Position numbers and translations under genes: made by a program. Positions 1 through 64,000 of a stretch of DNA of 64,000 nucleotides are shown here, one piece after another (positions within the stretch are counted from its first letter, which is position 1; every line of letters begins with the position of its first letter). The DNA is taken from positions 2,130 to 66,129 of the forward strand of contig JAMPXO010000012.1 in NCBI GenBank assembly GCA_023701125.1, read 5' to 3'. The stretch comes from Vicinamibacteria bacterium. GTDB lineage: Bacteria > Acidobacteriota > Vicinamibacteria > Fen-336. Under the pieces are notes generated by a model. That model searched no databases. It worked only from the letters and a program-made list of their open reading frames with translations, and had not been told where the DNA came from.

Positions 1-205
1 CGTGCAGCCCGAGGTCGAACAACTCGGCGGCCACCACCGCCAGCGCGGCGAGGAACGCGAAGTCGCCGAAATCGTCGACTCCGAGACCGCGCATCAGCAG
101 CAGCGAGGTGACGAACGTCAGGGCGCGGCTGCCCGCCTCGGCGAGCAACCGCACCACGCTGCCGCGGGTGGCTTCCTTCCCCCCGGCGGCGTCCGCGCCG
201 TCCAT
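1..205 (-). CDS. Polysaccharide/oligosaccharide flippase (MOP/Wzx-like), N-terminal fragment running off the window
   Basis: My own translation of the minus strand from ATG at 205: [68 protein letters not shown]. This is typical of the N-terminus and first TM of MOP flippases. GC3 is high. It is not in the ORF track because no stop lies inside the window. Confidence 0.45.
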
Positions 206-224
206 GCCCGGCGCTATGCCGCCG

Positions 225-437
225 TCAGCGCACGCGGCAGGAGGAGGCCCCGACACCGGAGCCACAGCGCTTGCCGACGACGTTGCCGCCGCCGTCGAGG
301 AAATTCACGCAGACGAACCCGTCCTGGCAGTCGGAATCCTGCTCGCAGACGTCGCACTCGTCGCCCTTGGTGCACGATGCGAGGGGCACGGTGGCGAGCA
401 GCATGAGGGCGAGGAGGAGGCGGGGGCTTCGCTTCAT
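225..437 (-). CDS. Small secreted Cys-rich lipoprotein (70 aa)
   Basis: Signal peptide [21 protein letters not shown]|C with lipobox L-A-S-C. The mature 49 aa peptide has 6 further Cys (possibly 3 disulfides). GC3 is very high in this frame. Confidence 0.6.
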
Positions 438-518
438 CGGGCCATGTTACACCGGTCCAAGTCACTCTGCCCATTGGCTTTGACCGTCCTGCACCCGCGT
501 GGTACCTTGACCGTTCCT

Positions 519-3316
<2,798 letters not shown>

Positions 3317-3320
<4 letters not shown>

Positions 3321-3898
3321 GCGTGATCGCTGCCCTCGGCGAGCGCCGCGGCCTGGCGACCCTGGCGCTGGTCCTGGTCGTGCTCGACCAGTGGACGAAG
3401 AGCCTGGTGGTGGCCCGCCTGCGCCTGCACGAGAGCGCCGAGGTGATCGCCGGTTTCGTCGACCTGACCCACGTCCGCAACCGCGGCGGCGCCTTCGGCT
3501 TCCTGGCCGACGCCAACCTGCCGATGCAGCCGCTGTGGTTCGGCGCCATCGGCGTGGTCGCCACCTGCGCCATCGCCTGGTACTCGCTGCGCACGCCGAT
3601 GACCGAGCGGATCGTGCAGTGGGCGCTGGCGCTGGTGCTGTCGGGCGCCGTCGGCAACCTGATCGACCGCGCCCGCTTCGGCTACGTGATCGACTTCGTC
3701 GACGTCTACTGGGGGCCGCACCACTGGCCGGCCTTCAACGTCGCCGACTCGGCGATCACCGTCGGCGTGGTGCTGCTGGTGATCGACATGCTGCGCCGGC
3801 CCGACGAGGAGCCGGCACCTTCCCCGGACCAACCCGCCTCCGCGGGCCCCGGCGCCGCCGATGGCGGCAGCCCGCGGGTCGCGGCGGCCGCGGAGTAG
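3317..3898 (+). CDS. lspA: Lipoprotein signal peptidase II
   Basis: [13 protein letters not shown]...DQWTKSLV...NRGGAFGF...NLIDR...VIDFVD...[12 protein letters not shown] overlap with the ileS stop. ileS-lspA is a classical conserved pair. Confidence 0.93.
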
Positions 3899-3907
3899 AC
3901 CCCCTCC

Positions 3908-4741
3908 ATGTTCCCGCGCCTGTTCACGATCCCGGCCTTCGACCTCGCCGGCCGCAGCCTCGGCCCGTTCACGCTGCACAGCTACGGCCTGCTGCTCGCC
4001 GTCGCCTTCATCTCCGGCCTGTGGATCGCCTCGCGCCAGGCCAAACGCGAGGGGCTCGACCAGAACCGCGTCGCCGACCTCGCCATCTACGTGCTGCTGT
4101 CGGGCCTGCTCGGCGCCAAGCTGATGCTGCTGATCGTCGAGTGGCGCGGCTTCACCTGGAGCGTGTCCGAGCTGATGACGCTGCTGCAGAGCGGCGGCGT
4201 GTTCTACGGCGGGCTGCTGCTGGCGCTGCCGGTGGCCTTCTGGTACGCGCGCCACTACGGACTCGACGTGTGGAAGACCGCCGACGCGCTGGCCCCGGGC
4301 GTGATCCTCGGCCAGGCCATCGGCCGCCTCGGTTGCCTGTGCGCCGGTTGCTGCCACGGGCGGCCCACCGACCTGCCGTGGGGCGTCACCTACACCGACG
4401 AGTACGCGTCGCGCACCGTGGGCGTGCCGCTGGGCCAGACGATGCACCCGGTCCAGCTCTACGAGTCGGTGCTGGCCTTCGCCATCCTGTGGTGGCTGCT
4501 GCGCGCGGCGAAGCGGAAGAAGTTCGACGGCCAGATCGTGCTGTCCTACCTCGGTCTCTACGCCGTGGCCCGCTTCGGGCTCGAGACCTTCCGCGGCGAC
4601 GTCGCCCGCGGCTTCGCGTTCGGCGGCCTGCTGTCGACCTCGCAGCTCGTGGCGATCGGGATGTTCGTGCTGGCGGCGGTGCTGTGGCCGCGGCTGTCGC
4701 GCTCGCGCAAGCTGGACCCGGCACCCGCCGTCGAAGGCTGA
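3908..4741 (+). CDS. lgt: Prolipoprotein diacylglyceryl transferase
   Basis: 277 aa multi-TM protein with Lgt signature blocks (HSYGLLLAVAF, GRLGC..AGCCHGRPTDLPWGV, HPVQLYES). Confidence 0.95.
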   Translation: MFPRLFTIPAFDLAGRSLGPFTLHSYGLLLAVAFISGLWIASRQAKREGLDQNRVADLAIYVLLSGLLGAKLMLLIVEWRGFTWSVSELMTLLQSGGVFYGGLLLALPVAFWYARHYGLDVWKTADALAPGVILGQAIGRLGCLCAGCCHGRPTDLPWGVTYTDEYASRTVGVPLGQTMHPVQLYESVLAFAILWWLLRAAKRKKFDGQIVLSYLGLYAVARFGLETFRGDVARGFAFGGLLSTSQLVAIGMFVLAAVLWPRLSRSRKLDPAPAVEG

Positions 4742-4760
4742 GCCGGGCTCGGCCCCGGCC

Positions 4761-5714
4761 GTGAGCGAGCCCGCCCCGGAAGCGCTGGTCGCCGGACCGG
4801 AGGCGCGCGGCGAGCGGCTCGACCGCTATCTCGCCTTGCGCCGGCCGGACCTGTCGCGGGCCCGCGTGCAGGCGCTGATCGACGCCGGCGACGTGCGCGT
4901 CGACGGCGCCGGCACTCGCGCCGCATACCGGCTGAAGGGCGGCGAGACGATCGACGTCCACGTGCCGCCGCCGGTCGACCCGACGCCGCAGCCCGAGGAC
5001 ATCCCGCTGCGCGTGCTGTACGAGGACCCGCGGCTGCTGGTCGTCGACAAGGACGCAGGCCTGGCGATGCACCCGGGCGCCGGTCGCTCCAGCGGTACTC
5101 TGGTCAACGCCCTGCTCCACCACGTGGTCGACCTGTCGGGCATCGGCGGCGAGCTGCGGCCCGGCCTCGTCCACCGCCTCGACAAGGGCACCTCGGGGCT
5201 CGTGCTGGTGGCCAAGGACGACGCCACCCACCGCTTCCTGGCCGCCCAGTTCGCCGCCCGCAGCGTGCACAAGGAGTACCTCGCGATCGTGCTCGGCCGC
5301 CCGCCGCTGGCCGCCGGCCGGATCGAGCGCGCGATCGGCCGCGACCCCATCCACCGCAAGCGGATGAAGGTCGACGCGCCGCGGGGCCGCCACGCGATCA
5401 GCGAGTGGACCGTCGAGCGCTGGCTCGACGCCGCCGCGCTGGTGCGAGTGCGGATCCTGACCGGTCGCACGCATCAGATCCGTGTCCACCTGGCGTCGAT
5501 CGGCCACCCCGTCGCGGGCGACAGCCTGTACGGCGCCCGCGTCAGCCCCGGCTGCAAGCGGCCGGAGGCGCGGGCAGCGGTGGCGGCGCTCGACCGACCC
5601 GCGCTGCACGCGACGCGGCTGCGCTTCACTCACCCCGACGGACGCGAGCTGGCGTTCGAGAGCCCGCTGCCCGACGATCTGCGGCGGTTGCTGGCCGCGC
5701 TGGAGGAGACATGA
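4761..5714 (+). CDS. rluD: RluA-family 23S rRNA pseudouridine synthase (RluD-like)
   Basis: S4 domain followed by the catalytic HRLDKGTSGLVLVAKD motif and the ...GRTHQIRVH block. GTG start. Confidence 0.9.
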   Translation: MSEPAPEALVAGPEARGERLDRYLALRRPDLSRARVQALIDAGDVRVDGAGTRAAYRLKGGETIDVHVPPPVDPTPQPEDIPLRVLYEDPRLLVVDKDAGLAMHPGAGRSSGTLVNALLHHVVDLSGIGGELRPGLVHRLDKGTSGLVLVAKDDATHRFLAAQFAARSVHKEYLAIVLGRPPLAAGRIERAIGRDPIHRKRMKVDAPRGRHAISEWTVERWLDAAALVRVRILTGRTHQIRVHLASIGHPVAGDSLYGARVSPGCKRPEARAAVAALDRPALHATRLRFTHPDGRELAFESPLPDDLRRLLAALEET

Positions 5715-6259
5715 AGGACGAGGCGGGCGGGAGCCGGCTGGACGGCCGCCGGATCTACGAGGGCAAGGTGCTCTCCCTCGACCTCGAAGAAGTCGAGGAG
5801 CCGGGCGACGTGCGCGCGACCCGCGAGGTCGTGCGCCACTCGGGCTCGGTCGCGGTGCTGCCGGTTCACGAGGACGGGTCGCTCGTGCTCGTCCGCCAGT
5901 ACCGCTGGCCCGCTCGCGCGCTGGTGTGGGAGCTGCCTGCCGGCCGCCGCGACCCCGGCGAGACGCCCGAAGAAGGCGCCCGCCGCGAGCTGGTCGAAGA
6001 GGTGGGGCTGGAGACAGGCGCGCTCGAGAAGATCGCGGAGTTCTGGACGACGCCCGGCTTCTGCGACGAGGTGATGCACCTGTATCGCGCGACCGACCTC
6101 CGCCAGGGCACCGCGCGCCCCGAGGCGGACGAGCGGATCGAAGCCCGGCGCTTCAGCCTCGCCGAGGCCCTGGCCGCGGTCGACCGTGGCGAGATCCGTG
6201 AGGGCAAGACGTTGGTGGCCCTGCTGATGGAGGCCCGGCGCCGCCGGATTGATACATAA
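5711..6259 (+). CDS. NUDIX hydrolase (ADP-ribose pyrophosphatase-like)
   Basis: Nudix box GRRDPGETPEEGARRELVEEVGL. ATGA overlap with the rluD stop. Confidence 0.85.
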   Translation: MKDEAGGSRLDGRRIYEGKVLSLDLEEVEEPGDVRATREVVRHSGSVAVLPVHEDGSLVLVRQYRWPARALVWELPAGRRDPGETPEEGARRELVEEVGLETGALEKIAEFWTTPGFCDEVMHLYRATDLRQGTARPEADERIEARRFSLAEALAAVDRGEIREGKTLVALLMEARRRRIDT

Positions 6260-6260
6260 C

Positions 6261-6297
6261 ACAAAGCGAATGATATCGATAGATTCATTCGCTTTGT
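6261..6297. terminator. Perfect 13-bp inverted repeat (ACAAAGCGAATGA / TCATTCGCTTTGT) with an 11-nt loop containing the palindrome TATCGATA, inside an AT-rich island
   Basis: Read directly from the sequence. It starts 2 nt after the NUDIX stop (TAA 6257-6259) and about 70 nt upstream of terC. It is either a terminator hairpin or an operator. Confidence 0.45.
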
Positions 6298-6366
6298 ATA
6301 TCATTCAGGATTCGCCTATCGTTCCCCCGTCGCGGCGTCCCGAGATTGTCGCCGCCGGAGGAATGC

Positions 6367-7473
6367 ATGTTCTGGATGTACGCGGGCTTCATCACGCTGG
6401 TGCTGGTGCTGCTGGCGCTGGACCTCGGGGTGTTCAACCGCAAGGCGCACGTGGTTTCGGTCAAGGAGGCGCTCGGCTGGTCGGCGTTCTGGATCGCCCT
6501 GGGCATGGCCTTCGCGGCCTTCGTCTACGTGGGCTACGACCGCCACTGGATGGGCCTGGGCCTGACCCCGGACTTCATGAGCGCGCAGCCGCAGGCGCTC
6601 GAGGGCGTCGGCCTCGTCTACAACGACGGGCCCACCGCGGCGATCAAGTACGTCACCGGCTACGTGGTCGAGAAGTCGCTCGCGGTCGACAACATCTTCG
6701 TGATCGCGATGATCTTCTCGTTCTTCGCGGTGCCGCCGATCTACCAGCACCGGGTGCTGTTCTGGGGCATCGTCGGCGCGCTGCTGATGCGCGGCGTGAT
6801 GATCGCCCTCGGCGCCCGGCTGATCGCCGAGTTCTCCTGGATCATCTACGTCTTCGGCGGCTTCCTGATCCTGACCGGCATCAAGATGCTGTTCATGCCC
6901 GAGGGCAAGAACGACCTCGAGCAGAACCCCGGCGTGCGCCTGGTCCGCCGGCTGTTCCCGATCACCGAGCGCTATCACGGCGAGCACTTCTTCGTGCGCG
7001 CGGGTTCCGACGCTTCCCACGAGGCCGCCGTCCCGGGCGCCGCGATGGAGCAGGACCGGGTCGTCGACGCCGCGAAGGCGGGCACCTTGCTGGCGACCCC
7101 GCTGATGCTCGCGCTGGTGATGGTCGAGGTGACGGACCTGATCTTCGCGGTCGACTCGATCCCGGCCATCTTCGCGATCACGGGCGACCCGTTCCTGGTC
7201 TTCACCAGCAACATCTTCGCGATCCTCGGCCTGCGCTCGCTCTACTTCGCGCTGGCCGGCATGATCGAGCGCTTCAAGTACCTGAAGGTCTCGCTGTCGG
7301 CCGTGCTGGTGATCGTCGGCGTCAAGATGATGACCCACGTCCAGCTCAAGGCGTGGCTCGGCCCCAACTTCAACCTGTACCTGCTCGGCGTCGTGCTGGG
7401 CGTGCTGATCCTGGGCGTGGTCGCCTCGCTGTGGGCGACCCGCGGCGACGCGGAGCACAAGCCCGCAGCCTGA
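6367..7473 (+). CDS. terC: TerC/Alx-family integral membrane protein
   Basis: Multi-TM protein with TerC blocks (LALDLGVFN, EKSLAVDNIFV, DLIFAVDSIPAI, SNIFAILGLRSLYF). GGAGGA lies 4 nt before ATG 6367. The ORF-track start at 6346 is a TTG. Confidence 0.9.
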   Translation: MFWMYAGFITLVLVLLALDLGVFNRKAHVVSVKEALGWSAFWIALGMAFAAFVYVGYDRHWMGLGLTPDFMSAQPQALEGVGLVYNDGPTAAIKYVTGYVVEKSLAVDNIFVIAMIFSFFAVPPIYQHRVLFWGIVGALLMRGVMIALGARLIAEFSWIIYVFGGFLILTGIKMLFMPEGKNDLEQNPGVRLVRRLFPITERYHGEHFFVRAGSDASHEAAVPGAAMEQDRVVDAAKAGTLLATPLMLALVMVEVTDLIFAVDSIPAIFAITGDPFLVFTSNIFAILGLRSLYFALAGMIERFKYLKVSLSAVLVIVGVKMMTHVQLKAWLGPNFNLYLLGVVLGVLILGVVASLWATRGDAEHKPAA

Positions 7474-7491
7474 GCGGGAACCCGAACGGGG

Positions 7492-7572
7492 GCTTGGGGG
7501 CGGAGGAGCGTCCGTTCGCGACGTAGCCCCCATGGGACCGGCGCCGGGTTCATCCCGGCGCCGGAACCCGAC
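7492..7572. repeat. Dispersed copy of the structured ~80-nt intergenic repeat (same family as 15521-15682)
   Basis: About four-fifths identical by eye to the 15521 element. It has the same GGGGGC...GCCCCC outer hairpin and the same 11-bp hairpin (CCGGCGCCGGG-TTCAT-CCCGGCGCCGG). It lies between the convergent terC gene and the 74-aa ORF. Confidence 0.7.
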
Positions 7573-7577
7573 GGGCG

Positions 7578-7802
7578 CTAGATCCGCTCCTCCATGAGCA
7601 CCAGGTACTGAACCTGGGCCCACGGCACGAGGATCTGGCTGACGACGGTCTCGATCTGGCCGCCCTCGGAGACGGCCCGCTGGACCTCGAAGACGACGCC
7701 GACGCTGTCCGAGTGCTGCACTGTGACGTCGTGCCACGCGTTGCTGGCGGTGACGATCTGGCGGATGCGGACACCCACCATCAGCACGCCCTTGTCACTC
7801 AT
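7578..7802 (-). CDS. Hypothetical small protein (74 aa) translationally coupled to ino1
   Basis: ATG lies 4 nt after the ino1 stop. GC3 is very high. The sequence looks beta-rich (VLMVGVRIRQIV...VGVVFEVQ...ILVPWAQVQYLVLMEE). I recognise no family. Confidence 0.6.
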   Translation of the reverse strand: MSDKGVLMVGVRIRQIVTASNAWHDVTVQHSDSVGVVFEVQRAVSEGGQIETVVSQILVPWAQVQYLVLMEERI

Positions 7803-7806
7803 CGGG

Positions 7807-9126
<1,320 letters not shown>

Positions 9127-9232
9127 GTCGAAAGACTCCTTGGGGGTCCGAGAAACCGGGCCCTGCGAGGGGCGAATCTTAACACGCAGGCCGCGGCTCG
9201 GCGGCAGCCGCGCGCTGCTGCGGACCGCCCCG

Positions 9233-9448
9233 CTACGGGGCGACGCGCCCCTCGCGTTCGAGGAACTCGAGCGCTGCCGCGGTCAGCTCGCGGTCGTGCC
9301 GGGGGCCGACGAAACGCTTCTCCCCGACGTGGTAGTGGAGGATGCCGGAGCGCGACAGCCGCTCCTCGGTCTCGAAGCAGTAGAAAAGCAGGATCCGGCC
9401 CTCGCGGGGAACGCTGTCGTCGAAGAAGGTGAGCCGCAGGTCGCGCAA
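9233..9448 (-). CDS. Hypothetical small protein (71 aa, TTG start)
   Basis: GC3 in this frame is above 90% by eye and the composition is protein-like (ILLFYCFETEERLSRSGILHYHVGEKRF). It lies downstream of a good sigma70-like promoter. The overlapping alternative frame 9283-9480 is Ser/Thr/Pro-rich junk. Confidence 0.45.
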   Translation of the reverse strand: MRDLRLTFFDDSVPREGRILLFYCFETEERLSRSGILHYHVGEKRFVGPRHDRELTAAALEFLEREGRVAP

Positions 9449-9528
9449 GTGGTGTCGGATTCCTTCACGTCGACCGCCAAGTTGGTGAGCGGGCCTCAGG
9501 CCCTCTCACGTGGCGGAAAGTGCGAGTC

Positions 9529-9558
9529 AAGATAGGGATCGTTGCTCGCGACTGTCAA
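9529..9558 (-). promoter_or_regulatory. Sigma70-like promoter TTGACA-18-TATCTT
   Basis: Minus strand reads cCTTGACAgtcgcgagcaacgatcccTATCTTg. An 11-bp, one-mismatch hairpin (9485-9509, GTGAGAGGGCC-tga-GGCCCGCTCAC) follows in the leader. Confidence 0.4.
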
Positions 9559-9806
9559 GGCTGCGTGCGCCCGCCATCGACGCCCTCTCGCGCCCGGCAC
9601 GATCGCGTCGCCGCGCCAGTCCACCGCCTCACGATCCGTTTTTTTTTCAGCCACGACTGGAGCGGTCAGCAGGCGCCAGATCGACGAGCGTGGCGCCTCG
9701 TCCGCCGCGTTTCACGAGTGCGTCGCGGATCTGGAGGACTCCAGAAAGCGAAGTCAGTGCGCGGCACACTCGCCGCGACGCACGTCGCCCGCGGACTCTT
9801 CGTCCG

Positions 9807-10244
9807 CTACGGACGAGGGCCCTGGCGCAGGCTCTCCCACGCCAGGCGGAAGAAGCCGACGATCGACTCGCTGTCGCCGAGTTCGAGGCGCAGGAACGCC
9901 TTGCCGATCGGGTCCCAGGCCGAGCCGCCGGGCAACACCACGACCATCGGCCACGGGGAGATGCCGCGCAGCGGCGAGCGCTGCGTCTCCAGCCAGCGCC
10001 CTCCCAGCCGCTTGACCATCACCTCGCCGACGTAGCAGCCGAGCACGAACAGCGCCTCGGCGACGTCCTCGCCGGTGTAACCGTCCTCGCGCAGGCTCTC
10101 GATCTGGACGTCGACCTCGTCGAGGCTGGCCGGCGAGTAGTCGAGGGTCATGTCGAACTCTTCCCACGCCGCGCGCACGGCCAGCTTTGCGTGGTGCGAG
10201 GCGTTGTCCGCGTTCGCGGGGTACTTGAGAGCGAGCGACTTCAC
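9807..10244 (-). CDS. Hypothetical cytoplasmic protein (145 aa), last gene of the sulfate operon
   Basis: GTG start 10 nt after the cysA stop. GC3 is high and there are no TM segments. I recognise no family with confidence. Confidence 0.65.
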   Translation of the reverse strand: MKSLALKYPANADNASHHAKLAVRAAWEEFDMTLDYSPASLDEVDVQIESLREDGYTGEDVAEALFVLGCYVGEVMVKRLGGRWLETQRSPLRGISPWPMVVVLPGGSAWDPIGKAFLRLELGDSESIVGFFRLAWESLRQGPRP

Positions 10245-10254
10245 CGTTGCGATG

Positions 10255-11004
10255 TTACTGGGCCGCGTGACAGATCGCGACGGGCTCGGCCTGCAGGAAG
10301 TCGGCGACGAAGGGCGTGGCCGGCCGGCGGGCGATGTCGTCGGGCGTGCCCTCCTGCTCGATGCGGCCGTCGTTCAGCACCGCCACCCGGTGCGCCAGCG
10401 ACAGCGCCTCCTCCTGGTCGTGGGTCACGAACACGCTGGTCAGCCCGATCTTGTCGTGCAGCCCGCGCAGCCACGCTCGCAACTGGCGCCGGACCCGCGC
10501 GTCGAGCGCACCGAACGGCTCGTCGAGCAGCAGCACCCGCGGCTCCACCGCCAGCGCCCGCGCCAGCGCCACCCGCTGGCGCTGGCCGCCCGAGAGCTGC
10601 GACGGGTAGCGGTCCGCCATCCAGCCGAGCTGGACCAGCTCGAGCAGTTCGCGGACGCGACCCTGGATGTCCTGCTCGGACGGGCGGGTGGCGCGGCCGC
10701 GCACGCGCAGGCCGAAGGCCACGTTCTCGAACACGTTCATGTGGCGGAACAGCGCGTAGTGCTGGAAGACGAAGCCGACGCGGCGATGACGGGCATCCTG
10801 GCGGGTCGCGTCTTCGCCCGCGAACAGCACCTGTCCCGCGTCCGGCCGCTCCAGCCCCGCGATGATCCGCAACAGGCTGGTCTTGCCGGAGCCGGATGGC
10901 CCGAGCAGCGCGACCAGGCTGCCGGTCTCGACCTTGAGGCTGACGCCGGCGAGCGCCTGGTGGTTGCCGAAGCGCTTGTGGATGTCCCGGACCTCGATGC
11001 TCAT
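10255..11004 (-). CDS. cysA: Sulfate/thiosulfate ABC transporter ATP-binding protein (short form)
   Basis: Walker [10 protein letters not shown], signature [15 protein letters not shown], Walker B LLLDEP. ATGA overlap with cysW. At 249 aa it lacks most of the usual C-terminal regulatory domain. Confidence 0.92.
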
Positions 11005-11870
11005 CGCGAGCCCCCGATGCGGCGCTCCAGCAGCGCCTTCGCGACCAGCGTGCCGATGGCGAGGAACGCCAGCAGCGAGGCGACCGCGAAGGCAGCCTGG
11101 AAGCGATATTCGTTGTAGAGGATCTCCACGTGCAGCGGCAGCGTGTTGGTCAGGCCGCGGATGTGCCCGGAGACCACGGACACGGCGCCGAACTCGCCCA
11201 TCGCCCGCGCGTTGGCGAGGATCACGCCGTACAGCAGGCCGAAGCGGATGTTGGGCAGCGTCACCCGCCAGAACATCTGGAAACCCGACGCGCCCAGCGT
11301 GCGCGCGGCTTCTTCCTCGTCGCGGCCCTCGGCCTCGAGCAGCGGGATCAGCTCGCGAGCCACGAACGGCAGGGTCACGAACAGCGTCGCCAGCACGATC
11401 CCCGGCACCGCGAAGATGACCTTGACGCCGTGCTCCGCGAGGGCCGGGCCGAACAGGCCCTGGCGCCCGAACAGCAGCACGAAGACGAGGCCGGCGATCA
11501 CGGGCGAGACCGCGAACGGCAGGTCGATCAGCGCCAGCAGCAGGCGCCGGCCGCGGAAGTCGAAGCGCGCGATCAGCCACGCGGCCGCCACGCCGAAGAC
11601 GGTGACCAGCGGCACCGACAGCGCCGCCACCTTCAGCGTCAGCCACAGCGCGGCGCGCGCTTCGGGCTCGGAGACGGCCGCGACCCAGGCTTCCCCGCCT
11701 TTCGACAACGCCTCCGTGAACACGGCGACCAGCGGCAAGAACAGGAACAGGCCGAGGAAGCCGAGCGCGGCAGCGGTCAGCGCCAGCCGCACCGGCCGGC
11801 TGTCCTCGCTGGCCGACAGCGCCGCCCGGGTCAGCGGCTGCGCTCGCCGCGCCGCGACGATCGCGCTCAC
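11001..11870 (-). CDS. cysW: Sulfate ABC transporter permease CysW
   Basis: Six-TM permease with the EAA loop ([21 protein letters not shown]). GTGA overlap with the cysT stop. Confidence 0.92.
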
Positions 11871-12712
11871 GATGCCGCCTCGCCCAGTGAGCGCCGCACG
11901 CTCCACGCCTGCAGCGTGCCGATCGCCAGCAGCAACAGCAGCGAGGCGAACAACATGACCAGGGCGATCGCGGTCGCTCCCGCGTAGTCGTACTGCTCCA
12001 GCCGGGTCATGATCAGCAGCGGCGCGATCTCGGTCTGCATCGGCATGTTGCCGGCGATGAACACGACCGAGCCGTACTCCCCCAGCGCCCGCGACAGCGC
12101 CAGGGTGACGCCGGTCAGCCACGCCGGCAGCAGCGTCGGCAGCACCACCCGCCACAGCGCCTGGACGCGGCCGGCGCCCAGCGAGGCCGCGGCCTCCTCG
12201 GCGTCGGTGCCCATCTCCTCGATCACGGGCTGCAGCGTGCGCACGACGAACGGCAGCCCGATGAAGGTGAGAGCCACCGTGATGCCCAACTCCGTGAACG
12301 CCACCTTCAGGCCGAGCGGCTCCAGGTGGCGGCCGATCCAGCCGTTGGGACCGTAGAGCGTCGTCAGCGTGATGCCAGCGACCGCGGTCGGCAGCGCGAA
12401 CGGCAGGTCGACCAGCGCGTCGACCAGCCGCTTGCCGGGAAACGGATAACGCACCAGCACCCAGGCGACCAGCAGGCCGAACAGGCCATTGAGCGCCGCC
12501 GCTGCCAGCGAGGCGCCGAAGCTGAGGCGGTAGGCGGCCAGCGCGCGCGCGTCGGTCACGGTCGCCCAGAACGCGGCCGGCCCCAGCGACGCCGCCTTCA
12601 CGGCGAGCGCTGCCAGCGGCAGCAGCACCAGCAGGCCGAGGAAGGCGGAGGTGACGCCCAGCGACAGCGAGAAGCCCGGCAGCACGCTCTCGCGCCGCAG
12701 CAGCGGGCGCAT
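11867..12712 (-). CDS. cysT: Sulfate ABC transporter permease CysT
   Basis: 281 aa permease with EAA loop [21 protein letters not shown]. It abuts sbp with no gap. Confidence 0.92.
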
Positions 12713-13723
12713 CTAGCGCCCCGCGGCGTAGATCTGGTCGAACGTCCCACCGTCGCCGAAGTGCGCGGCCTGGGCCTTCGTCCAGCCGCCGAACACCTCG
12801 TCGATGGTGAAGGTCGCCGTCTTCGGGAACTGCGCCGCGAACTTCGCCGCGACGGCAGCCTGCCGCGGACGGAAGTAGTGCCTGGCCGCGATCGCCTGGC
12901 CGGCCGGCGTGTAGAGGAACTCGAGGTAGGCCTGGGCCACCGCCCGCGTGCCCTTGGCGTCGACGACCTGGTCGACGAGCGCCACCGACGGCTCCGCCAG
13001 GATCGTCAGCGGCGGCAGCACGATCTCGAACTGGTCGGGACCGAGTTCCCTGACCGCCAGCAGCGCCTCGTTCTCCCAGGCCAGCAGCACGTCGCCGATG
13101 CCGCGCTGCACGAACGTGTTGGTGGAGCCGCGCGCGCCGGAGTCGAGCACCGGCACGTTGCGGAAGATCCGCGTCACCAGCTCCCTGGCCTTCGCCTCGC
13201 TGCCGCCGGGCTGGCGCAGCGCCCAGCCCCAGGCCGCGAGGTAGTTCCAGCGCGCGCCGCCGCTGGTCTTCGGGTTGGGCGTGATGACCTGGACGCCGGG
13301 CTTGCCGAGATCGGCCCAGTCCCGGATGCCCTTCGGGTTGCCCTTGCGGACCAGGAAGACGATCGTCGACGTGTACGGCGCGCTGTTGTGCGGCAGCCGC
13401 TGCTGCCAGCCGGCGGGGATCAGGCCGCCGACCTTGTGCAACGCGTCGACGTCGTAGGCCAGGGCGAGGGTGACGACGTCGGCTTCGAGGCCGTCGATCA
13501 CCGCCCGCGCCTGCTTGCCCGAGCCGCCGTGCGACTGCTGGATCGTCAGGCTCTGCCCCGTCTTCTGCTTCCACTCGCGGGCGAAGGCCGCGTTCACCTC
13601 CTGGTACAGCTCGCGGGTCGGGTCGTAGGACACGTTGAGCAGCGTCGTCGTTTGGGCGCCTGCGAGCGGGCACAGCCCGAGCGCGAATCCGGCGAGCAGG
13701 CGCCGGAAGCGGGTCGTCGTCAT
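12713..13723 (-). CDS. sbp: Periplasmic sulfate/thiosulfate-binding protein
   Basis: Signal peptide, then [13 protein letters not shown]...[26 protein letters not shown]..., typical of Sbp/CysP. Confidence 0.92.
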
Positions 13724-13742
13724 GGTGTACGCCTTTCTTCAG

Positions 13743-14957
13743 CTAGTAGGCGAGCTGCATCCGCCAGAGCAGGGCGTTCTCGGCCGCGCGATCGCGGCCC
13801 GCGGCGCCGCCCTCGAAGGTGGTGCGCTCGTAGTCGAACATCGTCCGGACGTTGCGGTTGAGGTACCAGTTGAGTCCCACGCCCAGCGCCAGGGCCTTGC
13901 GGGCGGAGCGGGTCGGGTCCGCGTACCCACCGTCGAAGACCGCGTCCTCTGCCTCGAAGCCGGAGACGCGGGCCTTCAACTCCCAGGCGCCACGGCCGCC
14001 CTTCTGCGGATCGAACGGGCGCTTCGGTGTGATGGCTCCGAGCGAGGCCTTCTCGCCGGTCAGCAGCCAGACGCCAGTCACGGTCCAGGCCGAGAGCTTG
14101 ACCTTCTCGTCGACGCCGCCGCGAACCACGGCCTGGTCGCTGACGACGTACTCCACGAACCCGGCGACGGGGCCCGCGGCGAAGCTGGCCTGCGGCGCGA
14201 GGCGGAAGCGGTTGCCATCCGCGGTGGTGCCGGCCGCGAACTGGAAGTACGCCGCCTGGGCCGTGGTGCGCAGGGCCGGCAGCAGGCCCTTCTGGGTGCC
14301 GGTGGTGATCGCGATGCCGAAGCCGAGCGCCTTCCACGCGCCCTCGGACTTCCACAGCGGCTTCACGAACAGCCGCGCCGCCACGTCCTTCGCGTCGTTG
14401 CCGTCGATGTCGACCGCGGCGCCGTTCTGCAACGCGGCCGCGTACAGCAGCGGCCCGGACTCGCCCTGGAACTGCACGCCGACGTCGCGACTCGGCGTCA
14501 GGCCGCTGGTCAGCGAGCGCTCCACGAACGGCAGCCAGTTCGCAGACTGCAGCTTCTCCAGGCTGAACGGCGTCTTGAACTTGCCGGCCCGGAAGCGGGC
14601 CGCGCGCGAGCGGATCACCTCGACGTACGCGTCCTGGATCGCGGCCGAGCCGCCGCCGAAGTCGGGCACGAAGACGGCCTCGAACGCCTTGCCCACCGTG
14701 ACCTGGAGCGAGGGGCGCATGCGGCGCAGCAGGAAGGTGTCGGTCACGGCAAGGGCGTCGTCGCCGGGCACGAAACGTCCGTCGAGCTGGGCGACGCCGT
14801 AGAACCGCAACTTCCAGAAGCCGTCCGCCGACGCGAACGAGAAGCCGTCCGCCCCCGCCTGCACCTTGACCGGGGTCGGCGCTTCGTCCGCCGCGCGTGC
14901 GACTCCCGCGCCGAGCAGGACCGCCACCATCCCAATGCCCATGATCCTGGTAGACAT
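13743..14957 (-). CDS. Anion-selective porin, phosphate-selective porin O/P (OprO/OprP) family
   Basis: Signal peptide, then the typical N-terminal block (FKLRFYGVAQLDGRF...LLRRMRPSLQ...FRAGKFKTPFSLE) and a C-terminal aromatic residue (LAY). Confidence 0.85.
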   Translation of the reverse strand: MSTRIMGIGMVAVLLGAGVARAADEAPTPVKVQAGADGFSFASADGFWKLRFYGVAQLDGRFVPGDDALAVTDTFLLRRMRPSLQVTVGKAFEAVFVPDFGGGSAAIQDAYVEVIRSRAARFRAGKFKTPFSLEKLQSANWLPFVERSLTSGLTPSRDVGVQFQGESGPLLYAAALQNGAAVDIDGNDAKDVAARLFVKPLWKSEGAWKALGFGIAITTGTQKGLLPALRTTAQAAYFQFAAGTTADGNRFRLAPQASFAAGPVAGFVEYVVSDQAVVRGGVDEKVKLSAWTVTGVWLLTGEKASLGAITPKRPFDPQKGGRGAWELKARVSGFEAEDAVFDGGYADPTRSARKALALGVGLNWYLNRNVRTMFDYERTTFEGGAAGRDRAAENALLWRMQLAY

Positions 14958-14975
14958 ATCTCCGAGGTCGTCCTT

Positions 14976-15440
14976 TCAGGCCTTGGCGGCGGGTGCCGCC
15001 GAGGCGGCCCGGCGGCTTTGCACCAGGCGGGTGTTGCGGGCCACGAGGTCGGCCAGCGAGGTGTGATCGAGGATGCCGGCGGCGGCGTTGCGGACCTGCA
15101 GGAAGACGTCGAACAGGCCCGCATGGCGCGGCTCGGTGCGGACCCGGTGGGCGAGCTCTGCGGCGTCGCCGAACGGGGCCAGGGGCCCGTCGATGATGCG
15201 CACGATCTCGCCGAGTCGGATCTCGTCGGGGGGGCGGCGCAGCCGGTAGCCGCCGTCGCGACCACGCTGGCTGCTGACGATCCGGCCGTGCTTGAGGCTG
15301 ACCAGGATCGCTTCCAGGAACTTGACCGGGATCTCTTCGGCTTCGGCGACCTCGTGGATCTTGACGAGGCCGGTCTCGTAGCGCTCGGCGAGGTGGGTCA
15401 GCGCTTTCAGGGCGTACAGCCCACGGCTGGAGATTCTCAT
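14976..15440 (-). CDS. Rrf2-family transcriptional regulator
   Basis: MRISSRGLYALKALTHLAE...EIPVKFLEAILVSLKHGRIVSSQRGRDGGYRL is a winged HTH of the Rrf2 family. It is the first gene of the sulfate operon. The ORF-track start at 15488 is upstream of the predicted promoter. Confidence 0.85.
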   Translation of the reverse strand: MRISSRGLYALKALTHLAERYETGLVKIHEVAEAEEIPVKFLEAILVSLKHGRIVSSQRGRDGGYRLRRPPDEIRLGEIVRIIDGPLAPFGDAAELAHRVRTEPRHAGLFDVFLQVRNAAAGILDHTSLADLVARNTRLVQSRRAASAAPAAKA

Positions 15441-15459
15441 ATCCCTACAGACGTGGTGG

Positions 15460-15488
15460 AGTATCGGCCCGGAACGGCCCCCTGTCAA
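15460..15488 (-). promoter_or_regulatory. Sigma70-like promoter TTGACA-17-GATACT for the Rrf2/sulfate operon
   Basis: Minus strand reads acTTGACAgggggccgttccgggccGATACTcc, 19 nt upstream of the Rrf2 ATG. It shares the 13-mer GGGCCGATACTCC with the promoter at 20906-20934. Confidence 0.5.
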
Positions 15489-15520
15489 GTCCTCCGTGGC
15501 CGGCTGCGAGCGGCCCGGGG

Positions 15521-15659
15521 GTGCGGGGGCGAGGGAGCGCCGTTGCGACGGAGCCCCCGCAGGACCGGCGCCGGATTCACTCCGGCGTCGGAACCTGACA
15601 AGCGTGCGGGGGCGAGGGAGCGCCGTTGCGACGGAGCCCCCGCAGGACCGGCGCCGGAT

Positions 15660-15682
<23 letters not shown>
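15521..15682. repeat. Tandem direct repeat: two identical 79-nt units (15521-15599, 15604-15682) separated by AAGC
   Basis: Read directly. Each unit contains a GGGGGC...GCCCCC hairpin and a CCGGCGCCGGA-TTCAC-TCCGGCGTCGG hairpin. The second unit supplies the last 7 codons and stop of metH (GQVPTPE*). Confidence 0.9.
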
Positions 15683-19367
<3,685 letters not shown>

Positions 19368-19453
19368 GGCAACGCGATTCTAGCGTCCGGCGCGTGCACG
19401 GCCCGCAGCTATGACGCGCGGGGATCGCCGGCGCTCGTGGCATTCTAGGGGTC

Positions 19454-19873
19454 GTGATCCGCGCCTGCCCCCGCTGCCAGCGACCGAACCGCGTGCCCGC
19501 CCGCCATCTCGCCGACGAGGGCCGGTGCGGAGCCTGTCAGGCGGCGCTGCCGGCGCTCGACGCTCCCGTCGAGGTCGATGCCGCGCTGTTCGACGAGATC
19601 GTCGATGGCGCGGTCGTGCCCGTGCTGGCCGATTTCTGGGCCGCGTGGTGCGCGCCGTGCCGCGCCGCTGCGCCCGAGGTGGCGGCGGCCGCCAGGCAGA
19701 TGGCCGGGCGCGCGATCGTCGTCAAGGTCGACACCGAGCGTGAGCAGGCGCTGGCCGCCCGCTTCGGCGTCTCGGGCATCCCCCACTTCGTCGTGTTCCA
19801 GGGGGGCCAGTCGGTGCGCGGCCGGTCCGGCTACCGCTCGCGTGGAGAACTCGCGACCTTCACCCTCGGCTGA
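19454..19873 (+). CDS. trxC: Thioredoxin 2-type thioredoxin with N-terminal Zn-finger
   Basis: CPRC...CGAC zinc-finger followed by the WAAWCAPC active site. GTG start. Confidence 0.9.
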   Translation: MIRACPRCQRPNRVPARHLADEGRCGACQAALPALDAPVEVDAALFDEIVDGAVVPVLADFWAAWCAPCRAAAPEVAAAARQMAGRAIVVKVDTEREQALAARFGVSGIPHFVVFQGGQSVRGRSGYRSRGELATFTLG

Positions 19874-19879
19874 GGCCTC

Positions 19880-20341
19880 TCAGCGCGTCCGGCTCCAGGT
19901 CCACTCCATCGCCTTCTCCTTGGCGTCGGGCGGCCCCTCCACCCGCGCGTGAAGCCGGCCGACGGCGTCGAGCCAGTACAGGATGCGCTGCGGGAAGTCG
20001 TGCTCCTCGTTCTCGAACACCGCGCGGTTCGCGCCCGACTCGACGAGCCGGAACGGCGTGGGCGCCGCGCCCCGGGGACTCGCCCAGTAGGTGATCACGC
20101 CGTCCTTGTCGTCGATGCGCAGGAACTCCCACGATACGGTGCGCCCGCGCGCCACGTCCCTGTGCAACCCGAGCAGGGTGCCGCCGGCGGGAGCCGTCCA
20201 GACCTCTTCCATGCGCAGGGCGCCGCTCTCCCCGCTCCAGGCTCCGGCGAGGAAAGACAGCGCTTCCAGGCCGTCTGCGGCGGCCGGAACGCCCAGCGCG
20301 AGCAGGGCCCACGCGATACCACCGAGCACCGTTCGTCTCAT
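19880..20341 (-). CDS. Secreted DUF6265-like protein
   Basis: The signal peptide begins at MRRTVLGGIAWALLALGVPAAA, the internal ATG at 20341. The block LAGAWSGE...MEEVW...GGTLLG...FLRI matches my memory of DUF6265. Confidence 0.65.
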   Translation of the reverse strand: MRRTVLGGIAWALLALGVPAAADGLEALSFLAGAWSGESGALRMEEVWTAPAGGTLLGLHRDVARGRTVSWEFLRIDDKDGVITYWASPRGAAPTPFRLVESGANRAVFENEEHDFPQRILYWLDAVGRLHARVEGPPDAKEKAMEWTWSRTR

Positions 20342-20478
20342 CGGGACCTCCACGGCCGAGCGCCCCGGGCGCAGCCGGTCGCGGGAGTCTGGGGCCCGCC
20401 CCGACGGCGCGCAAGCGGTGCGTCGCCGAACGACCGGCACGGGCATTGCACTGCGACAGGCCGACCCGGAGGTGGCTC

Positions 20479-20703
20479 TTGATCCGTCTCGACCTGACGC
20501 CGCGTGAAGCCGACATGCTCGACACGGTTTGCCGCGACTATCTGATGGACCTGCGGATGGAGATCGCGGGCACCGACCGCATGGAGTTCCGCGAGAACCT
20601 CAAGCAGCAGGAGGTCTTCCTCAAGGAGCTGCTGAAGACGCTCGAAGCGAAGGCCCCGCGCCGCGAGCCCGGCACCGGCGAGGAGTGGCCGATCAGCCAC
20701 TAG
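20479..20703 (+). CDS. Hypothetical small helical protein (about 74 aa)
   Basis: High GC3. GGAGG lies 6 nt before TTG 20479; ATG 20515 is an alternative start. The sequence is charged and helical (DYLMDLRMEIAGTDRMEFRENLKQQEVFLKELLKTLE). Confidence 0.5.
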   Translation: MIRLDLTPREADMLDTVCRDYLMDLRMEIAGTDRMEFRENLKQQEVFLKELLKTLEAKAPRREPGTGEEWPISH

Positions 20704-20717
20704 GACTTGGGCGCGAA

Positions 20718-20816
20718 TGGCGGAAGCGTGTGGGAATCGAACCCACCGCCGAGGGTTTCACCCCCCGGCCGGACGGCTTTGAAGGCCGCGCGAGTCACCA
20801 GACCCGATTCGCTTCC
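20718..20816 (-). tRNA. selC: tRNA-Sec (anticodon UCA)
   Basis: 99 nt: GGAAGCGAAUCGGGUCUGGUGACUCGCGCGGCCUUCAAAGCCGUCCGGCCGGGGGGUGAAACCCUCGGCGGUGGGUUCGAUUCCCACACGCUUCCGCCA. It has a long acceptor stem, a 6-bp D-stem with a 4-nt loop, a CUUCAAA anticodon loop, a long 7-bp variable arm, GGUUCGAUUCC, discriminator G and an encoded CCA. The layout parallels E. coli selC. Confidence 0.9.
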
Positions 20817-20905
20817 ATCGCGGCAACGGACGGCCGCCAGAAGTGTAGCCTCATCCCTCCCTGGGTCGCACCTGCATCTTTTTTGGTCGAAAACTACTCA
20901 ATACC

Positions 20906-20934
20906 TTGACGTCACGGGGAGCAGGGCCGATACT
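20906..20934 (+). promoter_or_regulatory. Sigma70-like promoter TTGACG-17-GATACT upstream of the CarH-like gene
   Basis: ccTTGACGtcacggggagcagggccGATACTcc. The -35 is embedded in the 8-bp palindrome TGACGTCA. About 240 nt of leader precede ATG 21180. Confidence 0.45.
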
Positions 20935-21179
20935 CCGGTTCGTGCGATGTTCCTCCCCGAGCCGACGCCAGCCAGGCCCTGAGGACCCACGCGGTCTGCC
21001 CACGGGGGCGCGTCATCCCGCCCCGGCTGCCGAGGCTCTCTTTCTCCTCCGTCCATTCCTTCCAAGCGCGGGGAGGTGGCCGCAGGGCCGCTTCCCCGCT
21101 CCGGGCCTTCCGACCCTTCAAGATCCTGCCCGGCTTCTGAGTGCCAATCGAACGTTATGATCGGCCGCCTGAGGCCCCG

Positions 21180-22124
21180 ATGAACCAGCGAGCGCGGAAC
21201 GAAGCGGACCCCGGGGCGCGCCTGTCGATCGGCGCGCTCTCGCGGGCGACGGGGGTGCCCGTCGAGACCCTGCGCACCTGGGAGGCGCGCTACGGCTTCC
21301 CGGTGCCGGAGCGCAAGCCGTCCGGGCATCGCGTGTACCCGACGACGTCGATCCCGCGCCTGCTCCGCATCGCCGAAGCGCTGGCCCGCGGACACCGCGC
21401 GGGACAGGTGGTCGCCGCCTCCGACTCCGACCTCGACGAGTTGCTGCTGGTGACGCCACCGGCACTGCCGGCGCCGGCAGCGCCGGCCCCGGCGATGCGC
21501 AGCACGGAAGTCCTGCTCGACCACGTCGAGCGCTTCGACGCCGACCGCCTGACCCGGGCCCTGCTCGGCGAGTGGGCACGCCGCGAGCCCGTCGACTTCC
21601 TCGTGCAGGTGATCGCGCCGCTGGTGCGGGCGGTCGGCCTGGCCTGGGAGGAGCGCCGGCTCGAGGTGCGCCACGAGCACTTCTTGTCGGAGCGCGTCGG
21701 CGACCTGTTGCGCTCGCTGCGGCTGCCGCTCGAGGAGCGGGCGCGCGGGCCGCTGGTCGTGCTCGGCTCGCTGCCCGGCGAGAGCCACGGGCTCGGGCTG
21801 CAGATGGTGGCACTGGTGCTGGCCGCGGCCGGCTGCCGGCTGCTCTACCTCGGCACGGAGGTGCCGCCCGACCAGATCGCCGCCCTGGCCCGCGACCTCG
21901 GCGCTCGCGCGCTCGGCCTCAGCATCTCGGCCGCGACCGGCGGCGCCGCGTCGAACGCCCAGTTGCGCCGGCTGCGGGCCGCCCTGCCCCGCCGCATCCA
22001 GTTGCTGGTCGGCGGCGCGGGCGCGCCGAAGAAGAGCGAAGGCATCGAGGTCATCACCGATCTGGCGGTGCTCGACGCCTGGGCGCGGCAGCGCGTGGCC
22101 CGCTCGGAGCTGCGGCCGAGCTGA
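21180..22124 (+). CDS. CarH/LitR-type MerR-family regulator with an adenosylcobalamin-binding photosensory domain
   Basis: N-terminal MerR HTH (LSIGALSRATGVPVETLRTWEARYGFP), then W-x9-EH (AWEERRLEVRHEHF) and the B12-binding ExHxxG...SxS...GG pattern (GESHGLG, GLSIS, LLVGGAG). Confidence 0.85.
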   Translation: MNQRARNEADPGARLSIGALSRATGVPVETLRTWEARYGFPVPERKPSGHRVYPTTSIPRLLRIAEALARGHRAGQVVAASDSDLDELLLVTPPALPAPAAPAPAMRSTEVLLDHVERFDADRLTRALLGEWARREPVDFLVQVIAPLVRAVGLAWEERRLEVRHEHFLSERVGDLLRSLRLPLEERARGPLVVLGSLPGESHGLGLQMVALVLAAAGCRLLYLGTEVPPDQIAALARDLGARALGLSISAATGGAASNAQLRRLRAALPRRIQLLVGGAGAPKKSEGIEVITDLAVLDAWARQRVARSELRPS

Positions 22125-22203
22125 ATCAGCGGCGGCCGTGACGCCGCGCATGCCACGTCGTGCTCCGAGGTCGCGTCGAGTCGGCTAGAATCCTCGCCCA
22201 CCG

Positions 22204-22668
22204 ATGAGCCGCGACCCACAAGCGAGAGGCGACAGCCGGGCCGACGCCTCTCGACGGAACTTCGTGCGCCGCATCCGCATGCCCAGCCGGCGCGAGGCGG
22301 TGGCGCCCACGGTCGACCGCGTGCTGGAGATGATCACGCCGGCGGGGCTCTCGGAGGACCAGCGCGACGACCTCGCGGTGGCGCTGTCGGAAGCGCTGTC
22401 GAACGCGGCGGTCCACGGCAACCGGCTGCGCGCCGACGCCGTCGTGCGCGTCGTGGTGCGGGTCGAGCCCGCGCACTGCGCGGTGATCGAGATCGCCGAC
22501 GACGGCCCCGGCTTCGACGTGGCCCGCGTCCACGACCCGACGGACCCCGACCGGCTGCTGGCGACGGGCGGACGCGGCGTGTTCATGATGAAGCGACTGG
22601 TCGACCGCCTCGAGTACAACGAGAGCGGCAACCGCGTCCGCCTCACGATCGAGACCCGCGCGAGCTAG
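22204..22668 (+). CDS. Anti-sigma regulatory Ser kinase (RsbW/SpoIIAB-like, HATPase_c_2)
   Basis: N-box EALSNAAVHGN, G-boxes DDGPGFD and GGRGVFMMKRL. A TAGAAT box lies 12 nt upstream of the ATG. Confidence 0.85.
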   Translation: MSRDPQARGDSRADASRRNFVRRIRMPSRREAVAPTVDRVLEMITPAGLSEDQRDDLAVALSEALSNAAVHGNRLRADAVVRVVVRVEPAHCAVIEIADDGPGFDVARVHDPTDPDRLLATGGRGVFMMKRLVDRLEYNESGNRVRLTIETRAS

Positions 22669-22696
22669 CTCGCGCGGGGCGTGAGGCCGCGCGCCA

Positions 22697-25417
22697 TCAC
22701 TTCTGGGGCGGGCGCCGCCACTCGTCGATCAGGCTGGCGACGAGTCCCGTCCAGCCCGTCTGGTGCGGCGCGCCCAGGCCTTCCCCGGTCTCGCCGTGGA
22801 AGTACTCGTGGAACAGCACCAGGTCGCGCCAGTGAGGGTCGTCCTGGAACTTGCGCCGCGCGCCGTGCACCGGCCGCCGCCCGGCCGCGTCGCGGGTGAA
22901 GATGCCGATCATGCGGTCGGAGAGCCCGGCCGCCAGCGCCCACAGGTTCTTCGGCTCGCCCGCGGGCCCGTTCTCGGGCAGCTCCAGGTCGGGCCCGAAG
23001 GCCGTGCCCAGCTTGCGCAGCGACTCGATCATCAGGAACGTGGTCGGGAACCACACCGGCCCCCGCCAGTTGGAGTTGCCGCCCTTGATCTTGGAGTCCG
23101 CCTCGGCCGGCTCGTAGCGCACCTCGCGCTGCCCCAGCCGGTACGGGTGGTGCTCGTGGCGGCGCGACAGGCTGCGCAGCCCGAAGGCCGACATGAACTC
23201 TTCGGGGTCGAACAGCCGCGACAGGATGCGCCGCATCTGGTCGGGGTCGACGATCGCCAGCACGTGCACGTCCTGGCCGTCGCGGTGCACGCGGTAGCAG
23301 ACGTTCTCGACCACGTTCGCCTTGTTGGCGAGGAACCAGTGGAAGTTCGGCGTGAAGTCGCGGAACGGCTGCAGCCAGCGCTCCTCCAGCCGCTCGACGG
23401 CGTAGAGCGGAATCAGGCCGACCAGCGACCGCACCTTGAATTTCTCGAAGTGGCCGTCCGGGTAGCGCAGCACGTCGTAGAAGAAGCCGTCTTCTTCGTC
23501 CCACAGCTGGTAGCGGCGCCCGCCGCCCATGTGCTTCATCGCCGCGCCGACGTGCACGTAGTGCTGGAAGAACTTGGTCGCCAGCCCCTCGTAGGCGCGG
23601 TTCTCCTTGGCCAGCTCCAGCGCGATCCGCATCAGGTTCAGGCAGAACATGCCCACCCAGCCCGTGGCGTCGCTCTGTTCGAGCACCGCGCCCTCGGGCA
23701 GCTTCTCGCTGCGGTCGATCACCGTGATGTTGTCGAGGCCGAGGAAGCCGCCCTCGAACACGTTGTTGCCCTCGCGGTCGACCTTGTTGATCCACCACGC
23801 GAAGTTGATCAGCAGCTTGTGGAAGCACTTCTCCAGGAACTCGCGGTCCGCCTGGCCGCTGCGGATGCGGTCCATGTTGTAGACCCGCCACACGGCCCAG
23901 GCGTGGACCGGAGGGTTGAGGTCCGAGAACTCCCACTCGTACGCGGGGATCTGCCCCGACGGGTGCTGGAACTGCTCGAACAGCAGCAGCCAGAGCTGCT
24001 CCTTGGCGAAGGCCGGGTCGATGATCGCGAGCGGCGCGCAGTGGAAGGCGAGATCCCAGGCGGCGAACCACGGGTACTCCCACTTGTCCGGCATCGACAT
24101 CACCCGCATCGAGTTCAGGTGGCGCCAGTGCACGTTGCGGATGTGCTGACGCGACTCGGGCGGAGGCAGGTCGGGGTTGTCCCCCTCCAGCCAGGTCTCG
24201 ACGTCGAACAGGTAACTCTGCTTCGACCACAGCAGGCCCGCGAAGGCCTGGCGCTGGACCAGCTTCTCGTCGGCGCTGGCCGCCTCCGGCTGGATCACCG
24301 CGTAGAAGCGGTCGGCCTCTTCGCGGCGCGCGTCGACGATGGCGTCGACGTCGCCGAGCGGGTCCGCCGGCTCGCCCGGCGTCAGCCGGAAGCGCAGCGT
24401 GACGCGGCCGCCCGCCGGCACGACGCGGCGGTGCCAGAACGTGGCCTTGCTGCCCCGCTGTTCCGGGTTCACGCTGGCCGCCTCACCCTGCACGACGCGG
24501 CGGTGGAAGCCGTCCTTGACGAAGGCCGAGCGGCTGGCGACGTGCGGGCCCCACACCCGTTCGGCGTGGGTCTCGTTGTCGGTGAACAGCGGAAGGCCAT
24601 CCGCCTCCGCGTACAGGCGGCGCGGTCCCAGCCGGTACTCGAACGGCAGGTTGTCGAGCGGGTCGGCGAGGCTGTCGTCGGCCAGCGCGCAGGCCGCCCC
24701 GCCGCGCGGCGCGCCGACCCGAATCTCCGGCGCGGGCTTCGCTTCGCGGCCCCAGGCCCAGGTGTTGCGGAACCACAACTGCGGCAGCACGTGGATCGGC
24801 GCGGCTTCCGGCCCGCGGTTCTCGACCGTGACCCGGATCGCCAGGTCCTCGGGGTCCGCCTTCGCGTACTCGACGAACACGTCGAAGTAGCGGTCGTCGT
24901 CGAACAGCCCGGTGTCGAGCAGCTCGAACTCGGGCCCGCGTCCCGCCCGCGCCCGGTTCTCCTCCACCAGCCGCGTGTACGGATACTCGCGCTGCGGGTA
25001 CTTGTAGAGCCACTTCATGTAGGCGTGGCTCGGCAGGTTGTCGAGGTAGAACCAGTATTCCTTCGGGTCCTCGCCGTGGTTGCCCTCGGAGGGCACGACG
25101 CCGAACGGCCGCTCCTTGAGGATCGGGTCGCGCTCGTTCCAGAACGCGAACGCGAAGCACAGCAACTGGTAGCGGTCGCAGATTCCCGCCAACCCGTCTT
25201 CGCCCCAGCGATACGCGCGGCTGCGCGCGTGGTCGTGGGGGAAGGAGTGCCAGGCGTCGCCGTCCGCGCTGTAGTCCTCGCGCACGGTGCCCCACGAGCG
25301 CTCCGACACGTACGGTCCCCAGCGCCGCCAGCCGACCAGTGGGCCACGCTCGCCGGCCAGGCGCGCGTGCTCCTCGGTCGGCGCGGAACGGTGACCGTCC
25401 GTCGGCTCCGGACTCAC
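22697..25417 (-). CDS. GH63-like (alpha/alpha)6 glucosidase (MGH/processing alpha-glucosidase family)
   Basis: About 906 aa with the typical N-terminal block [21 protein letters not shown]...[11 protein letters not shown] 25417 is preceded by GAGGAG. The ORF-track start at 25507 would leave only 8 nt to the divergent gene. Confidence 0.8.
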
Positions 25418-25515
25418 GAGCAGCTCCTCGAGGATTTTTTTTGGACGGACGACGGGAATTGCGGCGACTCTAGCAGGCTTCTCGCCCGCGACGAGGCGGC
25501 ATACCATGCGCGCCC

Positions 25516-26682
25516 ATGTGGTCCGCGCGCACGCGCTGGGAGCTGTCCGAGAACCCGCTGTCGCAAGCGCTGGCGCGTCGCCGCGCGGCCGGGGCGCCGC
25601 TGCTCGACCTGACCGAGACCAACCCCACCCGCGCGGGGCTGGTGGCCCCCGCCGACGTCCTGGCGTTGCTCGGCCACGCGCGCAGCAGCGACTACTCGCC
25701 CGAACCGTTCGGACTGCCCGAGGCGCGCGCGGCCGCGGCCGCGGAGTTCGCCCGCCATGGCGGCCCGGTGGACGTCGACCGGGTGTTCCTCACCGCCAGC
25801 ACCAGCGAGGCCTACGCGTGGCTCTTCAAGCTGTTGTGCGATCCCGGCGACCGGGTGCTGGTGCCGCGACCGAGCTACCCGTTGTTCGAGTACCTGGCCC
25901 GCCTCGAGTCGGTCGAGGTCGACCGCTACCCGCTCGCCTACGACGGGAGCTGGCACCTGCTCGCCTCCGCGGTGGAGGCGGCGCTGACGCCACGCACGCG
26001 GGCCGTCGTCGTCGTCCACCCCAACAACCCGACCGGCTCGTGCCTCAAGCGGGACGAGGCCGCAGCGCTGCACGAGTTGTGCGCGGCGCGCGGCGTCGCG
26101 ATCGTCTCGGACGAGGTGTTCGCGGACTACACCTTCGGCCCCGACCCGAGGCGGGCAGGCAGCTTCGCCGCCGATGGCCCGGCTCTCGCGTTCGCGATGG
26201 GTGGGCTGTCCAAGGCCTGCGCGCTGCCGCAGCTCAAGCTGGCGTGGACCGCGGTCGCGGGACCGGCGGCGCTGCGTGAGCCGGCGTTGGCGCGGCTGGA
26301 GGTGATCGCCGACACCTACCTCTCCGCGGGCACACCGGTGCAGCGCGCGCTGCCCGAGCTGCTGGCGCGGCGCGAGGCGCTGGCCGCGCCGGTACGCGCC
26401 CGCGTCGTGCGCAACCTGGAGACGCTGCGAGCGGCGATGGCCCAGGCGCCCGAGGCCACGGTGCTCGCGGTCGAGGGCGGCTGGTGCGCCGTGCTGCGGG
26501 TGCCGGCCACGGTCTCCGAGGAACAGCGCGCGCTGCGGCTGCTGGAGCGCGAGGGGGTTCTCATCCACCCCGGCTTCTTCTTCGACTTCGAGAGCGAGGC
26601 CTTTCTCGTGGTCAGCCTGCTGACCCCGGCCGACACGTTCGCGGCCGGCGCCGCGGCCCTCGCCCGCGACAGCGTGCTATAA
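25516..26682 (+). CDS. Class I/II pyridoxal-phosphate aminotransferase
   Basis: 388 aa with the fold-type I pattern ([32 protein letters not shown] with the PLP lysine). Confidence 0.88.
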
Positions 26683-26691
26683 GCCCTCGCC

Positions 26692-27408
26692 ATGAAGAGT
26701 GGGGCCGTCTACGTCGTCACGGGGGGGGCAGGCTATCTGGGGCGGGCCGTGTGCCAGGAGCTGCTGGCCCGCGGAGCGCAGGTCGCGGTGCCCTACCGCG
26801 GCGCGCGGAGCTGGGACGAATTGCGCGAGGCGATGGGCGACCCGCAGGGGTTGTGGGGCGCGCCGGCGGACGTCGCCGACCCCGCGGCCATGGAGTCCTT
26901 CGTGGCCGAGGCGGTGCGCACGTTCGGCCACCTCGAAGGCCTGGCCGCACTGGCGGGGGCCTACGCGGGTGCGGGCCCGCTGGAAACCGCCACCGCCGAC
27001 GAGTGGCGGCGCATGCTCTCGGCCAACCTCGACACGTTCTGGAGCGCGACCCGCGCGGTGCTGCCGCAGTTGCTGGCGACGGGCGGCGGCAGCGTCGTCT
27101 CGGTCGGCGCGCGGATCGCGTTCGAGGGCGGCGCCGGCGCTGCGGCCTACGCGGTGTCCAAGGCCGGCGTCGCGACGCTGACCCGGGTGCTGGCGCTCGA
27201 GAACCGCGAGCGCGGCGTGCGCTTCAACTGCGTGGTGCCGGGCACGATCGACACCGCCGCCAACCGTCGCGACATGCCTGCGGCCGACTTCTCGCACTGG
27301 ACGCCGCCGGCCGCGATCGCGTCGGTGATCGCGTTCCTGCTCTCCCCCACCTCCGCGCCGGCCACCGGCGCGGTGGTCCCCGTCGACGGGCCGGCGCCGA
27401 GGCCGTAG
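26692..27408 (+). CDS. Short-chain dehydrogenase/reductase (SDR)
   Basis: TGGAGYLG Rossmann motif and YAVSKAG catalytic YxxxK. Confidence 0.9.
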   Translation: MKSGAVYVVTGGAGYLGRAVCQELLARGAQVAVPYRGARSWDELREAMGDPQGLWGAPADVADPAAMESFVAEAVRTFGHLEGLAALAGAYAGAGPLETATADEWRRMLSANLDTFWSATRAVLPQLLATGGGSVVSVGARIAFEGGAGAAAYAVSKAGVATLTRVLALENRERGVRFNCVVPGTIDTAANRRDMPAADFSHWTPPAAIASVIAFLLSPTSAPATGAVVPVDGPAPRP

Positions 27409-27689
27409 ACCGGCCCGGCGCGGCGGGCGACCAGCCGCGCCACGAACGCCAGCGCGATCAGCATCAGCAGCAGGCCGATCAGCGCCAGCAGCAGCGCCCG
27501 CCCCGGCGACGGCGGGCGAGTCGAGCGCGGCGGCGTGCGTACGGCGAGCAGCAGCCGGTCCTGGCACGCGGCGCAGCGGGCGACGTGCTCCGCGAGGGCG
27601 GCCGGCGCGGCACCGGGCGGCGCCTGCGCGAAGACGACGAGGCCCGCCCGCGTCAGGCAGCCCCGCGCATCCTGCCAGTCAGCGGACAT
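27147..27689 (-). CDS. Putative zf-HC2 (anti-sigma-like) single-pass membrane protein downstream of PYP
   Basis: H-x3-C-x2-C (HVARCAACQ), then a TM helix (ALLLALIGLLLMLIALAFVARLV). There is no stop until 27147, so the last 262 nt run antisense to the SDR 3' end in the frame that shares third positions. The tail may be a shadow reading. Confidence 0.4.
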   Translation of the reverse strand: MSADWQDARGCLTRAGLVVFAQAPPGAAPAALAEHVARCAACQDRLLLAVRTPPRSTRPPSPGRALLLALIGLLLMLIALAFVARLVARRAGPVYGLGAGPSTGTTAPVAGAEVGESRNAITDAIAAGGVQCEKSAAGMSRRLAAVSIVPGTTQLKRTPRSRFSSASTRVSVATPALDTA

Positions 27690-27743
27690 GCGGGTTCATG
27701 CTTGGCTGCGGGCGGGCCGAAGTCAATCGGCGCCGAACCGGCC

Positions 27744-28148
27744 TCAGTTCCGCTTCAGCTCGCGCACGAACACCCACGCCGTCTCCGTGGTCTTGCTGTA
27801 GAACAGCGTCACCGTCACGTCGCGCGGCGCCATCTCGAAGTCGAAGCGGTAGGGAAAGACCTCGTGCAGGTCGCCGACCTTCACGCCCTCGCGGAACTTG
27901 CCGGCGAAGCGCTGCACGTTGGTGCACGGGGCAACGTCGGTGAAGAAGTTCTTGCCGATCACCCGCTTCGGGTCGCGGCCCGTCAGCGTCGCCTCGTGCT
28001 GGTTGAAGCTCAGCACGGTGCCGTTCTTGTCGAGCCGGATGGCCCCGATCGGCAGCGCGTCCAGCTCGCTCTCCTTGAGATGGTCGATGCGCTCCATCTC
28101 GGTCCGGGTCAGGAAGCTCTCGGCCGACTCGTTCACCTGGTTCATCAC
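27744..28148 (-). CDS. pyp: Photoactive yellow protein (PAS-fold, p-coumaric acid chromophore)
   Basis: It aligns end to end with Halorhodospira PYP: GAIRLDKNGTVLSFNQHEATLTGRDPKRVIGKNFFTDVAPCT...FDFEM...WVFV. Cys69, Glu46, Thr50, Arg52 and Met100 equivalents are present. The Tyr42 equivalent is Phe. Confidence 0.9.
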   Translation of the reverse strand: MMNQVNESAESFLTRTEMERIDHLKESELDALPIGAIRLDKNGTVLSFNQHEATLTGRDPKRVIGKNFFTDVAPCTNVQRFAGKFREGVKVGDLHEVFPYRFDFEMAPRDVTVTLFYSKTTETAWVFVRELKRN

Positions 28149-28335
28149 TTGCGTTCTCTCCTCTTCGCGTCCCGCTCACCCAGTTCGCGCACGCCTGCAC
28201 GGCACGGGGAGGAGTCTAAGCGCGGATTCCTGCGCTCTCTTAAATCTGCTCAAATCTTCACATTAATTTAAACAAGACCGCGGCCAGGCACGCCGGCCGT
28301 GCGGCGCCGCTATACTCCGCGGCCTGGAGGAGCGA

Positions 28336-28830
28336 GTGGCCTTCGAGACGACGGCGACGCGGATCTGGAAGCACCTGGCGGCGGAAGACCGGTTGGAAGC
28401 GGCCCAGGCGCTGCTGCGCGAGCCGGCCCCGGACGCGTTCGCCGCGGCGCTGGGCGCCGTGATCCGCGCTCGCCGCCTGCGGCCCCAGGTCGCGCGCACG
28501 ATGCCCGCCGAGCAGCAGGCCCGCATTCTGTCCAGCGTGCTCGACCCCGGCGAGCCGCTGGCGGCGTCGCTGCTGATCGCGCTCCACCTCTCCGCCCGGC
28601 GCCCGCTGCTGGTCGCCTTCCTCGACGCGCTCGGCCTGCCGCACGAGGACGGCGTGCTCAAGGAGGAGGCCGACGCGCTGCCCCCGCCGGCGACCGACAA
28701 GTTGCGCGACGCGGTCCGCGGCCTCGAGGCCGCCTTCCCCGCCGGCCAGGTGCGCGCCTACCTCAACACGCTGCTGCTGCAGGACCCGGAGCGCTGGAGC
28801 GGCCTGGCGGAGGTCGAGCCGGGGGCCTGA
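28336..28830 (+). CDS. Hypothetical protein (164 aa)
   Basis: GTG start preceded by GGAGGA, with TATACT 20 nt upstream. Helical, and I recognise no family. It is divergent from pyp. Confidence 0.55.
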   Translation: MAFETTATRIWKHLAAEDRLEAAQALLREPAPDAFAAALGAVIRARRLRPQVARTMPAEQQARILSSVLDPGEPLAASLLIALHLSARRPLLVAFLDALGLPHEDGVLKEEADALPPPATDKLRDAVRGLEAAFPAGQVRAYLNTLLLQDPERWSGLAEVEPGA

Positions 28831-28834
28831 GCCC

Positions 28835-29803
28835 TCAGCTCGCGAGCGCCTCGACCACGTCCCCGGGGCGCCGCAGCGTGTCGGCACCCGGCCCCCGCAA
28901 CAGCAGCCAGTAGCGCTCGACGGGCTGGGCGCTGTGGAGCCGGCGCGCGTGCGCTTTTTCGAGCGCCGTCAGCCGCTTCAGCGACCCGAACGGCGAGCCG
29001 CCGGGCAACACGGCCGCGGCTTCGTCGAGGCGCACGATCGCCTGGTCGCTGACCGGCTGCAGCACGGGTTGCAGGCGGGGCCCGAACGAGTGATGGGGCC
29101 GCCAGGCCCGGGCCTCGATCCAGCGGCGGCGCGACTGCGCGGCCAGCGCCAGCCGGTCGCCGAGGCTCGGCGCCTGGCGCCGGACGAAGGGGTCGATCGG
29201 CACCCGCAGCATCAGCCCCGCGAGCCCGCCGCGATCGCGGAACGGGGCACCGGGGGGCAATCGTGCGCCGAGTTCGCCGAGGCGCACCCGCACGGCCGCC
29301 GGGAACAACGCGAACGGGCGCTCCTCGTAGAGGAACACGTCGCGGCCGGCACCGCTCTCCAGCACCCGCACCGCGGCCTCGTGGACCAGCCGGTGGTCGG
29401 GGTGGGGCCACACGCCGAGCGGCAGGTAGACGCGCCGCGGGCGGGTGCGGCGCACCAGTTCCAGCAGCGCCAGCGCCAGGTCCGCGACCAGCGCCTCGTC
29501 GAGCCCGAGTGCAGAGCGCAGCGCCAGCGCCGGGCGCAGGCCGTCGCGCACCGACGCATCGGGATGCCCGAGCGCCACCCGCGGCACGCGCAGGCGGTCG
29601 GCGGGCGACTCGACGCCGGCGCGCGGCCCGGCACCGAACAGCTCGACGATCAGCACGCTCTCCCCGCGCTCGCGCTCGGCCAGGATCCGCGCCGCACACG
29701 ACAGCGCCGCGTCGTCCGCGTGGGGAGACACGTAGAGCGAGTCGCACGGCTGGAGGTCTTGGTGGGCCTCGATCCGCTGGATGAGGCGAGCGTCGGACGA
29801 CAT
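28835..29803 (-). CDS. PIG-L/LmbE-family N-acetylglucosaminyl deacetylase
   Basis: SPHADDAALS motif and the downstream HPDH metal-binding block. Confidence 0.8.
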   Translation of the reverse strand: MSSDARLIQRIEAHQDLQPCDSLYVSPHADDAALSCAARILAERERGESVLIVELFGAGPRAGVESPADRLRVPRVALGHPDASVRDGLRPALALRSALGLDEALVADLALALLELVRRTRPRRVYLPLGVWPHPDHRLVHEAAVRVLESGAGRDVFLYEERPFALFPAAVRVRLGELGARLPPGAPFRDRGGLAGLMLRVPIDPFVRRQAPSLGDRLALAAQSRRRWIEARAWRPHHSFGPRLQPVLQPVSDQAIVRLDEAAAVLPGGSPFGSLKRLTALEKAHARRLHSAQPVERYWLLLRGPGADTLRRPGDVVEALAS

Positions 29804-29847
29804 TGGGCGACGAGTGTAGCAGGCCGGAGGTTAGACTCTCCCGCGCC

Positions 29848-31503
29848 ATGCCCCGCCTCGCCGGCCCGGCCGCCCGTCCGGGATTGTGGGCCGCCGCGCT
29901 CGCGGCGCTGCTCTACCTGCCCTCGCTCGGCGGCGGTTTCTTGTACGACGACAACCGGATCGTGCTCGGCAACCGCGCCCTCCAGGAGGGCGCGGAGCTG
30001 GTCACCCTCCTGCGCTCCGACCCCACCCGCCCGCTGCTGGCGCTCGGCTTCGCCTTCAACTTCGCCTGGAGCGGAGACCGGGCCTGGTCCTACCACCTCG
30101 TCAACCTGCTGCTGCATGCGGGCAACGCGGCGCTGGCGGCGTCGCTGTTCGCCTGGATGGCGCGCCGCGCCGGCGCCGCCGACCCGGGCCGCCACGCGTT
30201 GGTGGCCGGCGCGCTGTTCGCGGCGACGCCGATGGCCGTGGAGACCGTCGCCTACGTGTCGAGCCGATCGACCGCGCAGTGCTCGCTGCTGATCCTGGCC
30301 GCGCTGCGCGCCGCGTTGCCCGCCCTCGAGGGCGGCCCGCGCTTCCCCGCCGCGGCCGTCGCCCTGTTCTGTGCCGCGCTGGCGACCAAGGAGGAGGCGG
30401 CTTCGCTGCCGCTCTACCTGCTGCTGCTCGACGGCTTCTTCGGCGCACCCCGCGCGGCCGCGTCACGGTTGAAGTGGCACGCGCCCTTCTGGCTGCTGCC
30501 GGCGGCCGGACTGCTCGCCCGCCGCTTCGCGACCGGCGAGTGGCTGCCGGTGCCGGCCGTGGCCCTGGAACGCTACGCCGTGACCCAGTGGGGCGCCTTC
30601 CCGTTCTACTGGGGGCGGGCGTTCGTGCCACTCGACCCCGCGCTCTACCGCGAGCACCCGGTCGCACCCTGGCCCCCGGATCTCCCGGCCCTGGTGCTGG
30701 CCGCGGTCGGCATCGGCCTGCTGGCCGCGGCATTCGCGCTGCGCCGGCGCGCCCGGGCCTTCTCGTTCTCGGTGCTGTGGATGGCCGCGGGCCTGGTGCC
30801 GTCGTCGACGCTGGTGGCGCTCCAGGAGATGGTCGTCGACCACCGCGCCTACCTGGGCGGCGCGGGCGCCCACCATGCGCTGGCCGGGGTGGCCCTGCAG
30901 CGCCTGCCGGCCTGGGGGGCGCCAGCCCTGGTCGCCGGCTTCGCCTTGCGGGCGGCCCACTACGAGTGGGTCCTGCGCGACCCCGTGCGGGCGTGGGAGG
31001 ACGCGGTGCGGCGCGTGCCGCGCTCGCCGATGGCGCACCTCAACCTGGCGCAGGCCCGGGAACAGGCCGGCGACGACCTCGGCGCGCAGGAGGCGCTGCG
31101 GCGCGGACTCGCGGTGGCACCGGCCGACCCGCGCTTGTGGACCAACCTCGGCGCCCTCCACGCGAGCGCCGGACGGCTCGAGCCGGCGGCCGAGGCGATG
31201 CGGCAGGCGGTGGCCACCGCGCCCGGCGATCCGCGGCTGCGCCACAACCTCGCGCTGCTGCTGGTGGCGACCGGCCGCGCCGAGGAGGCCCGGGCCGAGC
31301 TGGAGCGGGTGATCGCCGCGCTGCCGGAGCTGGCCCAGCCGCGGGTCGACCTGGCCCGGCTGCTGGTCGCACCGCCCGCGCCACCCGCCGCCGACGTGAG
31401 CCGCGCCCGCGAGCTGATCGCGCAGGCGCGGCAACTCGCGCGCGAGCGCGCCGACAGCCCCGAGATCGAGGCGGTGTCGGCGCGCCTGCGCGAGCTGCCG
31501 TGA
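29848..31503 (+). CDS. Polytopic membrane protein with C-terminal TPR repeats (PMT_2/TMTC-like glycosyltransferase architecture)
   Basis: N-terminal FLYDDN block, about 9 TM segments, then TPR repeats (NLAQAREQAGD..., NLGALHASAGR...). Confidence 0.75.
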   Translation: MPRLAGPAARPGLWAAALAALLYLPSLGGGFLYDDNRIVLGNRALQEGAELVTLLRSDPTRPLLALGFAFNFAWSGDRAWSYHLVNLLLHAGNAALAASLFAWMARRAGAADPGRHALVAGALFAATPMAVETVAYVSSRSTAQCSLLILAALRAALPALEGGPRFPAAAVALFCAALATKEEAASLPLYLLLLDGFFGAPRAAASRLKWHAPFWLLPAAGLLARRFATGEWLPVPAVALERYAVTQWGAFPFYWGRAFVPLDPALYREHPVAPWPPDLPALVLAAVGIGLLAAAFALRRRARAFSFSVLWMAAGLVPSSTLVALQEMVVDHRAYLGGAGAHHALAGVALQRLPAWGAPALVAGFALRAAHYEWVLRDPVRAWEDAVRRVPRSPMAHLNLAQAREQAGDDLGAQEALRRGLAVAPADPRLWTNLGALHASAGRLEPAAEAMRQAVATAPGDPRLRHNLALLLVATGRAEEARAELERVIAALPELAQPRVDLARLLVAPPAPPAADVSRARELIAQARQLARERADSPEIEAVSARLRELP

Positions 31504-31504
31504 G

Positions 31505-33604
<2,100 letters not shown>

Positions 33605-33728
33605 GAGGAGAGCCTCCTTGGCGGGCAGCCCCCGGCTGCCCGGGCGGCGGCCATTGTCTCCCGAATCGCGGCACATTCCGCCTTGTGCGCCGCGACGGAT
33701 CGCGTCAGAGTTGTCGCAGGGAGATCCC

Positions 33729-34535
33729 ATGGCGAAGCACGATCGCTGCTGCCTCTGGCTCATCTGCGGAGCCTTGCTGACGGGCGCGCCTGCACACGGT
33801 CAGAGCGAACCGCTGCGGGCCGACACGCTGTCGGTGCAGGCCGCGCGGGCGGCCCGCAACCACTACGAGAAGGCGCGCAAGGCCTTCGAGGAGCGGAAGG
33901 TCGAGCGCACGCTGCAGGCGCTGGACGAGGCGCTCCGGCTGTGGCCGGACTACCCCGACGCCCACTTCCTGCGGGCCAAGGTCGCCTACTACCAGAAGAA
34001 CTACGTCGAGGCCGGGCAGCACATGGCCCGCGCCGAGCAGGGCCTGGTGGCGGGCGCCGCGCTCCACGGCGATGCGGAGCGCGCACGCCGGACGGAGATC
34101 GAGCGCCTGATCGACCGCGAGCGCACGCGCCTCGACGAACTTCGCGGCGCCCTGGCCCAGGCACGGTCCGACGATCAGCGGCGACAGATCCAGGCCCTGA
34201 TCGACGACGCCGAGCGCTACCGGAGCGACCTCCAGCGCCGGGCCGCCGAGCCTCCGGCCGCGGTGCAGGCAGCGCCCGGCCTGCCGCCCGACTACGATTT
34301 TTTCGGCGGCAACATCCTGCTCCGCCTCGGCCGGCGCGAGGAGGCCGCGGAGCGGTACCGCAAGGCGATCGCGGTGAAACCGGACCACGCCGACGCCATC
34401 AACAACCTGGCCAGCCTCTACCTCGACGCCGGCAAGCCGCTGCTCGCCCTCGACCTGCTGCAGCAGGCGGAGACGAAAGGCGTCAAGGTCAACGAGGCGC
34501 TGAAGCAGGCCGTGCTCCACGCCGTGGGGCGCTGA
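33729..34535 (+). CDS. Secreted TPR/coiled-coil protein (paralogue A)
   Basis: Signal peptide, then TPR blocks (LRLWPDYPDAHFLRAKVAY, AINNLASLYLDAG). It is a paralogue of 37333-38133. Confidence 0.8.
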   Translation: MAKHDRCCLWLICGALLTGAPAHGQSEPLRADTLSVQAARAARNHYEKARKAFEERKVERTLQALDEALRLWPDYPDAHFLRAKVAYYQKNYVEAGQHMARAEQGLVAGAALHGDAERARRTEIERLIDRERTRLDELRGALAQARSDDQRRQIQALIDDAERYRSDLQRRAAEPPAAVQAAPGLPPDYDFFGGNILLRLGRREEAAERYRKAIAVKPDHADAINNLASLYLDAGKPLLALDLLQQAETKGVKVNEALKQAVLHAVGR

Positions 34536-34616
34536 CCCGGCGACCCCGCAGGCGCTCGATCCGATTCGGGGCGCATTACACTGCGGCGGGAGCGCCGCCT
34601 GACCACCCTGACCCCG

Positions 34617-37274
34617 TTGCGGATCGACCGACCCGAAGAACCCGGGACGGAGTCCGTCGCGGTCGAAGATCTCCCCGCGGCCCCTCAACCCACGCTGCCC
34701 CCCGGGACCCGGGTCGCCGGCCGCTACGTGCTCGACGTGGTGCTCGGACGGGGCGGCTTCGGGGTCGTCTACCTCGCCCGCGACGAGCGCGAGGAGCGTG
34801 AGGTCGCGCTCAAGATCCTCCGCGCCGACCGCCTGACCGGGCTGTCGCGGCGCCGCTTCGAGCGCGAGGCCGAGATCGCGCGCCGGATCGCGCATCCCCA
34901 CCTCGTCCGCGTCCTCGATTTCGGCCCGACCGAAGACACGGTCTACCTCACGATGGAGCGGGTCCACGGCGAGACGCTGCGTGACCGGCTCGCGCGCGGC
35001 GCGCTCGCGGCCGACGAGGCGATCCGCATCGCCTCCGAGGTCCTGCAGGCACTCGAGGCGCTCCACTCGCAGGGTGTCGTCCACCGCGACGTCAAGCCGA
35101 GCAACGTGCTGCTCGACGAGCACGGCCACGCCCGGCTCGGCGACCTCGGCCTCGCCCGCCGCTTCGAGCGCGACGAGAGCCGCGCCACCGAGTCCTCCGC
35201 CCTGGTCGGCACCGTCGAGTACCTCTCACCCGAACAGGCGCTCGGCCGCGACCTCGACGGCCGCAGCGACCTCTACTCGCTCGGCGTCGTGCTGTTCGAG
35301 ATGGTCACCGGGCACCTGCCCTACGAGAACCGCTCGACGCTGGGCACGGTGCTGGCCCACATCACACAGCCCGCCCCCGACGTCAGGACCTCCGCGCCGG
35401 ACACGCCCTCGTGGCTCGCAGGGGTGATCGCGCACCTGCTCGAGAAGGACCCACAAATGCGCTACGCGGGGGCTCGGCCGGTGCTGGCCGATCTCGAACG
35501 AAGGCAACCGCCGCCGCGAGCCGGGCGGCGCGCAGGGGCGACGTTCTCCGCGCATCGGGTGGGTGCGCTCCTGCTGGCGCTGGCGGCCCTGGGCGCGCTC
35601 GGCCTCGGCTGGCTCCGGTTCGGCCAGGAGCGGCGCTTCGTGCGCGTGCTCGACGACGGCAAAGGCGCCTGCTTCGGCGTCGACAGCGAGAGCCAGGTGT
35701 TGTGGACGAAGTCGGCGCTGTGCGGGGCGGCGGCGTTCGGGCCCAACTTCGTCCCGGTTCGAGTGCAGAAGGACCGGACGTTGCTGGCGGCCATCCAGGC
35801 CAGGCGCGAGGACGACGTCGTGGGCTTGCACCAGCTGACCCTGCTGGAGCCGGAGTCCGGGGACACCGTGCGAACAGTGGAGCTGCCGAACGCCGCCCAC
35901 AGCTTCCCCGGCTTCGCCTTCCGGTACGGAGCCTCCATTGCCGCCTTCGACCTCGACGGGAACGGGATCGACGAGGTGCTGGTCACCTTCGCCCACCGCC
36001 GGCTCTGGCCGAGCTACACCGTGATCTACGAGCCCGCGATCGACCGCTCGCGCGTGCTGATGGCGTCGTCGGTCGGGCAGAGCGAGCCACGCGGGACGGC
36101 TGACGTGGACGGCGACGGGCAGCCCGAGATTCTCTTCGCCGGCGCCGCCAACCGCCTGGGCTGGTATCACCACGTGTCCGCCGTGCGCAGCGGCGTGGGC
36201 GCGCGCCCCACCGACAGGGGTTGGACGCCCGACAGCGACCTCGGCGGGCTCCACCGCGGCCTCGGCGTGTGGTTCGCGCTGGTCCCGGCGGATACCAACA
36301 CGGCCCTGCCGCCACGCCTGTCGACGCTCGGCGAGCGCCGGGTGCTGGCCTGGCCGCGCGGCAACGGTGGCGATCTCCACCTCGACCTGGACGGTTTCGT
36401 CGTCGACGCCTCAGCCGCGACAGCCCCGTCTCCTCGCCGCGCCGAGGAGCGGGAGCTCGCCTACCGTCGGTTGCGCGAGGCGCGCGTGCTGGAGCGCGAC
36501 GGCCGCGTGCGCGAGGCGGCCGGCGCCGTGCAGGCTGCGGAGCGCGCCGCGGCGACCGCGGGCGATGTCCTGCTCGCGACCTGGGCGCGGCGGCGGCATG
36601 CGGCCCTGGCCGTGGCCGCGGGCGAGCCGGCCCGCGGCGAGCGCGAATTCGAACGGCTGATGACCGCAACCGGGCCGGGCGAGGACTCGCGCGTCGCGCT
36701 CGACGCGGCGCAGAGCTTCCACCTGGCGGGCGACCTCCAGCGCGCACTAGCCTGGTACCGGCGGGCGTTGCGCACACCGAACCCGGAACTGGCCCGCACC
36801 TGGGAGACGCTCGAGGGCCTCGTCTTCGCCCTCGGCGAGACCGGCCGATGGGACGAGGCGGCGCGCGCGATCGAGGCCCGTGAGCCGAGCCAGCAGCTCT
36901 CGCCGGCGATGGTGAAGTTCCTCGCGGGCTACCTGGACTGGCGCCGGGGACGCCCGCCGGCGACGCCGGCGAACACGCCCGAGGTCGACATCCAGACCTA
37001 CTGGCGCCTGGAGTTCCAGCTCGCCGCCGGAGCGGACGCGGCGGCGGTGCTGCGCGAGGTGGAGGTCGAGAAGCCGCTGGCGTCGGAGAGCGTGGCCCTG
37101 CTGATGTCAGTCGAGTCCGAGTGCCTGGCCCGCCTCGGCCGCCGGGAAGAAGCGCTGGCGAAAGCCCGAGATGCGTTCGAGCGCGTCGCGGCGAGCCGGC
37201 GCTCGAGCCTGTACGCCCGCGTCCACCTGCCGATCGTCGAGTCGAGGCTGCGCAAGCTGGAGGCGGGCGGCTGA
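34617..37274 (+). CDS. Ser/Thr protein kinase with TM segment, FG-GAP/VCBS-like repeats and C-terminal TPR region
   Basis: Hanks kinase motifs GRGGFGVV, ALK, HRDVKPSN, DLG and SPE. These are followed by FDLDGNGIDEVLV and DVDGDGQPEILF repeats. Confidence 0.9.
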   Translation: MRIDRPEEPGTESVAVEDLPAAPQPTLPPGTRVAGRYVLDVVLGRGGFGVVYLARDEREEREVALKILRADRLTGLSRRRFEREAEIARRIAHPHLVRVLDFGPTEDTVYLTMERVHGETLRDRLARGALAADEAIRIASEVLQALEALHSQGVVHRDVKPSNVLLDEHGHARLGDLGLARRFERDESRATESSALVGTVEYLSPEQALGRDLDGRSDLYSLGVVLFEMVTGHLPYENRSTLGTVLAHITQPAPDVRTSAPDTPSWLAGVIAHLLEKDPQMRYAGARPVLADLERRQPPPRAGRRAGATFSAHRVGALLLALAALGALGLGWLRFGQERRFVRVLDDGKGACFGVDSESQVLWTKSALCGAAAFGPNFVPVRVQKDRTLLAAIQARREDDVVGLHQLTLLEPESGDTVRTVELPNAAHSFPGFAFRYGASIAAFDLDGNGIDEVLVTFAHRRLWPSYTVIYEPAIDRSRVLMASSVGQSEPRGTADVDGDGQPEILFAGAANRLGWYHHVSAVRSGVGARPTDRGWTPDSDLGGLHRGLGVWFALVPADTNTALPPRLSTLGERRVLAWPRGNGGDLHLDLDGFVVDASAATAPSPRRAEERELAYRRLREARVLERDGRVREAAGAVQAAERAAATAGDVLLATWARRRHAALAVAAGEPARGEREFERLMTATGPGEDSRVALDAAQSFHLAGDLQRALAWYRRALRTPNPELARTWETLEGLVFALGETGRWDEAARAIEAREPSQQLSPAMVKFLAGYLDWRRGRPPATPANTPEVDIQTYWRLEFQLAAGADAAAVLREVEVEKPLASESVALLMSVESECLARLGRREEALAKARDAFERVAASRRSSLYARVHLPIVESRLRKLEAGG

Positions 37275-37332
37275 CGAGCCAGGGGTCGCCCTGTGCAGCT
37301 CTTCGCGCCCCGTGTGTGGTCGGGCGCCCGGG

Positions 37333-38133
37333 TCAGGGCCCCACGGCCTGGAGCACGGCCTGCTTCAGCGCCCCGTTGACCTTGACGCCCTTCGCCTCGG
37401 CCTGCAGCAGCACGGCGCGGGCGAGCAGCGGCTGGCCGGCGTCGAGGTAGAGGCTCGCCAGATTGTTGATGGCCTCGGCGTGGTCCGGCTTGGCCGCAAT
37501 CGCCCTGCGATAGCGCTCCGCGGCCTCCTCGCGCTGGCCGAGCCGGAGCAGGATGTTGCCGCCGAAAAAATCATAGTCGGGGGGCAGGCCGGACGCCCCC
37601 ACGCCCGGCAACTCGCCGAGTTCGCGTTGGAGGTCGCCCCGGTCCCGCTCGGCGGTGTCGATCCGTTCCTGGAGTTCCTGTCGCTGTCCGTCGCTCGTGG
37701 CCTGGGCCTGGGCACTGCGCATCTGGTCGGTGCGCACGCGCTCGCTGTCGAGGTACTTCTGGAGTTCCTCCTTGCGCGCGCGCTCGGCGTCACCCTGGAG
37801 CGCTGCGGCGGCCAGCAGGGCCTGCTCGGCGCGCGCCATGTGCTGGGCGGCCTGGGCGTAGTTCTTCTGGTGGTAGGCGACCTTGGCCCGCAGGAAATGT
37901 GCGTCGGGGTAGTCCGGCCACAACCGCAGGGCCGCGTCCAGCGCCTCCAGCGTGGGCTCGATCTCGCGTCGCTCGAAGGCCTCGAGAGCCTTTCCGTGTT
38001 GGAGGCGGGCCGCCCGCACGGCTTGCACCGTAAGGGTGTCCGCCTGCACCGGCTCGCCCGGTCCGAAGGCGAGCACGCTGAGCAGCACCGCTCCGCAGAC
38101 CAGCCCCAGAAACCAGCGACCACTTGTGGCCAT
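37333..38133 (-). CDS. Secreted TPR/coiled-coil protein (paralogue B)
   Basis: At least about 60% aa identity by eye to 33729-34535, with long identical blocks. ATG 38133 precedes the signal peptide. Confidence 0.8.
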   Translation of the reverse strand: MATSGRWFLGLVCGAVLLSVLAFGPGEPVQADTLTVQAVRAARLQHGKALEAFERREIEPTLEALDAALRLWPDYPDAHFLRAKVAYHQKNYAQAAQHMARAEQALLAAAALQGDAERARKEELQKYLDSERVRTDQMRSAQAQATSDGQRQELQERIDTAERDRGDLQRELGELPGVGASGLPPDYDFFGGNILLRLGQREEAAERYRRAIAAKPDHAEAINNLASLYLDAGQPLLARAVLLQAEAKGVKVNGALKQAVLQAVGP

Positions 38134-38389
38134 CAGGGACTCTCCCCCAAACCGCCGACTGCGACGGCATCCAGCCCGGCGAGTCAGTGCTGCAGGACGC
38201 AAGCGGATCAACATGGGGACACCTCTACTCGAAACCTGCGAGAGCGTGGAGCAGACTCCGTGCCACCCGGCCGGCCTCGTGCCATCAACGAGTTGCAGTC
38301 ATCGCTGCGGCGATCCGTCGCCTGTGGGAGACGGCGTGTGTCCTCGGGTCGAGCAAGGCTGGCGCGCACGGGGGGCCTCAAGCTGTCGC

Positions 38390-38620
38390 GGCAGGCATCC
38401 GCGAGCGATAGCGGTGGGCGTAGCTCCGCGTCAGCTCGGCGCCGGAGAAGAAGATCAGCGACGAGTAGTGGACCGAGAGAGGAGCAGGACGACGGACCCC
38501 GCGCGCCATACGCGGAGGCGACGCCGGTGGTGCCGAGGAAGGCCCCGATCGCGAACTTGTCGGCCGTGAACCGGACGGCCCGCGGATGTAGGCGCCGACG
38601 ATCGGCTCCAGGTTCATCCA
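38390..38620 (-). pseudogene. Frameshifted remnant of a YihY/BrkB (RNase BN-like) membrane protein C-terminus
   Basis: Two minus frames together read ...EPIVGAYIRGP / AVRFTADKFAIGAFLGTTGVASAYGARG / LSVHYSSLIFFSGAELTRSYAH. The last block resembles the conserved YihY C-terminal W.Y.S..I.L.GAE motif. No intact ORF is present. Confidence 0.35.
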
Positions 38621-38711
38621 TCACGCGGGCCAGGCGGATGTGATGCGAGCGAGGACCACGGAGAACAGGGCGACCCGCCGAGGAATGTGGCCCGAGGCGG
38701 GAGAGGGCGCC

Positions 38712-38746
38712 GCAGAAACGACAAGGGGGCCGCTTTCGCGACCCCT
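38712..38746 (-). terminator. Intrinsic terminator after tRNA-fMet
   Basis: Minus-strand RNA folds as GGGGUCGC-GAAA-GCGGCCCC (8 bp including one G.U, GAAA tetraloop), followed by UUGUCGUUUCUG. Confidence 0.55.
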
Positions 38747-38777
38747 CTATCCGACTGGGTTCTGCTGATGATGGCGT

Positions 38778-38854
<77 letters not shown>

Positions 38855-38872
38855 ACAGATGACTCCTGAAAT

Positions 38873-41197
38873 TTAACCGGGCGGGAGCTCGCTGTCAACC
38901 ACCGTGGGCGGATCGTCCGGCAGCGCGTAGAGGCCGCCCTCGTCGTACACCAGCTTCCAGGCGGGCAGCAGGTCCAGCTTGCCGGCCAGGATCAGCGACG
39001 CGAGCGGGCCGCGCACATAGCGGTCGACCGTGCGCTGGGCCTCGTGCACGCCCTGCTCCAGGCTCCACGCCTGCCCGCAGACGAAGTCGAACGCCGCCGC
39101 CTCCAGCCGCAAGGCCGTCTCGTACTTGACCTGGAGCTCGAGCTCGATCGCATCGATCAGCCGGCGCACGACCAGGGCGGCGTCTTCGGGGCCGAGCGGA
39201 GCGAACTCGACCCGCTCGTCGATCCGGTCGAGGAGTTCCCTGGGCGCTGCCCCCGCAGCGGCCCCCAGGTGGGAGGTCATCACGATCACCGCGTGGCGCG
39301 CGTCGGCCGTGCGGCCGGCGCCGTCGGTCAGCCGGCCCTCGGCGAACAACGGCAGGCACGCCTCGAGCACCCGTGGGTGCGCCTTCTCCACCTCGTCGAG
39401 GAGCACGAGCGACCACGGGTTGCGGCGCAGGCCACCGGTGAGCTGGCCTTCGTCGGCCGGGCCGGCGTCACCGGGCGGCGCGCCGATCAGGCGCGACACC
39501 GAGTGCTCTTCCTGGTACTCCGCCATGTCGAGGCGCAACAGCCGCTCGCCGTCGTCGAACACGAACTGCGAGAGCAGCTTGGCCATCTCCGTCTTGCCGG
39601 TGCCCGAGGGGCCGCAGAAGTGCATCACGGCCAGCGGGCCGTTCTCGCGGCGCTCGCCCGAGAAGGCCAGCCGCACGCGGCGGGCGACCTGGTCGATGGC
39701 GGCCTTCTGGCCGACGAGATGGGAGGCGAGGAACGCCTCCAGCTCCAGCAACCGCGAGTGGTCGCCTTCGCCCAGCGCCAGCAGCACGCGGTCGACGGCC
39801 AGCCCGCGCTTCTGGGCCAGGACCTCGGCCACCTGGTGCGCGGTGACCTTGACCGTGCCCGCGGGCGCCGCTGCGTCGGTGCCGAGGCCGGGCTGTGGCA
39901 CCCGCGCGTGCGCGCAGGCCTTGTCGGCCACGTCGACGGCCTTGTCGGGCCAGCGGTGCTCGGGGTCGAAGCGGGCCGTCAGGTCGACCGCGGCGGCCAG
40001 CGCGGCCTCGTCGATCTCGACGCCGTGGTTCTCCTGCCACCGGCTGCGCCAGCCGCGCAGGATGGCGAGCGTCTCCTCGCGGGTGGGCTCGCCCACCGCC
40101 ACCTTCTCGAAACAGCGAGCGAGAGCGGAATCGGCCTCCACCTGTCCGGCGTACTCGTCGGCCGTCGTGGCGCCGATGCAGGAGATCTCGCCGCGGGCGA
40201 GGGCCGGCGTCAGCAGGTTGGCCGCGTCCGGGCTGCCGCGCCCCGTGGCCCCCGCGGCGACGACCGTGTGCAACTCGTCGAAGAACAGGATCACATCGGG
40301 GTTGGCACGGGCTTCCGCCAGCAGCGCCAGCAGCCGCTCCTCGAACTCGCCGCGGTCGGCGCCAGCCAGCAGGGCGCCCATCGGCACCTCCACGATGCGC
40401 CGGCCCTCGAGTGCCGCGTCCTTGCCGGACGCGATGCGGAGCGCGAGGCCCTCGACGACGGCCGTCTTGCCGACGCCGGCTTCGCCGACCAGCACCGGGT
40501 TGCGGCTGCCGGCCCGGGACAGGGCCTCGATCACCGCCAGCATCTCGGCGCGGCGGCCGAACACGGGGGGCAACTCGCCGCGACGCGCCAGCGCCGTGAG
40601 GTCGCGGCCGAAGCGGTCCAGCATCGGCGTCGCCCCGCGCACCGCGGCGGCGACCGCGACCGCGGCCCCGGCCTGCGCCACCGGCGGCGCGGCGAAGAAG
40701 CCCGCGACCGCCTGTAGCGCGCCGGCGTGCAGCGTGGGCACCTGGGCGCCGAGATCGACGAACAGCTTGAACGTCAGCGGGTCGGCCCCCTCGGCCATCG
40801 CGGCCACGAGGTGCAGGCCCGAGAGCCGCGGCGCCTCGGCCGCGAGCGCCTCCGCCGCCTGGAACAGCGCCTTGGTGACGAGGCTGCGGCTCATCGCGCC
40901 GCTCGGCTGCCTGGCGAGCGCACCCTGGCCGACGCGGTCACGCGCGAGCCGCCGCATCCTGGTGGCGTCGAGGGCGGCGGCCCGCATCACCTGGCCGAGC
41001 AGCGCCTCTTCGCGCGCAACCTCGGCGAGGGTCTGGCTGTCGAGGCCCAACTCGACCGGCTGCAGCTTGACCACCTTCTCGAGGCTCAACAGGCCCATCA
41101 GCAGGTGGGCGGGCTCGATCTTCTCGTGGCGGGAAGCGGCGGCCTCGCCGGCGGCGATCCGCCAGGCCAGCTCCGCGCCCGGGGTCAGCTTCATCAA
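38873..41197 (-). CDS. Clp/Hsp100-family double-ring AAA+ ATPase with non-canonical pore loops
   Basis: Clp_N repeats; D1 Walker A GEAGVGKT and Walker B ILFFDELH; D2 Walker A GPSGTGKT and Walker [10 protein letters not shown]. The pore loops read GADRGEFEE (canonical AKYRGEFEE) and GAPPGDAGP (canonical GAPPGYVGY). There is no M-domain-length insert and no obvious IGF/L loop. Confidence 0.9.
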
Positions 41198-41315
41198 GAT
41201 CTAGCTCCTCAAGGGCTCCCGGCAGGCACCTTTCGTCTGCCAGAGCTTGCCATGCCGCGGGCACACCGCAAGCCCCCCTTCGAATCCAGGTGAGCGTCTC
41301 GGCCTCGACGCCACG

Positions 41316-42035
41316 TCAGGCACCCTCGGACTCGACGCCCGGGGCGACCGGGGCGAAGGCCGTGGTCTGCGCGGTGAGCAGCTCCGCGTCGAGCGACGGC
41401 GTCGCCGCCGGGCCGCGCGGCGGCAGCGTGACTTCGCGGTCCCCCTCTTCGAGCTCCACCCTGTACACGGCGGCGCCGAAGGCCAGCCGGTCGCCATCCG
41501 CGAGGCGCGCGTGGGAAACCAGCGCACCGTTGACGCGGGTGCCGTTGGCCGAGCCGAGGTCCTCGACGGTCACCGCGTCGAAGCCGCGGACCACGCGGGC
41601 GTGGCGCTTGGAGGCCGTCGGGTCGGCGAGCACGACCTGGGCGTCGACGGCCCGGCCGCACACGTTCTCGCCGGGCACGAGGGCGACGCGGGTCCCGCCC
41701 GACTCGACGCGCAGCCAGGCGCTGCACACGCCGCGGCGGCGCTCGGGGCCCTGCTCCTCGACCAGCAGCACCAGCCGCGTCGAGCCGAGCGCGAGCACGT
41801 CGAGGTGCCGCACCGGGCTGAGGGCGGTGGGCCGTCCGTTCACCCGCAAGCCGCCGCCCAGGTCGTGGGCGACGATCCGCCCGCCGTCGCGGACGAGGCG
41901 CAGGTGGCGAGCCTCCAGCCCGGGCAGCGACAACTCGAGGTCGGCGCCCGGCCCGGCGCCGACCACGCAATCGTCCAACTCGGGCACCTCGGCCCGCGCG
42001 AGCCCGCCGTCTGCGCGGCGGCCGACCAGTTCCAT
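41316..42035 (-). CDS. Protein with two FHA domains
   Basis: The second domain has the canonical GR...SKRHARV...DLGSANGTRVNG pattern. The first is degenerate (GAG...ARHLRL...DLGGGLRVNG). Start is ATG 42035 inside a longer shadow ORF. Confidence 0.85.
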   Translation of the reverse strand: MELVGRRADGGLARAEVPELDDCVVGAGPGADLELSLPGLEARHLRLVRDGGRIVAHDLGGGLRVNGRPTALSPVRHLDVLALGSTRLVLLVEEQGPERRRGVCSAWLRVESGGTRVALVPGENVCGRAVDAQVVLADPTASKRHARVVRGFDAVTVEDLGSANGTRVNGALVSHARLADGDRLAFGAAVYRVELEEGDREVTLPPRGPAATPSLDAELLTAQTTAFAPVAPGVESEGA

Positions 42036-42051
42036 TCTCACGGCCCGACCC

Positions 42052-43113
42052 TCAGAGGACGCCGCGGGGATGATACCGATGGCACGCCGCGCAGTCGCGT
42101 ACCGCCGGCTCCCTGCGGTGGCAGTCGAGGCAGCCGGCCGGGTCCGGTCGCGGCAGCGGCAGGGCTGTCGCGGCGGCCACGTCCCCGTGGCAACTCGCGC
42201 AGGCCTGCGGGTGCCGCCCGTGGTCGAAACGGGCGACGAGACTGCGGCCCGCGCCTGCTGCGAAGCGGCCGCGCTCGGCGCCGGGGTGACAGCGCAGGCA
42301 GGGCGCCGCCAGCGCCCGCGCGGTGGTGACGGCCTCGCGCGCGACGGCCCGCTCGAGGTTGAACAGCAACCACGGATCGCGGTGACCGATCTGCGCGAAG
42401 ACCGTGCGGTCGTCCGCTTCCACCTCGGTCGCAATCGCCATCTCCAGGCCCGCCGCCTCCAGTTCCTGCGGCAGTACGACCGCGGCCCGCGGCACGGAGA
42501 CTGCGCCGAGCGGACCCTCGGGCGCATGACAACCCGCGCAGGCGTCGAAGCGCGGGCGGGCGAGGCGGGCGCGCGGACCGTGGCAGGCCTCGCAGGCCGC
42601 CTCCCCCGTCCGCCCCTCGCGACGGAGTTCGTCGAGGTGCCGCGCGTGGGAGAAGGCGAGGTCGAGCGAGCGCGCGGCCTGCGCGCGCGGGAGCGGCAGC
42701 GGATGGACGTCGAGCGAATCGAAGTGGCAGGTCGCGCAACGGTCGTCGGCGACCGGCGGCGACGGCGACCCGCGATGTTCGCCGTGGCAGGTCGCGCACC
42801 CGGCCGGAGCCTGCGCCGCGTGCGCGGTCGCGGCGAAGCGCTGGCCGTCGCCCGCGGCGTGGCAGCGCGCGCAGCCCGCGTCGCCGCGCCCGCGCGCGTG
42901 GCAATCCGCGCAACGGGTCGCCGCCGTCACATGGGGAGCGGCGAGCGGCCCGGGACTGAGCGGGCTGGGGCCGCCGGCGAGGTGCAGCAGCGCAGCCGCG
43001 GCTGCCGTCACCAGCGCCGCACCGCCCACTCGCCACAAGCCGCGGCCGGCGCCTGCAGCCACCAGCGGTCGCCGCGAGCGCGCACCGCTGCCCCACACGG
43101 GCGTGCGCGCCAT
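42052..43113 (-). CDS. Decahaem c-type cytochrome (c3/c7-like), N-terminally anchored
   Basis: Ten CxxCH motifs: CADCH, CARCH, CATCH x2, CEACH, CAGCH, CLRCH, CASCH, CLDCH, CAACH. F.H..H blocks and an N-terminal hydrophobic segment are present. The start overlaps the upstream stop (TGATG). Confidence 0.85.
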   Translation of the reverse strand: MARTPVWGSGARSRRPLVAAGAGRGLWRVGGAALVTAAAAALLHLAGGPSPLSPGPLAAPHVTAATRCADCHARGRGDAGCARCHAAGDGQRFAATAHAAQAPAGCATCHGEHRGSPSPPVADDRCATCHFDSLDVHPLPLPRAQAARSLDLAFSHARHLDELRREGRTGEAACEACHGPRARLARPRFDACAGCHAPEGPLGAVSVPRAAVVLPQELEAAGLEMAIATEVEADDRTVFAQIGHRDPWLLFNLERAVAREAVTTARALAAPCLRCHPGAERGRFAAGAGRSLVARFDHGRHPQACASCHGDVAAATALPLPRPDPAGCLDCHRREPAVRDCAACHRYHPRGVL

Positions 43114-43826
43114 CAGTAGATCCAGAAGCTCGAGCCGTGCACGGCCGCGAGCCCGATCAGGGCGCCGGAGACGAGCGCGTGGGCCAGCCGGGCAAGGCCC
43201 AGCGCCCCCTCGAGCCCGTGCTGCGTGTCGAGCTCCAGCTTCTCGCGGAGCAGGGTGCGCAGGTCGTCGAGCGTTTCCCGCTCGAGGTCCGTGACCGCAG
43301 GCCACGCGGCTTCGATCGCGGCCACGGGCGCGGCCACTTCGGCGGGTGCGGGCGGGCGCAGGCGGACGCGTAGCGCCGCGAGCTGCGGCGCGACGCCGGT
43401 GTCGAAGGCCTGGCGCGCGGCGGGCGGAAAGCCGGCGGCCAGCGTCCTCGCCTCCTCGGCGAGTTGTGCGACCCGGGCGGGGACGAGGGCCGCGGGCTCG
43501 CTGACCCGCAGGCGCTCGGTGAGCAGGCGCGGGATCTGCTTCACCAGGAGTTCGATCAACGCGGCCGAGGCCAGCGACAGCACGAGCAGCGAGAGCAGCA
43601 CGAGGCCCGTGCTCCCCCGCGGCCAGCGGGCGCCGACGTGGATGCAGGCGAGCACGAGCGCGAGCCCGCCGATCGCCCGGTGCGCGCGCAGCCAGGCGGA
43701 GGCCCGGAAGCCCGGTCGCAGCCGGTCCGGCAGGCGCACCAGCAGGCGATGGGCGGGAAACAGGGCGGCCGCGACGAACGCGAGCAGCGTCGCGAGGCCC
43801 ACCCACCCGGTCGCGCCGTGCGGCAT
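43113..43826 (-). CDS. His-rich polytopic membrane protein (possible b-type haem anchor)
   Basis: 3-4 TM helices carry conserved-looking His residues (FPAH, RAHRAIG, ACIHVG, AAVHG). TGATG overlaps occur at both ends. I recognise no family. Confidence 0.6.
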   Translation of the reverse strand: MPHGATGWVGLATLLAFVAAALFPAHRLLVRLPDRLRPGFRASAWLRAHRAIGGLALVLACIHVGARWPRGSTGLVLLSLLVLSLASAALIELLVKQIPRLLTERLRVSEPAALVPARVAQLAEEARTLAAGFPPAARQAFDTGVAPQLAALRVRLRPPAPAEVAAPVAAIEAAWPAVTDLERETLDDLRTLLREKLELDTQHGLEGALGLARLAHALVSGALIGLAAVHGSSFWIY

Positions 43827-45346
43827 CAGAAGCGGCTCCCGAACGCACGCGCCGCGCCGGCGCGGTCGCGGGCCGAGAGCCGGATCGACGACTCGTGCGG
43901 ACAGGCCTGCACGCAGGCGGGCCCCTCGCGCCGGCCCGCACACAAGTCACACTTGACCGCGCGCTCCTGGGCGCTGCCGTCGCTGCGGGCGCCGGCCTCG
44001 ACCATCAGCACGTTGCCCCACGGGCAGCCCTGCGCACAGTTGCCGCAGCCGATGCACGACGCCGCCGCGATCGTCACCTCGAGCGCGCCCCAGTCGCGGG
44101 TGATGGCGCCGGTCGGGCAGTCGAGCATGCACACCGGGTCGGTGCACTGGTGGCAGGCCGTGGGCACCAGCCAGCGGCCGAGGCGCTTGCCCTGGCGCAC
44201 GAAGCGCGGCACCCCGTCGTGGGAGTCGGCGCAGGCCGTCACGCAGGCGTCGCAGCGGGTGCAGGTCGCGAGGTCGATCAGCAGCGCGCTCTCGCCGTGG
44301 ACGAGCCCGGCCTCGCGCAGCGCGTCCATGGCCTGGGCCAGGCCGGGATCGGAGAGCGCTTCGCCGCGCTGCTCGAGGCGGGCGACGCCCGCGTCCCACA
44401 GCGCCTGTTCGACCTGGGGGTCGAGCGCGATCGCATCCAGCACGTCCGCGCGCGCCAGCCGCACCAGCTCCACGTGATCGAGCGCGTGCAGCTCGAACGG
44501 CCACGGCGTGGCGAGCAGCAGGCCGGCCTCGCCTGCGACGTCGCCGGCGCGCAGGTAGGTGACGACGCGCGGCCCGTCGGGCGCCGCGACGCCCACCTGG
44601 ACCAGTCCCCCGCGGACCAGCAGCAGCTCGCGCGCGGGGTCGCCTTCGGCCGCGATGCGCTGGCCGGGCTCGAACGAGCAGAGCTCGGCGCGCGCCGCCA
44701 GCGCCGCGACCCGCTCGTCGGGCAGGCCCGCGAACAGCGGTACCCCGCGCAGATGGCGGCCGAGGGCGCGCTCGCGGTAGCGGGCGTCGACGAAGGCGCG
44801 GAACGACGGGGCCGCGGCCAACAGCATGCGCAGCGCGGGCAGCTTGAGCAGCAGCACGCGCGTCGCCGACCGCGCGCGCACCGACGCGGAGACCGGGTAG
44901 CGCGAGAGCGCGGCCAGTTCGCCGAACACCTCGCCGGGCCCGAGCGCCTTTCGCGACGGGGCTTCGACGGGAGGCGCCCCGCGCCCGACCCAGGTCCGCC
45001 CGCCGGCATCGACTGCGGCACTGGCGTCGCCGTGACGGACCACGACGGGTCGCGCCTCCGCCACGGAGTAAGCCCCGAGCACGACCTCGACCTCGCCCTC
45101 CATGACGTAGAAGGCCGTGTCGGAGTACTCGCCCTCGCGGAGGATCTCCTCTCCGGCCGGGAACCGTGCGGTGCGCAGCCGCGGCAGCACCTTCTCCAGC
45201 AGCCGCTGCCGGGCCCGCTCGGGCACGGCGCTGAACAGCGGCAGCCCGGCCAGCTCCTCGAGCCGGGCGGGCGCCTGCAACTGCAGCCGCCGCTCGTGGC
45301 GGCGGCGCAGCGCGTCGCGATCGGGCGCCGGCGCCTCGGGCTGCAT
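43826..45346 (-). CDS. Fusion of two cyclic-nucleotide-binding (CAP-like) domains to a 4x[4Fe-4S] DmsB/NrfC/PsrB-type ferredoxin domain
   Basis: Two cNMP blocks (GEVFGELAAL, GDVAGEAGLL). Four Cys clusters follow: CTRCDACVTAC; CHQCTDPVCMLDCP; CIGCGNCAQGCP; CDLC...CVQACP. No Tat or Sec signal is visible. Confidence 0.85.
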   Translation of the reverse strand: MQPEAPAPDRDALRRRHERRLQLQAPARLEELAGLPLFSAVPERARQRLLEKVLPRLRTARFPAGEEILREGEYSDTAFYVMEGEVEVVLGAYSVAEARPVVVRHGDASAAVDAGGRTWVGRGAPPVEAPSRKALGPGEVFGELAALSRYPVSASVRARSATRVLLLKLPALRMLLAAAPSFRAFVDARYRERALGRHLRGVPLFAGLPDERVAALAARAELCSFEPGQRIAAEGDPARELLLVRGGLVQVGVAAPDGPRVVTYLRAGDVAGEAGLLLATPWPFELHALDHVELVRLARADVLDAIALDPQVEQALWDAGVARLEQRGEALSDPGLAQAMDALREAGLVHGESALLIDLATCTRCDACVTACADSHDGVPRFVRQGKRLGRWLVPTACHQCTDPVCMLDCPTGAITRDWGALEVTIAAASCIGCGNCAQGCPWGNVLMVEAGARSDGSAQERAVKCDLCAGRREGPACVQACPHESSIRLSARDRAGAARAFGSRF

Positions 45347-45363
45347 CGGGGGGAGTACGGCCG

Positions 45364-45395
45364 CGCCCCGCGCTGCGGTTTCCGCGCGCGGGGCG
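45364..45395 (-). terminator. GC-rich hairpin after ispH (14 bp with one bulge, 3-nt loop)
   Basis: CGCCCCGCGC(t)GCGG-TTT-CCGCGCGCGGGGCG, read directly. There is no U-tail, so function is uncertain. Confidence 0.3.
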
Positions 45396-45400
45396 GCGGC

Positions 45401-46606
45401 CTACAACGCCACCAGCTCCGCAGCCGACTGGCCGCGCGCCGCGAGCACGCGCTCGACGACCGCGGCGACGACGGAGTTGGGGGTCGAGGCGCCAGCCGTG
45501 AGACCGACCCGCAGCGGGCCCGCGGGCAGCCAGCCCGACGTGCTCCCGATGCTGCCGTCGACCACCGCGCGGTGCGAGATGGCCTCGGCTTCGACGCAGG
45601 CCGCGGAGTCGATGTGGTAGGTCGGCACCTTGTCGGCGCACATCTTCGCCAGCGCCTGGGTGTTGCTGGAGTTGTAGCCGCCGATCACCACCATCAGGTC
45701 GACCGCCCGCTCGGCCAGCAACTGGAGGACGGCGTCCTGCCGGTCCTGGGTCGCGGAACAGATCGTGTCGAACGCGCGGAAGCGGCTGGCCAGCGCCGCC
45801 TCGCCGTGGCGGTCCTTCATCGCCTGCCGCAGCCGCTCCTGGACCTCGAGGCTCTCGCTCATCAGCATCGTGGTCTGGTTGGCGAGGCCGATCCGCTGCA
45901 GGTCGCGGTCCGGCTCGAAGCCCGGCCCCGCCGCGTGCCCCAGCTTCTCCAGCAGCGTCGCGGCCGGCAACTCGCCGCGGATGAAGGCGCAGACGAGGTC
46001 GGTCTCGGGCAGGTTGCGCACGCACAGGTACTGGCCGCCGGCGAACTCCAGCGCCTGCGAGGCCGTTGCGCGCGTCTCCTCGTGGTAGTGCTTGCCGTGG
46101 ATCACCACGGTGAAGCCGTCCTGGGCGTAGCGCTTGACGTTCTTCCAGACGTTCAGCACCGAGCCGCAGGTGGTGTCGATCAGCACGCAGCCCTTGTCGC
46201 GCAGGTGGGACAGCTCGCCCTGGGTGACGCCGAAGGCGGGCAGCAGCACGACGTCCTCGACCGTCACCGGCGCGTAGCGTTCCGCCGGCGTCGGCGCCGG
46301 GTCGAGCTGGACGTAGCCCATCGCCGCCAGTCGGGCGTTGACGTCGGGGTTGTGGATGATCTCGCCGGACAGGAACAGCCGCTTGCCGGGGAACTTCTGG
46401 CGGGTCTCGTAGGCGTACTCGACCGCCCGGTCCACGCCGTAGCAGAAGCCGAACTCGCGGGCCAGGCGCAGGGTCAGCTCTCCCGCCCGGGCCGCGTAAC
46501 CCAGCTCGCGCAGGCGGTCGACCACCCCGCTGCCGTACTCCGCCTCGAGGATCGGGGCGACCTGGGCTTTCAGGCCGAGGCCCTTCTGGAAATAGGTCTG
46601 GCTCAC
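45401..46606 (-). CDS. ispH: 4-Hydroxy-3-methylbut-2-enyl diphosphate reductase (long form)
   Basis: GFCYGVDRAV, the three Fe-S Cys regions and SSNT are present. It has an N-terminal extension like the roughly 400-aa cyanobacterial-type enzymes. GTG start. Confidence 0.93.
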   Translation of the reverse strand: MSQTYFQKGLGLKAQVAPILEAEYGSGVVDRLRELGYAARAGELTLRLAREFGFCYGVDRAVEYAYETRQKFPGKRLFLSGEIIHNPDVNARLAAMGYVQLDPAPTPAERYAPVTVEDVVLLPAFGVTQGELSHLRDKGCVLIDTTCGSVLNVWKNVKRYAQDGFTVVIHGKHYHEETRATASQALEFAGGQYLCVRNLPETDLVCAFIRGELPAATLLEKLGHAAGPGFEPDRDLQRIGLANQTTMLMSESLEVQERLRQAMKDRHGEAALASRFRAFDTICSATQDRQDAVLQLLAERAVDLMVVIGGYNSSNTQALAKMCADKVPTYHIDSAACVEAEAISHRAVVDGSIGSTSGWLPAGPLRVGLTAGASTPNSVVAAVVERVLAARGQSAAELVAL

Positions 46607-46653
46607 GGGGACTAGAATACCGTGCGCAGCCTGCTAGACTTCAAGGCTCTCGA

Positions 46654-47673
46654 ATGCAGTTCCAGAACCTCGCGATCGAATCGATGGCGTACGAGCTTCC
46701 GCCGGTCTCCGTGTCTTCGCGCGAGATCGAGGAGCGGCTGCGCCACGTCATGGGCAATCTCAAGGTGCCGACCCGCACCCTCGAGCTGCTGACCGGCATC
46801 GTCGAGCGCCGCTTCTGGAACGAGGGCACCCAGGTCCACGAGGCCGCCGCGCGGGTCGCCCGGCGCGCGATCGCCGCCGCCGGCATCGCCGCCGACGCGG
46901 TCGGCGTGCTGATCAACACCTCGGTCTCCAAGGACTACCTCGAGCCGTCGATGGCCAGCCTGGTCCACGGCGACGTCGGCCTGTCCGAGCGCTGCATGAA
47001 CTTCGACGTCTCCAACGCCTGCCTCGGCTTCCTGAACGGGATCGAGGTGGCGGGCCGGATGATCGAGTCCGGCGCCGCCGACTACGCGCTGCTGGTCGAC
47101 GGCGAGAGCTCGCGCCAGGTCGTCGAGTCGACGATCGACCGGCTGTCCGCCCCGGGCGCCACGGCCAAGGACTTCTGGGACAACTTCGCGACCCTGACGC
47201 TCGGCTCGGCTGCCGTGGCGATGGTGCTGTGCCGGGCCGACCGCTCGCGCACCACCCACCGCGTCAACGGCAGCGTGACGCTGGCGGACACCGCGCAGAG
47301 CCGGCTCTGCACGGGCACCGCCGAGCGCATGGTGACCGACTCCACGCGGCTGCTGAAGGCCGGCGTCTCGCTCGCCCAGAAGACGTGGCAGGTCGCGGCC
47401 GAACAACTGGTCTCCTGGTCGCCCGCGGGCATCCGCCGCTTCGTCTGCCACCAGGTCGGCGAGTCGCACATGCGCGCGATGTGCGACGCGCTGCGGATCG
47501 ACTTCAACAAGTGTTTCCTCAGCTACCCCACCCACGGCAACGTGGGCCCGGCCGCGGTGCCGCTGACGCTGGCGCTGGCCGCCGAGGCGGGCGAGCTGAA
47601 GTCGGGCGACCACGTCGCGCTGATGGGGATCGGCTCCGGACTCAACGTCACGATGATGAGCGTGACCTGGTGA
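46654..47673 (+). CDS. oleA: FabH-like thiolase, OleA (head-to-head acyl condensation)
   Basis: Thiolase fold with Cys (SNACLGF), His (CHQVG) and Asn (HGNVGPA). The call rests on the conserved oleABCD context. Confidence 0.8.
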   Translation: MQFQNLAIESMAYELPPVSVSSREIEERLRHVMGNLKVPTRTLELLTGIVERRFWNEGTQVHEAAARVARRAIAAAGIAADAVGVLINTSVSKDYLEPSMASLVHGDVGLSERCMNFDVSNACLGFLNGIEVAGRMIESGAADYALLVDGESSRQVVESTIDRLSAPGATAKDFWDNFATLTLGSAAVAMVLCRADRSRTTHRVNGSVTLADTAQSRLCTGTAERMVTDSTRLLKAGVSLAQKTWQVAAEQLVSWSPAGIRRFVCHQVGESHMRAMCDALRIDFNKCFLSYPTHGNVGPAAVPLTLALAAEAGELKSGDHVALMGIGSGLNVTMMSVTW

Positions 47674-47677
47674 GCTG

Positions 47678-48544
47678 GTGAGCTGGCGCTCACTCTTCCC
47701 CTTCGCCTCCCACACCCTCGACACCCCCGGCGGCCGGCTTCGTTACCTGGACGAGGGCCCGCGCGACGCGCCGGTGCTGCTGTGCGTGCACGGGAATCCC
47801 ACCTGGTCGTTCCTGTGGCGGGACGTCGTGTCGGAGTTCCGCGCCTCACACCGAGTGGTGGCCCCCGACCACCTCGGCTGCGGCCTCTCGGACAAGCCGC
47901 AGAACTGGGGCTACCGGCTCGCCGATCACATCGACAATCTCGGCCGCCTGATCGAGAACCTCGACCTGCAACGGATCACGCTGCTCGTCCACGACTGGGG
48001 CGGGCCGATCGGGCTGGGCGCCGCACTGGCCGAGCCCGCCCGCGTCGAGCGCCTCGTGATCACCAACACCGGCGCCTTCCCCGCCCCGGGCATGCCGGCC
48101 CGGATCGCGGCCTGCCGGCTGCCACTGCTCGGCCCGCTCGCGGTCCGCGGCTTCAACGCCTTCTCGTGGGCGGCCACGTTCATGACCACGGTGCGCGGCC
48201 TCCCGCCCGACGTCGCGGAGGGCTACCTGTACCCGTACCGCTCGTGGGCCGACCGGGTCGCGGTGCAGCGCTTCGTCGAGGACATCCCGCTCGACCCGGG
48301 TCACCCGTCGTGGCCGACGCTGGTCGGCATCGCGGAGGGCCTGCAGCGCCTCGCCGATCGGCCCGGGCTGATCCTGTGGGGCGAGCAGGACTGGTGCTTC
48401 ACCCCGTGGTTCCGCCGCGAGTTCGAGCGGCGCCTGCCGCGGCTCGCGTCGCACCCTTTCGCCGACGCCGGCCACCTGGTGATCGAGGACGCTCGCGGTC
48501 GCGTGCTCGGGCTGCTGCACGAGCTGCTCGACACCACGGCGTGA
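47678..48544 (+). CDS. oleB: Alpha/beta hydrolase, haloalkane-dehalogenase-like OleB (beta-lactone decarboxylase)
   Basis: HGNPTWSFLWR and the nucleophile elbow VHDWGGPIG. GTG start. Confidence 0.8.
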   Translation: MSWRSLFPFASHTLDTPGGRLRYLDEGPRDAPVLLCVHGNPTWSFLWRDVVSEFRASHRVVAPDHLGCGLSDKPQNWGYRLADHIDNLGRLIENLDLQRITLLVHDWGGPIGLGAALAEPARVERLVITNTGAFPAPGMPARIAACRLPLLGPLAVRGFNAFSWAATFMTTVRGLPPDVAEGYLYPYRSWADRVAVQRFVEDIPLDPGHPSWPTLVGIAEGLQRLADRPGLILWGEQDWCFTPWFRREFERRLPRLASHPFADAGHLVIEDARGRVLGLLHELLDTTA

Positions 48545-50136
48545 GCCCGGCCCCCGCCAACGTCGCGCGCCACTTGCGCGCTGCCGCCGCGCGCACCCCG
48601 ACCGCCTGCGCGATCGCCCAGCAGACCCGCGACGGCTACCGCCGCGTTTCGTTCGCCGAGCTCGAGGAGCGCAGCAACGCGGTCGCCCGCGGCCTGCTCG
48701 CCGCGGGCATCGCCCCCGGCGAACTTGCCCTCTGCATGGTGCGGGCCGGCATCGACCTGATCACGCTGACCTACGCGCTGTTCAAGGCCGGCGTCGTGCC
48801 GGTGCTGATCGACCCCGGCATGGGCCTGCGCGGCTTCCTCGCCTGCGTGCGGCGCACGCGGCCGACCGCGCTGGTGGGCCTGCCGCTGGCTCACGCCGTC
48901 AGCCTCGTGGCCGCGGGCGCGTTCGACACCGTACGCACGCGGGTGACCGTCGGCCGCCGCTACGGCTGGAGCGGGCCGACGCTGCACGACCTCGAGCGGC
49001 TCGGGGCTCACGGGGCCGCGCCGCTCCGCGCGCCGACGGCGGGCGCGCCGGCCGCGATCCTGTTCACCTCCGGCAGCACCGGCCCCGCCAAGGGCGTCGT
49101 CTACAGCCACGACCACTTCGACGCCCAGGTCCGGCTGCTCGGCGCGACCTACGCCTTCCGCGAAGGCGACGTGGACCTCGCCGCGTTCCCGCTGTTCTCG
49201 CTGTTCGACAACGCGTTCGGCATGACCAGCGTGATCCCGGACCTCGACCCCTCGCGGCCCGGAAGCTGCGATCCCGCCCGCGTCGCCGCGGCCATCAACG
49301 AGTCCGCGTGCACGACCGCGTTCGGCTCGCCCGCGATCTGGCGGCGGGTCGCGCCGTGGTGCGCCAGGAGCGGCGTGCGGCTGCCGACGCTGAAGCGGGT
49401 GCTGATCGCCGGCGCGTCCGTGCCGCCTGCGCTGATCGCGGCACTGCGCGCGGTGATCGCCGACGGCGGCGACGTGGAGACGCCGTACGGCGCGACCGAG
49501 TCGCTGCCGGTCGCCAACGTGCGCGGCAGCGAGATCCTCGGCGAGACCGCGGCGTTGACCCGCGCGGGCGCCGGCACCTGCGTCGGACGCGTGGTGGACG
49601 GCATGGAAGCGCGGGTGATCCGCATCGACGACGGCCCGATCGCCGCCTGGAACGAGGCCGACGTGCTGCCGCGCGGCGAGGTCGGCGAGATCGCCGTGCG
49701 CGGCCCGGTCGTGACCTGCGCATACCACAACCTGCCCGAGCCGACGGCCGCCGCGAAGATCCCCGACGGCGAGCAGGTCTGGCATCGGATGGGCGACCTC
49801 GGCTACTTCGACGAGGGCGAGCGCCTCTGGTTCTGCGGCCGCAAGGCCGAGCGCGTGGAGACGGCCGCCGGCCCGTGGTTCACGGACAAGGTCGAGGGCC
49901 TGGCCGCTGCCGACGCGCGAGTCGGGCGCTGCGCTTTGGTCGGGGTCGGCCCGCGCGGGGCGCAGCGCCCGGTGCTGGTGGTCGAAGGTCGCCGCGACGA
50001 CGCGCTCGCGGCGGACCTGCGGGCGCGGACGGGGGTCGAGGCCGTGCTGTTCCGCGACAAGCTGCCCGTCGACGTGCGTCACAACGCCAAGATCCATCGC
50101 CTGCAACTCGGCCCGTGGGCGGAGGCGCAACTGTGA
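48541..50136 (+). CDS. oleC: AMP-dependent synthetase OleC (beta-lactone synthetase)
   Basis: AMP-binding motif FTSGSTGPAKGV and TGD-like core. GTGA overlap with oleB. Confidence 0.8.
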   Translation: MSPAPANVARHLRAAAARTPTACAIAQQTRDGYRRVSFAELEERSNAVARGLLAAGIAPGELALCMVRAGIDLITLTYALFKAGVVPVLIDPGMGLRGFLACVRRTRPTALVGLPLAHAVSLVAAGAFDTVRTRVTVGRRYGWSGPTLHDLERLGAHGAAPLRAPTAGAPAAILFTSGSTGPAKGVVYSHDHFDAQVRLLGATYAFREGDVDLAAFPLFSLFDNAFGMTSVIPDLDPSRPGSCDPARVAAAINESACTTAFGSPAIWRRVAPWCARSGVRLPTLKRVLIAGASVPPALIAALRAVIADGGDVETPYGATESLPVANVRGSEILGETAALTRAGAGTCVGRVVDGMEARVIRIDDGPIAAWNEADVLPRGEVGEIAVRGPVVTCAYHNLPEPTAAAKIPDGEQVWHRMGDLGYFDEGERLWFCGRKAERVETAAGPWFTDKVEGLAAADARVGRCALVGVGPRGAQRPVLVVEGRRDDALAADLRARTGVEAVLFRDKLPVDVRHNAKIHRLQLGPWAEAQL

Positions 50137-51143
50137 GGGTGCTGGTCACGGGCGGCGGCGGCTTCCTCGGCCGCGCCGTCGCCCTTCGCCTGGTCGGCCT
50201 CGGCCACGACGTGACCAGCGCGGCCCGCGGCGACTACCCCGAGCTGCGCGCGCTGGGCGTGCGCACGGTGCGACTCGACCTCGGCGATTCCGCGGCGGTG
50301 CGGGCCGCGGCGACGGGCATGGACGCGATCGTGCACGCGGCCGCGAAGGCGGGCGTGTGGGGACCGCGCGAGGAGTACGAGCGCGCGAACGTCGATGGCA
50401 CCCGCCACGTCGTCGAAGCCTGCCGCGCCGCGGGCGTGCCGCGGCTCGTCCACACCAGCTCGCCGAGCGTCGTGTTCGACGGCCGCGATCACGAGAACGC
50501 AGGCAACGACCTGCTGTACCCGGCCCGCCACGAGGCCGTCTACCCCGAGACCAAGGCCGCGGCCGAGCGCCTGGTGCTGGGTGCCAACGGGCGGGAGCTG
50601 GCGACGATCTCGCTGCGCCCGCACCTGATCTGGGGCCCGCGCGACCCGCACCTGCTGCCGCGGCTGTTCGAGCGCGCCCGCCGCGGCCTGCTGCGGATCG
50701 TCGGCAGCGGCCGCAACCGGGTCTCGATCACCTACGTCGACAACGCCGCCGAGGCCCACGTGGCCGCGCTGCTGTCGCTCGCCCCCGGCGCCGCGTGGGC
50801 AGGTCGCGCCTACTTCGTCAACGACGCCGAACCGGTGGTGCTCTGGCAGTGGTTGAACGGCCTGCTGGCCCGACTCGGCCTGCCCCAGGCGACGCGCCGC
50901 GTGCCGCTCGGTGTGGCCCGCGCGGCGGGAGCGATCCTGGAGACGACCTGGCGCGCGCTGCGCCTCGCGGGAGAGCCGCCGCTGACCCGCTTCGTCGCGG
51001 CCCAGCTCGCGGCCAGCCACTGGTACGACCTGGCCCCGGCCCGCGCCGCCTTCGGCTACGCGCCCCCGGTCGATGGCGAAGAGGCGCTGCGCCGCACGGT
51101 CGAGTGGTGGGGCCCGCGGGTCCGCGGCCCGGGAGGCGAATGA
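50133..51143 (+). CDS. oleD: NAD(P)-dependent 3-beta-HSD/epimerase-family reductase OleD
   Basis: VTGGGGFLG and YPETKAAAE (YxxxK). GTGA overlap with oleC. Confidence 0.8.
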   Translation: MRVLVTGGGGFLGRAVALRLVGLGHDVTSAARGDYPELRALGVRTVRLDLGDSAAVRAAATGMDAIVHAAAKAGVWGPREEYERANVDGTRHVVEACRAAGVPRLVHTSSPSVVFDGRDHENAGNDLLYPARHEAVYPETKAAAERLVLGANGRELATISLRPHLIWGPRDPHLLPRLFERARRGLLRIVGSGRNRVSITYVDNAAEAHVAALLSLAPGAAWAGRAYFVNDAEPVVLWQWLNGLLARLGLPQATRRVPLGVARAAGAILETTWRALRLAGEPPLTRFVAAQLAASHWYDLAPARAAFGYAPPVDGEEALRRTVEWWGPRVRGPGGE

Positions 51144-51613
51144 TGGACGAACGCGAGTTCCTGCGTCACACGCTGGCGACCGTCGCCTATCGCGGAGGCA
51201 AGGCGATCCGCAACGCTCCGCCGGGGTTCGCGGGCTTCGGCGCCAGTTCCGGCGACCGCACGCCCGCGCGGATCCTGGCCCACATCGGCGACCTGTTCGA
51301 CTGGGCGTCGTCGATGGCGGATGGACGTGAGGTCTGGCACGACTCGACGCCGCTGGCGTGGGACGAGGAGTGCGCGCGCTTTCACAGCAGCCTCGCGGCC
51401 TTCGATGCCCGGCTCGCGGATGCCGCGCTCGCGGTCGATGCGGGCCGCCTGTTCCAGGGCCCGATCGCCGACGCGCTGACCCACGTCGGCCAGCTCGCGA
51501 TGCTGCGGCGCATGGCGGGCGCCGCGATTCGCGGCGAGAACTACTCGCGGGCCGGGATCGAGGTGGGCCGCGTCGGCCCGGACCAGGCCCTGCCCCGGCG
51601 TGAGTTCGACTAG
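51140..51613 (+). CDS. DinB-superfamily-like four-helix protein
   Basis: About 157 aa with helical His-containing blocks (ILAHIGDLFDW, LTHVGQLAMLRR). ATGA overlap with the oleD stop. Confidence 0.6.
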   Translation: MMDEREFLRHTLATVAYRGGKAIRNAPPGFAGFGASSGDRTPARILAHIGDLFDWASSMADGREVWHDSTPLAWDEECARFHSSLAAFDARLADAALAVDAGRLFQGPIADALTHVGQLAMLRRMAGAAIRGENYSRAGIEVGRVGPDQALPRREFD

Positions 51614-51632
51614 CAGGGAGCGAGCGCTCGCG

Positions 51633-53204
51633 TCAGCGAGCGACGCCGACCTCGGCCGCCAGAAAGAACGTGTCCGCGCGGGGCGTCCAGCGCAGGGCCT
51701 TGTCGGCGAACACCACGGTCTTCTCGTTGAGGAGCGGGACGGCCAATCGCGCTTCGCCCACCCGGCGCAGGCCCGCCGAGACCGCCGCCATCCGCTCGGC
51801 GGGCACGATCAGCGGCCGCAGTTCCTCGATCTCGTCGTCGAGTCCCGGCACCGGGTTCGCGTCGTACGAGTAGTTCGCCTGGCCATACCCGCGGGCCGGG
51901 TCCTTCGAGTGCACCCAGCGGTCCAGCAGCTCCTGCGCGTCGCCGGTGCGGCACGAGAAACGCAGCACGTAGAGCGACGCGCGCCCGCCGCGGACGCGGG
52001 CGAAGAACTCGTCGTCGGGCCAGGTCCGCGGTCGCACCTGCAGCCCCAGCTCGGCGAGGTCGGCGACCAGCGGCGCGGCGTACTCGGCCATCTGCTCGCG
52101 CAGGTCCAGGTCGACCTCGAAGCCGTCGGCGAAACCCGCCGCGGCGAGCTGGCGGCGGGCCGCCTCCAGATCCCGCCGCGGAGCAGGAGCGGCCCCGTCG
52201 AAGCCGGCGACGACGGGGGCGACGAGCTGCCGGGCCACCAGCGCCTCGCCCCCGGCTACTCGCTGCGGCAGGCTCGCAATGTCGAGCGCGAGGGCGATCG
52301 CCTCCCGCACCCGCACGTCGAGGAACGGATTGCCGGTGGAGCCGGCCGGGAGCCGCACGCCCGACGTCCGCGGCCCGTGCAGGTCGAAGCCGAGGTAGCT
52401 GACCCCCAGCCCAGGGCCGACCCGCGGCTCCCACTCGGCCCTGGCGCGCCGCAGCAGGGCCGGGTCGCGCGGAGCCCAGAACAGCATCGGCGCCCTGGCA
52501 GCCAGCGGCTCCGCGTCAGCCGCCCCGAAGGAGCGGGCGACGAAACGCACTCGTTCGATGGTGGGCACCCCGCGCCAGTGGCCCTCGAAGCGCCGCAGCT
52601 CGACCTGTTCTCCCGGGCGATGGGCGACGATCTGGTAGGGTCCCGTGCCCGCGGAGCGCTCCGCCAGTGCCGCCTCGCCCTGGCGCTCGATCGCTCGGCG
52701 CGACACCACGGCCACGTCTCGCAGGCGGGCGACGAGCGTGGCGTCGGGTTCCGCGGTTCGCAACCGCACCCGGCCGCCGGGCAGTGCCTGCACGTCGACG
52801 ACGCCGCCGAGCGCCGTGCGCGCGAGCGAGCGATCGCCGTCCAGGGCACGCCGGAAGCTGAACACCACGTCTTCGGCCTCCAGCGCCTGGCCGTCGTGGA
52901 AGCGGACCCCGGGACGCAAGCGGAAGTCCCAGGTGTCGTCGTCCGGGTTGCTCCACGCTTCGGCCAGCGCGGGATGCATCGCCATCTCGGCATCGAACGC
53001 GACCAGCCCCTCGTAGACGTTGGCCAGCACCGTGTGGGTCTGGAACACGGCGCCAACTCGGTGCGGGTCGAGGCCCACGACGTCGCCGTCGTTGAGGATC
53101 ACCAGGGTCGACGGCGGTGCCGGCCGCTCGCAGGCGGTCGCAAACAGGGCCAGGCAGGCGATCCGGCCGAGCCCCCTCCACCGCATGCGGAACCGTCGCA
53201 CCAC
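51633..53204 (-). CDS. ABC transporter substrate-binding lipoprotein, family 5 (peptide/nickel type), orphan
   Basis: Lipobox FATAC, then the SBP_bac_5 blocks (DPH..., VYEGLV, LAEAWS...D..TW.F.LR.GV.FHDG). No permease or ATPase gene is adjacent. Confidence 0.88.
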   Translation of the reverse strand: MVRRFRMRWRGLGRIACLALFATACERPAPPSTLVILNDGDVVGLDPHRVGAVFQTHTVLANVYEGLVAFDAEMAMHPALAEAWSNPDDDTWDFRLRPGVRFHDGQALEAEDVVFSFRRALDGDRSLARTALGGVVDVQALPGGRVRLRTAEPDATLVARLRDVAVVSRRAIERQGEAALAERSAGTGPYQIVAHRPGEQVELRRFEGHWRGVPTIERVRFVARSFGAADAEPLAARAPMLFWAPRDPALLRRARAEWEPRVGPGLGVSYLGFDLHGPRTSGVRLPAGSTGNPFLDVRVREAIALALDIASLPQRVAGGEALVARQLVAPVVAGFDGAAPAPRRDLEAARRQLAAAGFADGFEVDLDLREQMAEYAAPLVADLAELGLQVRPRTWPDDEFFARVRGGRASLYVLRFSCRTGDAQELLDRWVHSKDPARGYGQANYSYDANPVPGLDDEIEELRPLIVPAERMAAVSAGLRRVGEARLAVPLLNEKTVVFADKALRWTPRADTFFLAAEVGVAR

Positions 53205-53236
53205 GCGACGGCTACGTCAAGGCGCGGGTCGGCCTT

Positions 53237-53848
53237 TCAGCGCACCCCGCAGCCGCCCTGGGCCGCCGCGGCCGCCATTCGCTCCGGGTCGGGCGCGAAG
53301 GCGGCGATCAACTTGTCGGCGGTGGCATGCAGCGCGTCGATCGATCCGTCGGCCGCCAGCTTGCGGTCGAAGACCTCGAACTGCTCCTGCATCGCCGCCA
53401 CCTCGTCGGGCAGCAGCACCCGCAACGCCATCGGGTAGAGGATGCGGTCCTCCTTGAGGATGTGGGCACGCAGCAACGGCACGAACTCGCGCGCGCTGCC
53501 GACCAGCGCCGCCCGCTCCCCGGCCTGCACCGGCCCCTCGCCCGCGCCGACCGAGTGCAGCGCGGCCACCCGCGCCCGGCCCTGGTCGTGCTCGAAGAGC
53601 ATCACCGCGATCGGCCCCGCCTCGCGGGCGAAACCGCGTTCGCACATGCGCGCGAACAGGATGTCCTCCTCCTTGCCGTGGTGGCAGGCGTCCGCGAACT
53701 CACGGAAGAAGCGGGCGTAGCCCGCGACCAGCTCGCGCTCGACGGCGAGCCCGTCGGTCACGCCCAGGGCGAAGGTTTCCAGCGATCCGAGCACGTTCTC
53801 GATCAGTCGGTGCTCGTCCATCAAGGTCTTGATCGGTTGGTCCAGCAC
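53237..53848 (-). CDS. Hemerythrin (HHE cation-binding) domain protein
   Basis: MDEHRLIE, CHHGKEEDILF, FEHDQ and HILKEDRILYP His/Glu ligand blocks. Confidence 0.85.
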   Translation of the reverse strand: MLDQPIKTLMDEHRLIENVLGSLETFALGVTDGLAVERELVAGYARFFREFADACHHGKEEDILFARMCERGFAREAGPIAVMLFEHDQGRARVAALHSVGAGEGPVQAGERAALVGSAREFVPLLRAHILKEDRILYPMALRVLLPDEVAAMQEQFEVFDRKLAADGSIDALHATADKLIAAFAPDPERMAAAAAQGGCGVR

Positions 53849-53922
53849 GGCGCTCCTCCTCGTGGACCGCAGGCTGACAGACCCGGATCCGGCGCGCCAT
53901 GACGTCGGTCATGCCCCGGGAG

Positions 53923-54390
53923 TCAGCCTCCCTGCCCCGTGCCGTTCACGGCCCGCCGTGCGACCAGCGCGATCGGAAGACCGACCAGCACGGCGTGGCC
54001 CACGAGGCCCGCCCAGGTGAAGCCGATCGGTCGCGCCGCGGACAGCGGCACCACCACGTCCTTCATGAAGAAGTAGACCGCCACACCGAAGGCGAGACCG
54101 CACGGCGCGGCGTGCTCGACCAGCCCTCGCACCCGCGCGCTCGCCGCCACGTAGCAGGCGGCGGCCGTCGTCGCGATCCAGAAGTGAAGCAGCAGGCCGA
54201 GCGCCGTCGTGGCCAGCCCGCCGCCGAGGGCGGCCTCGCGCCCGATCAGGCCGGCCGCGACTCCGCGATACACGACCACGGGCCCCACCCCGTGCATCCC
54301 CATCGCGAGCAGTGTGTCGCCCACTCCCGCCGCCGCCCCGGCGAGCAGGATCGCCCTGCCCGGCCGGAGCGGGGAGCGCGCCCCGTTCAC
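53923..54390 (-). CDS. Hypothetical 4-TM membrane protein
   Basis: GTGA overlap with the upstream gene. Hydrophobic helices are present and GC3 is high. I recognise no family. Confidence 0.55.
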   Translation of the reverse strand: MNGARSPLRPGRAILLAGAAAGVGDTLLAMGMHGVGPVVVYRGVAAGLIGREAALGGGLATTALGLLLHFWIATTAAACYVAASARVRGLVEHAAPCGLAFGVAVYFFMKDVVVPLSAARPIGFTWAGLVGHAVLVGLPIALVARRAVNGTGQGG

Positions 54391-54851
54391 GCCAGCGCGG
54401 GTTGCCGATCGAGCCGCTTCGTCAGCCACATCACGATCGAACCGCCCGCCCACAGCACGAGCGGGGCGGCCACCATGCCGATGGTGAGGTGCGACAGGGC
54501 GTGCAGCCCCTGCCGGTCGGCGGCGGGACCCGCGTACTCGGGCGCCGCGAAGATGTTCGGGAAGCCGAACACCGAGAGCGCGATTCCCGTGACCGCGATC
54601 ACGTGCAGGATCGCGACCTGGAAGGTCACCAGCGGCAGGATCTGGCGATAGCTGCCGAAGCCGCTCCGGTGCACCGCGACTCCGTAGTAGACCGCGCCGG
54701 CCCAGATCACCAGGTTCATCGACAGCCAGCGCACGCTCTCGTCGGACCCGCCGGCGAGCGACGCCCCCAGCCGCGCGAGGCCGACGGCCACCGTCAACCA
54801 CAACCAGCCCTTCTGGAACGCCAGGTACTCCGCGACCCGCTTGCCGAACAT
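54387..54851 (-). CDS. Hypothetical 4-TM membrane protein
   Basis: ATG 54851 is preceded by GGAGGAGAAGGA. It is divergent from the MocR-type regulator. Confidence 0.6.
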   Translation of the reverse strand: MFGKRVAEYLAFQKGWLWLTVAVGLARLGASLAGGSDESVRWLSMNLVIWAGAVYYGVAVHRSGFGSYRQILPLVTFQVAILHVIAVTGIALSVFGFPNIFAAPEYAGPAADRQGLHALSHLTIGMVAAPLVLWAGGSIVMWLTKRLDRQPALA

Positions 54852-54986
54852 TCCTTCTCCTCCACCGAAGCGCAGGCCCCCGCCGCGCCGCATTGTCCGC
54901 GCCCTCGGCCCGCCGCGGGCAGATCCAGTTCGGCACCGACCGATCAGTCCAGTTGAGACTGGTAGCATGACGGCCTCCGATTCCCC

Positions 54987-56519
54987 ATGACCCACCAGAC
55001 CACTTCGCGCCGCCGGCGCACGTCCGGCCTCGGCCTGCTGATCCGGCTCGACCCCGGCGAACGGGGCGGCCTGCAGCGGCAGATCTACGCCGGCGTGCGG
55101 CGAGCGATCCTCGACGGCGTGCTGCCGCCCGGCACCCGGGTGCCTTCGTCGCGCGAGCTGGCGGCCGACCTGCGGGTCTCGCGCACGACCAGCCTGCTGG
55201 CGCTCGAGCAGCTCGTGGCCGAGGGCTACCTCGCCGCGCGAGCCGGCTCGGGCACGTTCGTGGCACACGAGTTGCCCGACGACCGACCCCGCGCCCACGG
55301 CACCCCGCCCTCGCGCGCCGCGCGTCACCCGCCGCTCTCGAAGCGCGGGAAGGCGCTGGCCGCCGGGCGCCCGCCGAGCGACCGCCTGGCGGGGCCGCCG
55401 CGCCCGTTCCGGATCGGCGTGCCCGCCGTCGACTTGTTCCCCGTCCGCACCTGGTCCCAACTGGTCACACGGCGCCTGCGCTCCGCTTCGCCGTCGCAAC
55501 TCGACTACGGCGAGACCACGGGCGCCCTCGAACTGCGCGTCGCGATTGCCGCCCACGTGCGGGCGGCGCGCGGCACGGAGTGCGACCCCGAGCAGGTGCT
55601 GGTCGTCTCCGGCGCCCAGCGCGCGATCGACCTGCTCTGCCAGCTCCTGCTCGACCCCGGCGACGAAGCCTGGATGGAGGAGCCCGGCTACCCCGGCGCG
55701 CGCAACGCGCTGGTCGCCGCCGGCGCCCGCATCCACCCCGTGCGAGTCGACGACGAGGGCATCGACGTCGCGGCCGGGGCGCGGGTCGCGCCACGCGCGC
55801 GGCTGGTCTACGTGACGCCCTCGCACCAGTTCCCGCTGGGCGTGCCGATGAGCCTGCGGCGGCGGCTCGCACTGCTGCAGTGGGCGAGCAGCGCGGGCGC
55901 GTGGGTGATCGAGGACGACTACGACGCGGAGTTCCGCCACGGCGCGCGACCCGTGCCCTGCCTGCACGGTCTCGACGCCGACGGCCGCGTGCTGTACGTC
56001 GGCAGCTTCAGCAAGACGCTGTTCCCGGCGCTGCGGCTGGGCTTCGTGATCGCGCCTCGCGACCTGCACGACCCGCTGGTCGCCGTGCGGCGAGCCAGCG
56101 AGTTGCACCCGCCGCGCCTCGACCAGGCCGTGCTCGCCGACTTCATGCGCGAGGGCCACTACGAGCGCCACCTGCGGCGCATGCGCCGCGTCTATCGCGA
56201 GCGGCTCGAGGCGCTCGAGCACGCCGCCCGCCGCCACTGCGCGGGTGCCCTGAAGCTGCGCCCGGCGCTGACCGGCCTGCACGCCGTGGCCGACCTCGTG
56301 GAGGCCGACGCGGGGCGCGTCTTCGCAGCGGCCGCGCGCCACGGCGTGGAGGTGATGCCGCTCTCGGCCTACGGCTTCGGTCGCTCCCGCCCGCCGGACG
56401 CATTGGTGCTGGGCTTCGGCGCGGTGCGCGCCGACGCGATGGACGCGGGCATGGAGCGCCTCGCCGCGGCGATCGACGAGGCCCGACGCGGGAGTCGGCG
56501 CTCGCCCACAGCCGGTTGA
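54987..56519 (+). CDS. MocR/PdxR-type GntR regulator with aminotransferase-like PLP domain
   Basis: GntR wHTH (LPPGTRVPSSRELAADLRVSRTTSLLALEQLVAEGYL), then a class-I aminotransferase fold (SFSKTLFPALRLGF). Confidence 0.9.
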   Translation: MTHQTTSRRRRTSGLGLLIRLDPGERGGLQRQIYAGVRRAILDGVLPPGTRVPSSRELAADLRVSRTTSLLALEQLVAEGYLAARAGSGTFVAHELPDDRPRAHGTPPSRAARHPPLSKRGKALAAGRPPSDRLAGPPRPFRIGVPAVDLFPVRTWSQLVTRRLRSASPSQLDYGETTGALELRVAIAAHVRAARGTECDPEQVLVVSGAQRAIDLLCQLLLDPGDEAWMEEPGYPGARNALVAAGARIHPVRVDDEGIDVAAGARVAPRARLVYVTPSHQFPLGVPMSLRRRLALLQWASSAGAWVIEDDYDAEFRHGARPVPCLHGLDADGRVLYVGSFSKTLFPALRLGFVIAPRDLHDPLVAVRRASELHPPRLDQAVLADFMREGHYERHLRRMRRVYRERLEALEHAARRHCAGALKLRPALTGLHAVADLVEADAGRVFAAAARHGVEVMPLSAYGFGRSRPPDALVLGFGAVRADAMDAGMERLAAAIDEARRGSRRSPTAG

Positions 56520-56608
56520 CCTGTTCCCACCGCAGGAGGATCCTCCCGCCGGCTCGCCACCGCGCCGCGCACGAGGCGCCGCAGCCGGCTGCCAGGAGGA
56601 CCACTTCG

Positions 56609-59600
56609 ATGAAACGCTCCACGCTTGCCACCCTCGCGCTCGCCGCGACCGTCTTCGCCGCGGCGGCGTCCGCTGCCGCGGCGACGGACGAGGCGCGCTT
56701 CATGGCCCGGCCGGATGTCCATGGCGACCGCATCGTCTTCGCCTGGGACGGAGACCTGTGGGTCACCACCGTGACCGGCGCGGCGCCGGTGCGGCTGACC
56801 AGCCACCCCGCCGCCGAGACCGCGCCGCGCTTCTCGCCCGACGGCCAGTGGATCGCCTTCGTCGGCGCGTACGACGGCAGCGACGACGTGTACGTGATCC
56901 CGTCCGCGGGCGGCTTGCCGAAGCGGCTGGGCTTCCTGCCGGGCGGCGGCACGCCTGCCTGCTGGACGCCGGACTCCCGCCACGTCGTGTTCGCGAGCCG
57001 CTGGGGCGTCGGGCCGGTGGCCCGCGATCAGCGGCTGTACCGGGTCGCGCTCGACGGCTCGCTGCCGGAGCCGCTGCCGCTCGACCGCGGGGTCGCGTGC
57101 AGCTATTCGGCGGACGGCCAGCGCCTGGCCTACGTCCGCAAGGGCAACCAGGACTACTACTGGAAGCGCTACAAGGGCGGCCAGTACACCGACATCTGGA
57201 TGTACGACGTCGCGACCGCCGCGTTCGCACCGCTGACCGACTACGTCGGCCGCAACACGTACCCGATGTGGGTCGGCGACCAGATCTACTTCGCCTCCGA
57301 CCGCGGGCCCGGCGGCATCACCAACCTGTTCCGGATGGACCCGAAGACGAAGGCCGTCGAACAGGTCACCCACTTCACCGACGTCGACGTGCTGAGCCCG
57401 GGCGCGGACCGCAAGCGGATCGTCTTCACCCAGGACGGCTACCTGCACGTGATGGAGCCGGGCGCGGCTCCGCGCAAGGTGAGCGTGCGCATCCCCTCGG
57501 ACGACTGGCGGCTGCACGACCGCTGGATCAACCCCGCCGAGTACACCCAGTCGGTCGACGCCGCGGGCGACGGCAAGGCGCTGGTGATCTCGGCCCGTGG
57601 CGACGTGTTCCGGCTGGCGCTGGAGGGCGAGAAGGACGTGCGCCCGCGCAACCTGACCGGCACCCCCGGCGTGCGCGAGGCGAACCCGCGAGTGTCCCCC
57701 GACGGCAAGAGCGTCGCGTACTTCTCGGACGAGACCGGCGAGTACCAGCTCTACAAGCGCGAGATCGCCACCGGCGCGGTCACCCGCCTGACCGACGACC
57801 TGAAGCGCACGCCCTACAAGCCGATCTGGTCGCCCGACGGCAAGAAGCTGGCCTTCGGCAACCGCGACTTCGTGATCTTCGTGCTCGACGTCGCCACCCG
57901 GAAGCTGACCCGGGTCGACGAGTCGCGCTTCCTCGACAACGACCAGTTCACCTGGGAGCAGGCCGACTACGCGTGGTCGCCCGACGGCCGCTGGCTCGCC
58001 TACTCGTTGACTCGTGAGAACCGCAACAACGCGATCTATCTCTACGACACCGTGAGCGCCCAGCGCACGCCACTGACCGACGACTTCTTCGACAACCTGA
58101 ACCCGCGCTGGGACGCTGACGGCGGCTTCCTGTACTTCCTCTCCAACCGCAACTTCGAGATCGGGATGGACGTGTTCGAGGACAACCATGTGGTCGTCAA
58201 CCCGACCCGCCTGATGGTGGTCCAGTTGCGCAAGGGCGAGAAGCCCCCGTTTGCCAAGCCGGTGCTGCCGGAGGCGGACAAACCCGCCGAGACGCCGGCG
58301 AAGACGCCCGACAGGGCGGCCGACAAGCCGGCCGCGAAGCCCGACGACGCGCGCTTCCGGGTCGACGTCGAGGGCATCGCCGCGCGTGTGTTCCAGGCCC
58401 CGGTCGATCCGGGCCACTTCTTCCACCTGGTGGCCGGCAAGGGCCACGCGGCGTGGCTGTCGGTGCCGCAGTTCACCGAGGACGAGTACGAGGAGTTCTA
58501 CCGCGTCGGCGGCCGCACCAAGTGGACGCTGAACGTCTTCTCGATGAAGGACGAGAAGGTGGTCGCGGCCGACGACAAGGTCGCCCAGGCCGAGATCTCG
58601 GCCAACGGCGAGCAGGTGGTGATCCGCAAGGACGGCAAGCTGTTCCTGACCCAGCTCGACAAGGTCTACGCGTCGAAAAAGCTCGGCCGCGAGGTCGAGA
58701 CCGCCGGGCTCACGTACCGCGTGTCGCCGCGGGCGGAGTGGCGGCAGATCTTCGCCGACGCCTGGCGCTGGTACCGCGACTTCTTCTACGACAAGGACAT
58801 GCACGGCCTCGACTGGAAGGCGCTCGGCGACCGCTACCGCGCGTACGTCGAGCAGATCCGCAACCGCGACCAGCTCAACTGGGTGCTGCTGCAGATGGTC
58901 GGCGAGCTGTCCGTGTCGCACACCTACGTCGGCGGCGGCGACATGGGCCCGTCGGTCACCCCGCCCACTCCGGCCGTCTCGACGGCAAGCCTCGGCGTCG
59001 ACCTCGCCGCCGACGCCGCCTCCGGCCTCTACCGCTTCGCCCGCATCTACGGCCCGACGCCGTACTTCAGCCAGGTGCAGACGCCGCTCGCGCGCCCGGA
59101 CATCGAGCTGAAGAAGGGCGACTACCTGATCGCGATCAACGGCCAGAAGCTGCGCGCGCCCGAGAACTACTTCAAGCTGCTCCAGGTCGGCAAGGAGGAC
59201 CTGGTCGAGGTGACCGTGGCCAGCGCCCCGACGGGGCCGACCCGCACGTACCGGGTCAAGCCGTTGCGCACCGAGCGCGAGGCCCGCTACGCGGCGTGGG
59301 TCAGCGACAACGTCGACAAGGTGCTGGCGGCGTCGAACGGCGAGCTCGGCTACATGCACATCACCGCGATGGGCGGCGGCGGCGTGATGGAGTTCGACAA
59401 GTTCTGGCGCGCGTTCCGCTACAAGAAGGGGCTCGTGATCGACGTCCGCGGCAACGGCGGCGGCTGGACCGAGTACTTCATGATCGACAAGCTCGAGCGC
59501 CAGCAGGTGGCGTACAACGTGCTGCACGGCATGGAGCCCTACCGCTACCCGAACACCGCCTCGCGCGCCCACTTCGTGGTCGTCTCCAACGAGGACAACG

Positions 59601-59941
59601 GCTCGGACGGCGAGGCCTTCGTCGAGCACTTCAAGGCCCGCCAGCTCGGCACCGTGGTCGGCGTGCCGTCGTGGGGCGGCCTGGTCGGCATCATCAACGG
59701 CCAGCCGACGATCGACAACGGCACCGTCCACCAGTCGAACAACGCGTTCTACGGCAAGGACGGGAAGTGGCTGGTCGAGAACCACGGCGCCGACCCGGAC
59801 GTGCTGATCGACAACGACCCGGCCTCGGTCACGGCGGGCAAGGACGCCCAGCTCGACAAGGCGATCGCGGTGGCGCTGGAGAAAATCAAGACCGAGCCCT
59901 GGCAGTTCCCGCCAGTGCCGGCGTATCCGAAGAAGAAGTAG
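56609..59941 (+). CDS. Tricorn-protease-like S41 peptidase with tandem beta-propellers and PDZ
   Basis: Signal peptide after AGGAGGA-ATG. The N-terminal block RFMARPDVHGDRIVFAWDGDLW... and the C-terminal S41 block (VIDVRGNGGG) match. About 1110 aa. Confidence 0.88.
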   Translation: MKRSTLATLALAATVFAAAASAAAATDEARFMARPDVHGDRIVFAWDGDLWVTTVTGAAPVRLTSHPAAETAPRFSPDGQWIAFVGAYDGSDDVYVIPSAGGLPKRLGFLPGGGTPACWTPDSRHVVFASRWGVGPVARDQRLYRVALDGSLPEPLPLDRGVACSYSADGQRLAYVRKGNQDYYWKRYKGGQYTDIWMYDVATAAFAPLTDYVGRNTYPMWVGDQIYFASDRGPGGITNLFRMDPKTKAVEQVTHFTDVDVLSPGADRKRIVFTQDGYLHVMEPGAAPRKVSVRIPSDDWRLHDRWINPAEYTQSVDAAGDGKALVISARGDVFRLALEGEKDVRPRNLTGTPGVREANPRVSPDGKSVAYFSDETGEYQLYKREIATGAVTRLTDDLKRTPYKPIWSPDGKKLAFGNRDFVIFVLDVATRKLTRVDESRFLDNDQFTWEQADYAWSPDGRWLAYSLTRENRNNAIYLYDTVSAQRTPLTDDFFDNLNPRWDADGGFLYFLSNRNFEIGMDVFEDNHVVVNPTRLMVVQLRKGEKPPFAKPVLPEADKPAETPAKTPDRAADKPAAKPDDARFRVDVEGIAARVFQAPVDPGHFFHLVAGKGHAAWLSVPQFTEDEYEEFYRVGGRTKWTLNVFSMKDEKVVAADDKVAQAEISANGEQVVIRKDGKLFLTQLDKVYASKKLGREVETAGLTYRVSPRAEWRQIFADAWRWYRDFFYDKDMHGLDWKALGDRYRAYVEQIRNRDQLNWVLLQMVGELSVSHTYVGGGDMGPSVTPPTPAVSTASLGVDLAADAASGLYRFARIYGPTPYFSQVQTPLARPDIELKKGDYLIAINGQKLRAPENYFKLLQVGKEDLVEVTVASAPTGPTRTYRVKPLRTEREARYAAWVSDNVDKVLAASNGELGYMHITAMGGGGVMEFDKFWRAFRYKKGLVIDVRGNGGGWTEYFMIDKLERQQVAYNVLHGMEPYRYPNTASRAHFVVVSNEDNGSDGEAFVEHFKARQLGTVVGVPSWGGLVGIINGQPTIDNGTVHQSNNAFYGKDGKWLVENHGADPDVLIDNDPASVTAGKDAQLDKAIAVALEKIKTEPWQFPPVPAYPKKK

Positions 59942-60577
59942 CTACTTCGCGGCGAGCTTCGCGGCTTCGTCAGGGGTGGTCTGCGAGCGGGCGGGGCTCT
60001 TTCCGAACCAGCGCATCGGAGGGATCGGCCGGCCGGCCGCGCAGCTCTCGATCAAGATCGCCAGGCGCTTCTCGCGCGTGTCTTCCTTCTTTGCGCTCAT
60101 CACCCACTGCTTCGCGGCGGCGCGGTACGAGGGCGCCTGCGCCTGAAAGTACTTCCACGCCGCCTCGTCCGCGCGCAGCGCCTTCAGCCCCGCGGCGCTC
60201 AGCTCGATGGAGTGACGCTGCTCATACGAATACGGCCCTGCCTGGACCTTGCTCCGTCGCTCGTACGCGCGCAGCCCGGACGGCTGCATGCGCCGCTGGG
60301 CGATCAGCTCCTTCACGCGCTTCAGGTTCACGGCGCTCCAGTGGCTGCTCGGCTTGCGCGGAGTGAAACGAATCGTGTAGCTCTCCTCGCCGAGGCTCGT
60401 CCGCACCCCGTCGATCCAGCCGTAACACAGGGCCTCGTCGACCGACTGGGGCCAGGTGAGGCTCGGCTTGCCGGTCTTGGCCTTGTGGAAGCCGACCAGC
60501 AGCTCGCTGTGGGTGTCGTGATGCGCCTCGAGCCAGGCGCCGAACTGCGCGGGAGTGGCGAAGAACCGCGGTTTCAT
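59942..60577 (-). CDS. YdeI/OmpD-associated family protein
   Basis: FATPAQFGAWLEAHH...ELLVGFHK...EALCYGWIDG is the typical YdeI (DUF1801-related) N-terminus. ATGA overlap with the upstream peroxiredoxin stop. Confidence 0.8.
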   Translation of the reverse strand: MKPRFFATPAQFGAWLEAHHDTHSELLVGFHKAKTGKPSLTWPQSVDEALCYGWIDGVRTSLGEESYTIRFTPRKPSSHWSAVNLKRVKELIAQRRMQPSGLRAYERRSKVQAGPYSYEQRHSIELSAAGLKALRADEAAWKYFQAQAPSYRAAAKQWVMSAKKEDTREKRLAILIESCAAGRPIPPMRWFGKSPARSQTTPDEAAKLAAK

Positions 60578-61086
60578 GGCAGCCCCAGCGCGGCGAGCTT
60601 CGCGGCGATGTCGTTGCCCGCGGAGCTCGTCTTCACGTCCTTGTCGACGAACAGGATTCGGCCGTCGGCGCCGATGTAGAACGTCCAGCGCTTCGCCACG
60701 CCGACCAGCGGCATCAACACCCCGTACGCCTTCGCGACCTGCTTGTCGGGGTCGGACAGGATCGGGTAGTCGAGGCCGAGCGAACGCGCGAACTCCGCGT
60801 TCTTCTGCGGCGGGTCGACGCTGGCGGCGAAGTGGACGACGTCGAATGCCCGGATCTTCTCGCCGCTCTCACGGAGCGACTTGCACTCCCGCGTTCAACC
60901 CGAAGTCGCCGCCTTCGGGAACCAGGCCAGGACGACGGCCTTGCCGCGCAGCGCGGCCAGCGTGTGGGAGCGGCCGTCCGAGCCGACCAGGGTGAAGTCG
61001 GGGGCGGCGTCGCCCGGCTTCAGGTCGGCGCCCGAAGCCGTCCACGACGCCAGCAGCGACAGACCGATGCTGGCCGGGTTCCGCAT
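60574..61086 (-). CDS. Secreted BCP/AhpC-TSA-type peroxiredoxin with selenocysteine (TGA 60895-60897) at the peroxidatic position
   Basis: My translation across the TGA: ...GKAVVLAWFPKAATSG-U-TRECKSLRESGEKIRAFDVVHFAASVDPPQKNAEFARSLGLDYPILSDPDKQVAKAYGV...RWTFYIGADGRI... The TGA aligns with Cys of the F/YPKA.T.GCT.E Prx motif. The reading frame, GC3 and family similarity all continue for 106 codons after it. Confidence 0.8.
60870..60893 (-). promoter_or_regulatory. Candidate bacterial SECIS hairpin
   Basis: Minus-strand RNA immediately 3' of the UGA: A-CGCGGGAGUG[CAAGU]CGCUCCGUG. This gives about 9 bp including G.U pairs and one bulged G. The apical loop carries GU 15-16 nt after the UGA. Confidence 0.4.
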
Positions 61087-61218
61087 CTTCAACAGGCCCT
61101 CCGCTAGACGACGCTCGATTGTCCCGCCGCCGCCCCACGACCACAAGGCGCGCGGCCCGCCACTCGCACGGCGCGCGGGAGTAGGATCACTAGGTTTTTC
61201 GACAGCGGGGCCCGCCCG

Positions 61219-63171
61219 ATGGAACCTCTTGATCCACCCCTCGACTACACCGCGGTCGGCCTCATCTCGGGCCTGGAGGTGCACCAGCAGCTCCTGACCG
61301 AGCGGAAGCTGTTCTGCCACTGTCCCGCCGGGCGCTACACCCGCACGCACGACGGCACGGTGCTGCGCCACATGCGGCCGACGCTCTCGGAGCTGGGCGT
61401 CTACGACGGCACGGCGCTGATGGAGTTCAAGACCAAGAAGCACATCGTCTACCTCCTCAACCGCGCCAACACCTGCACCTACGAGATGGACGACACGCCG
61501 CCCTTCCCCGTCAACCAGGCGGCGATCGATGTGGCGATCGAGCAGTGCCTGATGCTCGGCTGCGACATCGTCGACGAGGTCCACATCGCGCGGAAGCAGT
61601 ACCTCGACGGCTCGATCCCCACCGGCTTCCAGCGCACCGCGATCGTCGGCGTCAACGGCCAGCTCCCGTTCCGCGGCCGCCACCTCTCGATCACCCAGGT
61701 CAGCGTGGAAGAGGACTCGTGCCGCGAGGTCTCCGACCGCGGCCACCTGATCGTGTGGCGCACCGACCGCCTCGGCATGCCGCTGATCGAGACGGTCACC
61801 GGGCCCGACCTGCGCACGCCGGACGAGGTCGAAGAGGCGATCCTGCTGGTCGGCCGCGTGTGCCGCTCGACCGGCCACGTCCGAGTCGGCATGGGCGCCA
61901 GCCGCCAGGACGTCAACGTGTCGGTCCGCGGCGGCCGGCGGGTCGAGATCAAGGGCGTGCCGCAGGCGGGCTGGGCGCCGCGGCTCGTCCACGGCGAGGC
62001 GTGGCGCCAGGTCAACCTGCTGCGCCTGCGCGACGAGTTGCACGGCCGCGGCTTCCGCGCGGCCGCCGACCTCCGGGTCGAGACGGCCGATGTCACGGCA
62101 CTCGCGGCCGTGTCCCGCCTCGCCCCGCTGTGCGCGGAGAACTGGGAGGCGTTCGTGCGCGGCCAGAGCCGGCGGCCGGACTTCGAGCTCGGCCCGGGCC
62201 CCTTCCGCGTGCTCGCCGTGCGCCTCGTCGGCCTGGCCGGCACGCTCGCCTGGCCGACCCAGCCGCGGCGCACGTTTGCCGACGAGCTGAAGGGCCGCGT
62301 GCGAGTGATCGCCGGCCTCGACCAGGCGCCGATCCTGTTCCACTCCGAGGACTGGCCGCCCGCTGCCGCGGACGAGCTGGCGCCGCTGCGGGCTGCGGCC
62401 GGTTGCGGCGAACGCGACGGGCTGGTCGTCGTCTGGGGGCCGGAGCGCGACGTGCGCACCGCCGCGGACGAGATCCGGCTCCGCTACGTGGACGCCACCG
62501 ACGGCGTGCCGAACGAGACGCGGCAGCCGTTCGTCGACGGCTCGACCGACTTCGAGCGCATCCTGCCGGGGCCGGACCGGATGTACCCGGACACCGACTC
62601 CCCGCCCACCCGCGTCACCCGCGAGCGCGTCGACGGCCTGCGCACGACCCTGCCCGAGCGCCCGTGGGAACGCGAGAGCCGGTACGCGACGGCGGGCGTG
62701 CCGATCCACGTCGCCCACTACCTGATCCGCCGCGGCGGGGCTGCGCTCGTGGACCGCGTCGTCGACGAGGCCGGCGCGGACCTGCGCTTCACCGCCTTCT
62801 TCTTCGGCGAGCGGCTCAAGGGCCTGCGCCGCGCCGGCGTCGATGTCGACGCGGTCGCCGCCGACGCGTGGGTTGCGCTGTTCCACGCCATCGCCGCCCG
62901 ACCCGAGCTGCGTGAGGCCTGGGCACCACTGGCCCGGCGGATGGCGGCCGGCGAAGCGCTCGACGCCGTGCTCGGCGAGTTCACCGCGCAGGTCGACTGG
63001 CGAGCGGGGCTCGCGGAGTGGATGCAGGCGGCGGAGCGCGAGGCCTACGACGGCAACCGAGACCGCCTGCTGCGCCACGCGACGGGCAAGGCGATGGACG
63101 CCCTGCGCGGTCGCGTCTTCGCGGGGCTGGTGACCGAGGCCGTGAGAGCGGCCGTGGAGGCGAAGGCATGA
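61219..63171 (+). CDS. gatE: Glu-tRNA(Gln) amidotransferase subunit E (archaeal-type GatE)
   Basis: GLEVHQQL...KLFCHC, RPTLSELG, EMDDTPPFP and the GatE-specific ARKQYLDGSIPTGFQRT (GatB has RKNYFYPDLPKGYQISQ). 650 aa with a GatB/YqeY-like tail. Confidence 0.88.
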   Translation: MEPLDPPLDYTAVGLISGLEVHQQLLTERKLFCHCPAGRYTRTHDGTVLRHMRPTLSELGVYDGTALMEFKTKKHIVYLLNRANTCTYEMDDTPPFPVNQAAIDVAIEQCLMLGCDIVDEVHIARKQYLDGSIPTGFQRTAIVGVNGQLPFRGRHLSITQVSVEEDSCREVSDRGHLIVWRTDRLGMPLIETVTGPDLRTPDEVEEAILLVGRVCRSTGHVRVGMGASRQDVNVSVRGGRRVEIKGVPQAGWAPRLVHGEAWRQVNLLRLRDELHGRGFRAAADLRVETADVTALAAVSRLAPLCAENWEAFVRGQSRRPDFELGPGPFRVLAVRLVGLAGTLAWPTQPRRTFADELKGRVRVIAGLDQAPILFHSEDWPPAAADELAPLRAAAGCGERDGLVVVWGPERDVRTAADEIRLRYVDATDGVPNETRQPFVDGSTDFERILPGPDRMYPDTDSPPTRVTRERVDGLRTTLPERPWERESRYATAGVPIHVAHYLIRRGGAALVDRVVDEAGADLRFTAFFFGERLKGLRRAGVDVDAVAADAWVALFHAIAARPELREAWAPLARRMAAGEALDAVLGEFTAQVDWRAGLAEWMQAAEREAYDGNRDRLLRHATGKAMDALRGRVFAGLVTEAVRAAVEAKA

Positions 63172-64000
63172 ACGCCCCCGATCCGCTCAAGGGCTACCGG
63201 GGCCGGGCGCGGGCCCGGCTCGAGGGCTTCGGCGTCCGCGTGTGGAGCGACGTGGTGGCCACCAACGACGCGGGCAGCGCCTTCGAGGGCGTGATCCTGC
63301 CCCGCTCCGAGTCGGCCGACGACGAGCACGTCGTGCTCAAGCTGAAGACCGGCTACAACGTCGGCCTCCACGTCGACCGCCTGCGCTCGATGCGCGAGAT
63401 CGGCTACAAGGAAGCGATCTACAAGATCCCGGAGCAGGAGTTCCCCTCGCGGCCGCACCTGCCGAAGGTGACCCTGCTCGGCACCGGCGGCACCATCGCT
63501 TCGCGGCTCGACTACCGCACCGGCGCGGTGATCCCCGCGTTCACGCCGGGCGAGCTGTACGGCGCTGTGCCCGAGCTGGCCGATCTCGCCAACCTGACCA
63601 CGAAGAAGCTGTTCGGCGTGTTCTCCGAGAACATGGCCAAGCCGCAGTACGTCGAGCTGGCCGAGGCCATCGGCCGCGAGATCGCGGAGGGCGTCGACGG
63701 TATCGTGATCGGCCACGGCACCGACACCATGGGCCACACGGCCGCGATCCTCTCGTTCATGGTCCAGGACACACCGGTGCCGATCGTGATGGTCGGCTCG
63801 CAGCGCTCGAGCGATCGCCCCTCGAGCGATGCCGCGTTGAACCTGATCCACGCGGTGCGAGCGGCGGGCCGCGGCCGGATCGCCGAGGTCCAGATCTGCA
63901 TGTTCGGCCCGACCTCGGACCAGTACGCGCTGCTCCACCGCGGCACCCGCTGCCGCAAGATGCACAGCTCCTACCGCTCGACGTTCCGCACCCTCGGCGG
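63168..64000 (+). CDS. gatD: Glu-tRNA(Gln) amidotransferase subunit D (archaeal-type GatD, asparaginase-like), 3'-truncated by the window
   Basis: My own translation: GatD N-domain, then the asparaginase motifs LLGTGGTIAS and GHGTDTM. ATGA overlap with the gatE stop. It is absent from the ORF track because it has no stop in the window. Confidence 0.88.
   Translation, partial: MNAPDPLKGYRGRARARLEGFGVRVWSDVVATNDAGSAFEGVILPRSESADDEHVVLKLKTGYNVGLHVDRLRSMREIGYKEAIYKIPEQEFPSRPHLPKVTLLGTGGTIASRLDYRTGAVIPAFTPGELYGAVPELADLANLTTKKLFGVFSENMAKPQYVELAEAIGREIAEGVDGIVIGHGTDTMGHTAAILSFMVQDTPVPIVMVGSQRSSDRPSSDAALNLIHAVRAAGRGRIAEVQICMFGPTSDQYALLHRGTRCRKMHSSYRSTFRTLG

Follow-up and report, generated by a model that had tools for sequence, protein, structure and literature searches.

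Introduction

The GatDE amidotransferase is a classic molecular signature of the Archaea, and it has been central to the debate on the entry of glutamine into the genetic code and on the fact that archaea never gained GlnRS. Reviews restrict GatDE to the archaea (PMC8007984, PMC9499178), in which glutamine is served by GatDE and asparagine by GatCAB (PMC2330236, PMC9499178), and the archaeal enzyme recognizes the A1-U72 pair of tRNA(Gln) (PMC2330236). According to one of these reviews (PMC9499178), a LUCA origin of GatDE has been proposed by Sheppard and Soll. No report of a bacterial GatDE was found in the literature searched. Here we describe a gatE-gatD locus at the extreme end of a 64,000-nucleotide stretch of contig sequence (hereafter, the window) and compare it with related genome loci, designated by L numbers, and with archaeal GatDE references comprising two solved structures (M. 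thermautotrophicus, PDB 2D6F; P. abyssi, PDB 1ZQ1) and the family models TIGR00134/NF003107 and TIGR02153/NF003217.

Results

Layout and genomic context of the locus

The features of the window are listed in Table 1. The start of gatE was read as the first start codon downstream of a stop, and the gene called independently on Logan contig L001, which carries the same gatD further, to 352 aa, is identical. The stop codon of gatE (TGA, 63169-63171) and the start codon of gatD (ATG, 63168-63170) overlap, implying that the two genes would be translationally coupled. This organization is common among relatives: gatD lies directly downstream of gatE on the same strand in 70 of 80 related genome loci, and the genes overlap in 41 of the 80. 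The divergent region upstream is presumably the promoter region of gatE; a scan of 60500-64000 matched neither sigma-70-like promoters nor intrinsic terminators, and no tRNA or Rfam family was found in the intergenic region itself.

Table 1. Coordinates of the gatE-gatD locus and of context features in the window.
Feature	Position	Strand	Description
LspA	3320-3895		Window context
Lgt	3899-4738		Window context
OprO/P porin	13746-14975	-	Window context
tRNA-Sec	20718-20816	-	Window context
tRNA-Met(CAU)	38778-38854	-	Window context
Divergent intergenic region	61087-61218	.	132 bp, between peroxiredoxin gene (-) and gatE (+)
gatE	61219-63171	+	tRNA-dependent kinase/amidotransferase subunit; 650 aa, complete; catalytic cradle, AspRS-like insertion, helical domain and YqeY-like tail
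ATGA overlap	63168-63171	+	gatE stop/gatD start, read directly from the sequence as GCATGAAC
gatD, 5' part	63168-64000	+	Glutaminase subunit; first 277 of ~464 aa, the remainder lying beyond the window

The contig is bacterial. The context genes of Table 1, together with a gene for IleRS, bear out the first-pass annotation on this point, and its further statements, that the GC content and codon bias of the pair fit those of the neighboring genes and that the pair looks resident, also agree with the data. GC content varies between 0.67 and 0.77 along the whole window, and gatE shows values of 0.75/0.51/0.94 by codon position, with the GC3 of other window genes lying mostly at 0.9-0.97. The gene immediately upstream of gatE encodes a selenocysteine peroxiredoxin and is intact, not a truncated fragment. 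The independently assembled L001 is 100% identical to positions 58756-64000, including the 61.1 kb junction at which a chimera had been envisaged. The nearest relatives (70-85% identity) are found on contigs of up to 0.96 Mb named Vicinamibacteria or Acidobacteria, and relatives at 64-83% identity lie within long bacterial contigs of up to 2.5 Mb. The gatE-gatD pair hence looks resident, neither contaminating nor chimeric.

Identity of GatE and GatD

The window GatE scores above the equivalog cutoff of the archaeal GatE model TIGR00134 (gatE_arch; 377.7 bits, cutoff 319.55) and slightly under the stricter cutoff of NF003107 (440.2 bits, cutoff 456), with the HMM alignment spanning residues 8-647 and Pfam GatB_N covering residues 17-471. 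GatB models, by contrast, remain below their equivalog cutoffs (59-120 bits, cutoffs 315-680). The protein aligns over its full length with PDB 2d6f_C (E=6e-86), and the best Foldseek matches of its AF2 model (pLDDT 82.5) are 1zq1_C and the 2d6f GatE (E ~1e-41; TM 0.76-0.80, normalized to the target), against ~1e-21 for GatB. Weak matches to AspRS were also obtained, and these probably stem from the AspRS-like insertion of GatE. An assignment as GatB was rejected, with the GatB HMMs falling far under their cutoffs and the solved structures and the AF2 model favoring GatE.

The window GatE carries the full GatE domain set (Table 1). Across 182 GatE sequences, drawn from both clades of the tree described below, conservation reaches 97% or more in 55 alignment columns, all of which are present in the window protein. 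They include E20, H22, E164, and E191, which align with M. thermautotrophicus E13, H15, E157, and E184 and which we take to have active-site or metal-binding roles in the kinase/amidotransferase core. The last 181 residues align colinearly with the L072 GatE tail (E=2e-12), and for members of the L072 clade PF02637 (GatB_Yqey) is annotated in a precomputed Pfam column. Pfam detects no PF02637 in the window GatE, the tail domain of which is YqeY-like, and, given this divergence, recognition of the tRNA D-loop may have diverged as well.

The GatD part contains GatD_N (PF18195, residues 28-71) and Asparaginase (PF00710, residues 100-275) domains, with the motifs TGGTIAS, HGTDTM, and RKMH starting at residues 106, 183, and 263. 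With only 277 of ~464 residues inside the window, it reaches 306 bits with NF003217 (cutoff 310) and 299.7 bits with TIGR02153 (cutoff 324). A type I or type II L-asparaginase was considered and rejected, as the GatD_N domain is present and the subfamily scores fall under their cutoffs (type I asparaginase TIGR00519, 201 bits, cutoff 260.5; TIGR00520, 102 bits, cutoff 314). Residues T109, T185, D186, and K264 align with M. thermautotrophicus GatD positions 101, 177, 178, and 254, which we take to be the catalytic tetrad of that enzyme. A full-length relative, the 464-aa GatD of L004, aligns with 1zq1_A (E=7e-120). Clade-B GatDs, as defined below, bear a conserved C-terminal tail of ~20 aa that is lacking in the two crystallized archaeal GatDs, and their identity across phyla, at 62-83%, points to strong purifying selection of the kind seen in essential genes. 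The initial description of the locus as a full-length GatE, not a GatB, coupled through ATGA to a GatD that is no plain asparaginase, is hence sustained by HMM scores, solved structures, the AlphaFold model, and the motifs and GatD_N domain of GatD.

A large, mostly bacterial GatDE clade

Relatives of the window GatE were found in at least 583 species-level genomes of one genome collection, and a bacterial label is attached to 79 of the best 80 of these relatives. In an unrooted tree of 182 GatE sequences, 110 of them, including the window GatE, form a clade (clade B) that split from the 72 canonical archaeal sequences (clade A) in 100/100 bootstraps. The window GatE shows 28-37% identity to canonical archaeal proteins and 35-82% to members of clade B; for GatD, identity to canonical archaeal proteins is 46-52%. 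The block RKQYLDGSIPTGFQRT (GatE residues 125-140), which the first-pass annotation had singled out as GatE-specific, is indeed present, and it recurs in 99 of the 110 clade-B sequences. It is absent, however, from all 72 canonical archaeal sequences, which carry RK[TI]V[IV]DGSNTxGFQRT in its place, so that on this distribution the block is a marker of clade B and not of archaeal GatE at large.

Within clade B, the window sequence falls in a subclade composed mostly of Acidobacteriota. Identity inside this phylum declines roughly with taxonomic distance, from 83% in Vicinamibacteria through 64-72% in Thermoanaerobaculia to 55-61% in Holophagaceae, Solibacteraceae, and Terracidiphilus. Other hosts of clade B belong to the Ignavibacteria/Bacteroidota/Chlorobiota group, the Planctomycetota, and further groups. 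Complete or near-complete genomes with a clade-B gatE-gatD pair include CP070718.1 (Phycisphaerales), OY970271.1 (Ignavibacteriales), OY820579.1, and CAVQPK010000002.1 (Acidobacteriota, 2.5 Mb contig). Among deep-branching representatives, names were obtained for only two MAGs, one of Deltaproteobacteria and one of Heimdallarchaeota. The named relatives recovered in three protein searches were all MAGs, with no isolate among them. One true archaeal group, Thermoplasmatales ex4572_165 and relatives, is nested within the clade. Pfam analysis of the genes flanking the L072 member gave no clear verdict on whether its host is bacterial or archaeal, but TBP and Trm56 are encoded on the L083/L084 contigs, identifying the host of L072-like clade-B GatDE as archaeal. 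Judged by its sequences, clade B is a large, deeply branching, mostly bacterial GatDE clade. The pair had at first been presented as an archaeal-type oddity on a bacterial contig; the number of genomes involved and the bootstrap split replace that view with membership in a family that is already named by annotation pipelines and databases, and of which the window locus is one recognizable member.

Genes neighboring gatE

A tRNA-Gln(CUG) or tRNA-Gln-like gene lies within ~250 bp of gatE at six independent loci (L009, L016, L018, L083/L084, L087, and L145), making up six of the eight tRNA genes that adjoin gatE in ~170 loci; the other two are tRNA-Asn (L099) and tRNA-Ser (L167). In the bacterial tRNA-Gln genes read by ARAGORN (L009, L016, and L018), the first pair is U1-A72, whereas in the archaeal clade-B locus L083 it is A1-U72. 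No tRNA-Gln was found in the window, and hence none beside its gatE. A 95-nt tRNA-Asn called by ARAGORN in L011 has mismatched stems and was set aside as a probable false positive. Glutamine synthetase adjoins gatE in L072 and L082 and is encoded nearby in L036 and L078. When the flanking ORFs were clustered all against all, no conserved neighbor besides gatD emerged; the other large clusters were antisense ORFs of gatE and gatD.

At L018 and L087, the tRNA gene adjoining gatE has a stop-reading anticodon, CUA or UUA, and is likely derived from tRNA(Gln). Stop-codon usage gives no sign of full stop-codon reassignment at either locus, TAG terminating two ORFs in L018 and TAA the flagellin gene in L087. 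Because amidotransferases of the GatDE type do not read the tRNA anticodon, such genes could conceivably provide, in combination with a clade-B GatDE, a ready route to stop-codon-to-glutamine suppression.

Discussion

The window quite probably contains a functional operon of two genes, gatE and gatD, from an acidobacterium likely of the class Vicinamibacteria. The operon most likely serves ordinary synthesis of Gln-tRNA(Gln) on a bacterial U1-A72 tRNA(Gln), because the catalytic residues have been kept and tRNA-Gln-type genes lie beside gatE at six loci. By homology with the archaeal enzyme, the pair would be catalytically active, and the reaction would proceed as in archaea: GatD would hydrolyze glutamine, or asparagine, to free ammonia, and GatE would take Glu-tRNA(Gln), phosphorylate the glutamyl gamma-carboxyl with ATP, and amidate it to yield Gln-tRNA(Gln). 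We infer that the substrate is a bacterial-type tRNA(Gln) with U1-A72, and not A1-U72, as its first pair, and that Glu-tRNA(Gln) is supplied by a non-discriminating GluRS.

The provenance of the pair admits several readings. A chimera, with an archaeal fragment fused near 61.1 kb to bacterial sequence, could be suspected from the terminal position of the genes in the window and from reviews describing GatDE as exclusive to archaea (PMC8007984, PMC9499178), but its probability is practically negligible: L001 crosses the junction without a mismatch, the GC3 of gatE agrees with that of adjacent genes, the upstream peroxiredoxin gene is intact, close relatives reside inside megabase-scale bacterial contigs, and deep clade-B members adjoin Mur ligases, MraZ and Lnt, a T9SS tail domain, or flagellin. 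It is likewise highly improbable that this single bacterium acquired canonical archaeal GatDE through a recent horizontal transfer. The family was originally defined on archaeal members, and clade-B genes do occur in Thermoplasmatales ex4572_165 and related archaea, but the window GatE is closer to clade B than to canonical archaeal GatE, the two clades are separated in every bootstrap replicate, identity decays roughly along taxonomy within the Acidobacteriota, and the composition of gatE shows no anomaly. It can be proposed, more tentatively and against somewhat unfavorable odds, that clade B is an old, largely vertical bacterial GatDE lineage, sister to all canonical archaeal GatDE. If so, GatDE would be no archaeal signature, would either predate the split between Bacteria and Archaea or have crossed domains very early, and would have adapted to U1-A72 tRNA(Gln).

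Alternatives to ordinary glutamine charging concern what the enzyme amidates and how it shares this work with GatCAB. The suggestion that a GatDE-like enzyme was recruited to a different amidation substrate, either some other misacylated tRNA or a carboxylate that is not on a tRNA, was made when the locus was first annotated and has found no support. It could draw on the Vicinamibacteria tail domain, too diverged for Pfam, on the C-terminal tail of clade-B GatD, and on the stop-anticodon tRNAs (L018 and L087) and the tRNA-Asn (L099) that adjoin gatE. It is improbable in view of the conserved core residues, of a full GatE architecture with a tail colinear with that of L072 and a GatE-like predicted fold, of the predominance of Gln-type genes among gatE-adjacent tRNAs, and of the linkage of glutamine synthetase at several loci. 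A division of labor or replacement, in which GatDE is the dedicated glutamine route and GatCAB is restricted to asparagine, or lost where AsnRS exists, is a serious possibility that we would put somewhat below even chances; it mirrors the archaeal arrangement and would refine ordinary Gln-tRNA(Gln) synthesis as the best explanation, not exclude it. Both the archaeal precedent (PMC2330236, PMC9499178) and the strong conservation of GatD across phyla, as in essential genes, speak in its favor. An HMM search found no gatB-like gene in the 2.0 Mb of flanking loci and the window, where only ~0.4 would be expected by chance; the sole weak match to a gatB HMM (25 bits) was a 170-aa ORF in L112, possibly a YqeY-like protein.

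A bacterial GatDE clade spanning hundreds of species-level genomes, strongly conserved and linked to bacterial-type tRNA(Gln), alters the data behind the arguments on glutamine in the genetic code. Clade-B and archaeal GatDE offer a natural experiment in tRNA recognition, U1-A72 against A1-U72, and bacteria endowed with a clade-B GatDE may rely on it rather than on GatCAB. Many of these hosts are abundant Acidobacteriota of soil and sediment. The single locus in the window is more ordinary, being one member of an already-named family.

Comparison with known systems

The closest described system is archaeal GatDE. Both are two-subunit enzymes in which GatE follows the domain order cradle, AspRS-like insertion, helical domain, and YqeY-like tail, and GatD combines GatD_N with an asparaginase fold and the four residues aligned to M. 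thermautotrophicus 101/177/178/254; the window GatE and the L004 GatD align over their full length with the solved structures, and the predicted GatE fold agrees. On the other hand, the window host is bacterial and its protein lies outside the canonical archaeal clade, in a separate clade with 28-37% (GatE) and 46-52% (GatD) identity, marked by RKQYLDGSIPTGFQRT instead of the archaeal motif. Clade B also differs in its gene order, gatE then gatD, usually overlapping, in the extra conserved C-terminal tail of GatD, and in the U1-A72 pair of the bacterial tRNA(Gln) found beside gatE, where the archaeal enzyme recognizes A1-U72 (PMC2330236).

With bacterial GatCAB, the pair would share its chemistry and the bacterial U1-A72 tRNA(Gln) substrate class, and GatB, the paralog of GatE, has the same cradle and tail folds (Foldseek E ~1e-21). 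The AspRS-like insertion, however, belongs to GatE, the GatB HMM scores (59-120 bits) lie well below their cutoffs (315-680), and the ammonia donor is an asparaginase-type GatD instead of the amidase GatA, without GatC. The clade-B GatDE of Thermoplasmatales ex4572_165 and its relatives (L072, L083, and L084) shares with the acidobacterial pair the clade, the signature motif, and the GatD tail, and its GatD is 67-70% identical to acidobacterial GatD. It differs in its archaeal host, with TBP and Trm56 on the same contig, in the divergent orientation of its gatD and gatE, and in the A1-U72 pair of the adjoining tRNA-Gln.

Identity and genomic setting of the gatE-gatD pair

The final 2.8 kb of the window are occupied by two forward-strand genes whose products are GatE and GatD. 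The first protein scores 377.7 bits on NCBIfam model TIGR00134 (curated cutoff 319.55) and, slightly below the cutoff of 456, 440 bits on NF003107, while its scores on six GatB models (59-120 bits) all fall short of cutoffs of 315-680. Over its whole length it can be aligned with the GatE crystal structures from Methanothermobacter thermautotrophicus (2d6f_C, E=6e-86) and Pyrococcus abyssi, and these are also the top Foldseek matches (E ~1e-41) of its AlphaFold2 model (mean pLDDT 82.5, pTM 0.81), followed by GatB chains (E ~1e-21) and then by weak matches to AspRS. An AspRS-like insertion sets GatE apart from GatB, and the weak AspRS matches of the model probably reflect it. The second protein presents a GatD_N domain and then an asparaginase domain (Pfam), its fragment scoring 306 and 300 bits on two GatD equivalogs, as against 201 on a type I asparaginase model. 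The gatE stop codon overlaps the gatD start codon (ATGA, read from the sequence). The first-pass annotation, which had described a full-length GatE, not GatB, translationally coupled to GatD, is thus borne out.

Residues T109, T185, D186 and K264 of GatD align with M. thermautotrophicus GatD positions 101, 177, 178 and 254, which we take to be catalytic. Across 182 aligned GatE proteins from both clades described below, 55 columns are at least 97% conserved and all are retained in the window GatE, including E20, H22, E164 and E191 (M. thermautotrophicus E13, H15, E157 and E184). Its C-terminal 181 residues form a confidently predicted helical domain in the AlphaFold2 model, colinear with the GatE tail of the related locus L072 (E=2e-12); clade members of the latter carry a YqeY-type Pfam domain, for which the window GatE itself gives no Pfam match.

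Pfam annotation of 37 window ORFs yields a bacterial gene set, in agreement with the initial view of the contig. The GC content is 0.67-0.77 everywhere in the window, and the GC3 of gatE (0.94) is similar to that of neighbouring genes. An assembly chimera at 61.1 kb was considered and no sign of it was found: a Logan contig (L001, run SRR23907158) is 100% identical to window positions 58756-64000 and therefore crosses the suspected junction, GC3 matches, and the gene directly upstream of gatE, a divergent peroxiredoxin gene, is intact. The pair can hence be regarded as resident rather than as contamination, as first proposed.

Features of the window and of related loci (L-numbers)
Feature	Sequence	Positions	Strand	Remarks
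gatE	window	61219-63171	+	650 aa
gatD, 5' part	window	63168 to window end	+	277 aa before window edge
PrxQ/BCP-type peroxiredoxin, secreted	window	60574-61086	-	in-frame TGA at 60895-60897
tRNA-Sec	window	20718-20816	-	
MetH	window	15663-19379	-	B12-dependent methionine synthase (Pfam)
MerR-family regulator fused to B12-binding domains	window	21141-22121	+	CarH-like architecture
IleRS, LspA, Lgt	window			classic order (Pfam)
OprO/P porin; ABC transporter parts	window			Pfam
ClpB-like ATPase, IspH, Ser/Thr kinase, tricorn-like protease	window			Pfam
gatD with C-terminal tail	L004	11970-13364		example of tail
tRNA, CUA (amber-reading) anticodon	L018	4188-4263	+	~60-80 bp upstream of gatE; Holophagaceae MAG
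tRNA-Gln-like, UUA (ochre-reading) anticodon	L087	328-402	+	70 bp upstream of gatE
tRNA-Gln, archaeal	L083	7867-7938		30 bp after gatE
tRNA-Gln, archaeal	L084	4680-4754		30 bp after gatE
tRNA-Asn(GUU)	L099	2781-2855	-	146 bp upstream of gatE; metagenome locus
tRNA-Ser(GGA)	L167	3695-3783	+	just downstream of gatE

The UGA of the peroxiredoxin gene falls exactly at the peroxidatic (catalytic) Cys position (...FPKAATSG-U-TRECK...), with positions 1-39 of the Pfam AhpC-TSA profile matched before it and 42-121 after it, and a hairpin ~17 nt downstream (z=-2.0) is a SECIS candidate. Gene callers split this ORF in L001 into fragments of 63 and 46 aa. A tRNA-Sec gene lies in the same window, and the protein is probably a selenoprotein. 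Separately, the CarH-like regulator gene adjoins the MetH and tRNA-Sec genes.

Distribution and phylogeny

The pair, first presented as archaeal-type on an otherwise bacterial contig, does not stand alone. More than 120 GatE sequences in the protein database are 70-85% identical to the window GatE; the named ones belong to Vicinamibacteria/Acidobacteria MAGs, with a few labelled Planctomycetes, and some lie on contigs of up to 0.96 Mb. Named relatives in the protein searches are exclusively MAGs, with no cultured host among them. Scanning one genome per GTDB species identified at least 583 genomes with GatE relatives, and metagenomes added a further 569. Among the best 80 genome loci, 79 are labelled bacterial, under labels taken as deposited and in some cases probably unreliable; they span Acidobacteriota (several classes, including Aminicenantes), Planctomycetota (including Phycisphaerae), Ignavibacteria, Bacteroidota, Chlorobiota, Rhodothermaceae, Myxococcota, Marinimicrobia, Eisenbacteria and others. 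In 70 of these 80 loci gatD directly follows gatE on the same strand, with the genes overlapping in 41; no other conserved neighbour of gatE was found among related loci. GatE identity in the best loci drops roughly with taxonomic distance, the pattern that long residence should leave.

HMMER, run exhaustively against 1.84 billion representative proteins, returned 631 clusters at E<=1e-30, and 182 full-length GatE sequences from genome loci, HMMER representatives and two PDB proteins were aligned. The unrooted neighbour-joining tree resolves two clades (bootstrap 100/100 on a 57-taxon subset): clade A (n=72), which includes the two archaeal GatEs of known crystal structure together with a protein from Heimdallarchaeota, and clade B (n=110), where the window GatE is joined by all bacterial loci and by three sequences whose labels read Thermoplasmatales or Thermoplasmata. 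The window GatE falls within an Acidobacteriota-dominated subclade of clade B; its identity is 28-37% with members of clade A and 35-82% with those of clade B. The RKQYLDGSIPTGFQRT motif, initially read as a GatE-specific block, is present in 99 of the 110 clade-B sequences and wholly absent from clade A, where the equivalent block is RK[TI]V[IV]DGSNTxGFQRT, and is thus a marker of clade B. Clade-B GatDs from different phyla share 62-83% identity, and 46-52% with two archaeal crystal GatDs. They measure 460-476 aa, compared with 435 and 438 aa, and end in a conserved tail of ~20 aa (NGY[LI]I.QGG[LI]PE..F), encoded outside the window, that the crystallised archaeal GatDs lack.

The L083 and L084 contigs also encode TBP and Trm56, so that the archaeal members of clade B are genuinely archaeal. 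In the tree these members are nested within bacterial sequences (bootstrap 100/100), and the deepest clade-B branches lie on bacterial contigs that encode Mur ligases, MraZ and Lnt, a T9SS tail domain, or flagellin; this pattern suggests a mainly bacterial clade B, with the archaeal group (L083, L084 and relatives) having acquired its genes. Clade B itself may be sister to archaeal GatDE or the product of a very early transfer, the tree being unrooted and built by neighbour joining only. In the archaeal group resembling Thermoplasmatales ex4572_165, which also takes in L072 and L082, clade-B gatD and gatE are arranged divergently. The chromosome that carries one Thermoplasmata-labelled member (P0189) measures 5.16 Mb, which is uncommonly large for an organism so labelled.

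Linkage to tRNA(Gln) and predicted function

In six independent loci among ~170 (L009, L016, L018, L083/L084, L087 and L145), gatE has a gene for tRNA-Gln(CUG), or one plainly derived from tRNA-Gln, no more than ~250 bp away, the only other adjoining tRNAs being those for Asn (L099) and Ser (L167). This linkage points to tRNA(Gln) as the predicted substrate. A glutamine synthetase gene adjoins gatE in L072 and L082, and lies nearby in L036 and L078. Archaeal GatDE is reported to recognise A1-U72, and bacterial GatCAB U1-A72 (PMC2330236). The archaeal tRNA-Gln of L083 has A1-U72, and the bacterial gatE-linked tRNAs of L009, L016 and L018 have U1-A72 (ARAGORN); by that rule, bacterial clade-B enzymes presumably accept U1-A72 tRNA(Gln).

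The most likely function is thus predicted to be the usual GatDE reaction, carried out in bacteria, and the window operon probably converts Glu-tRNA(Gln) to Gln-tRNA(Gln). The recruitment to a different amidation substrate envisaged by the first-pass annotation finds no positive support, given that core residues are kept and tRNA-Gln is linked to gatE in relatives; its observations stand in every detail checked, its interpretation only in part. No gatB-like gene occurs in 2.0 Mb of sequence flanking the loci, an uninformative result given ~0.4 expected by chance.

Two of the linked tRNAs have stop anticodons. That of L018, homologous to the tRNA-Gln(CUG) in the equivalent place in L016, shows a compensatory anticodon-stem change and a pyrimidine at position 37 (56.7 bits, Rfam tRNA model); there is no sign of full TAG reassignment in L018, where TAG terminates two ORFs on the contig. 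That of L087 (46.5 bits) has the acceptor end GGGG...CCCCAGCCA with G73, an A1/A72 mismatch and U at position 37, on a bacterial contig with a flagellin gene terminating in TAA.

Relation to known GatDE systems

Pipelines at NCBI and JGI already name clade-B proteins GatE, so the locus is not new to databases. Reviews from 2021 and 2022 describe GatDE as archaea-only (PMC8007984; PMC9499178), and a full-text literature search, with most subscription journals outside its coverage, found no paper describing bacterial GatDE; clade B itself appears undescribed. It contradicts the textbook archaea-only statement and opens an evolutionary question, the weight resting on the clade rather than on any single locus. 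Clade B is distinguished by its bacterial hosts, a distinct signature motif, gatE-gatD coupling, the GatD C-terminal tail and linkage to U1-A72 tRNA(Gln).
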